Position numbers and translations under genes: made by a program. The notes beneath the pieces are model-generated. The model worked only from the letters and a program-made list of their open reading frames with translations, was not told the origin of the DNA and ran no database searches. A stretch of DNA of 64,000 nucleotides from the human T2T-CHM13v2.0 reference genome, Homo sapiens. The stretch lies in NCBI RefSeq assembly GCF_009914755.1, contig NC_060925.1. The stretch is one strand, 5' to 3'. Shown piece after piece: positions 1 through 64,000 of this stretch. Position 1 is the first letter of the stretch. Each line of letters opens with the position of its first letter.

Positions 1-469
1 GGGATATGATAGGGGTGGAGCAGTCTCCTCACCCTAATCTCAACCCCCTCTATAATCAGCAATGTTCTACGTCCCCTTCCTGTTTGTCATAACCTCCATC
101 ATCTTCACCATGGCATAAAATAAAATTATATAATCCGAATCTACCAAGCTTGTCTGTTGATATGAAAAAAGGGTATTTTCAGAATTTAACAAAGTCTTCT
201 TCAGCAAAGCCTGGCTTTCAGAACTGTTGTCTCATTGTGGGGTCTCAAAAATATTCAGAAATCAGGAGCTACATATAAACTCTTTATTTTGGAATTTCAT
301 CATAAAATCTTAATCCTTTTTTAGCTGAATAGAAGGAAGTTCATACATAAAGAAGTGTAATACGAAAAATAAAACACTTTAATATATTGCAGGAACACCA
401 CTCCTTTTATAGTGGATATTGTGGTGTTCCATTTAGACATCCTCTTCAGGGCCGATAGCCCATCCCCCA

Positions 470-833
470 ACTGGTAGGGATTTGAGGATTTCAGTGGGCC
501 TGCATGGCTCTGCCTCTCACTGCACATTGCTCTGGGCCACAGGGACCTGCCCTACTCAAAGTTGTTGCCTCTCAAGGGATAGCCCTTGGCCAATGACTGC
601 ATTATGCAGAGATACAAAGGCCTGTTCCCTTGTCTCAGTGTGGGATGACTCTGAAGGGCTCTTCCAGCTCCACAGTTTCCCAAAGCTCAGGGGAGCCTTG
701 GATGAAACTGTGCTGTAGGTCAGCTTGTCCCCTTGCCCAATTCTGCCTTCCACACTTGCCCAATAAACCTTCTGCCAACAACTGTCCCAACCCTCCCTCT
801 CAGAATCTGCTTCCAGGAAACCCAACCTATGAC
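470..833 (+). mobile_element. ERVL LTR16(C)-like solo LTR
   Basis: GGCCAATGACTG...ACAAAGGCC core, CAATAAA, and terminal TCTGCTTCCAGGAAACCCAACCTATGAC. Confidence 0.65.
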
Positions 834-924
834 TCCTTTGAATTTGTAAATCTAGCACAGAGCAGGCTTTGCACAGAACCCCGCAGCTAGCTATGAAGCC
901 CCATAACACGTTTCTTGTTCCTTC

Positions 925-1271
<347 letters not shown>

Positions 1272-1991
1272 TGAAGCTTATCTTTCCTTATGTTATAGTT
1301 ATTTATATATTTATTTTATCCCTCCAACTAGAATATAAACTTCTTGAGGAGAGATGCTGTGTTTTATGCATCTCTGTGAACCTTGAGACTTCAAACAGCA
1401 AGTCCTATTGTATTCACACGGTCACTCCTTTTTAGAGAAAGAGATGTGGGGTTGCTGTTTGCCTGGGATGGAGGTGGGGGTGAGGGATGTCACCAGAGAC
1501 CAGTGAAAAAAATGTACCATATTGTTTGGCTTCTAAGCTGAAAGACTACTTATTTTTTAAGGCAAGTTTGCATAGCTGTACAACCAAGACCTGGAAGTAG
1601 AATTAGCTGAATCAGCATCCTCTGACCTCAGACTAAAGAGTTAATAGGAGACAGTGTCTCTGTTCTACCCTTAGTTCCAGCTCTTCACACTGGGGGGAAG
1701 CTTGTCAGAGAAATGTGGGGTCCTGCTGATGAATGGAGTATGGATGGGAAGTCTGACAATCTCTCAGGAGTATGACTAACCTGAGGGACTTAGATACAAC
1801 AGAGTCCTGACTAGAGCCCCTGTCCAGGTGACAGCCTTCAAGGACATCAGCAACTGGTCCCAGAACAGGCTTGACCAGATAAATTGATGATCACTGGTCC
1901 CTTCCATTGCCACCACCAGTGACCAATCATACATGAAAAAGATCAGCCACTCCCACCCATTCCCCCAAGGACTGACCAATCACATAAGATA

Positions 1992-2034
1992 CACACACAC
2001 ACAGACACAGACACACACACACACACACACACAC
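1992..2034. repeat. (CA)n microsatellite, interrupted
   Basis: Read directly from the sequence. Confidence 0.95.
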
Positions 2035-4702
2035 CCCCAACTGTAACTAATCCAACAATCCTGAACTGACCTGGGAAGTCACTAGATTGGAATGAATTTA
2101 CCTGATTATATGTAAACTAAATCCACCAGGATCCAGCTCACAGCTATGTAGTAAAGCCAGTTCTAGAAATAAAATTTCATTTTTTTGAGTACTAAAAATC
2201 TGGGCACCGTTATAATAGGAATTAAGTTATATGCCCATTACAACTCTATAGGAAAAAAATTCATTAAGGTCATCGTTCAAGTCAGAAACTAGCCCCTGTG
2301 CCCAATGACTATTGAAAAACATTCAGAGCTCCCTAGAAGTGTTGACTGCAACATCAAAAAGGCCAAATTAATCTTTGTCAAGGTGGAAATCAATTATACT
2401 TTTTTTTCTAATTTTGTACCTCATCAAAGCGAAATCCTGAGGTCTGGATTTTTAAAAATATCTTTTAATGCGTTTCATAATGTTTATTTTTCTGATTATC
2501 ATAAATGCAAGCAATCTCACAAATTGTAGCTTTCAGTCTACCTTAAAAGATTATTAATTTTAAATATTCTTTAAACATTTTATACATAGTGGAGCTTATT
2601 AACAGATTAGGAACAATTTTCTATTAATCTTAAAAATACACACGTCAAGGGTAAGTGATTTTATAAAAGGAAAGTACAAGATTTTCTTGTCCATAATTCA
2701 CACCCCTCAGGACCTTTGGATTCTTTCTAATTTTTCATCTCTATGAATACAACTACAATGAAAATACATTGAATAAATCATCATCCAGATTTTTAAAATA
2801 ATTTAACAGCTTCATTGGTATACAGAAATCTGCACGTATTTAGCATATATAATTTGATGAGCACATTATCCACTCCACATTTTAAATCACATTCTTAGAA
2901 GTGGAATACAAACATTTATAAGATTCTTACAGTTATTTAGTCATTCAACAAATATATATAAAAATTTTATTCCAGAATCTAAGAATGTTGTAGAGATCAA
3001 GAGAGCTGATCCCTTCCCCCAGGGATTACATTTCACTGCGGAAACAAACATTAAATCATTAACTATACAAGTAAGTATTCTATAATACTTGCAGGGAGTG
3101 CTAAAAGGAGAACTATACAGTGAGAAAGAGTGTGGGAGAGCGGTGCCTCCCCTGGTGGAGGCGGACAGCAGGGACAAGAAGCAGGGAGGCTTTCCCTAAG
3201 CAAGGATCGTTTGTCCTGTAATCTGAAGCCACGGGGGGCCAGGATGAAGGGCAGCCAGAGGATAGCCTTGGAAGGACCTGAAGAAACAAGTATCTGAGGA
3301 ACTTTGTCACACGTGTTTGGAATGAAGACAGCAAGCAGAAGAGGGTCCTTTGAGCCAGCTGATGAGGGGGGCAGGGCCAGTGTTCCACAAGGTCTTTATC
3401 ACAGTCTCACAGGGCTGAATGCATGGTTTTTAGGAACCACTGATTTTACCACTTTTCCTTTTATTTTCAAAAATTTCTAGTGAGTTTGAAACTTAAAAAT
3501 GTTTTAGCCACTCATATTTCTTCTTTTATGAACTTGTCGTATCCTTCATAATTTTTTTTTAACGCTCCCTCAACCCAGCTTTTCCCAACTCCAGGAAGGA
3601 CCGGGAAGAGAAGGCCAATCTAGTTACTTTATCTTGGTTTTAAATGATAAAACAATACATGAATACTGAAAAAACCTCAAACAGTAAAAAAGTATATTAA
3701 AAATGTTTTAATTTTTAATTTTTGTGGGTACAGAGTAGGTGTGTGTATTTATGGGGTACATGAGACATTTGATACGGGGCATGCAATGCATAATAATGAC
3801 ATCATGCTAAATCGGGTATCTATGCCCTCAAGCATTTATCCTTTGTGTTACAGACAATCCAGTTAGACTCTCTTAGTTATTTTTAATTGTACAATTAAAT
3901 TATCAACTATAGTCACCCTGTTGTGCCATCAAATACTAGGTTTTACTCATTCTATTTTTTGTACCTGTTAACCATCCTCCACTTTCCCCCCTTATCCCCC
4001 TACTACCCTTCCCAGCCTCTGGTAACCATCCCTCTACTCTCTACCTCCATGAGTTCAATTGTTTTAATTTTTACATCCCACAAATAAGTGAAAACATGTG
4101 AAATTTGTCTTTCTGTGCCTGGCTTATTTCATTTAACATAATGACCTCCAGTTCTTTCCATATTGTTGCAAATGACAGGATCTCATGCTTTTTTATGGCT
4201 GAATAGTATTCCATTGTGTATATGTACCACATTTTCTTTACCCATTCATCTGTTAATGGACACTTAGGTCGCTTCCAAATCTTGGTTATTGTGAATAGTG
4301 CTGCAATAAACATGGGAGTGCAGATACTTCTTTGATATACTGATTTCCTTTATTTGGAGTATATATGCAGCAGTGTGATTGCTGAATGATATAACTCTGT
4401 GTTTACTTTTTTGAGGAACCTCCAAAATATTCTTTGTAGTGGTTGTACTAATCTACATTCCCACCAACAGTGTATGTGAGTTCCCTTTTCTCCACATCCT
4501 TACCATCATTTGTTATTGCCTGTCTTTTGGATAAAAGCCATTTTAACTGGGATCAGATGATATCTTACTGTAGTTTTGAGTTGCATTTCCCTGATGATCA
4601 ATGACGTTGGGCACATTTTCATATACCTGTTTGCCATCTGTACGTCTTCTTTAGAGAAGTGTCTACTCAGATCTTTTGCCCATTTTTTAATCAGATTGTT
4701 AG

Positions 4703-5442
<740 letters not shown>

Positions 5443-8275
5443 TAGAGGGTTTCCCCAATGTTTTCTTGCAGTAGTTTCATAGGTTGAGGTCTTAGATTTA
5501 CATATTTAATCCATTTTGATTTGATTTTTGCATGTGGTGAGAGTTAGGTGCCTAGTTTCATTCTTTCACTTATGGATATCCAGTTTTCCCAGCACCATTT
5601 ATTGAAGAGACTGTTCTTTCTCCAATATACGTTCTTGTCACCTTTGTCAAAAAAGAGTTCACTGTAGACATATGGATTTATTTCTGGGTTCTCTTTTCTG
5701 TTCCATTGGTCTATGTGTCTGTTTTTATGCCATTCCCATGCTGTGTTCATTACTATAGCTCTGCAGTATAATTTGAAGTTAAGTAATGTGATTCCTCCAC
5801 TTTTGTTTTTTTTGCTCAGATTACCTTTGGTTATTCTGGGTCTTTTGTGTTGCCACATAAATTTTAGAATTATTTTTCTTATTTCTGTGAAGAACGTAAT
5901 TGGTATTTTGATAGAGGTTGCATTGAATCTCTAGATCATTTTAGATAGTATGGACATTTTAACAATATTGATCCTTCCAATTCATGAACGTGGAATGTCT
6001 TTTTTTTATCATGAAGGCATGTTTTTATTATGAAGGCATGCTGAATTTTATCAAATGCTTTTTCATCATCAATTGAAATGATTACATGGTTTTTGTCCTT
6101 CATTCTGTTGATATGATGTATCACATAGATCGATTTGCATATGTTGAACCATCCCTGCATCCCTGGGATAAGTCCCAGGGATGATCATGATGAATGATCT
6201 TTTTAATGCATTGTTGAATTATGTTTGCTTACATTTTGTTGAGGATTTTTACATCAATATTCATGAGAGATATTGACCTGAAGTTTTCTTTTTTTGATGT
6301 GTCTTTGTCTGGTGTTGGTATCAGGGTAATACTGACTTCTTAGAACAAGTTTGGAAGTATTTCCTCCTCCTCTATTTTTCAGAATAATTTGAGTATAATG
6401 AGTATTATTCTTCTTTAAATGTTTGGTAGAATTCAGCATGGTAGAAGCCATCAGGTCAGGGCTTATCTTTGCTGGGGGACTTTTTATTACAGTTTTGATC
6501 TCATTACTTGTTATTGGTCTGTTCAGGTTTTGGATCTCTTCATGATTTAGGTAGGGTAGGTGGTATGTGTCTAGGAATTTGTCCATTTCTTCTAGGTTTT
6601 CCAATTTATTGGCATATAGTTGCTTATGGTAACCAGTAATGATCCTTTGAATTTCTGTGGTATCAATCATAATGTCTCACTTTTCATCTCTGATTCTATT
6701 TATTTGGATTTTCTCTCTTTTTCTCTTAGTCTAGGTAAAGGTTTGTCATTTTTGTTTATCTTTTCAAAAAACCAACTTTTTGTTTCATTTATATTTCCTA
6801 TTTTTTTCATTTCAATTTCATTTATTTGTGCTCTAATATGTATTATTTCTTTTCATCTACCAATTTTGAGTTTGGTTTGCTCTTCCTTTTCTAGTTCTTT
6901 AAGATGTATCATTAGGCTATTTGCTTGGAGTTTTTTTTTTTTCTTTTTTGATGTAGGCACATGTAGCTATAAATTTCCCTCTTAGTACTGCTTTTGCTGC
7001 ATCCCATAAGTTTTGGTATGTTGTGTTTCTATTATCATATGTTTCAAGAAATTTTTCAGTTTCCTTCTTAATTTCTTCATTGATGCACTTTCATTCAGGA
7101 GCATTTTGTTTAATTTACCTGTGTTGTATAGTTTGCAAAATTCTTCTTGTTATTGATTTCTTGTTTTATTCTGGAAAATGCTTGATATTATTTCAGCTTT
7201 TTTGAACCTTTTAAGACTTGTTTTATGATCTAACATATGGTCTGTCCTTCAGAATGATCCATGTGCTGAGGAGAAAAATGTGTATTCTGCAGCTCTTGGA
7301 CAAAATGTTCTGTAAATATCTATAAGGTCTATTTGTTCCATGGTGCAAATTAAGTCCAATGTTTCTTTGTTAATATTTTTGTCTGGAAGATCTGTCCAAT
7401 GGCAAAAGTGGGGTGTTGAAGTCTGTTATTATTGCATTGAGGTTTCTCTCTCTTTGGCACTAATAATATTTGTTTTATCTGGGTGCTCCAGTGTTGAGTG
7501 CATATACATTTAAAACTGTCATACCATCTTGCTGAATTGACTCCTTTATCATTATATAATGACCTTCTTTGTCTCTTCTTACAGTTTTTGTCTTGAAATG
7601 TATTTTGTCTGAAGTATAGCTACTCTTGCTCTTTTTTGGTTTCCACTGGCATGGAATGTCTTTTTCCATCCCTTTATTGTCAGTCTATATGTATCTTTAT
7701 AGGTGAAGTGTTTTTCTTGGAGACAACAGATCATTGGGTCTTGTTTTTTATTATTAATTCATCCACTCTGTCTTTTGATTGGAGAGTTTAGTCCATTTAC
7801 ATTCAATGTTATTATTGATAAGTAAGGACTTACTGCTACTATTTTGTTATTTGCTTTCTGGTTGTTTTGTGGTCTTCTCTTTCTTCTTTCCTTCCTTCCA
7901 GCCCTTTCAATGAAGGTGATTTTCACTGGCAGTATGATTTAATTTCTTGCTTTTAATTCTTTGTGTATCTGTTGTATTTTTTAATTTAAGGTTACCATGA
8001 AGCTGGTAAATACTATCTTATAACCCATCATTTAAAATTGATGACACTTAACACTAATTGCATAAACGAAGAAATAAGCAAAAAGAAGACTGATAAAAAA
8101 CGATACACTTTGACTTTACCCCCCTGCTATTTAACTTTTTGTTGTTTCTTTATATCTTATTGTATGTACTGTCTATGTCTTGAAAAGTTGTTGAAGTAAT
8201 TACAACTACAACAAATGTAGTTTGTCATTTTGCATTTCTACTTAGGAGTAGTTTACACACCACAATTACAGCGTT

Positions 8276-8852
8276 TTTTAAATATTTTATTTTAGGTTTG
8301 GGAGTACACGTGAAGGTTTGTTACATAGGTAAACACGTGTCACAGGGGTTTGTTGTACCTATTATTTCATCATGAAGGTATTAAGCCCAGTACCTAATAG
8401 TTACTTTTTCTGCTCCTCTCCCTCCTCCCATCCTCCCACCTCAAGTAGATCTCAGTGTCTGTTGTTTCCTTCTTTGTATTCGTAAGTTCTTATCATTTAG
8501 CCTCCACTTGTAAGTTATAACATGTAGTGTTTGGTTTTCTGTTCCTGTGTTAGTTTGCTAAGGATAATAACCTCCAACTCTATCCATGTTCCACAAAAGA
8601 CATGATCTCAGTCTTTTTTATGGCTGCATAGTATTTCATGGTGTATATGTATTACATTTTCTTTATCCAATCTGGCATTGATGAGCATTTAGGTTGATTC
8701 CATGCCTTTGCTATTGTGAATAGTGCTGCAATGAACATTCACGTTCATGTGTCTTTATAGTAAAATGATTTATATTCCTCTGGGTATATACCCAATAATG
8801 AGATTGCTGGGCCAAATGGCAGTTCCTCTTTTAGCTCTTTGAGGAATTGCCA
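8276..8852 (-). mobile_element. 5'-truncated L1PA13-16-like 3' end nested in the L1MA
   Basis: L1PA 3'UTR plus ORF2 C-terminus; TSD ACAG(C/T)GTT at 8268-8275 and 8853-8860. Confidence 0.8.
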
Positions 8853-9867
8853 GACAGTGTTATAATTGTCCATGATTTTCCATGTACCCACTATTACCAG
8901 TAAGTCTGTGTCCTGAAAATTTGTTGAAATTATCATGTTTGATAGGTTCATCTTTTAGTCTTTCTATTCAAAATGTGAGTAGTTTACCCACCACAATTAC
9001 AGTGTCATAGTATTCTATGTTTTTGTGTGTACCTACTATTACCAGTGAGTTTTATATCTTCTGATGATTTCTTATTGCTCATTAACATCCTTTTCTTTCA
9101 GATTGAAAAACTCCCTTTAGCATTTCTTCTAGGACAGGTCTGATGTTGATGAAATCCCTCAGCTTTTGTTTGTCTGGGAAAGTCTTCATTTCTCCTTCAT
9201 GTTTGAAGGATATTTTCACAGATATACTACTCTTGGGTAAAAGTTATTTTCCTTCAGCACTTTAAATATGTCATGCCACTCTCTCCTAGTCTGTAAGGTT
9301 TCCACCGAAAAGTCTGCTGCCAGACTTTTGCCTTTTGTCTCCTCTGACTGCATATTTTCAAATAGCCTGTCTTCAGGCTCACTAATTCTTTCTTCTGCTT
9401 GATCAATTCTGCTATTAAGAGACTCTAATGCATTCCTCAGTATGTCACTTGCATTTTTTATTCTAGAATTTCTGCTTGATTGGTGCTTCATTGTAAGTGG
9501 CTTCTTTTCTGTTTTTAGGGTCCTTTCTTTATCCATGATCTTTGGCAGTTTGATTATTAAATGCCTTGAGGTAGCCTTCTTTGGGTTAAATCTGCTCAGC
9601 GTTCTACAACCTTCTTGTACTTGAATATTGATATCTTTCCCTTGGTTTGGGAAGTTCTCTGATATTACCATTTTGAATAAACTTTCTACCCCTATTTCTT
9701 TCTCTACTGCCTCTTTAAGGCCAATAACACTTAGACTTGCCCTTCTGAGGTTATTTCCTAGCAGGTGTGCCGCATTCTTTTTTATTCTTTTTTCTTTTGC
9801 GTCTTCTGACTGTGTATTCTTGAATAGTCTGTCTTCAAGCTGACTAATTCTTTCTTCTCAAGCAATT

Positions 9868-9955
9868 CAGGAGAATCGCTTGAGCCCAGGAGTTCAAGAC
9901 CAGCCTGGGCAACACAGCAAGACCCTGTCCCAAAAAGAAATAAAAAATAAAAAGT
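9868..9955 (+). mobile_element. Alu monomer fragment (FLAM/left-arm-like)
   Basis: CAGGAGAATCGCTTGAGCCCAGGAGTTCAAGACCAGCCTGGGCAAC followed by an A-rich tail. Confidence 0.8.
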
Positions 9956-11489
9956 AGTATGAAAAGCCTTAGAAATCTGCCTGGTGTTCTATTCTATTGT
10001 GATTACGCTGGTATTCAAACCATAAGACAAAGTTCTTCCCGCTCTTTCCTCCTTTTTCCACAGGCAGGAAAGCCTCTCCCTATGGCCACCACTACCACCA
10101 GTCCCAAGGGAGTTCTGCCACACCACCACCCATGTTCACTTAAGGCCCAAGGGCTCTTCAAGCCAGCTTTTAATGAATGCTGCCAGGCCTGGGACTCACC
10201 CTTCAGGGCAGAGGTCTCCCCTCTGGCCCAGGGCAAGTTCAAGAATGCCTAGGCCTGGACTTGGGACCCCAAAAGCCTACTTGGTGTCTACCCCACTGTG
10301 GCCAAGCTGGTACCTGAAGCCAGCACATCTGAGTCTCACCCAAGGCCCACAGCATACCACCTGTGTATTGCTGTTATTTACTCAAGGCCCAAGAGCTCTT
10401 TAGTCAGCAGGTGATGAATCCTGCCAGGACTGGGTCCTTCCCTTCAAGACAGCAGTTTCTCTTCTGACCCAGGGTGTGTCTAGAAATGTTGTCCAGGAAC
10501 TAGAGCCTGAACTGGGGGCCTCAAAACTCTGCCCAGTGCCCTATTCTGCTGTGGTTGAGCTGGTATCCAAGATGCAGGACAAAGTTCTCTTCACTCTCCT
10601 CTCCTCAAGCAGAAGGAAGAAGTCACTTTCATTGTTCTGAGCTGCGCTGCTTGAGGCTGTGGGAGGGGTGGCACAAATACTCCCCAAGCCACCCTGTCTG
10701 CTGTCTCACTAGGTCACGCACTGCCCCGGTCCACTGGCTCTGAGACCAGCACAGCATCAGGACTTGCCTAAGAATTGCAGTCCTTATATCCTAGGCTGCC
10801 TTCCAAGTTCACTTAGTATCCCACAGCTTGCTGAGAAACTCAAGTTTCTACCACGGGAATGGGTGCTTCCCCTCTGGCTAGGGCTGGTCTAAATGTTCCC
10901 TCTGTGGGCAGGTGCTGGCTGAGTTCAGCACAGTTTTGCTTTCCACTGTCACAGGGCAGCACTAAGTTCAGTGCAAATTCCCCCAGTTGCTGTGGTCTCC
11001 CTTCCCCAAGTGTACAGATTCTCTCTCTGCACCACACAGCTGCTTTGTGGTGGGGAGGACTGGGGAGGGGTGGTGTCAGCAATCCATGACTGTTTTTCCT
11101 ACCCTCTTTAGTGCCTCTTTCTGCAATATGAATTTTAAAGTAGGTACTGTGATCACTCACTTGATTTTTGGTTCTTATGAAGGTGCTTTTTTGTGTGCAG
11201 ATAGCTGTTAAAATGTGGTGTTCCTGCAGGGGGGTGAGAGGGATGATCAGTGGAGCCTTCTATTCATCAGCCATCTTGCTCCATCCTCAGTAAACATTTT
11301 AAAAGCTAAAATGCCCTGACTTTATTCCCCTTCACAAATCCCATTCCCCAGAGGAAAGTAACCACTCTTACGGGGCTGATGTACATCCTTCCAGGTGTTT
11401 TCTTAACTCACAAAGGTATTCATACGTGGGTTCTTTCTCTTACTTTTTTTCATACTTACCTATCTATCCTCATCTCCTGCTCTCCCCTC

Positions 11490-11935
11490 TCTCTGTTTCA
11501 GTGATCAAGGCCTCCCTGCTGTTTATTGCACATACCAGGCTGGCCCTTCCCTTAGGGCATGTACAATTATGAGTCTTTCCCCCCATCTGCCTGGCTCCCT
11601 CACCTCTTTCATATCTTTATTCAAATGTCACTTTCTCATTGAGGCCTACCTTGCCCACTGGGTTGAATTGCAGCTTGCCATCTAGTGCTGGCACATCCAA
11701 CTTCCTCACCATGCTTTATTTATTTTCATAGTCTTTATTATTTTCTAATATATTATATTCTTCATTTAACATGATTTTGGTTTTTTTTCTGAAAACCCCA
11801 ATTACATTGTAAACTCCATGATGGCAGAAATTTTCATGTTTTCAGAGTATTTTGTCCACTGAGGTGTCCTAAGTGCCTGGAACAATGCCTGACATTTAGT
11901 AGGTGCTTGATAAATATCTGCTGAAAGAATTAACA
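11490..11935 (+). mobile_element. L2 3' end
   Basis: L2 terminal motif GTGCCTGGAACAATGCCTGACATTTAGTAGGTGCTTGATAAATATCTGCTGAA. Confidence 0.75.
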
Positions 11936-12094
11936 AATACAGTGGTGGTTTGTTTTCATGTTTTAATTTTATTAATAATGTTTTGTTTTAAAACCTACTG
12001 ATAATTTCTTTGGGGAATCCTTTCATTATTCTGAAGCTTCAAAAGTTGTGTCTTATCCTGAGAAAATAAGGATAGCCACAATCATGGCAAAAAC

Positions 12095-12305
12095 TCACTT
12101 CACTGAGCATTTACTATGTGCCAGGCATGGTGCTAAATTCTTGTACTTGCATTACCTCATTGAATCCTCACAGCAACCCTCTGAGATGATCTGTTATTAT
12201 GCCCAGTCTACAGATAAGTAATTGAAACTTAGATTAAGTAATGACCCAAAGTCACATAGTTACATAGTCACAAAGCTAACAAGTGTGGGAGATGGAATTT
12301 GGATC
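12095..12305 (-). mobile_element. MIR
   Basis: TGAGCATTTACTATGTGCCAGGC...AATCCTCACAGCAACCCT core. Confidence 0.8.
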
Positions 12306-12978
12306 CAGAAATAAACATAAACACCTAAATTATACTAGGGAGCAATGACTAACTTAAAAACTGTTTTTTAAGAGTCCAGACAGAGAGGCAGAGAAAAGAT
12401 GATAAGATGGCTACTGATTTCACAGCTGCATGGGAACAGCAGGTAGGCACCAATTTAGGCCCCACTCTGATGAGGTGGGGGATAGGGGTAGCACTCAGGG
12501 CTGTGTACACAGCCTTCTGTGTGAGAGTGACTATCTGAGTTGCATGCAGTGCCTTGCGTTAGCAGACTCAAGTTTCCATGGGAACATACTATAAGACAAG
12601 CTACCCTGGCCACCATCCTGAGTGAAAATGACAGTGTTTTTGGAGACATTGCCATAAATTCTTATGGAAGACACAACTACCATCAGTGGGCAATGCCATT
12701 CTAGAATAAGGATGCTCATGGAGTCAGGTTTAAATACCAAATTTGCTCTTATGAGTTGAGTGACTCTAGGCAGGTTTTTACATTCTCTGGGCTTCGTCTG
12801 TGAAGTGATGCAATAACACATACATCACAAAGTGATATTCACATCAATGGCATACAGTACATGGTAACTGCATTATCACAGCTATTGGTACATAGCATGA
12901 TAGTGGCTTTCTCATAGCTATTGACGATAATAAATTATGGTGAAATTCAACAAAAATGTTAAGAGCAATTAATCTGGT

Positions 12979-13125
12979 CCAGTGATGCTCAACTTTAACA
13001 TGCATACAAACTACCTGAAGAGCATGTTAAAACTATTTCCTGGATCTCATATTTAGAGATTTGATTCAGTAGGTTGAGATGGGCTCATGAATATGCATTT
13101 CTGTCTAGCTTATGGGTGACGCCGA
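12979..13125. mobile_element. MER5A-like hAT fragment
   Basis: CAGTGATGCTCAACTT...GATTCAGTAGG...ATATGCATTTCT. Confidence 0.6.
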
Positions 13126-13329
13126 TCCCTCTCATTTTATGGATAAAATCTTGAAAAATAAACACTTACCCCAAGTTGCACAGCAAGCTATTGTCAAGGC
13201 CTTGATAACAATGCCGGTTTCCTGGCTCCATGTCCAGAGCCCTTTTTGCTGTATGCCACTGCTTCCTAATTCTAATTCTGGCCTTGAGAATCTCAGTTTA
13301 GTAAACAAACTTTAAAATATTATTCTTAC

Positions 13330-13473
13330 CTTACCAAATTCACTGTTGTAAATAAAATGAATATGAAAGGTATAGTGTGAAATTCATAGTGGCTGAGTTC
13401 TCCACATCCAATCACAATGCCAAAGAAAGCATATATTAAATGTTCATATACAGATGAAAAAATTCTTAAGAAC
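13330..13473 (-). CDS. SLC9C2: SLC9C2 exon 9, FLRIFSSVYEHLIYAFFG...TVNLVR
   Basis: Acceptor ttcatcctag and donor AG|GTAAGA; 144 nt; cumulative CDS 1046 nt. The next exon was not found within 1-13329. Confidence 0.95.
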
Positions 13474-14656
13474 CTAGGATGAATGAAATAGAAATGACAT
13501 TTTAAGCAATCATCTTAAAAATATATTTTCCTTTTCATATAAAATCATATATCTTATATCTACCATGCTGTCTTAGCAGAGGCCCTTGCCTTCATCTCTG
13601 TTATAGTCAACATTTAAAAGAATTTTGTTGGATCTAAAAGCACCCAGTTCCATATTTTTCATTACCTTCATCACACCAATACCCATGGGCTGCTTCTCAC
13701 AGTAGAATAATAAGAGCAAAGCAGAAAAATGAGGACCTCCCCCAGCTGATGATTTATCAATTTCTCTGGGATTCAGTGGGAGCATGTCAACTCTTGGGCC
13801 TGCTACTGCTAAACCCGGAGTTGTAGTTGCTACTAGTAGGTACCTCGGTAACTTTGACTTTGCAATAGCTAACACGATCATCTCAATGCTCTCTGCACAA
13901 CCTCTCCCTCTGTGACTCACATGTACTCTTCTATTTACTTTGAAAGTCTCTCCTGTCTGCTTTCCTGTCTACTGAATTCCTAAAAGTCTTGTAAGGCTAA
14001 CTCTAATCCCATGTTGTCCATGAAAGCATCTTAAGCACCCTAGGTGGAGGTGGTCCTGCTCTGAATTCCTACGGTGCTGACTGTCTGCACTAATGTAGTT
14101 TTTAAGCAGAAGAAAGCATTAGAATCACCCAGACTGAATTCTAAAAATGGACAGAACCACCCCCAGAGATTCTTGCTGAGTAGACCAGAGCATGTGGGTT
14201 AGGGCAGGGGGCTGAGGCCTCAGTAGAGTACATGTTCTGTTCTGTATGGTTCCATGTGGTAGCACGCCTGGTCAGACCCAAGTGTGACTTCCACAAGCAG
14301 ATCTCAAGGCCTGCCTCCTCTAGACTCTCTCTCTTGAGACTTTCCCTTTCAGCTGACTGGGTAAGTGCATCTGCCCCACAAACCATTCTCCTTACAGGTG
14401 GATCTCAAAATTTATGCTCGGAAAGAAGCATAAGGAAGCCTCGTTTTAGCTGCAGACATAAATCATGTTCTTCGATACACACAGCATTACCCCAATCAAG
14501 GAGACAGTTTGGTTCTCCAAGTGATTTCTATCTCTTAATTCAATTGGTTCTGAACCCCTACTGGGGAAGAGTTTGAGTGAGGGGACCTCAAACCCCAGTG
14601 CATAGTTTTCAAAAAATTCAGAAGTCATGGAATAACTGACTGAGTTAAGTACTTTT

Positions 14657-14955
14657 TTTTTTTTTTTTTTTTTTGAGACAGAGTCTTGCTCTGTCACCCA
14701 GGCTGGAGTGCAAGTGGTGCGATCTCGGCTCACTGCAAGCTCCACCTCCCAGGTTCACGCCATTCTCCTGCCTCAGACTCCTGAGTAGCTGGGACTACAG
14801 GCACCCACCACCACGCCCGGCTAATTTTTTGTATTTTTAGTAGAGACAGGGTTTCACCATGTTAGCCAGGATGGTCTTGATCTCCTGACCTCGTGATTCG
14901 CCCGTCTTGGCCTCCCAAAGTGCTGGGATTACAGGCATGAGCCACCGCACCCGGC
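14657..14955 (-). mobile_element. AluY
   Basis: TSD CTGAGTTAA(G/A)TACTTTT at 14640-14656 and 14956-14972. Confidence 0.95.
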
Positions 14956-14984
14956 CTGAGTTAAATACTTTTAAAAAAATGTCA

Positions 14985-15272
14985 TGTGGGCACAATGGCT
15001 CATGCATGTAATCACAACATTTTGGGAGGCTGAGGAGGATAGATTGCTTGAGCCCAGGAGTTTGAGACCAGACTGGGAAACACGGTGAAACCCCATCTCT
15101 ACAAAAAATACGAAAAATTAGCCAGGTATCCTGGTGCATGCCTGTAGTCCCAGCTACTTGAGAGGCTGAGGTGGGAGGATCGCTTGAGCCCTGGAGGTGG
15201 AGGCCATAGTGAGCTTTGATAGTGCCATTGCCCCTCAGCCTGGAAGGCAAAGCAAGATCCTGTCTCAAAAGA
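14985..15272 (+). mobile_element. AluJ
   Basis: J-type TTGAGCCCAGGAG motifs in both arms. Confidence 0.9.
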
Positions 15273-15610
15273 AATTTTTTTTCAATTCTCTCTACAGGAC
15301 CTAAAAAATGCATTATGTATACAGTAGAACCTGAATAAATATGTAATTATTCACACATATTGTTACTTTCTTATATAAACATGTCTGCCACTTAACAAGG
15401 AGCACTTCTGAGAAGGGACTTATTTTCGTGGCCCCAGACCTAAGATGCAACATCCAGACCACACCAGACATTAAGAAAGGATTGGTCGAATGGGTGAAAA
15501 AATAAACAATTGAGTGAATAGAAAGTAATTTATAATGATGTCAACAGACAGCACCACTGAGCTCAGGAAACGGTCTAAATTGAGCATTACACCAAGTAGA
15601 TGTTCTATGA

Positions 15611-16024
<414 letters not shown>

Positions 16025-16807
16025 GCCCATGTTTTTTCATTTTGCCGAGTAGAAAAGAAAATACCATCTTCTATCATTGGAATGTCATAAAAGAAAGGAC
16101 ATTATAAACAACAAAAAAGTAGAACGGACATAATTTCATAGTAATGCATAGTCCTTATATTAAATAAATTAATTTTCATGGGAAAACTCAGGATTACGGC
16201 TTATTTTTCTCAGTTCGACATTTGTTTTCATCTGATGTGGGAATTTCTACATTAGACGATGATTTGGTATTCGATAATTCTGAACCAATTCTCTAATTTA
16301 TCATAGTCTTTCAGAGAAAGGCTAACTTATTTCTCTGCACAGACAGGCAAATGATTTTCCCCCTATCCAGAGATATTCATATGGCATTTATTACCAGGAG
16401 TAAAGGGTAGGTAAGAGTTTTATTGATGTTACATGTTACATCTTTCTGCTACTAGTCTTTTCCAGCTCTTCCCACATTAATATACTGTTATTTAGGTATA
16501 TTATGAAGGAAACAAAGAAAAAATGTATCTTTAAATCTCCATGGTTCAAAGTAAATTTTTGTCAGGTTACATATAAAAAACACCATGGTTTCTGAGCCAC
16601 TGATACTTTATTCATAACAGGAGTATCAATTAATGCTGATAATTGTTGGCACCTTAAATTCTTTTCAAATATAACTGATAGCAAAAATAAAATTTTCAAG
16701 ATAAAGAAAGGTTATGGAAAAAGAGTTTTACTAGTGTCCATGAAGGCGAGACGCCTTATGCACTAAACTGCTATGAGATCCATCGAAGGGCACGATAGGA
16801 AACTTAC

Positions 16808-16907
16808 TTAGTAATTACAAGTTCGATCTTCGGTTTAAAAGTTAAAGAATCTAAATTCAGTCCTACAGCGGCTAAGGCAAGAGTGCCTGACATTCCTAAA
16901 AATTCCA
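16808..16907 (-). CDS. SLC9C2: SLC9C2 exon 8, VEFLGMSGTLALAAVGL...ELVITK
   Basis: Acceptor tttttctccccag and donor AA|GTAAGT; 100 nt; carries the NHE E-x-x-x-x-SG motif. Confidence 0.95.
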
Positions 16908-17059
16908 CTGGGGAGAAAAAAAAAACAAATGAATCAAATGCAATGTATTCATATCTGCACACTGAGACACTTTATCTTGAATAAAGAATTGGTGGGAATC
17001 TTAAGAGAAGTAGTAGTTCTTAGAAGGTTGCTTCAAGGGATTGACCTAATCCAGTAAAC

Positions 17060-17352
17060 CTGGGGCTGGCAAACTTTTTCTATAAAGGGCCACATAGTAA
17101 ATATTTAGTGTTTGTGATGCATACAGCCTCTGTTACAATGGTTCAACTCAGCTGTTGTAGTATAAAAGCAGCCATAGATAATATGTAAATGGATGTGTCC
17201 AGTAAAACTTGGTTTATAGACACTGAAGTCTGAATTTCACATAATTTTCATATGCCACAAAATATTCTTCTTTTGTGCCATTTTAAAATGTAAAAACCAT
17301 TTTTAGCTAACAGGCAGATTTGGCCCAAGAGTCGCAGTTTGCCAAGTCCTGC
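17060..17352 (+). mobile_element. MER58-like hAT-Charlie element
   Basis: GGGGCTGGCAAACTTTTTCTATAAAGGGCCA ... CAGTTTGCCAAGTCCTG termini. Confidence 0.8.
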
Positions 17353-18691
17353 TGGAGACCATCACTGAGGATAGGGCTAATGGAAAATAAGTTCAACAGC
17401 CCTCAAGGTGTCCTTTAAGCATCTCAGAAATACTGCACTGCATGTGCTGAGAGTTGTGAGCCAAGCTCAGTGCTTCTGATGACTCCAGTTCCTTACACCT
17501 GCTTTTCTTTTGCAGCTATAGACCTCCCTAATTAAACTTGTAATTTGTTGGGCTCTAAACAAATGTGTAAATGTATTAATAGTCTGAGGCAGGAAAACCA
17601 ACCTGAAGGATATTTGAATACCATAAATACTCTGCAGTCTTAGGCTGCAGAGTCTTCAAATAGCACATTAAAACCGTCAGACAGAAAGGAAGACAAAGAA
17701 CATGAAAGATAGGATTGGAAGAGCTTTGGGGGAAAGCAGAGCTGGTTGCTTTTGGAATGTGACCTCACCTTCCTCCATTAGTGGCCCCGTAACTATAAAA
17801 TAGGTGTAAAATAGTTATGACTCATACAGTTGTGAAAATTAAATTAGAAAACATGAAAATGCTTGCCACACTTTTAAAGCAATGAATAAGTGATAATACT
17901 ATCATGCTGTTAATTGTTTTTATCTACTTTGTTGCTTAGTAAATTAATAGTTTATTAATTTAAAGAGGAGTTTACTATTCTTTTGGTTTATCTAATCCCT
18001 TAAGTTCACTTTAGACTTCTTTTTATCTACTTATTTAACTGAATTTACTTTAAATAACCAATGACAATAAAACCAGGAGTGCCGCAAACTGTGATGACAG
18101 GGAAACTATCTTTCAATTTCCAATTCTCTATAATTGGTATTTTATAAAGAAGGGACAGTGGAAGTGATAAGCCCCAGTTACAGGCAACAAGGGGATGCAT
18201 TGTTTGTAGACTTTTAAAACAATTATAAAGATGACAAAAACTCCTTCTACTTTTTATTATCTCCATTCCCCCAAAATTCTAAACACTGTCACTTGATAAA
18301 ATATCCCTCCTTGCTAGGATGGAGGAGTCCCTCTTGGAATGCCTGTAGCCTACACTTTTCTAGAACCCATGTTCTTTCATGAATTATACATCAACACTCA
18401 AAGAGGTGACTCTCCAACCTCAATCAGATGCTTTTTGGACTTAAGCCAATTGATGGTATGTTCATTAGTCAGGGAAAAGAACAAAATTAAACAACATGAA
18501 AGAAATGTAATATTAAAGAATGTATAAGTGAGAATTTTATCTGCATTTTCGCTTTCCGGCTATGGAACATCTCCTTATAACACTGCCTTTTTCTGAGTTT
18601 GCTTTCAGGAACTTACTAAGTATGAGTAAAGGACTGCCTGAGGTTGTTTTTTAATTCCTGAAGCAGAGGAAAGTGTAACAAAGGAGGGAGG

Positions 18692-19119
18692 TGTATTGGT
18701 TTCCTGGGACTGCCATAATTGAATAGCACAAACTGGGGGGCTTAAACCACAGAAATGTATTGTCTCACAGTTCTGGAGCTAGAAGTCTAAGATCAGCAGG
18801 GTTAGTTCCTTCTGAGGGCTGTGATGGAGATTCTGTCCCAGGCCTCTCTCCTAGCTTCTGGTAGTTTCAGGCATTCCTTGGCTTATAGCTGGTATTCTCT
18901 CTGTGTCTTCACATAATCTTCCCTCTATGTGTATCTGTCGCTGTGTCCAAATTTCCCCTTTTTATAAGGATACAGTCATACTGGATTAGGACCCACCCTA
19001 ATGACTGCATCTTAACTTGGTCATCTACAAAGGTCCTCTTTCTAAATAAAGTCACCTTTACAGGTACTGGAATGTAGGACTTCAACGTCTTTTGGGGGGA
19101 CACAATTCAACCTAAAACA
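18692..19119 (-). mobile_element. MLT1C-like MaLR solo LTR
   Basis: TG...CA ends; 5-bp TSD GGAGG at 18687-18691 and 19120-19124. Confidence 0.88.
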
Positions 19120-20501
19120 GGAGGCTACCTAGCAAGCTTTCATTCTGAGCAGCGGCACAGCGCTGCCTTGAAGCTACAAAGAATTGTTGGTTGAAATCAG
19201 TATATATAGCACACACAAGTGCTGACTCTGGGATGTATTTAAGCCTGAGGGGTTAATGCTAAATTCCTACCTTCTATCATTCATCCACACTCTGCAGTAA
19301 GTCTTACCTGAACAAATGCAACCAAAATACAGATATTTCCTCTCTGCTGGTGACAGCTACAATCTCAAAGGCATAATTTCTAGAGAAAATCATCATTCTG
19401 TTTAAGGCTGGTTCTTAGAGACCTGGTACCTGCTCAGGAAAGTTGTTAATTTTTTAGTAACTTTGTGAGCAGGTTGCTAACGAAAGCCATCCTTGAAATC
19501 AGCCACAGTAGATGTATTTATCCCATGAAAATTGACAAGCACTGCAAATCGGGGCTTTTTCTCTTCCCAGAGAGCCAATTTACCATCCCATCACTGCCTA
19601 ACTCAGTCTCCCCATTTTACAGGTGAAGGAACTGAGGGTAAAGCTTAAACTAGAACCAAGGTCCTGGCTCAGTTCTCTGCGATCTCCACCTCCTAAAATC
19701 TAAATCACAAGTGTCTCAATTGTTTAAGGACCTTTTACTCCACAGCTATGCGACTTATACTCCTTCACAGAAATCAGCTTCAAAGTCTTATGATGCCGTT
19801 TAGTTAGCACAAAATAATCAGACTTCATAATGCTCAAATATATTTTTGGTAAACATTTGATTTGAATTGAATTGGGATTGAGCTGAATTGATCAGCTTTT
19901 TGGCTATATACCTGAATGAGCATAAGGAATTCATACTGCTTAACCAAACAACCCTATTCCAACTTGAAAAGTTGTATGTCAGAAATGGGAGACTTCTAAT
20001 GTGGCAATAATGCTAAAAGACTCTAGGGAACCCCATCCTACCTGCCTGCCCTCAATTCATACACATCTGGTTAAGATGATGCCACACATTGACTGGAAGC
20101 ATCTCCATTCTTTAGAAGGAAAAGGGAATAGGAACTCATATTTATTGACTGCCCTACCTTGAGCCCAGTGATGTGCTGGTAAATGTTTAAAGCCGGCTCT
20201 TTTCTGCAATTATACAGGCAGTAAGGGAAAAAAGCTTTTTAAAACCCAGTTCAAGGTTGGGGCGGTAGAGGGAACCCTGAGTTGCAGTGTTGCAGTGTCT
20301 TCCAATTTCTATGGTGTAAAGACTCTCACTGTGGCCAATTTCGAGCTCTCAACATAATGTCACTTGAACAGAGTTTGAAAGACAGGAGGATAATCAGCTC
20401 TGGCAAGCCAGCAAGAGCTATCAGCACACCAGCAGGAGTGAGTCACATGACAGATTATCTCATTAATGCCTGCAATACCCTTAATACATTAGGTGATATA
20501 A

Positions 20502-20850
<349 letters not shown>

Positions 20851-21995
20851 TAATTTTCCAGGGTCACCAAGCTAATAAATTGCAGAGCTGAGATTTGAAC
20901 TCAAGTCTGCCTAACTCCAAAGCTCTTCGAGGACTAGTAGCAGTTTATTCAACCAACATGTGTTAAATTACTATCAGGCATATGGCAAGCTCCAAACATA
21001 GAAAAGAGAACAAATAAAAAGATGACTAAGAGCCTCCACCTCAAGGAACTCACAGTCTAGTAGAAAAATAGACTAAATTAAATTTTTTTCTTCAAACATT
21101 TAAGGCATCTATAAAAAGCAGCACAGGAGAGGGGAATAATGAAGAAATTTGAAGGAAATGAGCGTTCAATGAATGCTTTCTATAATTTTACTGATTCAGG
21201 GCAGTGAGAAACCCTCAGGTGGCAATTAATCTGCAGAAGAAGCAGCGCTTTTAGGTAACTGGAGGTGAAAGAGAAGTAATTAACCTCTTGATACCTGAGG
21301 TCTTTGAAGAACCGAAGTTGCTTCACTGTCTGAGATGAGAGCAAAAGTGGAATTTGACAGTTTGGCCACAGTTACTACGTCTCTTAGGGACCGGGCACCT
21401 CAGTCAGGCCAGTAAACACTTAAATCTCCATTTCATTGGACTAAACTAGCTGAAGGTCAGCCAGTGCTGAGCACTCTTACTCCTGTGATTATTTCACTCT
21501 CCTGCTTCTCTTTCAACAATAAATATACCTCTCCCTTCCTGACTCTTAGCCTAAGTAAGAGCTGCCATTTCTACAGTCTTCTCAATTTGGCATCCATTGA
21601 ATTAAAGGCTGTTGATCTAGAAAAGCCTCAGGAGCATCTCTCCTAGCCTTCTCAGTTTGCAGATGGTTTGTTCTGAGGGTTAGAGCAGAAATGAGCTCAA
21701 TGTTGATTCCTCTGCCTGGGGAATGCCAGTGACTATATACAAAGTCAAATGAAGAGTCCAAAAAGAACAAGAGAGTAACCACAGAGAACAGTGCAAGGAA
21801 ATTGGACATGGAGTTGAAATAAAAAGGATATTAAGAAAGACCAGGAAAGAGCTAGAGGTAAGTAAAATAATATGACAGGACACACAGTGGGGCCACAAAA
21901 AGGAGGAGAAGCAACTGGATTCAAGATCAGGAAAAAATAAACATGTATAAAACTTACTTTAAGGACAGTAATTTTTGTATTTATTTCAGCCTTAC

Positions 21996-22157
21996 CAATA
22001 TAGAAAGTCATGTACACCATTGAAAAGCAGAGAATGATATTAGTCAGCATATTGCTAAAAACGTCAGCCAATATACACTGAATGATTTTTGCACACCAAT
22101 ATCCAAATATTATGCTTCCCAAAATGTCATAGCTGAGTTCAATGCCTACATGTAAAT
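21996..22157 (-). CDS. SLC9C2: SLC9C2 exon 7, DLHVGIELSYDILGS...YMTFYI
   Basis: Acceptor ttctttttttttag and donor G|GTAAGG; 162 nt. Confidence 0.95.
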
Positions 22158-22544
22158 CTAAAAAAAAGAAAGAAAAAATAAGAAATAAAAACTTGAGCTA
22201 TAACTTTTGTCTCTTTCACTGATGGCATTTGGGTCTTTGCACTTTGGTTTGCTTGTGAGATTTTGAGTGGACACCTTATTTGTCAGCAAATAGGAGTGTC
22301 TTGTGAAAGTCTGGTAAAAAAACCTCTCTCAGAATAACCTTCCCTTACAGTCCGCAGCTTAAGGTTTGCTTATCTAGGGATAGAAGATTCAAATGTCCTC
22401 AGGAGAAAGGCAAGGAGAATAAATGGGAAAAACTTGTGACAAATGGGTTTAGAGTGAATGTCTAAACAAAAAAAATCTAAATTAAAAATTTTTAGATAAA
22501 CTATGTCAAGACCAAGCTAACTAGGCCCAGGGTCACTGCTAACC

Positions 22545-22728
22545 TGCAGTTAGTTTATGACCCCTGCCCCCAGCCCAGGAGACATTGGAAAATGAAGATA
22601 AGAAATTTTCATTAGTCACAATAACTGGGGGCACTAGTGGCAGTCAGTGGGTAGCTATCAGGGTAGTCCTAAATGACAAAAATTGTCCCACCCCAATGCC
22701 CGGTAGCTCCCTCATTGAGAAGCACTGC
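22545..22728. mobile_element. MER20-like hAT fragment
   Basis: GTCACAATAACTGGGGGCACTAGTGGCA...TTGAGAAGCACTG. Confidence 0.55.
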
Positions 22729-23197
22729 AAACCCCTCTTTATTCATTAATATTTATTTCTCCTTTTAGTATCTTCCTCCTCTTGTGACTATCACAAAAGT
22801 ATATCAGAAAAACACATTTTCTCCATTCATACTGTGATTTTTTCCCCTTTTCATTTCTACTAGTAACACATCTGGAAACCTAGCAAGGCAACAGCTTCAT
22901 ATCCCAGTGGGCTTTAGCTGCAGGAATCTGGCTCTTGTCACTTCTAGGACTGGATTCTCCAGTCCTGCATACAATGTTCTGCTTTCACTCTGAGACCCAA
23001 ATCCAGAACCAAGCCAATTCTTAGCACTCAGTCACTGAGATCCAGATTGATCCAGTAAAGAAGTAATTCTGAGCGAGCTGACACTATATGTGTCTATTGT
23101 GACACTATATGTGTGCACACATGCATTTATGCATATTGAGAAAAACTAAAGCACTTTTTAAATGTTCTTTCCCCCTTAATGTCCAAGAACACACATG

Positions 23198-23510
23198 CAG
23201 TCCTCCTTCGGGTATCCATGGGGCATTGGTTCCAGGAACCCCTTTGGATACCAAAATCTGCAGATTCTCAAAACCTTGGATATAAAATAGCATATTATTT
23301 GCATATAACCTACAGCACATACTTCTGTGTACTTTAAATCATCTCTAGATTACTTCTAATACTTAATACAATGCAAATACTCTATGTAAATAGCTATACT
23401 GTATTGCATTTTAATTTGCATTTTTATTGTTGTATTGTTATTTTTATTGAGTTTTTCTGAATATTTTTGATCTGCAGTTGGTTGAATCCGTGGATGCAGA
23501 TGGTCAACTA
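23198..23510. mobile_element. MER2 (Tigger family)
   Basis: CAGTCCTCCTTCGGGTATCCATGGGG ... GGTTGAATCCGTGGATGCAG termini, with the internal TTAAATCATCTCTAGATTAC motif. Confidence 0.8.
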
Positions 23511-23654
23511 TGATTTTTTTCTTGTTACTTCATATATCATTGTAATCAGCCCAAAAGTAAAGTATAGAGAAGGCAGCAAAGTTAAAACATTTGAATGTAT
23601 TTTAATTTTAATGAGAATGATTTTAGAAAATATACAGACAAAAAATGCTCCTAC

Positions 23655-23771
23655 CTCTAAAAATAGAAAAGTGGATTCTGTTGCCCCGAAAATTTCCAAA
23701 AAAAATTGATGCGATGCTACAAATGATCAATGATTCTCCTCTAATGAGATCAATGTATATTTTAGAAATGC
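23655..23771 (-). CDS. SLC9C2: SLC9C2 exon 6, GISKIYIDLIRGESLIICS...FSIFR
   Basis: Acceptor tcctttttcag and donor AG|GTAGGA; 117 nt; contains the GESL motif. Absent from the ORF track and found by manual translation. Confidence 0.95.
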
Positions 23772-24119
23772 CTGAAAAAGGAAATACAAAATGTAACTCA
23801 ATATGCTACATGAAAATAATGTTCTTGCACAGGAAGCAGAAACAGAAGAGAAAGAACAGAAAAAGAAAAAAGAGAAAGAACAAGGCAACTATGACTGGGA
23901 TGGGTCTGTAAGACAATCACAATCACCATTTTTAAATTTCTATATTGTGCCTCCTGCATTTGCAATGGCAAAGAAACATGGCGATAGCACTGCTTGTATT
24001 GTTCATTGTCTCAACCATACTTGAGTTTCAGAATGAGACAAATACTTCTCAAGATACCACATTTAGTTTGAATAAACCTGAATCAGATTCCAAAATAACC
24101 TCATTTTAGAAATAAGTAC

Positions 24120-25060
24120 AAAATAGGACCCAGCAATTCTACTCCTAGGTATATACCCAAGGTAATTGAAAATGTATGTCCACACAAAGATTTGTACGTA
24201 AACATTCATAATAGTATTATTCATAGGAGCTAAAAGGTGGAAACAACTCAATGTCTATCAGCTGATAAATGAATAAATATATGTGATATATCCCTAAAAT
24301 GAAGTATTATTCCTCCACAAAAATGAATGAAGTACTTACTGATACTATTAAAACCTGAACCTTGAAAACATTATACTAAGTGAAAGAAGCCAGACACAAA
24401 AGCCACATATTGTATGATTTGATTTACATGAAATGTCCGTGATAGACAGATACATAGAAACCAAAAATAGATTGGTTGTGATTTCCAGAGGCTTGAGTAG
24501 ATAAAATTCCACAGCCAAATTTCCATCTAACATCATTTTCTTTCTGCCTAGAAGACTTTTAACAATTTTGTAGTGCAGGCCTGCTGATGATAAATTCTTT
24601 CAGTTTTTGTATGTTTAAGAAAGTCTTCATTTTACCTTCTCTTTCAAAAGATATTTTCACTGAGTGTAGAATTCTAAGTCTGTTGTCATTATTTTTGTTC
24701 CTCTAAATACAATGTGACTTTTGTCTCTGGCTGCTTTTAAAATTTTCTCTTTATAATTGGTTTTAAGGAATTTGCTTTTTATGTGCTTTTGTGTAGTCTT
24801 CTTTATATTTCTTGGGTTGCAGTTTATTGAACTTGTTGAATCTGTAGCTTTCATTATTATCAAATTTAGAAACTTTTTCTCAGGATTTCTTCAAATTTTT
24901 TGTTCCTCCCTCTCTTTTCTTTCGGGGACTCATACATTAGGTCATTTGAAGTTGTCCACAGCTCACACTGATGCTCAGTTCATGTTTTCTCGTCCTCTTC
25001 TCTCTGTGTTTCATTTTAGACAGTTTCTATTGCTACATCTTCAAGCTCTCTCCACCTTCT
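24120..25060. mobile_element. Old L1M fragments (plus-strand 3' part ~24120-24500; minus-strand ORF1 part ~24500-25060)
   Basis: GACCCAGCAATTCTACTCCTAGG motif; the ORF at 24657-24863 resembles L1 ORF1 (KEKILKAARDK). Confidence 0.7.
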
Positions 25061-25736
25061 CTTTTGGCTTAATGTGGACCTAATTTATATTAGTCCACAA
25101 TGAATTATATTCATTGTAAAATTTGGAAAAGAAAAGAATAAAACAAATCTTCTATAATTCTATGATGACCCAGATATAACCATTTTAAAGTTGAAGTCCT
25201 TTTCTAAGCATATGGTTCTTTTTACTCAATTGAGATCATACTAACACTCTATATTTTATTTCTTTACAAGATCCTCTTCCAGATTTGCTTTAAAATAAAA
25301 GTTATTTAAGCGCTTACACTCTTTTAAAACAGGTAATGGATAGACAATTTCCTTTTAACTTACATATGAACGTCTACTACACTTTTGACTGGGCCAGTCC
25401 ACTTTAGATTTAGGTTGTACAGGTTTACAATGCAGATGGGCACCTCATCAAAAGAAACACTATTAACATTATAGAAATTGTAGTTCTGTATATTATAATT
25501 TTAGGCATTTGGCAAAAAATAGTTTTTGCTTAAAAAAATAATGTATTATGACTATTTTATTTAATAGTTTCTTTTATTTAAGAAAACTGTTTTGAAGAAA
25601 GAACCATTTATCTAATTCACACAAAGGGACAATATGATGGCCCAGCCAACACCCAAAACAAGTGAGAGTGACTTTCCCCATAAAAATAAGTCAAATTTGT
25701 CTTATCAGGAGACAATGCTACTGGATCCAGAATCTA

Positions 25737-26226
<490 letters not shown>

Positions 26227-26650
26227 TTACAGTCAAGAGAGTGCAGAAAGGAGAGCAGGAAGCAAAATGAGGTAATGAAACAAGAGGTAAATACAAATGG
26301 TTGAAAGAATAAGACAGGTAAGGAAAGACAGAAAAAAATTGTACTTAAGGGAGCAAAGAGAAAAAAGAGAACAGGATCAGAGTCTTTGAGAAATGTATCT
26401 ACCTTGTAACAATTTAGAACAGAACCTCCAAAAGTGCCTAAAACTCTATGTTTTCCCAGCTAGGAGTATGAAAATAAGAATATCACAAGCTGGAAAGGTT
26501 GGAGGTTTTTCACTCCACTCATAAGGTAGTATATTTCCACTAAATACAATTGATACTTTAAAATTGGTTAGGAAAATATTTCCGAGTCAAAAACAGAAAC
26601 CATAGCATCTAGCCATTCATGTTGATACTGCTGTGTTAATAAAACCTGAC

Positions 26651-27187
26651 CGTTTGACCCAGCAATCCCATTACTGGGTATATACCCAAAGGAATATAAA
26701 TCATTCTACTATAAAGACACATACACATGTATGTTTATTACAGCACTATTTACAATAGCAAAGACATGGAACCAACCCAAATGCCCATCCATGATAGACT
26801 GGATAAAGAAAATGTGGTACATAAACACCATGGAACACTATGCAGCCATAAAAAGGAATGAGATCATGTCCTTTGCAGGGACATGGCTGAAGCTTGAAGC
26901 CATCATTCTCAGCAAACTAACACAGGAACAGAAAACCAAACACCACATGTTCTCACTCATAAGTGGGAGTTGAACAATGAGAACATATGGACACAGGGAG
27001 GGAAGCAACACACACCGGGGCCTGTTGGGGGGTGGAGGTGAGGGGAGTGAGCTTAGAGTACAGGTCAATAGGTGCAGCAAACTACCATGGCACACATATA
27101 CCTATGTAACAAATCTGCACATTCTGCACGTGTATCCCATTTTTGTTGTTGTTGTTGTTGTTGTTTTTAGAAGGAACAAAGAAAAAA
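26651..27187 (+). mobile_element. 5'-truncated L1PA8-like 3' end
   Basis: ORF2 C-terminus (ORF 26731-26973), T-rich pre-tail, and TSD AAAACCTGAC at 26641-26650 and 27188-27197. Confidence 0.88.
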
Positions 27188-27813
27188 AAAACCTGACAAT
27201 AGGGGGATATTTCAGAGTGAAATCATCTTCCACCTTACCAAATAATATGGGAAATAGTGCAGGACTCCAAATCCTCTTGGGAATAAGCTTTTATTGAGTA
27301 ATACATTTGAGTGCCAAACTATATCCTTACCCCTTTTCTTGAAGATAAACTATAAACCCCTCCACCACCTGCCAAACCTTAGCTATTCCAAATGGAGGCA
27401 GTTCTAACAAGAGGTAGCAAGGCCTTGGAATAGTCTCTTTAGGGATCTTTAATGTTTCCCCTTATTGGTAAACAAACTCACCAACTTAGAATATCTACCT
27501 TGTGGCTAAGAATTCACTGGAACAGAATAATAATGCCAATTTTTATCACCTTCTAGAAGGTTACTTTTTCTTTGAAAAAAAATGAAAAACTTCCTTGGAG
27601 ATTATAATTGGCACTACTTATCTCATCTCCTTGGTGGCTGTCTTATTTGCACTGTCTCCTTAAAGTCAATCAGTGCTCTACCTCTCAAGGTGAAAAAAAA
27701 AGCACAGATTCTTATTCTTCTGGGTGCACAATTCATGCAAGAAAAATATAATCAAAAGAAAATAATGTACCCTTATATTTTCAAGATAAGAGAGAGAAAT
27801 AAATGTGACATAC

Positions 27814-27979
27814 CAATAGTTTTTAGTGAATTCACAGAACGAAGAGGATCTATAATGCCAAGGGTGATGCTAAAGAGTAGGCAAGATTGCAAATCCCATG
27901 AATCTTTATTGAATTTTATAACGACATATCCAATTATGATGCTTGCTGTAGAAAAGCTAATTAATCCAGTTAACAAGAC
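27814..27979 (-). CDS. SLC9C2: SLC9C2 exon 5, VLLTGLISF...GIIDPLRSVNSLKTI
   Basis: Acceptor ttcacag and donor G|GTATGT; 166 nt; contains the CPA1 DP motif (IIDP). Confidence 0.95.
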
Positions 27980-28940
27980 CTGTGAACCAATTCATAACAC
28001 AGTATTAGACTTAACATCTAAAGATGGCATGATGGCATTTACTTATATCCTAAGAGTCAGATCTTGGTTGTAAATGTTATACAATTACCCTGGAAGATAA
28101 CTTTAAAAGGTATTCTAGTTTAACCACCTGCCACAAAGAAACCGCCCCTTTCAAATAAGCAAGATTCTACCTTATTATTAAAAAGACTGACTCAACTATC
28201 TTTCTTGTTGTTATTCTAGTTCAATGGTTCTCAATATGAAAGGTTCTTAAACAGAATGCAAATTTCTCCTGCTTCTATATAAAACATATCCTGATTAGTT
28301 TGGAAAGTAAATTGTTAGTGACGTATTGTGTCTGGTACATGACACAAATTTATATACCAAGACTCTAAAATAGTCACAGAAAATCCCCCCCTTTACCTTT
28401 TATTAGTTGTAAAATAAGTAGTTCTGCAATAGAGAAAGGGAAGGCCATGAAATGCTTGAGATTAAGTGATTTACAGAGTTTTGTAATTTCTATGCACACA
28501 TTGTTTATGCCCAAGTATAAGAAAGTATTTATTTTTCAAAGTCATCCTCAGGAAAAAAAATAGTTGTGTTATTCAATCCTTTTCTTATTTTCCATCTCTG
28601 TCTTTTGTTTTACTTTCTGTGAGGTTTTCACAATTTGACCATTAGGTCCTTTTATTTCTTTATCTATTGTAACGTCATATGGTTTTTCTTCTTAAATCTC
28701 ATAAGAGCATGAATTACATTAAGCAATTTTTTAAATGTTAAATTAACCTTGTTCTGAAATAAACACAACTTGATCATGTTTTTATTATTTATATGTTACT
28801 AGATATATTTGTGCCAAAATTTGTGTGGAATTGTTCTATGTTTGTGGGTGACATTGACTTATGATTTTTCTTTCTCTTAATATTCCTGTATAGTTTTGGT
28901 GTTAAGATTAAACAAGGCTTATAAAATAAGTAAGGGAGGA

Positions 28941-29230
28941 GGCCAGGTGCAGTGGCTCATGCCCATAATCCCAGCACTTTAGGAGGCAAGGCAGGAGGAT
29001 ATCTTGAGTTCAGTAGTGTAAGACCAGCCTGGGAAACATAGTGAGACTCCCACCTCTACAAAAAAAAAAATTAAAAATTAGCTGAGCATGGTGGTGCACA
29101 CCTGTAGTACCAGCTACTCAGGAAACTGAGGTGGGAGGATTGCTTAAGCACAGGAGTTTGAGGTTGCAATGAACCATGATATTACCACTGCACTCCAACC
29201 TGGCCAACAGAGAAAGACCCTGTCTCTAAA
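28941..29230 (+). mobile_element. AluJ inserted in an old minus-strand L1M
   Basis: Degenerate TSD ATAAAATAAGT..GGGAGGA on both sides. Confidence 0.9.
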
Positions 29231-29423
29231 AATAAAATAAGTGCGGGAGGATTTCCTCTTTTACTCTTGTCTGTAAGACATAAGATTGGAGTTATCTTTC
29301 ATACTGGTTCACATAACTTACATTTAAAGTAGTTTGGGTCTCATTTTTTTTGGAACATTTTTATTTGCCAATTCAATTTTTAATGATTATGGGACTATTT
29401 GGGTCTTTTTAAATTCTAGAGTA

Positions 29424-29740
29424 GGCCAGCCACGGTGGCTCATGCCTGTAATCCCAACACTTTGGAAGATTGAGGCAGGAGGATCGCTTGAGGCCAGAAG
29501 CCTAGAAAGCAGCCTGGACAAGAGAGCGAGACCTTGCCTTTACTAAAAATAAGAAAAAATTAGCCAGGCATGGTGGCATGTGCCTGTAGCCCCAGCTATT
29601 CCAGAAGCTGAGATGGGAGGATCACTTGAGCCCAGGAGGTCGAGGCTGGAGTAAGGGGTAATCATGCCACTGTACTCTATCCTGGGTGACAGAGCTAGAC
29701 TCTGTCTCAAAAAAAAATAGATATATAAATAAATAAAAAG
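29424..29740 (+). mobile_element. AluJ
   Basis: Dimeric Alu with J-type motifs. Confidence 0.9.
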
Positions 29741-30109
29741 AATTTCTAGTGTAAGTTTTGGCAAATTACATATTTTTAGGAATTTCCCATTTTGTCCGAA
29801 TTTTTAAATATTTTTGCTGAATCACAAAGAAAATAAGGCATCAAAAGTAGAGGGATGCAATCAAAGCAGTGTTTAAAGGGAAACTTATAACATTAAATGC
29901 ATATATTGGAAAAGAATAAAGGTTAAAAATGTTTATGATTCAATTAAGCCTAGCAGTAGGTTACATATTGTTAAAGTAGTAAATGGGAAGCTAAATTTGA
30001 GGAAATTACATACAATACAGCACTGAAAGATAAAAGACAGAGAATTTAAAATCATGGAGAATATGATGGAAAATCTACAACTAATGGGAATTTAAGAATG
30101 AAATAACAA

Positions 30110-30407
<298 letters not shown>

Positions 30408-31043
30408 GAAATAACAGAGTATAGAAAATATTTAAAAGATAATAGCCGAAATTGTGGCTAGAACTGATGAACTATATTAATTCTCAGATTTAGTAACCAT
30501 AAGAAGTCTTAATATGTATAAATAAAAAGATACTAACACCCAGAAACATCACAGTGAAACTAAAATAGTCCTCCTTTATCTGCAAGGGATATGCTCCAAG
30601 ACCCCAGTGGATGCCTAAAACCACGGATAGTACCCAACCCTATATATACTATGGTTTTTTAAAATACATATATATCTATGATAATGTTTAATTTATAAAT
30701 TAGGCACAGTAAAAGATTAACAACAATAACTAATAATAAAATAGAACAAGTGTAACCATATGACAGCATCACTACTCTTGCACTTTGGAGCTATTATAAA
30801 GTAAAATAAGGGTTATATGAACACAAGCACTGTGATACTGTATGTTCTATCTGATAACAGAGATGGCCACTAAGTGACTAACGGGCAGGAGATAATGTAT
30901 ACACAGTGGGTATGCTGGCCAAAGGGATGATTCACTTCCTGGGCAAGACAGAGTAAAATGGCACAAGATTTTATCACACTACTCAGAAAGGCACACAATT
31001 TAAAACTCATGAATTTTTCTGGAATTTTTCATTTAATATTTTC

Positions 31044-34043
31044 TTTTAAAAAAATACTTTTATTTTAGGTTCTGGGGTACATGTGTAGGGTTGTTATACA
31101 GGTAAACTTGTGTCATGGGGGTTTGTTGTGCAGATTTTTTCATCACCCAGGTACTAAGCCTAGTATACAATAGTTATTTTTTCTGAACCCTCAAGTAGGC
31201 CCCAGTGTCTGTTGTTCCCCTCTTTGTGTCCATGAGTTCTCACCATTTAGCTTCCACTTGTAAGTGAGAGCATGCAGTATTTGGTTTTCTGTTACTGCCT
31301 TAGTTTGGTAAGGATAATAGCCTCCAGCTCCATCCATGTTCCCGCAAAAGACATGATCTCATTCTTTTTTATGGCTGCACAGTATTCCATGGCAAATATG
31401 TACATTTTCTTTATACAATCTGGCATTGATGGGCGTTAAGTTGATTCCATATCTTTGCTATTGTGACTAGTGCTGCAATGAATATTCATGTGCATGTATC
31501 TTCACGGCAGAATGATTTATAGTCCTTTGGGTATATATCCCGTAATGGGATTGCTGGGTTGAATGGTAGTTCTATTTTTAGCTCTTTGAGGAATTGCCAC
31601 ACTGCTTTCCACAGTGGTTGAACTAATTTACACTCCCACCAAGATTGTATAAGTATTCCCTTTTCTCTGGAACCTCGACAGTATCTATTATTTTTTGACT
31701 TTTTAATAACAGCCATTCTGACTGGTGTGAGATAGTATCTCATTGTGGTTTTGATTTGCATATCTCTATTATCAGTGATGTTGAGCTTTTTTTCATATGC
31801 TCGTTGGCTGCAAGTATGTCTTCTTTTGAAGGGTGTCTGTTTTTATCCTTTGCCCACTTTTTAATGGAGTTGTTTTCTTGTAAATTTGTCTAAATTCCTT
31901 ATAGATGCTAGATATTAGACCTTTGTCACATGCATAGTTTGCAAATATTTTATCCTATTCTATAGGCTGTTTCCTCTGTTGATAATTTCTTTTGCTGTGC
32001 ATAAGCCCTTAAGTTTAATTAAATCCTATTTGTTAATTTTTGCTTTTGTTGCAGTTGCCTTTGGCATCTTTCATTATGAAATATTTGCTTGTTCCTATGT
32101 CCAGAATGGTATTTCCTAGCTTATCTTCCATGGTTTTTATAGTTTTAGGTTTTATGTTTAAATCTTTAATCCATCTTGAGTTGATTTTTGTATATGATGT
32201 AAGAAAGGGGTCCAATTTCAACCTTCTGCATATAGCTAGCCAGCTATCCAAGCACAATTCATTGACTAGGGAGTCCTTTACCCATTGTTTGTTTTTATCA
32301 GCTTTGTTGAAGATCAGACGGTTTTAGGTGTGCAGCCTTATTTTTGGGCTCTGTATTCTGTTCCATTGGTCTATGTGTCTGTTTTTGTACCATGCTGTTT
32401 TGATTACTGTAGTCCTGTAGTACAGTTTGAAGTTGGATAATGTGATGCCTCCAGCTTTGTTCTTTTTGCTTAGGATTGCTTTAGCTATTTGGGGTCTTTT
32501 TTGGTTCCACATGAATTTTAAAATAATTTTTTTCTAGTTCTGTGAAGAACATCTTCGGCAGTTTGATAGAAATAGCACTGAATTGGTAAATTGCTTTGGG
32601 TAGCCATTTTAATGATACTGATTCTTTCTATCCATGAGCATGGAATGTTTTTCCATTTGTTTGTGTCTTCTCTGATTACTTTTAGCAGTGTTTTGTAGTT
32701 CTCATTGTAGAGATCTTTCACCTCCCTGGTAAGCTGTATTCTAGATATTTTAGTCTTTTATGTCAATCGTGAATGAGATTGCATTCCTAATTTGGCTCTC
32801 AGCTTGGCTGTTTTTGGTGTATTGCAATGCTAATGATTTCATACATTGATTTCCTATCCTGCAACTTTGCTGAAGTTATTTATCAGCTGAAGGAGATTTG
32901 GGGCTGAGATTATGGGGTTTTCTAGATATAGAATAATGTTGTCTGCAAAGAGGGATAGTTTGACTTCCTCTCTTCCTATTTGGATGCCTCATCTACAAAG
33001 GAAACGCCATCAGGCTAACAGTGGACCTCTCAGCACAAACCCTACAAGACAGTGGAGATCAGGAGCCTGTGTTCAACATTCTTAAAGAAAAAAATCTTCA
33101 ACCAAGAATTTCCTACCCAGCCAAACTAAACTTCCTAAGCAAAGGAAAAATAAGATCCTTTTCAGATAAGCAAATGCTGAGGGAGTTCATTACCACCAGA
33201 CCCACCTTACAAGAGATCTTGAATGAAGCACTAAATATGGAAAGGAAAGACTGTCACCAGCATATACAAAAACACACTGAAGTACACAGATCAGTGATAC
33301 TATAAAGCAACCTCACAAACAAGTCAGCATAATAAACAGCTAACAACACAATGACAGGATCAAATCCACACATATCAATAATAACCTTGGCCTGGCGCGG
33401 TGGCTTATGCCTGTAATCCCAGCACTTAGGGAGGCCGAGGCAAGTGGATCATGAGGTCAGGAGTTTGAGACCAGCCTGGCCAACATGGTAAAACCCCATC
33501 TCTACTAAAAATACAAAAATTAGCCAGGTGTGGTGGTGTGCTCCTGTAATCCCAGCTACTAAGGAGGCTGAGGCAGGAGAATCACTTGAACCTGGGAAGT
33601 GGAGATTTCAGTGAGACGAGATTGTGCCACTGCACTCTAGCCTGGGCAGTAGAGTGAGACTCTGTCTCAAAATAATAATAACATTCAATGTAAATGGACT
33701 AAATGCCCTATTTAAAAGGCACAGAGTGACAAGCTAGATTAAAAAGCAAGACCCAATGGTATGATGTCTTCAAGAAACCTATCTCACATGGAATGACACC
33801 CATAGACTCAAAATAAAGGAGTGGAGGAAAATCTACCAAGCAAATGGAAATCAGAAAAATGCAGGGGCTGTTACCCTAATTTTAGACAAAACAGACTTTA
33901 AGCCAACAAAGATCAAAAAAGACAAAGAAGGGCATTACATAATGGTAAAGGGTTCAATTCAACAAGAAGACCTAACTATCCTAAATATATATGTACCCAA
34001 CACAGGAGCACCTAGATTCATAAAGCAAGTTCTTAGAGACCTA
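31044..34043 (-). mobile_element. Twin-primed (5'-inverted) L1PA13-16-like insertion
   Basis: Minus-strand 3'UTR and ORF2 at 31044-32988; plus-strand ORF1 end and ORF2 endonuclease region at 32989-34043; TSD CATTTAATATTTTC at 31030-31043 and 34044-34057. Confidence 0.9.
33389..33675 (+). mobile_element. AluS(g) inside the inverted L1 segment
   Basis: Dimeric Alu interrupting the ORF2 N-terminus. Confidence 0.92.
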
Positions 34044-34349
34044 CATTTAATATTTTCAAACCATAGTTGACCACAAGTAACTGAAACCTTGGATAACTGA
34101 AACTGTGGAAAGTGAAATGGTGGATAAAAGGTAACTACTGTACAGAACACCAAAGAAAAAGAGACAATCTGAAAAGAGAGAAAAGACAGGTACTTACAGA
34201 AGAATGACAATTAGATTGATAGCAGTTGTCTCAAAAGCAACAATTAGGCTCAGGTATTATTCAAATTGAGACAAAACAGATACATTTTCAGAGAAACAAA
34301 GACCACTAAATGAAAAAAGATGACTACTCATAGACCTTTAATGAAAAGG

Positions 34350-34615
34350 ACACAAAATCACAGCTAGATAGGAGTAAGTTCTAGTGTTCTATAACACTGC
34401 AGGATGACTATAGTTAACAGCAATATATTATATAGTTTCACATAGCTAGAAGGAAGACATTGAATGTTCCCTACATGAAGAAATAATGTTTCAGAAGATA
34501 AATATGCTAATTACCCTGATCTGATCATTATACATTATATATATTGAAAGATCACTATGTATTCCATAACTATGTACAATTATTAGTCAATTTAAAATTA
34601 CAATTTTTAAAAAGC
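34350..34615 (+). mobile_element. L1MA-type 3'UTR fragment
   Basis: GCTAGATAGGAGTAAGTTCTAGTG...TTACCCTGATCTGATCATTATACA. Confidence 0.7.
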
Positions 34616-34989
34616 TGCTAGAGCAAAAATTCAGGAGAAAGGAAGCTGAATCCAGAAAGATGGAGTTGGATGCAAGAAGGAGCAGTGAGCAAAGAAATGG
34701 AAATTGATAAGCATGTAGATGAGTGTAGAGAAGCACTGGTACCTAAAACATTACAATCACAATAATAATGATAATGACTAATTTCAGGGATGGTAGTATT
34801 ATGTCAATAATGTAATAAAATATAAGATGAGAAAGGATAATTAAAGCATTCTGAAGTTCCTGCCTTATTTGGAGGAAAGTAGAGATATTTAGCTTTAGAC
34901 TTGTTAAATCAAATATAATTATTAAAATTTAAGATTTTTAAAACGTATGAAACCAGTAAGAATTGTATTTAGGAATATAGAAATTTTGA

Positions 34990-35322
<333 letters not shown>

Positions 35323-35919
35323 CAAGTAATCCTAAATCCAGAATAAACTGCCTTATGTTAGTATGTCGGCTCTCAATGCTCTTAAGGACCCAGGCTCTTT
35401 TTTTCTCTTTATGTTCAATCATATGTAGTGCCTGTTCTCATGTTCACCACTTCACAATCTCAAGATGGATATTCATTCTAGCCCACTGGAGGGCTCCAGG
35501 CAGAAAGAGAGGTAAAGCAAAGAGCAAAAAGCACATGCCAGCTGATTTGACCCCCTTATTAAGGGCTTTCTAGAAGCCTATTCAGCAAACTTTTGTACAC
35601 TTTTTATTGGCCAAACTATCTTCTTAGGGTACCAAAGTTGTTAGGGATGCTTGGAAATATGATATTTTACATAAGCCTATTGCCATACCAAACGAAAAAT
35701 TTTAACTTTCTGTAAGTGAGAAAGAGAGGGAGACTGCATATTGGATAAGCAACCAGAAATGCCTGCCACCAAAAAATAGAACATAAAATTTTTAAATTAG
35801 TAGAAGGAACAAAGGGGATAAAGAAAACTGAATTCAATTAATTCAGAAAAGGAAGAATGAGAAAAAGCATGTAAATAAAATGATGAACTAATATGTGAGA
35901 AAAAGTCAAAATATATTTC

Positions 35920-37700
35920 TTTTAAAAACTTTATTTTCAATTTATAAACAGTAAAATCTACTCTTTTGGTGTACAGTTATATGAGTTTTGATAAATGCAT
36001 ACAGTTATGTAATCACACCACAACTAAGAAACAAAACAGATACATCACTCCCAAAAATTTCCTCATGCTATATCTTTGTGGTCAATTCTTTTCCCCAACA
36101 CCATTCCCTAGCAACCAATGATGTTCTCCAGACCTACAGTTTTGCCATTTTTAGAAGGTCTATGAATGTAATTTTATAATTTGTATGTACCCCTTGGAGG
36201 CTGGCTTATTTCTCTTAGCACAATGCATTTTAAATTCTTCCTTGTTGTGCCTATCGATACTCCATTCCTTTTTTATTGCTGAGTAATATTTCATTGTAAG
36301 ATGTTCCACGATTTGTTTATTCATTCACCAATGGAAGAATGTTTGTTTCCAGACATTTGAGATTATAAATAAAGCTGCTATACAGATTCATATAAAGGTT
36401 TTGTAAACATAAGTTTTCATGTCTCTTGGGTAAATACACAGGAGTGAGATTGGTGAGTCATGTGGCAAGTATATATTTAACTTTATAAGAAACTCCCAAA
36501 CTGTTTCCCAAAGTGGTTGTACCATTTTGCATTCTCACCAACAATGTATGCAAGTTTCATTGTCTTCATATCTTCACCAGCACTTGGCATTAACAGGTTT
36601 GTTGTTGCTATTCCAATAGGTACACAGTGGTATCTCATTGTGGTTTTAGTGTGTATTTCTCTAATGACTTAGGATGTTGAGCGTCTTTCCAAGTGCTTTT
36701 ATTCCATCCATATATCTTCCTTGGTGTCCCAAATCTGTTCAAATCTTTTCTCTTCTAAATCTATTTTTAATTACAATAAATACTAATGGACTAAACTAGT
36801 TTTTAAAAAGAAGCAGAAATTATCAACCTGTATAAAATAAAAAAAATCCAACTGTATACTATTAAAAAGATACCAAAATGTTGAAAACAAAAGGATGGAA
36901 AAATTATAGCAGGCAAATACCAAAATAAAGCTGATGTAACTATAGTCAATTTTATACATAAAATTGATTTAAGGCAAAAAGCATTATTTGGGATAAAAGG
37001 TAACTAAATAATAAGAAAAAAATTAACTGAGAAAAATAGCAATACTTGTAGACACTTAATAACAACCTCTATTTGTATAAAGTAAAAACTGACATAATTG
37101 CAAGGAGAAATTCATAAATCCACAGTGATAGTGGAAACTTGTTAAACTGAACTGAAAAATAATATTGGGAAAAACATAGAAGATTGAACTTCATAATAAA
37201 ACAATCTACTGAACAAATTTAGACCCCTACACTCAATAATTAGAGAACATATATTTTTATAGCACAACATTTAAAAAAAAACATGTACAAGCCTACAAAG
37301 CAAATCTTCACAAATCAAAGAATTGACATATAAAACATGTTCTCTGATCACAGTGTGATAAGAGAAATAATAATAAAACATCATATTTGGAAAATTCAAA
37401 ACAATTTGTAAATAACTAATGGGTCAAAAAGTATAAGAAAATGTAGAACTGGATGGTGATGAGTACACTAAAAACCAAAACATGTGGGATACCACTAAAA
37501 AGAAAATTTAAAACCTTAAATGCACACAGAAAACTAAAAAAAGCTAAAAATGAATCAAATATTAATTCAAGATGTTAGAAAGAACAGAATAAAACCAAAA
37601 TAAAATGTTCTCTGAAAAAAGAAATAAAACAGTACAACAGGCATGATTAAGAAAAAAACATAGAAGGCACAAGTAACAATCTTTGCAGGGAAAATGGGCA
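35920..37700. mobile_element. Old L1M fragments (minus-strand 3' region ~35920-36760; plus-strand ORF2 endonuclease remnant ~36770-37700)
   Basis: CCAAACTGTTTCCCAAAGTGGTTGTACC motif; degenerate A-rich ORF2 sequence. Confidence 0.7.
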
Positions 37701-38052
37701 AATCTACAGAAACAGTTGAGATTAAGTCAGATGTGGGACTAGAATCCAGATTCTGACATTTATTATCCTTGTTTGTGACCTCTAAGCTTCAGTTTGCTCA
37801 TATGCAAAATGGAAATGTTATTTACTCTGATATTTGCACTGAGAATGCCTAGTCACAATGGTCACTCAGCAAATACTAATTCCTTTCCTCTCCCTTCAAT
37901 TCTTTTTAGTTAGTAGTTCTATAGAATGAAGAGGGCAAAACAAATAAAATATGACATTTTGTGAATTATTAATCATCTATATAGGCAGCCATATTCTCTA
38001 TCAACGTGCATAAGCAAGAATTGATCGTACTTTGTTTTAAATGTGTTCTTAC

Positions 38053-38181
38053 CTGCCAAAACATTTTCTTGAGTGTATAAAATTCTACATCCAAAGCAAC
38101 CATAAATATAATTAAAGGTGAAAAGTAAGAATAAAGTGAAAAACTTGATGTTCTTAGAAGAGGGTAGACAATTTGGTGCAC
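38053..38181 (-). CDS. SLC9C2: SLC9C2 exon 4, VHQIVYPLL...KKMFWQ
   Basis: Acceptor ttactttag and donor CAG|GTAAGA; 129 nt; hydrophobic NHE-type segment. Confidence 0.95.
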
Positions 38182-39275
38182 CTAAAGTAACAAAGGCAAA
38201 CAAGAAATTAGTTTGCTACCATTTCCAAGTATTAGAAACTAGGTTGATGCTGTCAATCAATATAAATTTTAGAATCTTTCAGTTTACAGCTAACGAGAGA
38301 GTATCTACAAGGGCAGTCCTAAGGGTCCTGTGGTAGATTTCTTGATCTAGCCATCCAGATAGGTTACCTATATAGACCTCTATTCACCAGATAATTGAGT
38401 GGTTTTGGGCTACACAAACACTGCTTGTGGTGTGCAATCAGTATTTTCAAAAGTGATATCCCTACTATTGGTGATATCAGAAAATATTTTTGGTGATTCA
38501 CAGGTAAGTATTTTTTAATTTGACTGTTAGATGTTTATTTCAATTTGCTTTAGATGAGGGAAAGAATCTTAAACAGGTACTTGTTTCACAAACATTGGCT
38601 TAGGATTTTTAAATCTTTAAGTGAGTCAGTAGAGAAAAATAATTCATAGAAAATAGTAGATTGTATACATAAGACATAAATCATGAAGGTTGTACACAGA
38701 TTAATGGAAAATACAACAATAATGATTGAAGTGCTATAAATATTCCCTCCTAAAAAGTTTATTTTGTCCCAATCAATAGTTTAACTTTCATTACTTCACC
38801 TCCCTATACCTCAGTTTGCTCATCTGTAAAATGGAAATAGAGTATCTGCTTTCAATGGGTTGCTGTGAGAGTGAATAAATTAACTCAAGGGTTAATAAGC
38901 TAATAAATTAATAAATACAAAGCACTTAAAAGAGAGCCTGGCACTTAGTAAACACTCTAAAGATGTCAGCTAGTAGTAGTGATGGTATTTCAGAAGATTA
39001 GGAAGAAGCGTTTACAATCCTAGATGGGTACAAGCATTATCTCCATTTTTCAAAAATAAAGGAATGAGTGGAGGCAAATTGTTATTGATCACACTGCTAT
39101 GCAGTTGAAATCAGAAGTTAATACTAGGTTAATGAATGAATGAATGTTTTCTTGTATCTATGGTATATATTATATGAAGCTATGAAGTGTGTTTTACATT
39201 GAATCTGGCAGTGACCATGCCTCATGATGAACACAACTGCTGCCTTTTATAAGCAGGTCTTTTATAAGCAGGCCC

Positions 39276-39388
39276 TTTTTTTTTTGAGACGGAGTCTCGC
39301 TCTGTCACCCAGGCTGGAGTGCAGTGGCGAGATCTCAGCTCACTGCAAGCTCCGCTTCCCGGGTTCACGCCATTCTCCTGCCTCAGCC
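39276..39388 (-). mobile_element. 5'-truncated AluY (partial right arm)
   Basis: TSD TATAAGCAGGCC at 39263-39274 and 39389-39400. Confidence 0.9.
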
Positions 39389-39508
39389 TATAAGCAGGCC
39401 TTTTATAAGGCAACAGCAAGGAGGAAGCCAGTGTATGTGCAGGGGAAGGAAGCCAGAGCAAGGCTCCAGAAGCAGATGATGAACCCAAGAGCGCAAACAC
39501 ATTTTCCT

Positions 39509-40091
<583 letters not shown>

Positions 40092-40267
40092 TAATTGATG
40101 TGTCCTTTACTGTGTGGTTATTTTCCAAATTTTTTAATACCAGATAAAATTTTTTGAGTAGCTGTTCCCATAAGAAAAAACATTCCATGCATTCAGGGAT
40201 GAGATGGGAGTGGACTTTATTTTTGGCATTTTTTCCTTTATTCTCTAATTTATTGTACATACAGTAC

Positions 40268-40368
40268 CTCAACAGAATTGTAGGCCATGTGTCCTATCAC
40301 GAATCCTGATAGAGAAAGAATCGTCAAAACAATGACTTCACAATTCTTTAAACACATCTTCAAAAGCC
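40268..40368 (-). CDS. SLC9C2: SLC9C2 exon 3, GLLKMCLKNCEVIV...AYNSVE
   Basis: Acceptor ctgtttttcacatttag and donor GAG|GTACTG; 101 nt; phase 1 to 0, in frame with both neighbours. Confidence 0.93.
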
Positions 40369-40813
40369 CTAAATGTGAAAAACAGAATAGTTGCATGAGT
40401 ACTCGAAGTACAGTTTCTACCAAATGTGTATCACTTTTGCACCATCCCAAAGTAAGTCAAGACCTTCTGTATTCAATTAATATTTAATGATGTGGCTTAA
40501 CTTTGGGATGGTGCAAAAGTGATACACATTTGGTAGAAACTGTACTTTGAGTACTCGTACAACTATTCTGTTTTTCACGTTTAGTACAATATTTACAAAA
40601 TTACATGAGATAGTCAACACTTTATTATAAAATAGACTTTGTGTTAGATGATTTTCCCTGACTGTAGGCAAATGTGTTATGAAAGCTTTTAAGGTAGGCT
40701 AGGCTCAGTTATGATGTTCAGTAGGTTAGTTGTATTAAATGCATTTCAACTTACAATATTTTAAATTTATGATGGGTTTATTAGGACACAACCTGATAGT
40801 CAAGGAGCATCTG
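40369..40813 (-). mobile_element. MER47A-like Tigger MITE with an inverted duplication of its terminal segment
   Basis: The minus strand begins TA|CAGATGCTCCTTGACT at 40813. 85-bp inverted repeat at 40369-40453 and 40500-40584. Confidence 0.8.
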
Positions 40814-41800
40814 TACTTCTTACAGGTAAGACCAGATAAAGATATGTTTTTTACACTCTTTCTGCAATGCTCTTTACTACTGGAGCATTTGTCTCTATAA
40901 AGGATATAGAGCTAGTCCATGGTCATCAGCAACTTGTGATATCAAAAGTGACCAAGGTCATTAGTGAGTATATTAAAGATTCCCAAAGAAAGCAATTTCA
41001 CTCTTTGATACAATGGGTAAAATTGAAGGAGTTTATACATATTTGCTTCTGTATAGTATTCCTAGTTCCAGAAAGGATTTTAAAGCAGCTATTTTTCCTT
41101 TTTCCTAATCCCTAGTGTTGAATTGTGGACTAAAGCATCTGTGTGTTGAATATGTTACTTGATCTGCATGAATATCATTCTCTATACCTGTTGAATTCTT
41201 AATCATTGTTTAAGAGGTCCTTATTTGTGAAGCCTTTCCTAATTTCCTTCTTGGGGTTGGGGTGGGTTATTTATCTTCCCTGAAGAGAGATTACACCAAA
41301 AGCCATAATAAAATGGACAAAATGAATGACATCAATTATGTAAATCATGAATTGTATGCCTGGGCTCTATTTGTGTGTTTGCTCGCATTGTCCTCCCCTC
41401 ATCTCAGATATTTTGGTCAGGTTAGGTCTGGCCAGGCAGGCAGTGTACAGCTCTTCCTCCTCCTTGTGAGCAGAGAATCTTGACGACAACTTTATAGTTA
41501 TACTTAACACACTGCATAGTAATTATGTGTTTGCCAATCTCTCCCATGAGAGGGCTTCTTGAAGTTAAGTTATTCTTCTTACATGTCTACCACACTACCA
41601 TGCTCAGCAAATGTCACTGAATACAGGAATATAGAATAGACACTACTTATAATTAAATGAAGCGAGATTGACAGTATTCACTCATGTCTTATCGTTTCAA
41701 TGGGCCCCTTCTTTTGATGTTATGTAGTTGTGATGGCTTTCTGCATTGACAAAAGGTTCACAGGGCAGAGGAAAGATGAGTTTCAAAAACAACCACCTAC

Positions 41801-41927
41801 CTCCCAAAACAACAATGAAGCATACAAGCGTTGTGAAATGTTTCTCTTCAACAAGGTAGTCAGCTGGCTGCCCGCAGAGTAAATCAGGTCTGTTACTTTC
41901 ATTTTGTGCCCAGAAGTAAGAACTCAT
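41801..41927 (-). CDS. SLC9C2: SLC9C2 (Na+/H+ exchanger 11) first coding exon, MSSYFWAQ...FIVVLG
   Basis: ATG at 41927 and donor G|GTAGGT at 41801/41800; 127 nt. The peptide is recognised as the SLC9C2 N-terminus. Confidence 0.95.
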
Positions 41928-42006
41928 TTTTGCTGCTGCTTTTCCCCAGACCTAACTTGATGGAGTGGTTTGGTTATTATTGACACTTTCACTTCTGCAT
42001 GCTAAC
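41928..42006 (-). other. SLC9C2: SLC9C2 exon 2, 5'UTR part (79 nt)
   Basis: Acceptor ttctttttgcatgctatacag|G at 42007/42006, followed by 79 nt to the ATG at 41927. Confidence 0.8.
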
Positions 42007-42901
42007 CTGTATAGCATGCAAAAAGAACATGAGACCTACCAAGATCCAATTCATCCATACCATTTCTACCTAAGATTGTGCCACACTCAGATCTGAACAT
42101 GTCTCTTCTTGTCACAGGGCACACATTAATACCTCTTGTCCTACCCCTTGCTCCAAGAACATTTTATAGGAACACTAACAGCAGTGTTAGTGTTTACTCC
42201 CTGTACTGTTACATGTATATGGGAGAGGGGGTGCATTGATAGGTGCACTTACCATTGTAATGATATAGTAATGTGCTTGCTTTCCCCATTGGACAGTGAG
42301 TTTCTCAAAGGCCAGGGCCCGAACTTTCCTTAAGGCTGTGCACATAGCATGTGGCACGAGATAGGCTGTCCAAAAATATTTGATGGGCTGAACTATTTGA
42401 GGGGGAAGGAGCATGGATAAATGTTATGCTCCCCCTTCTCTGTGGGTATAAATCATTCTGGAATTCCATTTTACCACTCCAGCCCTAATATATCTTTTTC
42501 TTCTCTCAGCACCCTTCCAATAAAAGATGGCAAATGGGAAACAAAGTCAAAGTTGAGTCACACCAGTTAAGGTTGGGGGTGAGGATAAGGGTGAATAACC
42601 TGAAAATAAAGGAAAAGACCAAGGTTTGATCATATGATGCCTTTGAGTGAATTAGAAAAAGGCCCCCTTCCTCAGAGCAATGAAGCCTGTCAACAAGGCA
42701 CATGGCTTGGCATGTGACTACCAGGCTGGATTTCAGCCCCAGTATCTCACCTCAGCTGGTGCTCTGTGTAGGATGTAACCTGTGCAAATCTATGCAGTGG
42801 TCCTGAGAAAGATTTGTTCTGTTTTATTTTTCCTTGCAGCTAGCCTTAATCTAAAAATCCTAGAGGTTCCTCAAGTATCTCCAATAATATTTAAGGCTTA
42901 C

Positions 42902-43240
42902 CTTTGGTCCTTTGTTTTGCAGGTCTACAGGTCACAATGATTCTGGTGTGAAGCAGAGGATGGGCCAGAAAGAGATTCAAAATGCTACATCTTCAAATCA
43001 CTTCACCTGTCCCTCCAGTAGCCCTTCAGGTCCTTGGCATCTTCAACTCCTGCTATCCTCACATGTAATGACCCTCAAATTAAGTTCTACAAATTACCCA
43101 GATCAGAGATATGTTCCTTAAAGATTAAGCTGCTTTAAAGTTGAAATTGAGATGAAGGCTCTCAAAATCCCAAAGAACAATGCACAGTTATGCGTCTGTT
43201 TGCCAGGGACAGTACTACCAACTGATATCACACCAAAATC
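42902..43240 (-). other. SLC9C2: Candidate non-coding first exon of SLC9C2 (5' boundary approximate)
   Basis: Strong minus-strand donor CAAAG|GTAAGC with the exon ending at 42902, ~0.9 kb upstream of the exon 2 acceptor. CCAAT boxes lie just upstream. The TSS cannot be fixed from sequence alone. Confidence 0.6.
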
Positions 43241-43254
43241 CATTTCCATGCCTA

Positions 43255-43400
43255 CTTCTCATTGGTTTCTTGCCAGCCTGCTTTCGTTCTGATTGGCTGC
43301 CTACATTATCCCCACCCCCAATCCAGAAGAAGCCAAGTGATCTAGTTCTTGGGAAGCTTTCATTTTTTAACACTCAAGTTACGTAAGTACCCACAACTGT
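43255..43400 (-). promoter_or_regulatory. Candidate SLC9C2 proximal promoter
   Basis: Two minus-strand CCAAT boxes (ATTGG at 43261 and 43292), palindromic TTACGTAA (43379-43386) and CAACTG (43395-43400). No CpG island. Confidence 0.45.
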
Positions 43401-43432
43401 TTTAACTGATTTTTTTTTTTTTTTGCTGACAT

Positions 43433-43943
43433 TGTAGAATGAATTCATGAATTTTACAAGTATAATCAAAGACAACCAAAAATTTTTACTTTTCCCTTCA
43501 AAAGCTAAGTGTAGTGTAGCTCCCCTGTAGTCTAAGTTAGAGAAGAATACTAACAGCGTGTTTTTCCTTCTGTGCTCAGCAAGCCTTATCTGTACTTGCT
43601 AGTTTCACATTCCTTGAGGCTCAGGGAGTTCCTGTTTCACCTCCCTAGCGCAGCTGCAAAGTTACAAGGTTAATACAGAAACATGGTTTCCCAGGGATGT
43701 GGAACACGTAGCATAGATAAATGTAAAAGACTGATCAACTGCCTTTGTTCTCGCTCTTGTAAGTACGCTTCCTGCATCACGTAGCTCCTGGCCACTGACT
43801 GCTTAAAAGGTGGCTGCTTTCTTTGTCCAGGGCTCAGACTTTCCTGGACGCTAGTCCTACTGAGCCAGGTGATCACCTTTTAATAAAGACCTTTCCTGAA
43901 CTCACTCTGTTCGGTCTCTCCCATCTTTGATTGTCCCAAAACA
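43433..43943 (+). mobile_element. ERV1 solo LTR, LTR10 (HERV-I)-like
   Basis: TG...CA ends, 511 bp, 4-bp TSD ACAT at 43429-43432 and 43944-43947, AATAAA at 43882-43887, and a GGCTCAGACTTT...ACTGAGCC R-region hairpin. The subfamily name is from memory. Confidence 0.8.
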
Positions 43944-45859
43944 ACATAATAGCTGAAATAGTCAAAGATATTAATGTAGACAGAATCTCCTTCTATATTT
44001 TTGATATATACTCTATATTTCTTATGCCAACACCATCTGGCTCAGCCCTAACCCTCTTCAACACAGTCTTGTCTCCTCTCTAATTCTTTTTCAGTCATAC
44101 TGTTTCATTTTATTTTTCTACCTCTCCTTCCTTTTCAATGTTTCTCACTCCCATTTTCCTAACTCCTATCCATCATTGGTTTCCAGTCCTCAATTTGAAG
44201 AAACAATGTTACCCATTCTTCATGGGAGGACAAATGCATCCCAAATTCCATGATGCCTAACTTATATACTTCTTGCCTCAAATATAATTACTAAAAACAA
44301 ATACAGTATAAATATTAAACAAATGAACAATAATCATCAATTGGTGGGTTACTTTCAAGGAAGAGTTGTTTTGTGACAAATTCTACTCTCTCATTCCTAT
44401 ACCACATTCACCAAGGTTGCTGCACATCATCTTCTTGAGGGCACCAAGGAGAACATCACAGCAGTAAGATTACACCTTCACTATGTATCAAGAAACCTCT
44501 GGCAAGTGAGTCTCAATTCCTACTTCAGACTAAACACAATTCTAATCAACAGCTCTATGACTGTGACAAGCAACATTGGTGCCCACATACTAGCTCCTAA
44601 AATATTCTTTATGACTTCCTTTTTTGTACAAACTGATGTGGTTCTTTTAAGCCACTGAGCTCATTCCTACTATAATGCCAAGGACTATGTTAAAAAGTAA
44701 TTGGCTTATTCACAGGCCCTCTCCTAAGAGACCCATTCCTTACTCTTCCCTCTTCTGCCTTTACTTAACTCACCTCATTACCAAGTTCACTACCCTCCCG
44801 TTCGGATCTTCACCTTATCTATACTGGCTGTCACCTTGATTCCTCTCAAAATTAAGTTTGACTCTCTCCTTAGTCAAACTGATCTCAGCACTACTCAGTT
44901 TGAGTAATGCCCTTCCAGGTTCTGCCTAGTTCCCATCCTACTGCTGTCCCCTCAGGCTCACTCGGTTCACCTAAGCCCTGCAGCTAAGACTCCTGTAGGT
45001 TGAATTTAAGTTTCGAAGTTCAGATTCCCCATGGCCTTTAGAAAAATCCTCATACTTCAGGAAAAGTTGGAGAAAATCCATAAAGTCAGTTAGCTTACAC
45101 ATAGTTCTGAAAGCTAAAGAAAGCAATAACTAAAATATAGAGGTGATCAAATTTTTTATCCTTTCCCATGGAGCTTTTTTTTTAAAAAAAAGCAATAATA
45201 AAGTTATATTTCACCATTTTTTATAAATCCAGCTGAAGGAGATTCTGGTCAGTTTGGGGAGTTGAGCGCTGAGAGGCTGCCCAGTGTTTTCTCCCAACTC
45301 CATCTTCTGAAAAGAGACAATACTATTTAATTGAGATAGACACAAAACACAGGGGGGTTAGTCAGTTTCCCATCCTCCTAACATTATAATTGGTTCAGGA
45401 GTGGGCATGGACTCAGACAACACCAATTAGATGGCTCCCTAGGTTGGTATATTCCATTATTGGGAGACAGCTGTTCTCTCTCCACTTAGGTTTAGTTGTG
45501 ATGAAGACCCCTCAGAGCAGCTGGAGGCCACCTTCCCAGCTGCATGGAGAAAGCCCACCTAAAGTCTGAAAGGTTCTATGAGGCACCACCTTAGATATTT
45601 CTGAATTCTTAACAAATGACTTTATAATTCCACCATGGATTTTATCTTTTTCCCAGAAACCATTCCTTAGGTGGAGAACTTTTTGCCATCTAGAAAGGAT
45701 AGGATTGAAAAGCAATTTTATTTTCAAAGCCAGTGAGCACTGGCTCTTTTCATATCTTCTAAATCCTAAAATTTATTTGAAAGCTGAAATGCTCCTTCTC
45801 AGTTTCTCTCTCTCCTCTCATTTAGTAGAAGCCATACTCAGTCTGGAAATATCCTTAGC

Positions 45860-46661
45860 AGGGTCATCGAATTCATTCCTTAGACAAAATGTGGCCAAAC
45901 TTACCCACCAACTCCTAACAAGGGTTTCTCCAGCTTCCAATAACATCTTCCTCTCTTTACTATAAACTCACCAATAGCCTCCTAGAAGGCCCTAGCGCTT
46001 CTGCTAATATTGTACTTGAAAGCCTGTAGCTTTCACCCACACCCTCCTCCAGGCCTTTCTGTCCTCTACCATCTAGTCCCAAAGACAATGCCATGTATTT
46101 TAGGTTTTGTTATGTCAATTTCTCACTTCCAAGTTATACAATTTGTGAATTATATATTGTTAAGTAACAAATACATAACTGAGTAGCTTAAAACAATAAC
46201 AATCATTTATTTCGTTCACAAATCTGCAATTTTTTGCATGGCTCAGCACAGAAGGCTTGTCTCCACTCCACACAGCATCAGCTGGGCTGGCTTGACTGGA
46301 GGATCTGCTTCTAAGATGGCCCACTCATATGGCTGGCAAGTTGGGGATGACTGCAGGCTGGAGCTCAACCAAGGCTGTGGGCTGGGGCCTCAGTTCCTCC
46401 CTGTGGATCTCTCTATAGGCTGGTCAAGAGTGAGCATCTCAAGAGAAAGCATTTCCCCTAGTTAGGCAGAGGCCTCATCACCTTTTATGATCTAGCCTCA
46501 GAAATCACATGGAATCACTTCCACTGTAGTGACGAGCCTGCCCAGATTCAAGAGGAAAGAACAGAGACACATCTCTCTACGTGAGGAATGTCATGACCAT
46601 ATTGTAAGAAGAGCATGTGGGAAGGGAGATGTGGCCATCCTGGAAAATACAATCTACCACA
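45860..46661 (-). mobile_element. MLT1(H-like) LTR (~46145-46661) with an adjacent MaLR internal remnant
   Basis: GGATCTGCTTCTAAGATGGC...GGCTGGCAAGTTGG core; the end reads GGAAAATACAATCTACCACA. Confidence 0.7.
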
Positions 46662-48328
46662 TATTAGATTGAACATGGGGGCAAGTGTCAGTCCTTTACA
46701 ATCTGGGGGCATCATGTTAATCTAAATAGCAATCTACTTAGTCCAGAGCAGTAGTTCTCAAAGGCTGGACCACAGGCCAGTTCTGATTCATGACAAAAGT
46801 TCCATCATATATGACAAAATAAGAAAAATAAATACAACATAAAGGTCTATAATAAAACTTAATTTATTTAACTTAAAGGGTAGAGCCCTACACTGAGATC
46901 TCTTCCCTTTTCTGGTGTTAAAATGTCTTTTGTTAAATGATAGTGATAGTAGATAGTAGTTGTTTTATTAATGATGTCCTATCAATCTCCTCCCCTTTTT
47001 TACATTTTTTCTGTTCAATTAAATACAGAAGTCTAAAGAACTACTGCCTAAAAGTTATCATAACATTGAATTTAGCCTTTGATTGACTACTTCCCAAATA
47101 ATGTGGAGGCTTCATTGATTTATTAGTATGCACTTTGAATAGTAATTACTTTGTGGATGTTCAGAAAAAGCCATGCAGCTACCTATGTAACAGCTCAAAC
47201 TCAAAGCCTACGGGCATTTAAAGTTGCCTATGAATAGATCTATAATTCAATGTAACAATATGTAACAAGAGATACTATAACTCTCAAAATGGACTAAAAT
47301 TGTAAATCTATAGATATAAATAAATGTTCAGATTCTCACATCAAAGGAATCTTTGACATGAGATCCAGGAATCTGTTGTAATCACTTGGTTCACATGCCA
47401 GAAAGTAAAATGACATTCAATGTGAAGGCTTAGAAAATAGAAGGTCAGAGGAGAAATTAGGCGTAGAGATGTTGGATGTATGTGTGGCTTATCTGCTAGA
47501 GGAGTAGGAGTTAAAATGGGGCAAGATATGGAGATAAGTGTTGGGAGTCATTTTTATAAAGGTGCACAAGCTCTATAAATTAATGAAGAGGTAATGAGTT
47601 CTATGTATAAGGTATTACTAAAAGATAATTCATTCAGTTATTTACTAACTTACTGTTTTATGGACTTTTTAGGTATAAAAAAAGAACAAAACAAAATCCC
47701 TACCCTCAAAAAGCTTACAATTCACACAGAAAGACAAACCTGTGAACAATTAAGTAGAATACAGTATGAGGCTATTAGCACTATGGGTGCCCTAAAGAGG
47801 GAAAGACTCATTCTTCATAATACTGGTGACAGGGAAGGTCATGGAATAGAGAATTACAGATTGCTTTACCAAAGGTTAGGATTGAATTTTGAGAAATTCT
47901 CACAACTGGGGGCAAGAGGAAGAAGAGGAACTGGTGAAGGAGTTAGAAAAGCAGTTTTAAGAGAGTAGAGGAATCATAATTGACATAAAAGTACCAACAC
48001 AAGGAGTTTAAAAATAGCATCAGCAAATATATCAAAAGCTATAAAAAGTTTGAGGATAAGGATTGAAAGATTAATAAAGAGGGAAAATAGGTTTATTTTA
48101 TACTAAGGGGTCTCCAGAAATGCCTTGGTCTAATTTAGAAATCTTTGAAGTAAGAATCCAGGAATCCCTCCCTAATCTGGAACACACTCCTGGAAAATAA
48201 TGTTGTATTCAAAATCCAAGCTCAGAAAATGTAGCGTTAGAGTAGAAAGGACAAAAATGGCACCTGGACTTTTCCTAAATTATTGCAGTCCTTAAGGACA
48301 CCGGTCTTCGCACAATATACTGTATTAA

Positions 48329-50295
<1,967 letters not shown>

Positions 50296-50366
50296 TCAGT
50301 TGGAGGTATCATCTTGACTTCTCTTCTGGTCATGGCTTGTTACAGATTTGGCACTTTTCACTTGAC
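50296..50366 (-). CDS. ANKRD45: ANKRD45 last coding exon, (C)QVKSAKSVTSHDQKRSQDDTSN*
   Basis: Acceptor tgtttcctttcag|GT and TGA at 50298-50296. The peptide is recognised as the ANKRD45 C-terminus, and ANKRD45 is the known neighbour of SLC9C2. Confidence 0.88.
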
Positions 50367-50849
50367 CTGAAAGGAAACAGATTTTAAAATTACATTTAAT
50401 TAGTTTGCAATATGAAACAAAATGAAGCCAGTTTTTAAGACAATAAGAATGGAATAAATTAGATTGTCCCAGGCTGAACCAGCTACTAATTCAACCCTAG
50501 TGTTGTTGGTATGTCATTCAAATAGTCTCTCCTGTTCACTATATTTAAAGCTGTGAGGTCACATTTCCCATATAATCAGTATTATTGTCCCTAGTTCTGC
50601 CATTGATGAGAGTAACTTTGAATAAACCGCTAAACCTCTGTTGTCTTCACTTTCTTCACTGCAAAGTCAGGGTTCATTTCAGAGGTTCCATCAAGATCTA
50701 ACATTCTGTGATATGAAGGTGCTTAGAGAACATGTGATATAGGGGGTCGGGGGAGAGAGGCAAATCTTCACAGGTGAGAAGGGAAGGAGGGGGGATTGTT
50801 GGGCCAGGTTAATGGTACTGGTGGAGAGGTGGGAATAACCGTATATCCA

Positions 50850-50952
50850 ATAGTCCCAGCTACTTAGGAGGCTGAGGCAGGAGGACTGTTTGAACCCAGG
50901 AATTCAAGTTCAGCCTGGGTAACATAGCAAGACCCTGTCTCTAAAAAAAAAA
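50850..50952 (+). mobile_element. Alu monomer (FLAM/FRAM-like)
   Basis: TAGTCCCAGCTACTTAGGAGGCTGAGG...GCAAGACCCTGTCTCT followed by an A-tail. Confidence 0.8.
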
Positions 50953-51717
50953 TTGTAATTGAAAAACAAATTAAGATATCACAAAATCTTAAAAAATAAA
51001 AAATAATTCAGGTCTTAATTATCTCACTCTTAAACTATACTCACTTTCTCTAGTCTCCTCTCCCTCCAATCCATTTTGCAAACAAGCCCAGATTATCCTC
51101 CGTACTTAATCTCTCTTCTCTCCCACCCCAAAGCCTTTAAATGACATCCCACTGCCCAAAAAATAAAGCCGAAACTTCTAAGTTTAAAATTTAGTAGTTT
51201 TAATAAAATGATCACATGTTAACTTTGCAAAAACTCTATTTTCTACATTTCTACTGTACCTTGACACAGACTCAGCTACAATCAGCCACATGGGTACTGG
51301 CCACTTCCTTATTCTCCACATTTCCACTTTTGATCATAATACTGTGCTTTCATTCTGGAATCTCCTTCATACTCCACACTGGCTATCCATCCTCTCAGGA
51401 AACTCTTCTTTCTTCATGATGCTTTATCTTTATACTTAGGCTTCTCTGATCATATAGAGCACTTAGATTATCTTTTCAGGTATGTTCTACTCACAAACTA
51501 AGTGGTAGGCTCCTAGGAGAGTGCTATGTGTGTGCTCAACAGATCATATGATTCATGTTAGTTCTAGATGGCAAGAAACATTATGTCATACTGTAATATC
51601 TGGACTAGGTTAAGTGTCTTAACCTTTAAAAATCCACAACTCCTTTTTGATAAACATAAAAATCTTAGGTACTGATTATCCACATGCAAAAGAATTAAAT
51701 TGGACCCCTATGGCCTA

Positions 51718-51728
<11 letters not shown>

Positions 51729-51763
<35 letters not shown>
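51729..51763. repeat. (CA)n microsatellite
   Basis: Read directly from the sequence. Confidence 0.95.
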
Positions 51764-51767
<4 letters not shown>

Positions 51768-52092
51768 AATATATATCTCAAAATACATCACAGAACTAAA
51801 CATTAGTGCTAAAACTACAAAACTCTCAGAAGAAAACATAGAATTAAATCTTGGTGACCTTGGATTGGCAATGGTTTCTTAGGTATGACACAGAAAGCAG
51901 AAGCAACAAAGGAAAAACAGATAAATTGAACTCAATCCAAATAAAGTTTTTTGTGTTCCAAAACATAATTAAGAAAATGACAAGACAATCCAGAGAATGG
52001 GAGGAAATAGAATCATATTTCTGACGAGAGACTTGTATCAAGAATACATAAAGAGCTCATATAACTAAAAAATAAAAAGACAATCCAATCTA

Positions 52093-52520
<428 letters not shown>

Positions 52521-52730
52521 AGTTTCTTCCCTTTAATGACCAGGAAAAGAAAAAAATAAAAATGGGCAAGCAATTCAAATAGATATTTCTCCAGAGAAAA
52601 TACAGAAATGGCCAGTAAGCATGAAAAGATGCTCAGAATTGTTCGTAATTTGGGAAATGCAAATCAGAATACATTAAGATACCACTTCATACCCACTAGG
52701 ATGGCTAATTTTTTTAAAAAAGACAATGAC

Positions 52731-54458
52731 CCTCTCCCTCTCCCTCTCCCCACGGTCTCCCTCTCCCTCTCCTTCCACAGTCTCCCTCTGATGCTGAGCT
52801 GAAGCTGGACTGTACTGCTGCCATCTCGGCTCACTGCAGCCTCCCTGCCTGATTCTTCTGCCTCAGCCTGCCGAGTGCCTGCAATTGCAGGCGCGCGCCG
52901 CCACGCCTGACTGGTTTTCGTATTTTTTTGGTGGAGACGGGGTTTCGCTGTGTTGGCCGGGCTGGTCTCCAGCTCCTAACCGCGAGTGATCCGCCAGCCT
53001 CGGCCTCCTGAGGTGCCGGGATTGCAGACGGAGTCTCCTTCACTCAGTGCTCAATGTTGCCCAGGCTGGAGTGCAGTGGCATGATCTCGGCTAGCTACAA
53101 CCTCCACCTCCCAGCCGCCTGCCTTGGCCTCCCAAAGTGCCGAGATTGCAGCCTCTGCCCAGCCGCCACCCCGTCTGGGAAGTGAGGAGCGTCTCTGCCT
53201 GGCCGCCCATCATCTGGGATGTGAGGAGCCCCTCTGCTCGGCTGCCCAGTCTGGGAAGTGAAGAGCGCCTCTTCCCGGCCGCCATCCTGTCTAGGAAGTG
53301 AGGAGCGTCTCTGCCCAGCCGCCCATCGTCTGAGATGCGGGGAGCACCTCTTCCCCGCCACCCCGTCTGGGATGTGAGGAGCACCTCTGCCCGGCCGCGA
53401 CCCCGTCTGGGAGGTGAGGAGCGTCTCTGCCCGGCCGCCCCGTCTGAGAAGCGAGGAGCCCCTCCGACCAGCAGCCGCCCCGTCTGAGAAGCGAGGAGCC
53501 CCTCCGCCCAGCAGCCGCCCCGTCTGAGAAGTGAGGAGCCCCTCCGCCTGGCAGCTGCCCCGTCTGGGAAGTGAGGAGCATCTCCGCCCGGCAGCCGCCC
53601 CCTCTGGGAGGGAGGTGGGGGGCAGCCCCCGCCCGGCCAGCCGCCCCGTCCGGGAGGGAGGTGGGGGCTCAGCCCCCGCCCGGCCAGCCGCCCCGTCCGG
53701 GAGGGAGGTGGGGGGTCAGCCCCCCCCCCGGCCAGCCGCCCCGTCCGGGAGGGAGGTGGGGGGTCAGCCCACGCCCGGCCAGCCGCCCCGTCCGGGAGGG
53801 AGGAGGGGGGTCAGCCCCCGCCTGGCCGCCGCCCCGTCCGGGAGGTTGGGGGGCGCCTCTGCCCGGCCGCCCCTTCTGGGAAGTGAGGATCCCCTCTACC
53901 CGGCCACCACCCCGTCTGGGAGGTGTACCCAACAGCTCATTGAGAATGGGCCATGATGACGATGGCGGTTTTGTGGAATAGAAAAGGGGGAAAGGTGGGG
54001 AAAAGATAGAGAAATCAGATTGTTGCTGTGTCTGTGTAGAAAGAAGTAGACATGGGAGACTTTTCATTTTGTTCTGTACTAAGAAAAATTCTTCTGCCTT
54101 GGGATGCTTTGACCTATGACCTTACCCCCAACCCTGTGCTCTCTGAAACATGTGCTGTGTCCACTCAGGGTTATATGGATTAAGGGCGGTGCAAGATGTG
54201 CTTTGTTAAACAGATGCTTGAAGGCAGCAGACTCGCTAAGAGTCATCACCACTCCCTAATCTCAAGTACCCAGGGACACAAACACTGTGGAAGGCTGCAG
54301 GGTCCTCTGCCTAGGAAAACCAGAGACCTTTGTTCACTTGTTTATCTGCTGACCTTCCCTGCACTATTGTCCTATGACCCTGCCAAATCCCCCTCTGTGA
54401 GAAACACCCAAGAATGATCAATAAAAAAAAATAAATAAATAAAATAAAATAAAATAAA
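52731..54458 (+). mobile_element. Full-length SVA (C/D-like)
   Basis: CCCTCT hexamers, Alu-like domain, GC-rich VNTR (~53100-53920), SINE-R, AATAAA at 54420 and an A-rich tail. Confidence 0.97.
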
Positions 54459-54971
54459 GAAAGAGCTGAACCTGTTTGTCCCTGGGAAACAGAAACTGTG
54501 GAAAAGGGGCTCTACGGCCACTATTTTCCTAAATTTTGTATAACTATCTCTGAAAACATCTATCTGCAGAACTTTGATAAAAACTACAAATTGAAACCAG
54601 TTTTAAATTTCAATTTCCAAATAGTTATAGCTTCAGTAAAGTGGAATTCTTACCATCATAAATATGATGGAATTATGCAATATATTCCAACATTTCCATT
54701 TAACATATTGGACAGCCACTTTCATAGATTTCGTATGCAAATCTGCCTGCTTGCTAAAATCAATACTCCTGGTACTTTTGCAGTCATTTACAGATATGCA
54801 CAAAGCAGAGAAAAATCTGAGGTTCCCAACACACATGTTCCCAGCAAAGGCTGAACAAGATGACACTATCTTCTTAAATAAGACAGCTATTATACCATAA
54901 ACAAGGGTCCTTTTTGAGGTGTAGTGTCCTGTTTTTGGCTTTTTTTTCTTTTTGTTGGGATTTTGTTGTTT

Positions 54972-55275
<304 letters not shown>

Positions 55276-55277
55276 TA

Positions 55278-55555
<278 letters not shown>

Positions 55556-55977
55556 AAAAATGCCCCCCAAGTGTAGTGCTGAAGTGCGGTCTAGTGCTCC
55601 TAAGTGCAAGAACGATTTAATGTGTCTTACAGAGAAAATACTGTGTTAGGTAAGTTTCATTCAGACATGAATTATAATGCTGTTGGTTGTGAGTTCAATG
55701 TTAACAAAATTAACAATAAAATTAAATAAGGTGACTTTAAATAGAAAAAAAAGACAATGACAAATACTGACAAAGATGTGGAGAAATTTGAATCTTCATG
55801 TACTGCTGGTTGGAATATAAAATGGAAATCAGTTTATAACTCAGCAATATACCAAAGAAAAAGGAAAACATGTGACCACACAAAAATTTTCATACAACAG
55901 TTCATTGCAGCATTATCTATAATAGCCAAAAGAGTGGAAACCCAAATGTCCATCAATTGATAAATAGATTAAATTTG

Positions 55978-56306
<329 letters not shown>

Positions 56307-59300
56307 TTAGCCATAAAGCAGAATGAAGTACTGATACATGTTAGCACATGGATGGACATTAAAAATATTATGCCAAGTGAGAGAGGCCACCACGAAAGGC
56401 AACACATACTATATTATTTCATTTATAAATGTTCAGGGGCAGGTCCAGAGGGCAGCCATCCTAACCCAACCTGCCCTGCCCCCAGAAAAAAAAGTTAAAA
56501 AAAAAATGTTCAGAGAAGGCAAATCCAGAGACAGAAAGTAGATTAGTGGTTGCCAGGGCTTGAGGGAGGGAAGAATAGGAAGTGACTGCTAATAGCTATA
56601 GGGTTTCTTTTCAGAGAGGTAAAACTCAAAAGTTAGATAAGGGTGATAATTACACAACTTTGTGAATATACTGAAAACCACTGAATTGTACTCTTTAAAA
56701 TGATTAATTTTAAGGTGTGAGAATTATATCTCAATAAAGCTATTATTTTAAAAAAATGTTAGGGGTGTGCCTGCCACCAATATTCTGATACGTTCACCTT
56801 TCTGATTCTTAGGATAGTATTCCCACAGTAGGTTTTTCCCGAAATATAGAATTATAATACTGAAACTGCTTTTTAAAATGCTGCCAAGAGGAACTGAGAT
56901 GGCCGATTAGAAAAAGCTGCAGTCCACAGCTCTCATGGAAAATAAAAACAGTGAGTGAATTCAGCACCTTCAAATGAAATATCCAGGTTCTTCCATTGGG
57001 ACTGACTAGGCAAATGGCTTGACCCAGAAAGAATGAAGAAAAGTAGAGTGGGGCAATGGCCCACCCAAGAGCAGCACAGAGCCAAAGGAACCCCCACCCC
57101 CAGCCAAGGGAAGCAGTGAGTGATTGTGCGACCACTCACAATGTACGTGTGGCTTATCTGCTTGAGGAGTAAGTAAAGTGAGAAACCACACTTCTCACAC
57201 AGATCTTTGCAACCCACCGATCACGAGATCCCCTCATGAGCCCATGCCACCAGAGCCTTGGGTCTGATACACAGACCTATGTGGAGTCTTGGCAAAGCAG
57301 ATGCTCAGGCTCACACAGAGACCCAGGAGTTTTACATACTCTGGCCCCAGGAATCCCAGCAAGGCAGGAGATCCATTTATATGCTCCCCTAGGAATAGGG
57401 CTGAATCCAGAGAGCCAAGCAGTGTCATTTTGTGGGCCCCACTTCCACGGCACTTCACAAGTTAAGACCCACCACCTTGGAATTCCTGCCAGACAGCGCA
57501 ACAGGCTGGAGACTGCCTGAGATGGATGAGTTCCCAGAGGGTAGAGGCAGGTGCCATCCATTTCTGCAGTTTGTTCAACTCAGCCCTTCTAGCCTTCCAG
57601 CTCTGGGGAGTTCAAGAAGTCCTGATGAGGAGGAGTCCTGCACAATGCAGCACAGCTGCTGTGCCAGATTGTGGCCAGATTGCTTCTTTAAATGGGACCC
57701 CAATGCATCCCCCTTCACTGGGTGGGGCCTCCCTGCAGGAATTACAGCAACTCCAGCCAGGGTTATACAGACATAACTCTGATCTCTTTTAAGATGGAGC
57801 CACTGTGGGGAGGGATGACCGATGTCTCTGCGGTTCAGTCAACAGCCTTTCGGCCTGCTGGCTCCGGAGAGTCCAGGCAGTCTGGATGAGCAAGGGCTAT
57901 CCCCAACACAGCACACCTGCTCTACCAAAAAGCAGCCAGACTGCTTCTTTAAGCAGGTCCCTTATCCCATCCCTCCTGACTGAGTGAGACCTCCCAACAC
58001 GGGTCTTCAGATACCTCCTACAGGAGTGTCCAGGCTGGCAACAGGTCAATACCCCACTGGGACAAAGCTCCCAAAGAAAAGAGCAGGTTGTTGTCCTTGC
58101 TGTTTCACAGGCTTTACTTGCTGAAACCTCCAGGTAGAGGAAAAGCCAAGGCAACTTCCAGCTTTCTGGAGCCATCCCCCAGCAAACTGCAGCAGCCCTA
58201 CAGAAAAGTGGCCTGACTTTTAAAAGAAAAACACACAAACAGAAAGCAACAGCAGCAGCAGCATCAACAAAAAAGGCCTCAAAAAAACTCCATTCAAAGG
58301 TCAGCAACCTCAAAACTCAAAGGTAGATAAGCCCACAAAGATGAGAAAGAATCAATGCAAAAATGCTGAAAACTCAAAAAGCCCAAGTGCCTCTTCTTCT
58401 ACAAGTGACTGCAACACCTCTCCAGCAAGGGCACAGAACTGAGGCCAAGATGGCTGAAATGACAGTAGGCTTTAGAAGGTGGGTAATAATGAACTTCACT
58501 GAGCTAAAGGAACACATTGTAACCCAATGCAAAGAAGCTAAGAATCATGATAAAACAATACAGGAGCTGAAAACCAGAATAGCCAGTTTAGAGGGGAGCA
58601 TAACTGACCTGATGGAGCTGAAAACCATGATGCAAGAAGTTCACAATGCAAACACAAGTATCAATAGAAGAACAGACGAAGAGGAGGAAAAAATGTCAGA
58701 GCTTGAAGACTATCTTTTGAAATAGGAAGACAAGAATACAGAAAAAAAGAATGAAAAGGAATGAACAAAACCTCTGAGAAATATGGGACTACGTAAAAAG
58801 ACCAAACCTATGACTGATTGGGGTACCTGAAAAAGACGGGGAGAATAAAACCAAGTTGGAAAACATACTTCAGGATATTATCCAGGAGAATTTCCCCAAC
58901 CTAGCAAGACAGGCCAACATTCAAATTCAGGAAATCCAGAGAACCTCAGTAAGATATTCCATGAGAAGATCAACCCCAAGACACATAATCATCAGATTCT
59001 CCAAGGTCAAAATGAAAGAAAAAATGTTAAAAGTGGCCAGACTGAGAGGCCACATCACCTACAACGGGTAACCCATCAGACTAACAGTGGACCTCTGAGT
59101 GGAAACCCTAAAACCAGAAGAGATTGGGGGCCAATATTCCACATTCTTAAAGAAAAGAATTTCCAACCCAGAATTTCATATCCAGCCAAACTAAGCTTCA
59201 TAAGCAAAGGAGAAATAAGATCCTTTTCAGACAAGCAAACACTGAGGGAATTTGTCACCACCAGCCCTGCCTTGCAGGAGCTCCTGAAGGGAGCACTAAA

Positions 59301-59685
59301 TATGGGAAGGAAAACCCATTACCAGCCACTACAAAAATAAACTGAAGTACACAGACCAGTGACACTTTGAAGCAACCACATAAACAAGTCTGCAAAAATA
59401 ACCAGCTAGCATCATGATGACAGGATCAAATTCACACATAACAATATTAAGCTTAAATGTAAATGGGCTAAATGCCCCAATTAAGAGACACAGAATGGCA
59501 AGCTGGATAAAGATCCAAGACCCATCAGTATGCTGTCTTCAAGAGACCCATCTCATGTGCAAAGACACACATAGGCTCAAAAAAAAGAGATGAAGGAAAA
59601 CTTACCAAGCAAATGGAAAACAGGAAAAAAGCAGGGATCACAGTCCTAGTTTCTGACAAAACAGACTTTAAACCAACAAAGGTCA

Positions 59686-60060
<375 letters not shown>

Positions 60061-60715
60061 CTATCCTAAATATATATGCACACAATACAGGAGCACCCAG
60101 ATTCATAAAACAAGTTCTTAGAAACCTACAAAGAGACTTAGACTCATACACAATAATAATGGGAGACTTTAACACCCCACTGACAATATTAAAAAGACCA
60201 TCCAGACAGAAAATTAACAAAGATATTCAGGACCTGAACTCAGCTTTGGATCAAGCACACTTGATAGATATCTACAAAACTCTTCACCCAAAAACAACAG
60301 AATATACGTTCTTCTCATCACCACGTGGCACTTACTCAAAAATTGATCACATATGCAGAAGTAAAACAGTCAGCAAATGCAAAAGAACTGAAATCATAAC
60401 AAACTGTCTCTCAGACCACAGTGCAATCAAATTAGAATTCGATGCTAAGAAATTCACTCAAAACCACACAACTGCATGGAAATTGAACAACCTGCTCCTG
60501 AATGACTCCTGGGTAAATACTGAAATTAAGGCAGAAATCAAGAAGTTCTTTGAAACTAATGAGAACAAAGAGACAATGTACCAGAATCTCTGGGATACAG
60601 CTAAAGCAGAGTTAAGAGGGAGATTCACGGCACTAAATGCCCACATCAAAAAGCTGGAAAGACCTCAAATTAACAACCTAACACCACAACTGAAAGAACT
60701 AGAGAACCAAGAGCA

Positions 60716-60906
60716 TGGACACAGGAAGGGGAACATCACACTCTGGGGACTGTTGTGGGTTGGGGGGAGGGATAGCATTGGGAGATATACCTAATGCTAG
60801 ATGACGAGTTAGTGGGTGCAGCGCACCAGCATGGCACATGTATACATATGTAACTAACCTGCACATTGTGCACATGTACCCTAAAACTTAAAGTATAAAA
60901 AAAAAA
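60716..60906 (+). mobile_element. Young 5'-truncated L1PA2/3 3' end nested in L1 ORF2
   Basis: GATGACGAGTTAGTGGG (GAG form, not the L1HS ACA/ACG); TSD AGAACCAAGAGCA at 60703-60715 and 60907-60919. Confidence 0.92.
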
Positions 60907-62706
60907 AGAACCAAGAGCAAACAAACCCCAAAGTTAGCAGAAGACAAGAAATAATCAAAATCGGAGCAGAATTGAAGGAGACAGAGACACAAAAAAACCC
61001 TTCAAAAAAATCAATGAATCCAGGAGCTGGTTTTTTGGAAAAAAATTAATAAAATAGATAGACCACTAGCCAAATTAATAAATAAGAAAAGCAGAAGAAT
61101 CAAATAGACACAATCAGAAATGATAAAGGTGATATCACCACTGATTCCACATCAAAACAACCATCAGACAAACTATAAACAATTCTATGAACATAAAGTA
61201 GAAAAGCTAGAAGAAATGAATAAATTCCTGGACACATACACCCTCCAAAGACTGAACCAGGAAGAAATTGAATCCCTGAATAGACCAATAATGAGTTCTG
61301 AAATTGAGGCAATAATAAATAGCCTACCAACCAAAAAGAAGCCCAGGACCAGATGGATTTACAGCTGAATTCCACCAGAGGTATAAAGAAGAGCTGGTAC
61401 CATCTCTACTGAAACTATTCCAAAAAATTGAAAAGGAAGGACTCCTTTCTAACTCATTGTATGAGGCCAGCATCATCCTGATACCCAAACCTGGCAGAGA
61501 TACAACAGAAAAAGAAAACTTTAGGCCAATATCCCTGATGAACATTGATACAAAAATCCTCAATAAAATACTGGCAAATCAAATCCAGCAGCACATCAAA
61601 AAGTTTATTCATCATGATCAAGTTGGCTTCATCTCCAGGATGCAAGGTTGGTTCAGCATACACAAATCAATAAATGTAATTCATCACATAAGCAGAACTA
61701 AAGACAAAAACCACATGATTATCTCGATAGAGAAAGAAAAGGCCTTTGATAAAATTCAATATCTCTTCATGTTAAAAATTCTCAATAAACTAAGTATTGA
61801 AGGAACATACCTCAAAATAATCAGAGCCCTATATGAAAAACCCACAGCCAATATCATAATGAAAGGACAAAAAGTGGAAGCATTCCCCTTGAAAACCAGC
61901 ACAAGACAAGGATGCCCTCTCCCACCATGCCTATTCGACATAGTATTGGAAATTCTGGCTAGGGAAATCAGGCAAGATAAACAAATAAACAGTATTCAAA
62001 TAGGGACAGAGGAAGTTAAATTATCTTTGTTTGCAGATGACATGATCCTATATCTAGGAAATCCTATTATCTCAGCCCAAAAGCTTCTTAAACTGATAAG
62101 CAACTTCAGCAAACTATCAGGATACAAACTCAATGTGCAAAAATTGCTAGCATTTTTATACACCAACAACAGGCAAGCAGAGAGCCAAATCATGAATGAA
62201 ATCCACTTCACAATTGCTACAAAAAGAATAAAATACATAAAAATACAGCAGTCAAGGGAAGTGAACAACCTCTTGAAGGAGAACTACAAACCACTGCTCA
62301 AGGAAATCAGAAAGGACACAAACAAATGGAAAAACATTCCATGCTCATGGACAGGAAGAACTAATATTATGAAATGACCATACTGCCCAAAGTAATTTAA
62401 AAATTCAATGCTATTCCCATTAAACTGTCATTGACATTCTTCACAGAATTAGAATAAACTATTTTAAAATTCATATGGAATAAAAAAAGAGCCTGAATAG
62501 CCAAGACAATCCTAAGCAAAAAGAACAAAGCTGGAGGCATCATGCTACCCAACTTTGAACTATACCACAAGGCTACAGTAACAAAAACAGCATGGTATTG
62601 GTACAAAAACAGACACATAGACCAATGGAAAAGAATAGAGAACTCAGAAATCAGACCACACACCTACAACCATCTGATCTTCAACAAACCTCACAAAAAC
62701 AAGTAA

Positions 62707-62817
<111 letters not shown>

Positions 62818-62964
62818 TAGATTAAAGACTTAAATGTAAAACCCAAAACTATAAAAACCCTAGAAGAAAATCAAGGCAATACCATTCAGGACATAGGTGC
62901 AGGCAACGATTTCATGAGTAAAACACCAAAAGCAATTGCAACAAAAGGAAAAATTGACAAATAG

Positions 62965-63057
<93 letters not shown>

Positions 63058-63180
63058 TGACAAAGGTCTAATATCCAGAGTCTACAAGGAACTTATACAA
63101 ACATACAAGCAAAAAACAAACAACCCCATTAAAAAGTTGGCAAAAGACACGAACAGACACTTCTCAAAAGAAGACATTCA

Positions 63181-63480
<300 letters not shown>

Positions 63481-64000
63481 CACATTCATGTAGTCAGTAA
63501 ACAAACATGAAAAAAAGCTCAACATCACTGATCATTAGAGAAATGCGAATCAAAAATACAATGACACACCATCTCATGCCAGTCAGAATGGCAATTATTA
63601 AAAAGCCCAGAAACAACAGATGCTGGCAAGGTTGTGGATAAAAAGGAATTCTTATACACTGTTGGTAGGAATGTAAATTAATTTAACCATTGTGGAAGAC
63701 AGTATGGCAATTCCTCAAAGATCTAGAGACAGAAATACCATTTGACCCAGCAATCCCGTTACTGGGTATATACCCAAGGGAATATAAATCATTCTATTAT
63801 AAAGATATATGCATGTGTATGTTCATTGCAGCACTATCCACAATAGCAAAAACATGGAATCAACCCAAATGCCTATCAATGATAGACTGGGTAAAGAAAA
63901 TGTGGAACATATATACCATGGAATACTATACAGCCATAAAAAGGAACGAGACCATGTCCATTTAAAAGACATGGATGGAGCTGGAAGCCATTATCCTCAG

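What the first reader, a model, noticed from the sequence alone, without database searches (positions are those of the whole stretch)
40369..40584. SLC9C2 exon 3 acceptor is one arm of an 85-bp transposon-derived hairpin
Seen: 40369-40453 and 40500-40584 are inverted repeats (81/85 identical, 46-nt spacer). The left arm stops exactly at the exon 3 boundary, so the AG, the polypyrimidine tract and a YUNAY branch candidate (tactcAt, A at 40396, position -28) all lie inside the stem. The two transposon termini (agtcaagaccttctg-TA at 40455-40471 and agtcaaggagcatctg-TA at 40798-40815) point the same way instead of being inverted, which indicates the element's end was flipped and duplicated up to the exon. 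In the pre-mRNA the stem would have one G-U pair and three A-C mismatches, two of them at the candidate branch A and at the -6 A. Known: long stems can mask splice sites, and ADARs prefer A opposite C. Inference: the original intron end was replaced by MER47-like DNA, creating a possible structure- or editing-sensitive splicing switch. Skipping this 101-nt exon would shift the frame.
Basis: partly seen in the sequence, partly recalled or inferred. Interest (0 to 1): 0.82.

Follow-up and report, generated by a model that had tools for sequence, protein, structure and literature searches.

The report
Transposon hairpin burying an exon acceptor
The signals that mark the start of exon 3 of the sperm gene SLC9C2 are made of old transposon DNA that can fold tightly onto a neighbouring inverted copy; this is an unusual arrangement, and its effect on splicing is still untested.

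Summary
40369-40453 and 40500-40584 are an 85-nt inverted repeat (81/85) with a 46-nt spacer, and the left arm ends exactly at the AG of SLC9C2 exon 3. The pre-mRNA folds at -139.6 kcal/mol (z -22.9). The four mismatches are as stated: A·C at -6, -28 and -37, G·U at -26.

Both arms are the 5' part of a TA-flanked CAG…CTG, ~365-bp Tc1/mariner-type non-autonomous transposon with thousands of genomic copies. They are each other's closest relatives in the genome (95% versus at most 87%) and share seven departures from the family consensus. The locus has one recognisable 5' terminus, flipped and attached to the left arm.

The family has a built-in acceptor-like motif (pyrimidine run plus AG in 44 of 53 copies) exactly where the arm meets the exon. 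The exon 2|3 junction is colinear in 50 of 50 scorable mammalian orthologue models, so an ancient acceptor position now has a transposon-derived flank.

The best reading is a late inverted duplication with deletion in an old intronic element. Timing and mechanism need other genomes, which I could not reach. The structure- or editing-switch idea is physically plausible but has no expression evidence. The locus is also a candidate target for SOS splicing.

The parts
40268..40368 (-). SLC9C2 exon 3 (101 nt, phase 1 at its 5' end). It is ancient coding sequence, not transposon-derived.
   Evidence: Hub annotation. Translation LLKMCLKN.... The exon 2|3|4 peptides are colinear in 50 of 50 scorable orthologue models. 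Homology to the transposon family stops at 40369.
40369..40453 (-). Left arm: the transposon's 5' internal segment in gene orientation. It supplies the AG (40370-40369), the polypyrimidine tract and the best branch candidate (A at 40396) of exon 3.
   Evidence: Inverted repeat. Alignment to 53 other family copies runs up to the AG. Mismatch positions.
40454..40471 (-). The 5' terminus of the family (CAGAAGGTCTTGACTT, 40469-40454) with its flanking TA (40471-40470), joined to the left arm. About 26 nt of the family's terminal repeats are missing between the terminus and the arm.
   Evidence: It matches the family's terminal consensus; 7 of 2000 shuffles score as well. Other copies match the arm query only from position 19-21 onward.
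40472..40499 (.). Single-copy spacer with no significant likeness to the family terminus. Its last 7-8 nt (TGGCTTA-A) may continue the inverted repeat, with one indel.
   Evidence: 407 of 2000 shuffles score as well against the terminus. It is unique in the window at up to 3 mismatches.
40500..40584 (+). Right arm: the same 5' internal segment, contiguous with the body of a near full-length copy. It is transcribed first, as antisense.
   Evidence: It differs from the family majority consensus at 9 of 79 columns.
40585..40815 (+). Body and 3' terminus (…CATCTG, ending at 40813) of the transposon copy, plus the flanking TA (40814-40815).
   Evidence: Family copies match 40497/40499-40818 at 77-81% identity. 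The body differs from the consensus at 23 of 223 columns.

Best explanation
An old non-autonomous Tc1/mariner (pogo/Tigger-type) transposon lay in intron 2, in + orientation. Much later, about 92 nt of its 5' end were copied in inverted orientation and fused to exon 3, and the original 3' end of the intron was lost.

A single replication-type event with two template switches gives exactly the present order: exon 3 | inverted arm | inverted terminus-TA-flank | arm | body.

The outer junction sits at the transposon's own acceptor-like motif (pyrimidine run, then C/T-A-G). That is probably why this allele still splices at the ancestral exon boundary and survived.

The by-product is an 85-92-bp near-perfect stem with a 46-nt loop, which forms as soon as the acceptor is transcribed. 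It buries the branch candidate, the polypyrimidine tract and the AG. Exon 3 is in the main annotated transcript, so the stem must be melted or out-competed.

The most likely net effect is a weakened or helicase-dependent acceptor, not an evolved switch.

Shown here: the anatomy, the transposon origin, the common origin of the arms, the predicted stability, and the conserved exon junction at protein level. Inferred: the mechanism, the date and the effect on splicing.
For: - Family: 2846 first-look candidates in the same genome, of which 40 were scored at 77-81% identity. Copies are TA-flanked with CAG…CTG ends.
- Closeness of the arms: they are 95% alike. The best other copy among 40 scored of 403 candidates is 87% over 78 nt, or 85% over 85 nt.
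- Shared changes: both arms carry the same 7 departures from the majority consensus of 53 other copies, two of them at weakly defined columns. At an eighth column both depart, but differently. Only 4 differences separate the arms, all transitions.
- Age of the copy: the right arm differs from the consensus at 9/79 columns and the body at 23/223; other copies average 11.5%. The copy was therefore already old when the arms split.
- Terminus: only the left arm carries a recognisable 5' terminus (7/2000 shuffles). The sequence before the right arm does not (407/2000).
- Not a family feature: 0 of 57 other family loci have the arm on both strands.
- Built-in acceptor motif: 44 of 53 other copies keep AG at the equivalent position (36 CAG, 7 TAG, 1 GAG), after a mean of 8.9 pyrimidines in the 10 preceding columns.
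- Ancient junction: 50 of 50 orthologue models in which exons 2, 3 and 4 are all recognised are colinear, reading …LG-G-L/FL….
- Structure: -139.6 kcal/mol, z -22.9. Mean pairing probability over -40..-1 is 0.92, against 0.43-0.66 at the 7 other SLC9C2 acceptors in the window.
Against: - No outgroup genome was available, so the ancestral state, the date and the order of events are untested.
- The inner ends of the arms, in the terminus region, are far less alike than the 85-nt core. That fits gene conversion of two separate insertions, or later decay at the palindrome centre, as well as it fits my model.
- Only 40 of 403 candidates and 40 of 2846 were scored, so a subfamily sharing the 7 changes cannot be excluded. 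At least one other copy shows the same TTTGGGAT variant.
- Folding is thermodynamic only. It says nothing about proteins, helicases or kinetics in testis.
- The orthologue junction evidence comes from automated protein models, and 19 of 69 were not scorable. Five of those lack the exon 3 peptide while having exons 2 and 4.
Confidence: 0.6

Rival explanations
1. Regulated switch. The stem makes exon 3 inclusion depend on ADAR editing at the A·C mismatches, including the branch A at -28, or on regulated unwinding. This would tune NHE11 output in testis.
For: The stem is long enough for ADAR, and three A·C mismatches exist, one of them at the branch candidate. The acceptor region is predicted 92% paired. 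Skipping causes a frameshift with a stop at codon 93. That A opposite C is favoured by ADAR is recalled knowledge, not tested here.
Against: There is no expression, editing or isoform evidence: none appeared in the listings of the SLC9C2 searches (15 of 24 and 12 of 20 papers listed) or in the passages read from five of those papers. The mismatches are ordinary transitions between two drifting copies, so nothing suggests selection. The -6 site lies close to the helix end, where, by recall, ADARs edit poorly. Mouse Slc9c2 is annotated as a pseudogene (PMC10573352, passages read), so the gene is dispensable in at least one mammal.
Confidence: 0.12
2. Two independent insertions of the same family landed head to head. 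Gene conversion then homogenised the 85-nt cores, and a deletion removed the rest of the left copy together with the old intron end.
For: The left arm has its own proper TA and terminus. The terminus-side ends of the arms are much more diverged than the cores, as expected outside a conversion tract.
Against: The right copy has no recognisable 5' terminus (407/2000 shuffles). The model needs at least three events: two insertions within about 30 bp, a conversion, and a deletion ending exactly at the exon. None of 57 other loci shows paired copies.
Confidence: 0.15
3. The stem is recognised by the structure-directed SOS splicing system (AKAP17A-CAAP1-RTCB), which excises base-paired inverted repeats. 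Excision near the arm ends would remove or damage the acceptor, or act together with the spliceosome.
For: According to PMC12779559 (abstract and passages read): base-pairing of inverted repeats is necessary and sufficient. The system works in human cells on reporters, and no human targets are yet known. Hybrid SOS-spliceosome events occur when the element lies 3 nt from a splice site. Here a transposon-derived 85-bp repeat abuts an exon.
Against: The described substrates lie in exons or UTRs and pair through terminal repeats. Nothing shows the system acts on short intronic hairpins or in human testis. There are no data for this locus.
Confidence: 0.08
4. Neutral scar. Helicases and co-transcriptional factor binding make the stem irrelevant, so exon 3 is spliced normally.
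For: Exon 3 is part of the selected RefSeq transcript (hub annotation). The human exons 2-9 keep an open frame. The last five pairs next to the AG are A-U rich and are followed by a mismatch, so the AG may fray.
Against: The polypyrimidine tract and branch candidate sit in the uninterrupted part of a -139.6 kcal/mol stem with a short 46-nt loop. By recalled work on engineered hairpins, this is the geometry that does inhibit splice-site use in cells.
Confidence: 0.3

Closest known systems
Inverted intronic Alu pairs that loop out exons (PMC13019027; search listing and start of abstract only)
   Same: Transposon-derived inverted repeats in introns form RNA stems that change splicing. Such pairs arise in a lineage-specific way in primates.
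   Different: There, the arms sit in the two introns flanking the exon and are Alu SINEs of about 300 nt, typically 70-88% complementary like those in this window. Here, both arms lie in one intron upstream of the exon, derive from a DNA transposon, are 95% complementary, and one arm is itself the acceptor.
SOS splicing of DNA transposons from mRNAs (PMC12779559; abstract and passages read)
   Same: The trigger is base-pairing of DNA-transposon inverted repeats in a Pol II transcript. The pathway is present in human cells and cooperates with a nearby spliceosomal site.
   Different: Known substrates pair through terminal inverted repeats of elements inserted in exons or UTRs. Here the pairing segments are an internal piece duplicated in inverted order, and they lie in an intron. 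There is no evidence of excision.
Transposon-derived splice sites and exonization (PMC7951965, listing and abstract only; otherwise recalled)
   Same: A transposon's internal pyrimidine run plus AG serves as a 3' splice site.
   Different: In exonization the new exon is transposon sequence. Here the exon is ancient, and only its intronic flank has been swapped for transposon sequence, at an unchanged boundary.
Splice-site sequestration by engineered or natural hairpins (recalled: Solnick 1985; Eperon et al. 1988; Goguel et al. 1993; none fetched)
   Same: A stem with a short loop that includes the splice signals.
   Different: Those stems are 10-30 bp. This one is a natural stem of 85 bp or more at the acceptor of the only annotated form of this exon.
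Inverted duplication with deletion by replication template switching (FoSTeS/MMBIR; recalled, not fetched)
   Same: An inverted duplicate next to a deletion, with a single-copy inverted spacer and junctions at short homologies.
   Different: The scale here is about 100 nt, not kilobases. The junction microhomologies cannot be read without the ancestral sequence.

Membership tests
Tc1/mariner (pogo/Tigger-type) non-autonomous DNA transposon | TA target-site duplication flanking the element | tested here: met
   TA at 40814-40815 after …CATCTG, and TA at 40470-40471 next to the flipped terminus. TA flanks both ends of most of the 11 other copies printed from the 29-copy alignment.
Tc1/mariner (pogo/Tigger-type) non-autonomous DNA transposon | Short terminal inverted repeats (CAG…CTG) and many dispersed copies | tested here: met
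   The majority consensus starts CAGATGG… and ends …CATCTG. There are 2846 first-look candidates on many chromosomes, of which 40 were scored.
   No repeat library is on hand. PMC5753468 (passage read) only lists MER47A/B/C under Mariner/Tc1 (Tigger5-related), which fits the class but not the identity.
Loop-out exon skipping by inverted repeat pairs | Arms in the introns on both sides of the skipped exon | tested here: not met
   Both arms (40369-40453 and 40500-40584) lie upstream of exon 3 in intron 2.
Transposon exonization | Transposon sequence inside the mature exon | tested here: not met
   Family homology ends at the AG. The exon 3 peptide is conserved and colinear in 50 of 50 scorable orthologue models.
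ADAR substrate | Long intramolecular dsRNA in the transcript | tested here: met
   Predicted 85-bp stem with 4 non-Watson-Crick positions, -139.6 kcal/mol. This is a prediction only.
ADAR substrate | A-to-G differences between RNA and DNA | not testable with these tools
   No RNA data are available.
SOS splicing target | AKAP17A/RTCB-dependent excision with non-GU-AG junctions near the repeats | not testable with these tools
   Only the trigger (base-paired inverted repeats) is met, by prediction. Criteria are taken from PMC12779559.
Known microRNA or other curated RNA family | Rfam match at the gathering score | tested here: not met
   There are 14 matches at E of 10 or less, all below gathering. 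The best is MIR2606 at 68.9 against 139.7 bits. Thirteen of the 14 are generic long-hairpin microRNA models matching on either strand; the last is a weak lncRNA hit outside the stem.

The most novel reading that the evidence does not exclude
In humans, and probably only in some primates, production of full-length NHE11 depends on resolving an 85-bp transposon-derived stem that contains the whole exon 3 acceptor. Exon 3 inclusion would then be gated by dsRNA-handling machinery: DHX9-type helicases, ADAR, or the AKAP17A-CAAP1-RTCB SOS splicing system. This locus would be one of the first endogenous human substrates in which such machinery decides the use of a constitutive coding exon.
Probability: 0.13. 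Interest if true: 0.7.

Novelty: new variant of a known kind. Interest (0 to 1): 0.45.

Why it matters
Three points make this worth a follow-up:

1. It would be a clean natural case in which an ancient exon kept its boundary while its whole acceptor flank (branch site, polypyrimidine tract and AG) was replaced by transposon DNA in a small inverted duplication. That shows how a transposon's latent splice motif can rescue a rearrangement that would otherwise be lethal to the gene.

2. The acceptor sits inside one of the most stable local stems one could design. The locus is therefore a ready-made test of how far human spliceosomes and helicases tolerate structure at a 3' splice site, and of whether editing or SOS splicing acts on intronic transposon hairpins. 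The SOS splicing authors state that no human targets are known (PMC12779559, Discussion passage).

3. SLC9C2/NHE11 is a testis-specific sperm-head exchanger of unknown function and is annotated as a pseudogene in mouse (PMC10573352). A handicap at exon 3 could bear on whether the human gene is fully functional.

Tried and rejected
- Paralogue intron position. I searched the genome with the exon 4 and exon 3 peptides. Only a weak hit appeared on contig 3 (E 1.29). I fetched 20 kb upstream of it and ran tblastn. The best exon-3-like hit (E 0.15) has no splice-site context. I abandoned this route, so paralogue intron conservation is not established.
- Rfam: nothing at gathering.
- A second, degenerate 5' terminus in front of the right arm looked plausible by eye, but it is not significant (407/2000 shuffles), so I dropped it.
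- Templated origin of the spacer: 40472-40495 has no other match in the window at up to 3 mismatches.
- Family name and age: Pace & Feschotte 2007 is not held. MER47 is only listed as Mariner/Tc1 in PMC5753468.
- Literature on SLC9C2 splicing:
  - Searches: 'SLC9C2'+'exon' found 24 papers, 15 listed. 'SLC9C2'+'splicing' found 20 papers, 12 listed.
  - Passages read: PMC10573352, PMC10049371, PMC10029021 and 10.1101/742379.
  - Outcome: none of the passages read from these four papers, and no listed title or abstract opening, mentions exon 3, a hairpin or editing. The papers were not read in full.
  - Limits: supplements were not opened; the isoform-level tables of PMC10029021 might name the SLC9C2 isoform involved. 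One six-term search was too loose to count as a test, and one search failed on syntax and was re-sent.
- Independent-insertion origin without conversion was rejected, because the arms are closer to each other than to any scored copy.

Full report
**Observation**

The repeat is real and is placed as described. The repeat finder reports arms 40369-40453 and 40500-40584, 85 nt, 95% complementary, 46 nt apart.

SLC9C2 is on the minus strand. Positions 40370-40369 read AG, and exon 3 starts at 40368 (hub annotation).

Pair by pair in the transcribed strand, the stem has four non-Watson-Crick positions:
- A·C at -6
- G·U at -26
- A·C at -28, which is the A of TACTCAT, the best YUNAY candidate, with no AG between it and the acceptor
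- C·A at -37

The next pair beyond the AG (40368/40585) is G·A, so the repeat ends at the exon boundary.

A 261-nt stretch of pre-mRNA folds at -139.6 kcal/mol. Shuffles give -50.8 +/- 3.9 (z -22.9), and 0 of 200 fold as well.

Among the 15 inverted pairs of 40 nt or more within 1 kb in the whole window, all others are 70-88% complementary.

Exon 3 is 101 nt. Leaving it out shifts the frame, with a first stop at codon 93, whereas exons 2-9 are open with it.

**What the DNA is**

A search of the window's own genome with 40369-40830 found 2846 first-look candidates. The 40 that were scored match 40497/40499-40818 at 77-81% identity.

Aligned with their flanks, these copies are about 365 bp, start CAG… and end …CTG. 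Most of the 11 copies printed are flanked by TA on both sides. This is the signature of a non-autonomous Tc1/mariner (pogo/Tigger-type) element.

The label MER47 could not be tested. A Repbase review only lists MER47 under Mariner/Tc1 (PMC5753468, passage).

The right-hand copy (40500-40815) is a normal member from its 5' internal region to its 3' terminus plus TA. It differs from the majority consensus at 9 of 79 columns in the arm and 23 of 223 in the body. The 29 other copies average 11.5%.

The left arm is the same 5' internal segment in the opposite orientation. It is joined to a proper family terminus and TA at 40454-40471; 7 of 2000 shuffles match the terminal consensus as well.

The 28 nt in front of the right arm show no significant likeness to a terminus (407 of 2000) and occur nowhere else in the window.

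The locus therefore holds one 5' terminus, flipped, and one 3' terminus.

**Common origin of the arms**

With the arm plus terminus as the query, the best other genomic copies reach 87% over 78 nt and 85% over 85 nt, against 95% between the arms. This covers 40 scored of 403 candidates.

Against the majority consensus of 53 other copies:
- Both arms carry the same seven departures, two of them at weakly defined columns.
- At an eighth column both depart, but differently.
- Only four transitions separate the arms.

None of 57 other family loci has the arm on both strands, so the hairpin is not a property of the family.

The arms therefore descend from one copy that had already accumulated most of its divergence. 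With recalled primate substitution rates, four differences in 85 nt suggest an event of the order of tens of millions of years ago. The error is very wide, and gene conversion between the arms would make the event look younger than it is.

**Why the arm ends at the exon**

At the position that abuts exon 3, 44 of 53 other copies still read AG (36 CAG, 7 TAG, 1 GAG). This follows an average of 8.9 pyrimidines in the ten preceding columns. The element therefore carries a latent acceptor.

The exon itself is not transposon sequence, because homology stops at the AG. Its boundary is also old. A protein search with the exon 5 peptide returned 69 SLC9C2-like models from primates, rodents, carnivores, bats, ungulates, a xenarthran and a sirenian.

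In the 50 models where exons 2, 3 and 4 are all recognisable, the junction is colinear in 50 of 50, with an invariant junction glycine.

The other 19 were not scored. They include fragments, N-terminally truncated isoforms and a model lacking both exons 3 and 4. Six further non-primate models have exons 2 and 4:
- five without a recognisable exon 3 peptide: pig, lion, two sheep hybrids and a squirrel
- a kangaroo-rat isoform with only part of it

All of these are automated models.

So an ancient acceptor position now has a transposon-derived flank, and the older intron end must have been lost in this lineage. I could not reach any other mammalian genome, so this last step is inference.

**Most likely history (inferred)**

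One replication-type event with two template switches reproduces the present order exactly. Synthesis running from the body through the arm jumps to the other strand a few tens of bases upstream of the element. It copies the flank, TA, terminus and arm in the opposite sense. It then jumps back at the arm's AG-ending motif to the old acceptor and continues into exon 3.

This event inverts the terminus and its flank, duplicates the arm plus perhaps 7 nt of terminus in inverted order, and deletes the old intron end.

The rival is two head-to-head insertions, then gene conversion, then a deletion. It needs more events and leaves the missing right-hand terminus unexplained. However, it would account for the poor match of the inner ends of the arms. 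Outgroup sequence would decide between the two.

**Likely function**

The distal arm is transcribed first, and the loop is only 46 nt, so the stem can close as the acceptor emerges.

In a 330-nt context, the mean pairing probability of -40..-1 is 0.92. The seven other SLC9C2 acceptors in the window give 0.43-0.66.

By recalled work on engineered hairpins, such a geometry inhibits splice-site use. Yet exon 3 is in the selected RefSeq transcript, so the site does work.

I therefore commit to a weakened or helicase-dependent acceptor as a by-product of the rearrangement. I rate a regulated editing switch as unlikely, because the mismatches are ordinary drift between two copies. No expression, isoform or editing data for exon 3 turned up in the listings of two SLC9C2 searches or in the passages read from four of the papers found:
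- the searches:
- PMC10573352 and PMC10049371:
- PMC10029021 and 10.1101/742379:

Their supplements were not opened.

**A newer possibility**

SOS splicing excises base-paired DNA-transposon inverted repeats from transcripts in worms and in human reporter cells. It can cooperate with an adjacent spliceosomal site, and it has no known human targets (PMC12779559, abstract and passages).

This stem meets the trigger condition by prediction only.

**Comparison with known systems**

- It is not loop-out exon skipping, because both arms lie in one intron.
- It is not exonization, because the exon is not transposon sequence.
- It matches no curated RNA family, since Rfam gives nothing at gathering.
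- It works like a splice-site-sequestering hairpin built from a transposon, joined to a transposon-derived acceptor.

**Verdict**

The flip-and-duplicate history is probable but undated. The regulatory role is open. Interest is moderate.

Noticed in passing
window 40340-40342 (minus strand codon, exon 3 residue 9): This genome encodes Cys (…KNCE…). The chimpanzee, bonobo, macaque, snub-nosed monkey, langur and most other mammalian models have Ser (…KNSE…); one bat model also has Cys. This may be a human-lineage or individual substitution.
   Followed up: no
orthologue models P0009, P0045, P0049, P0050, P0065 (and P0024 in part): Five non-primate protein models have the exon 2 and exon 4 peptides but no recognisable exon 3 peptide, and a sixth has only part of it. 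They are automated predictions. They could reflect assembly gaps, model errors or real variability of this exon in other mammals.
   Followed up: no
orthologue models P0010, P0061, P0009, P0022: Several models fuse ankyrin-repeat (ANKRD45-like) and SLC9C2 sequence, or name SLC9C2-like proteins ANKRD45. In the window, ANKRD45 lies just upstream on the same strand (48487 onward), so read-through models seem common.
   Followed up: no
window 40376-40577, both strands: Sub-threshold Rfam hits to long-hairpin microRNA models such as MIR2606, mir-2513 and MIR4221, on either strand. These are structure-only matches, not evidence of a microRNA gene.
   Followed up: partly
family copies L002-L030, 5' terminal 45 nt: The family's 5' end contains a degenerate ~15-nt tandem motif (…ACTTAYGAT…) that is often shortened in individual copies, for example L002 and L006. 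The left arm here lacks about 26 nt of it.
   Followed up: partly
G000 contig 3, 114999808-114999891 (L032): This is the only other genomic hit to the exon 4 peptide (39% over 28 aa, E 1.29, minus strand). It may be the SLC9C1 paralogue, but that was not confirmed.
   Followed up: partly

What the first reader, a model, noticed from the sequence alone, without database searches (positions are those of the whole stretch)
56427..56513. Tiny retro-insertion resembling the 3' end of an excised intron (mirtron-like)
Seen: a 67-bp insert (56437-56503) interrupts an old L1, with TSD AAATGTTCAG (56427-56436 and 56504-56513) and an A-rich tail, the hallmarks of L1-mediated TPRT. Its 49-nt body, GGGCAGGTCCAGAGGGCAGCCATCCTAACCCAACCTGCCCTGCCCCCAG, does not resemble Alu, L1 or SVA and has no AATAAA. 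It contains a CTAAC branch motif (A at -22), a C-rich tract and a terminal CAG directly before the A-tail. Its ends are complementary (GGGCAGG/CCTGCCC), as in GC-rich mirtron hairpins. Inference: a debranched, oligoadenylated intron or mirtron was reverse-transcribed, an unusual retrocopy substrate.
Basis: partly seen in the sequence, partly recalled or inferred. Interest (0 to 1): 0.76.

Follow-up and report, generated by a model that had tools for sequence, protein, structure and literature searches.

The report
Orphan 67-bp retrocopy inside old L1
A 67-base, A-tailed snippet of an unidentified RNA was pasted by the L1 copy-and-paste machinery into an old L1 element; its end looks strikingly like the end of an intron, but no source gene can be found, so it stays a plausible curiosity rather than a proven new class.

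Summary
A 67-bp insert (49-nt GC-rich body plus an 18-nt A-rich tail) sits at 56437-56503 between perfect 10-bp direct repeats. L1 paralogues carry that 10-mer once and lack the insert. This is the anatomy of an L1-mediated (TPRT) insertion.

The body is single-copy in T2T-CHM13. No other locus matches the whole 49-mer, its 5' 25-mer or its 3' 30-mer with up to 3 mismatches. A CpG-decay-tolerant pattern and a 60-nt BLAST-type search also found only the locus itself. A control showed that search detects 85-95% identical matches. So the decisive test, a parent ending at an intron's AG, could not be made.

Indirect evidence favours an intron end. CAG terminus, 14/18 pyrimidines, CTAAC at -22 and an AG-free gap occur together at only 5 of 198,344 positions in held human DNA. 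No poly(A) signal lies in the body.

The mirtron part is unsupported: the hairpin is not significant and no Rfam family matches. A precedent exists in type-2 snoRNA retroposons that run to the 3' splice site (PMC1687206).

Verdict: real retro-insert; intron-tail origin about 0.4; modest interest.

The parts
56427..56436 (+). Upstream copy of the 10-bp target-site duplication, AAATGTTCAG. It is preceded by ...CATTTAT, so the bottom-strand nick site reads ATTT/AT.
   Evidence: present once in L1 paralogues. The L1 endonuclease consensus TTTT/AA is recalled, not tested.
56437..56485 (+). 49-nt GC-rich body of the retro-insert, single-copy in the genome. The 5' half is G-rich and the 3' half is C-rich.
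   Evidence: self-only hits; no source in the window.
56461..56465 (+). CTAAC branch-point-like motif; its second A (56464) lies 21 nt upstream of the last base of the body (position -22).
56466..56483 (+). C-rich pyrimidine tract (14 of 18 pyrimidines). No AG dinucleotide lies between the branch-type A and the terminal AG.
56484..56485 (+). Terminal AG (within CAG), directly abutting the A-tail.
56486..56503 (+). A-rich tail AAAAAAAAGTTAAAAAAA (15 of 18 A). It runs into the AAA that starts the downstream TSD copy.
56504..56513 (+). Downstream copy of the 10-bp target-site duplication.
56295..56426 (+). Host L1, upstream flank: a decayed remnant of the ORF2 C-terminus.
   Evidence: only PDB hits are LINE-1 ORF2p residues 1229-1263.
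56514..56757 (+). Host L1, downstream flank: 3' UTR ending in AATAAA plus an A-run.
   Evidence: (75-79% identical paralogues).

Best explanation
An L1 endonuclease/reverse-transcriptase complex nicked the 3' end of an old L1 copy at ...TTTAT/AAAT... It primed on the A-tail of a cellular, non-repeat RNA, copied only the RNA's last 49 nt before the cDNA was joined, and left a 10-bp target-site duplication. This anatomy is shown.

The template RNA most likely ended at a genuine 3' splice site. That means the 3' part of a spliced-out, GC-rich intron, either debranched and linear or the tail of a lariat, which had received a short untemplated A-rich tail from a nuclear TRAMP/TENT4-type polymerase. 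This step is inferred.

The event is probably old. Copy and parent would then differ by more than about 12%, which would explain why no parent is detectable. The insert is a dead fossil with no expected function, and it is not a mirtron hairpin.
For: TPRT:
- Perfect 10-bp TSD, 18-nt A-rich tail and an A/T-rich nick site.
- Insert and duplication are absent from all 8 L1 paralogues that align on both flanks.
- A 5'-truncated L1 of about 190 bp with a 13-bp TSD at 60708-60907 shows the same process at work in this window.

Intron end:
- The combination YAG end + at least 14/18 pyrimidines + CTAAC with its A 18-40 nt from the end + AG-free gap occurs at 5 of 198,344 positions of held human DNA, the finding included. 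With CTRAY it is 24, with YTNAY 108.
- In composition-matched random sequences it occurs 0-3, 2-9 and 3-22 times per 200,000.
- Of 9 annotated acceptors in the window, 4 pass at the YTNAY level, 1 at CTRAY and 0 at CTAAC. The rough likelihood ratio is therefore about 10^3 for a real acceptor over a random end.
- None of the 16 hexamers checked (list recalled from memory) lies in the body, and the last templated base is G. Both are unusual for an mRNA 3' end (the cleavage-site preference is recalled).

Precedent and substrates:
- Type-2 snoRNA retroposons carry host-intron sequence, in rare cases up to the 3' splice site. Their A-tails often contain G, and a TRAMP-like tailing was proposed (PMC1687206).
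- Stable full-length excised linear introns with 1-2 untemplated A/U exist in human samples (PMC7518892, passages).
Against: - No parent was found, so there is no direct link to any intron.
- The 3'-splice-site likeness was the reason this insert was picked. In a whole-genome scan of many short orphan inserts, one such end could arise by chance.
- Known untemplated tails on excised introns are only 1-2 nt, shorter than L1 is thought to need.
- The GTT inside the tail may mean that part of the tail was templated. That would put the RNA's true 3' end after GTT and not at the AG.
- The prior frequency of intron-derived retrocopies is low: they are called rare cases in PMC1687206.
- The age is not measured.
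Confidence: 0.4

Rival explanations
1. An ordinary, severely 5'-truncated processed pseudogene. L1 copied the last 49 nt of a polyadenylated mRNA or lncRNA that used a non-canonical poly(A) site, and the splice-acceptor look is coincidence.
For: mRNAs are by far the commonest non-repeat templates of L1 in trans (reviews listed, seen only as listing and abstracts). Severe 5' truncation is common, as in the roughly 190-bp L1 at 60708-60907 and the 114-nt truncated Alu at 39263-39400. An old, neutrally drifting 3' UTR parent would also escape my searches.
Against: No AATAAA or any of 15 other variant hexamers lies in the 49 nt before the tail (list recalled). The last templated base is G. Chance acceptor-likeness has a probability of 2.5e-5 to 5e-4 per position.
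Confidence: 0.25
2. Internal priming. The tail is partly genomic, and L1 primed on an encoded A-rich tract (AAAAAAAAGTTAAA...) inside a longer nuclear transcript. This could be an unspliced pre-mRNA, in which the tract might even be the start of an exon following this acceptor.
For: The tail is interrupted by three adjacent non-A bases (GTT). That pattern is easier to explain as templated sequence than as three independent substitutions.
Against: The 60-nt query, which included the AAAAAAAAGTT, found nothing but the locus itself. For a random internal site the acceptor-likeness is again a chance event of 1e-5 to 5e-4. A-tails of published intron-derived retroposons also contain non-A bases.
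Confidence: 0.15
3. Orphan 3' transduction. The body is unique sequence from downstream of a source L1 or SVA, mobilised after read-through and truncated so that nothing of the element remains.
For: It has the same anatomy: unique body, A-tail and TSD.
Against: Transductions end at a downstream poly(A) signal, and none lies in the body. No locus in T2T-CHM13 carries the sequence next to an L1.
Confidence: 0.05
4. Retrocopy of a mirtron or agotron-type pre-miRNA hairpin.
For: Composition shifts from G-rich to C-rich, and the ends are complementary over 7-8 nt. A weak resemblance to mir-1228 was reported by cmscan (14.3 bits, E 7.2).
Against: The fold is not better than shuffles: z = -1.56, and 14 of 200 shuffles fold at least as well. 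At 49 nt the body is shorter than the excised-intron RNAs reported (73-130 nt; PMC7518892). The body does not begin with GT. Rfam scores are far below gathering. No extant human locus, mirtron or other, matches the 3' 30 nt with up to 3 mismatches.
Confidence: 0.05
5. Not retrotransposition: filler DNA captured during double-strand-break repair, with a chance direct repeat.
For: The insert is very short and has no identifiable source.
Against: An exact duplication of 10 bp of host L1 sequence, an A-tail placed precisely at the 3' junction, and an A/T-rich nick site together are the TPRT signature.
Confidence: 0.03

Closest known systems
Type-2 snoRNA retroposons (snoRTs; Weber 2006, PMC1687206)
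   Same: L1-type insertion with TSD and an A-rich tail that can contain non-A bases. The template is an intron-derived, non-mRNA species. In rare cases the copy runs to the host intron's 3' splice site, and polyadenylation by a TRAMP-like activity was proposed.
   Different: Those copies start at the 5' end of a snoRNA and have identified parents. This one contains no snoRNA (Rfam), is only 49 nt long and has no identified parent.
5'-truncated processed pseudogenes of mRNAs
   Same: [quoted passage not shown]
   Different: No poly(A) signal in the body, no detectable parent, and an end that looks like a splice acceptor.
MicroRNA retrocopies (mir-373 and mir-498 groups; Pan and Lin 2020, PMC7692494)
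   Same: The poly(A) tract is attached directly to the end of a non-coding RNA segment, with no canonical 3' UTR (abstract and passages).
   Different: Those have identified, primate-specific parents and contain whole pre-miRNA homologues. The word mirtron occurs 0 times in that paper. No miRNA family matches here.
Small-RNA retropseudogenes made by L1 template switching (U6, U3, Y RNAs and others)
   Same: A non-mRNA template acquires an A-tail and TSD through the L1 machinery (mentioned in PMC1687206; the rest is recalled).
   Different: No Rfam family reaches its threshold on the insert; the best is 19.3 bits against a gathering score of 45, on the opposite strand across the tail.
Mirtrons and full-length excised linear introns (PMC7518892)
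   Same: GC-rich, G-to-C polarity, ends in CCCCCAG; such RNAs are stable and can carry 1-2 untemplated A/U.
   Different: No significant hairpin, no 5' GT, too short, and no family match.

Membership tests
L1-mediated (TPRT) retro-insert | Target-site duplication of host sequence flanking the insert | tested here: met
   10 of 10 identical. The 10-mer is present once in the 7 paralogues that are uninterrupted at this site, with flank overlaps of 10, 10, 10, 10, 10, 9 and 6 nt.
L1-mediated (TPRT) retro-insert | 3' poly(A) tail abutting the downstream TSD | tested here: met
   18-nt tail, 15 of 18 A, interrupted by GTT.
L1-mediated (TPRT) retro-insert | Endonuclease-type nick site (bottom strand TTTT/AA-like) | tested here: inconclusive
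   The site reads ATTT/AT, matching 4 of 6 positions of a consensus recalled from memory. No statistical test was run.
L1-mediated (TPRT) retro-insert | Identifiable parent transcript elsewhere in the genome | tested here: not met
   Only self-hits. The control shows that the 60-nt search finds 85-95% identical matches.
Excised-intron-derived retrocopy (type-2 snoRT-like) | Copy ends at, or a few nt before, an annotated intron's 3' splice site in the parent gene | not testable with these tools
   No parent was found, and no annotation or primate genomes are held.
Excised-intron-derived retrocopy (type-2 snoRT-like) | 3' end has acceptor anatomy (branch motif, pyrimidine tract, AG-free zone, YAG) | tested here: met
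   All four are present. The combination occurs at 5 of 198,344 genomic positions and in 0-3 of 200,000 matched random sequences. Of the 9 real acceptors in the window, 0 reach the CTAAC level.
Excised-intron-derived retrocopy (type-2 snoRT-like) | snoRNA at the 5' end of the copy | tested here: not met
   No snoRNA family is near threshold. SNORD59 scores 19.3 against 45, on the minus strand over the tail and TSD.
Mirtron | The whole short intron, GT...AG, folds as a pre-miRNA hairpin | tested here: not met
   The body starts GGGCAG, not GT. The MFE is -18.9 kcal/mol, z = -1.56, and 14 of 200 shuffles fold at least as well. It is only 49 nt long.
Mirtron | Match to a catalogued mirtron or miRNA family | tested here: not met
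   mir-1228 scores 14.3 bits against 88; mir-1234 scores 14.6 against 70, on the opposite strand. No human locus lies within 3 mismatches of the 3' 30-mer.
Orphan 3' transduction | Poly(A) signal 10-35 nt before the tail, and a parent locus just downstream of a source element | tested here: not met
   No hexamer in the body (list recalled); no parent locus.
Interspersed repeat family | Many diverged copies genome-wide | tested here: not met
   Zero further hits to the 25-mer, 30-mer, 35-place or 49-mer patterns with up to 3 mismatches in 3.1 Gb. No repeat library (Dfam) is held.

The most novel reading that the evidence does not exclude
A spliced-out intron carrying no snoRNA or miRNA was oligoadenylated at its free 3' splice-site end and used as a template by L1. 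If so, excised introns (linear FLEXI-type RNAs or lariat tails) are an occasional, so far uncatalogued class of L1 trans-templates. Short TSD-flanked orphan inserts ending in YAG plus A-tail would then be their genomic fossils.
Probability: 0.35. Interest if true: 0.55.

Novelty: new member of a known kind. Interest (0 to 1): 0.3.

Why it matters
If the intron-tail origin were proven, it would extend the list of RNAs that L1 mobilises in trans from mRNAs, SINEs, snRNAs and snoRNA precursors to plain excised introns. It would also be in vivo evidence that intron 3' ends receive A-tails long enough for L1 priming. That would justify a genome-wide census of short orphan inserts that end in a splice acceptor.

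As it stands, this is one 67-bp fossil without a parent, antisense in the last intron of ANKRD45. No function is expected. A published precedent already covers the principle (type-2 snoRTs reaching the 3' splice site).

Tried and rejected
- Parent search with a sequence-only covariance model built from the body: the own-genome search does not take models.
- A reference in place of letters for a pattern and more than 3 mismatches are not accepted by the tool.
- CpG-decay hypothesis for the missing parent (0 CpG, 6 CA, 2 TG in the body): a 35-place R/Y pattern plus 3 mismatches still found only the locus itself.
- Local origin: the best non-self alignment in the 64-kb window scores 15, and the 20 shuffles score 12-15.
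- Single splice junction inside the body: the overlapping 25-mer and 30-mer searches with 3 mismatches would between them have caught either side of any one junction in a young copy, and did not.
- Mitochondrial origin: rejected on composition, with no search. The G-rich half followed by a C-rich half does not fit. chrM is not among the 24 contigs, judging by the base total, though I expect, from recall, that nuclear copies of it would have been hit.
- Known RNA families: 13 cmscan matches at E up to 10, none near gathering.
- Pfam on the L1 flank peptide: 0 families (after a frame slip). L1 identity came from PDB ORF2p hits instead.
- The bacterial promoter/terminator scan is irrelevant here.
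- Literature phrase search for retrotransposed, retroposed or intron-derived retrocopies: 10 papers, none judged from titles and abstract starts to concern L1 copies of excised introns.
- Dating: 0 differences in 10 TSD positions only bounds pairwise divergence below about 26% (95%). This is compatible with a parent more than 12% diverged, so the missing parent is not an anomaly.

Full report
**What is there.** At 56427-56513 the sequence reads AAATGTTCAG, then a 49-nt GC-rich body, then AAAAAAAAGTTAAAAAAA, then AAATGTTCAG. The two 10-mers are identical, and the identity stops at both edges. The body is 69% G+C (C21 G13 A10 T5). It has no CpG. Its first 19 nt are G-rich and its last 30 nt are C-rich.

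**Host and empty site.** The upstream flank translates to [15 protein letters not shown].... Its only matches among solved structures are LINE-1 ORF2p, residues 1229-1263 of 1275 (4 of 4 hits, best E 0.02). Pfam gave nothing.
- A 478-nt query across the site found 4,555 first-look candidates in the window's own genome (T2T-CHM13). The 40 scored are 70-79% identical apart from the locus itself. The host is therefore an old, high-copy L1 3' end; the subfamily was not determined.
- In one search several paralogues aligned to both flanks with their coordinates overlapping by 10-11 nt.
- I re-aligned 96 nt and 97 nt of flank to the 11 fetched paralogue loci. Eight aligned on both sides. The flanks overlapped by exactly 10 nt in five, by 9 in one and by 6 in one. 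In L014 an unrelated Alu sits at that spot.
- No paralogue has the insert. The 10-mer is thus a duplication of L1 sequence made when 67 bp were inserted.

**Mechanism of insertion.** The combination is the signature of L1 target-primed reverse transcription:
- a TSD of typical length;
- an A-rich tail exactly at the 3' junction;
- a nick site that reads ATTT/AT on the bottom strand (the consensus TTTT/AA is recalled).

A scan of the window for the pattern A-run plus direct repeat recovers the expected Alus. It also finds a 114-nt truncated Alu (39263-39400) and a roughly 190-bp truncated young L1 (60708-60907, 13-bp TSD). This insert is the only short one with a non-repeat, GC-rich body. I take TPRT as shown, with probability above 0.9.

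**Search for the parent.** In 3.1 Gb, both strands, the following found only the locus itself:
- the whole 49-mer with up to 3 mismatches;
- the 3' 30-mer with up to 3 mismatches;
- the 5' 25-mer with up to 3 mismatches;
- a 35-place pattern that tolerates CpG decay at 7 CA/TG sites, plus 3 mismatches;
- a 60-nt BLAST-type search of the body plus AAAAAAAAGTT (1 candidate, 1 scored).

As a control, a 60-nt piece of the L1 flank gave 152 candidates; apart from the locus itself, the 40 scored were 85-95% identical over 40-60 nt. So that search does see matches of that grade.

What this excludes:
- an ungapped or nearly ungapped parent of about 88% identity or more;
- a young copy of a spliced RNA with one junction;
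- membership of a sizeable repeat family.

The window itself holds no source. A parent diverged by more than about 12% is not excluded. The TSD (0 differences in 10 positions) only bounds pairwise divergence below about 26%, so an old event explains both facts.

**Is the end intron-like beyond chance?** I set four criteria:
- the body ends in YAG;
- at least 14 of the 18 preceding bases are pyrimidines;
- a branch motif has its A 18-40 nt from the end;
- no AG lies between that A and the terminal AG.

Results:
- Over all 198,344 49-mers of the human DNA I held (window plus 11 paralogue loci, both strands), the criteria were met 5 times with CTAAC (the finding included), 24 times with CTRAY and 108 times with YTNAY.
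- Mononucleotide shuffles of the body met them 0, 2 and 3 times in 200,000. First-order Markov sequences met them 3, 9 and 22 times in 200,000.

Of the 9 annotated acceptors in the window, 4 pass at the YTNAY level, 1 at CTRAY and none at CTAAC. The end of the body is therefore a better textbook acceptor than any real one nearby. The likelihood ratio for a real acceptor against a random end is of the order of 10^3.

Two further points argue against an mRNA end. None of 16 poly(A)-signal hexamers (list recalled) lies in the body; the only one found, AAAAAG, lies inside the tail. The last templated base is G.

Against this stand three things: the low prior for intron templates, the fact that the insert was picked because of these very features, and the GTT in the tail. 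The GTT may mean the true RNA end lay beyond the AG.

**Mirtron reading.** The complementary ends exist (8-nt arms). But the fold (-18.9 kcal/mol) is only 1.56 sd below shuffles, and 14 of 200 shuffles fold at least as well. The body does not begin with GT and is only 49 nt long. cmscan gives mir-1228 14.3 bits (gathering 88) and mir-1234 14.6 bits (gathering 70, opposite strand); 13 matches in all at E up to 10, none near threshold. I reject the hairpin/mirtron part.

**Literature.**
- Weber 2006 (PMC1687206; passages and section 7 read) describes type-2 snoRNA retroposons. They carry downstream host-intron sequence, "in rare cases ... up to its 3' splice site", and in four cases stop 3-17 bp short of it. 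Their A-tails often contain G, and TRAMP-like tailing is proposed. This is a direct precedent for the principle.
- Yao et al. 2020 (PMC7518892; passages) report stable full-length excised linear introns of 73-130 nt, some with one or two untemplated A/U.
- Pan and Lin 2020 (PMC7692494; abstract and passages) describe miRNA retrocopies whose poly(A) is attached directly to the pre-miRNA end. The word mirtron does not occur in that paper.
- Two searches found no paper, judged from titles and abstract starts, on L1 copies of snoRNA-less excised introns in the library held. Subscription journals are largely missing from it.

**Weighing.** Estimated probabilities:
- TPRT of a cellular RNA 3' end: above 0.9.
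- Among sources, intron 3' end: about 0.4 (mirtron-type hairpin about 0.05 within that).
- mRNA or lncRNA end with chance acceptor-likeness: about 0.25.
- Internal priming on an encoded A-rich tract: about 0.15.
- Orphan transduction: about 0.05.
- Not retrotransposition: about 0.03.
- The rest is unknown.

The insert is antisense to ANKRD45, in its last intron (hub annotation), and no function is expected.

**Verdict.** This is a real and neatly preserved retro-insert of unknown parentage. The mirtron idea is not supported, and the principle already has a published precedent. Interest is modest.

Noticed in passing
L014:1119-1610 (minus orientation; G000:C14:63368873-63372123): An L1 paralogue carries an independent Alu insertion within about 10 nt of the position homologous to this insert. 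The A/T-rich end of ORF2 in this L1 family seems to be a recurrent L1-endonuclease target.
   Followed up: partly
window 55962-56284: A full-length Alu with a perfect 16-bp TSD (AAATAGATTAAATTTG) and an A13 tail. It is inserted in the same old L1, about 150 bp upstream of the finding.
   Followed up: partly
window 60708-60907: A roughly 190-bp, severely 5'-truncated young-looking L1 3' end with a 13-bp TSD (AGAACCAAGAGCA) and a pure A11 tail. It is a handy internal comparator for short TPRT inserts.
   Followed up: partly
window 39263-39400 (minus strand): A 114-nt 5'-truncated Alu right arm flanked by a 12-bp direct repeat (GGCCTGCTTATA).
   Followed up: no
window 37170-37666: A 472-nt A-rich segment, apparently old L1-like, flanked by a 13-bp direct repeat (AAAAACATAGAAG). 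Its identity was not determined.
   Followed up: no
window 56486-56503: The tail's internal AAAGTT resembles the start of the TSD (AAATGTT) minus one T. Whether this reflects slippage or abortive priming at the target, templated sequence, or later mutation is unexplained.
   Followed up: no
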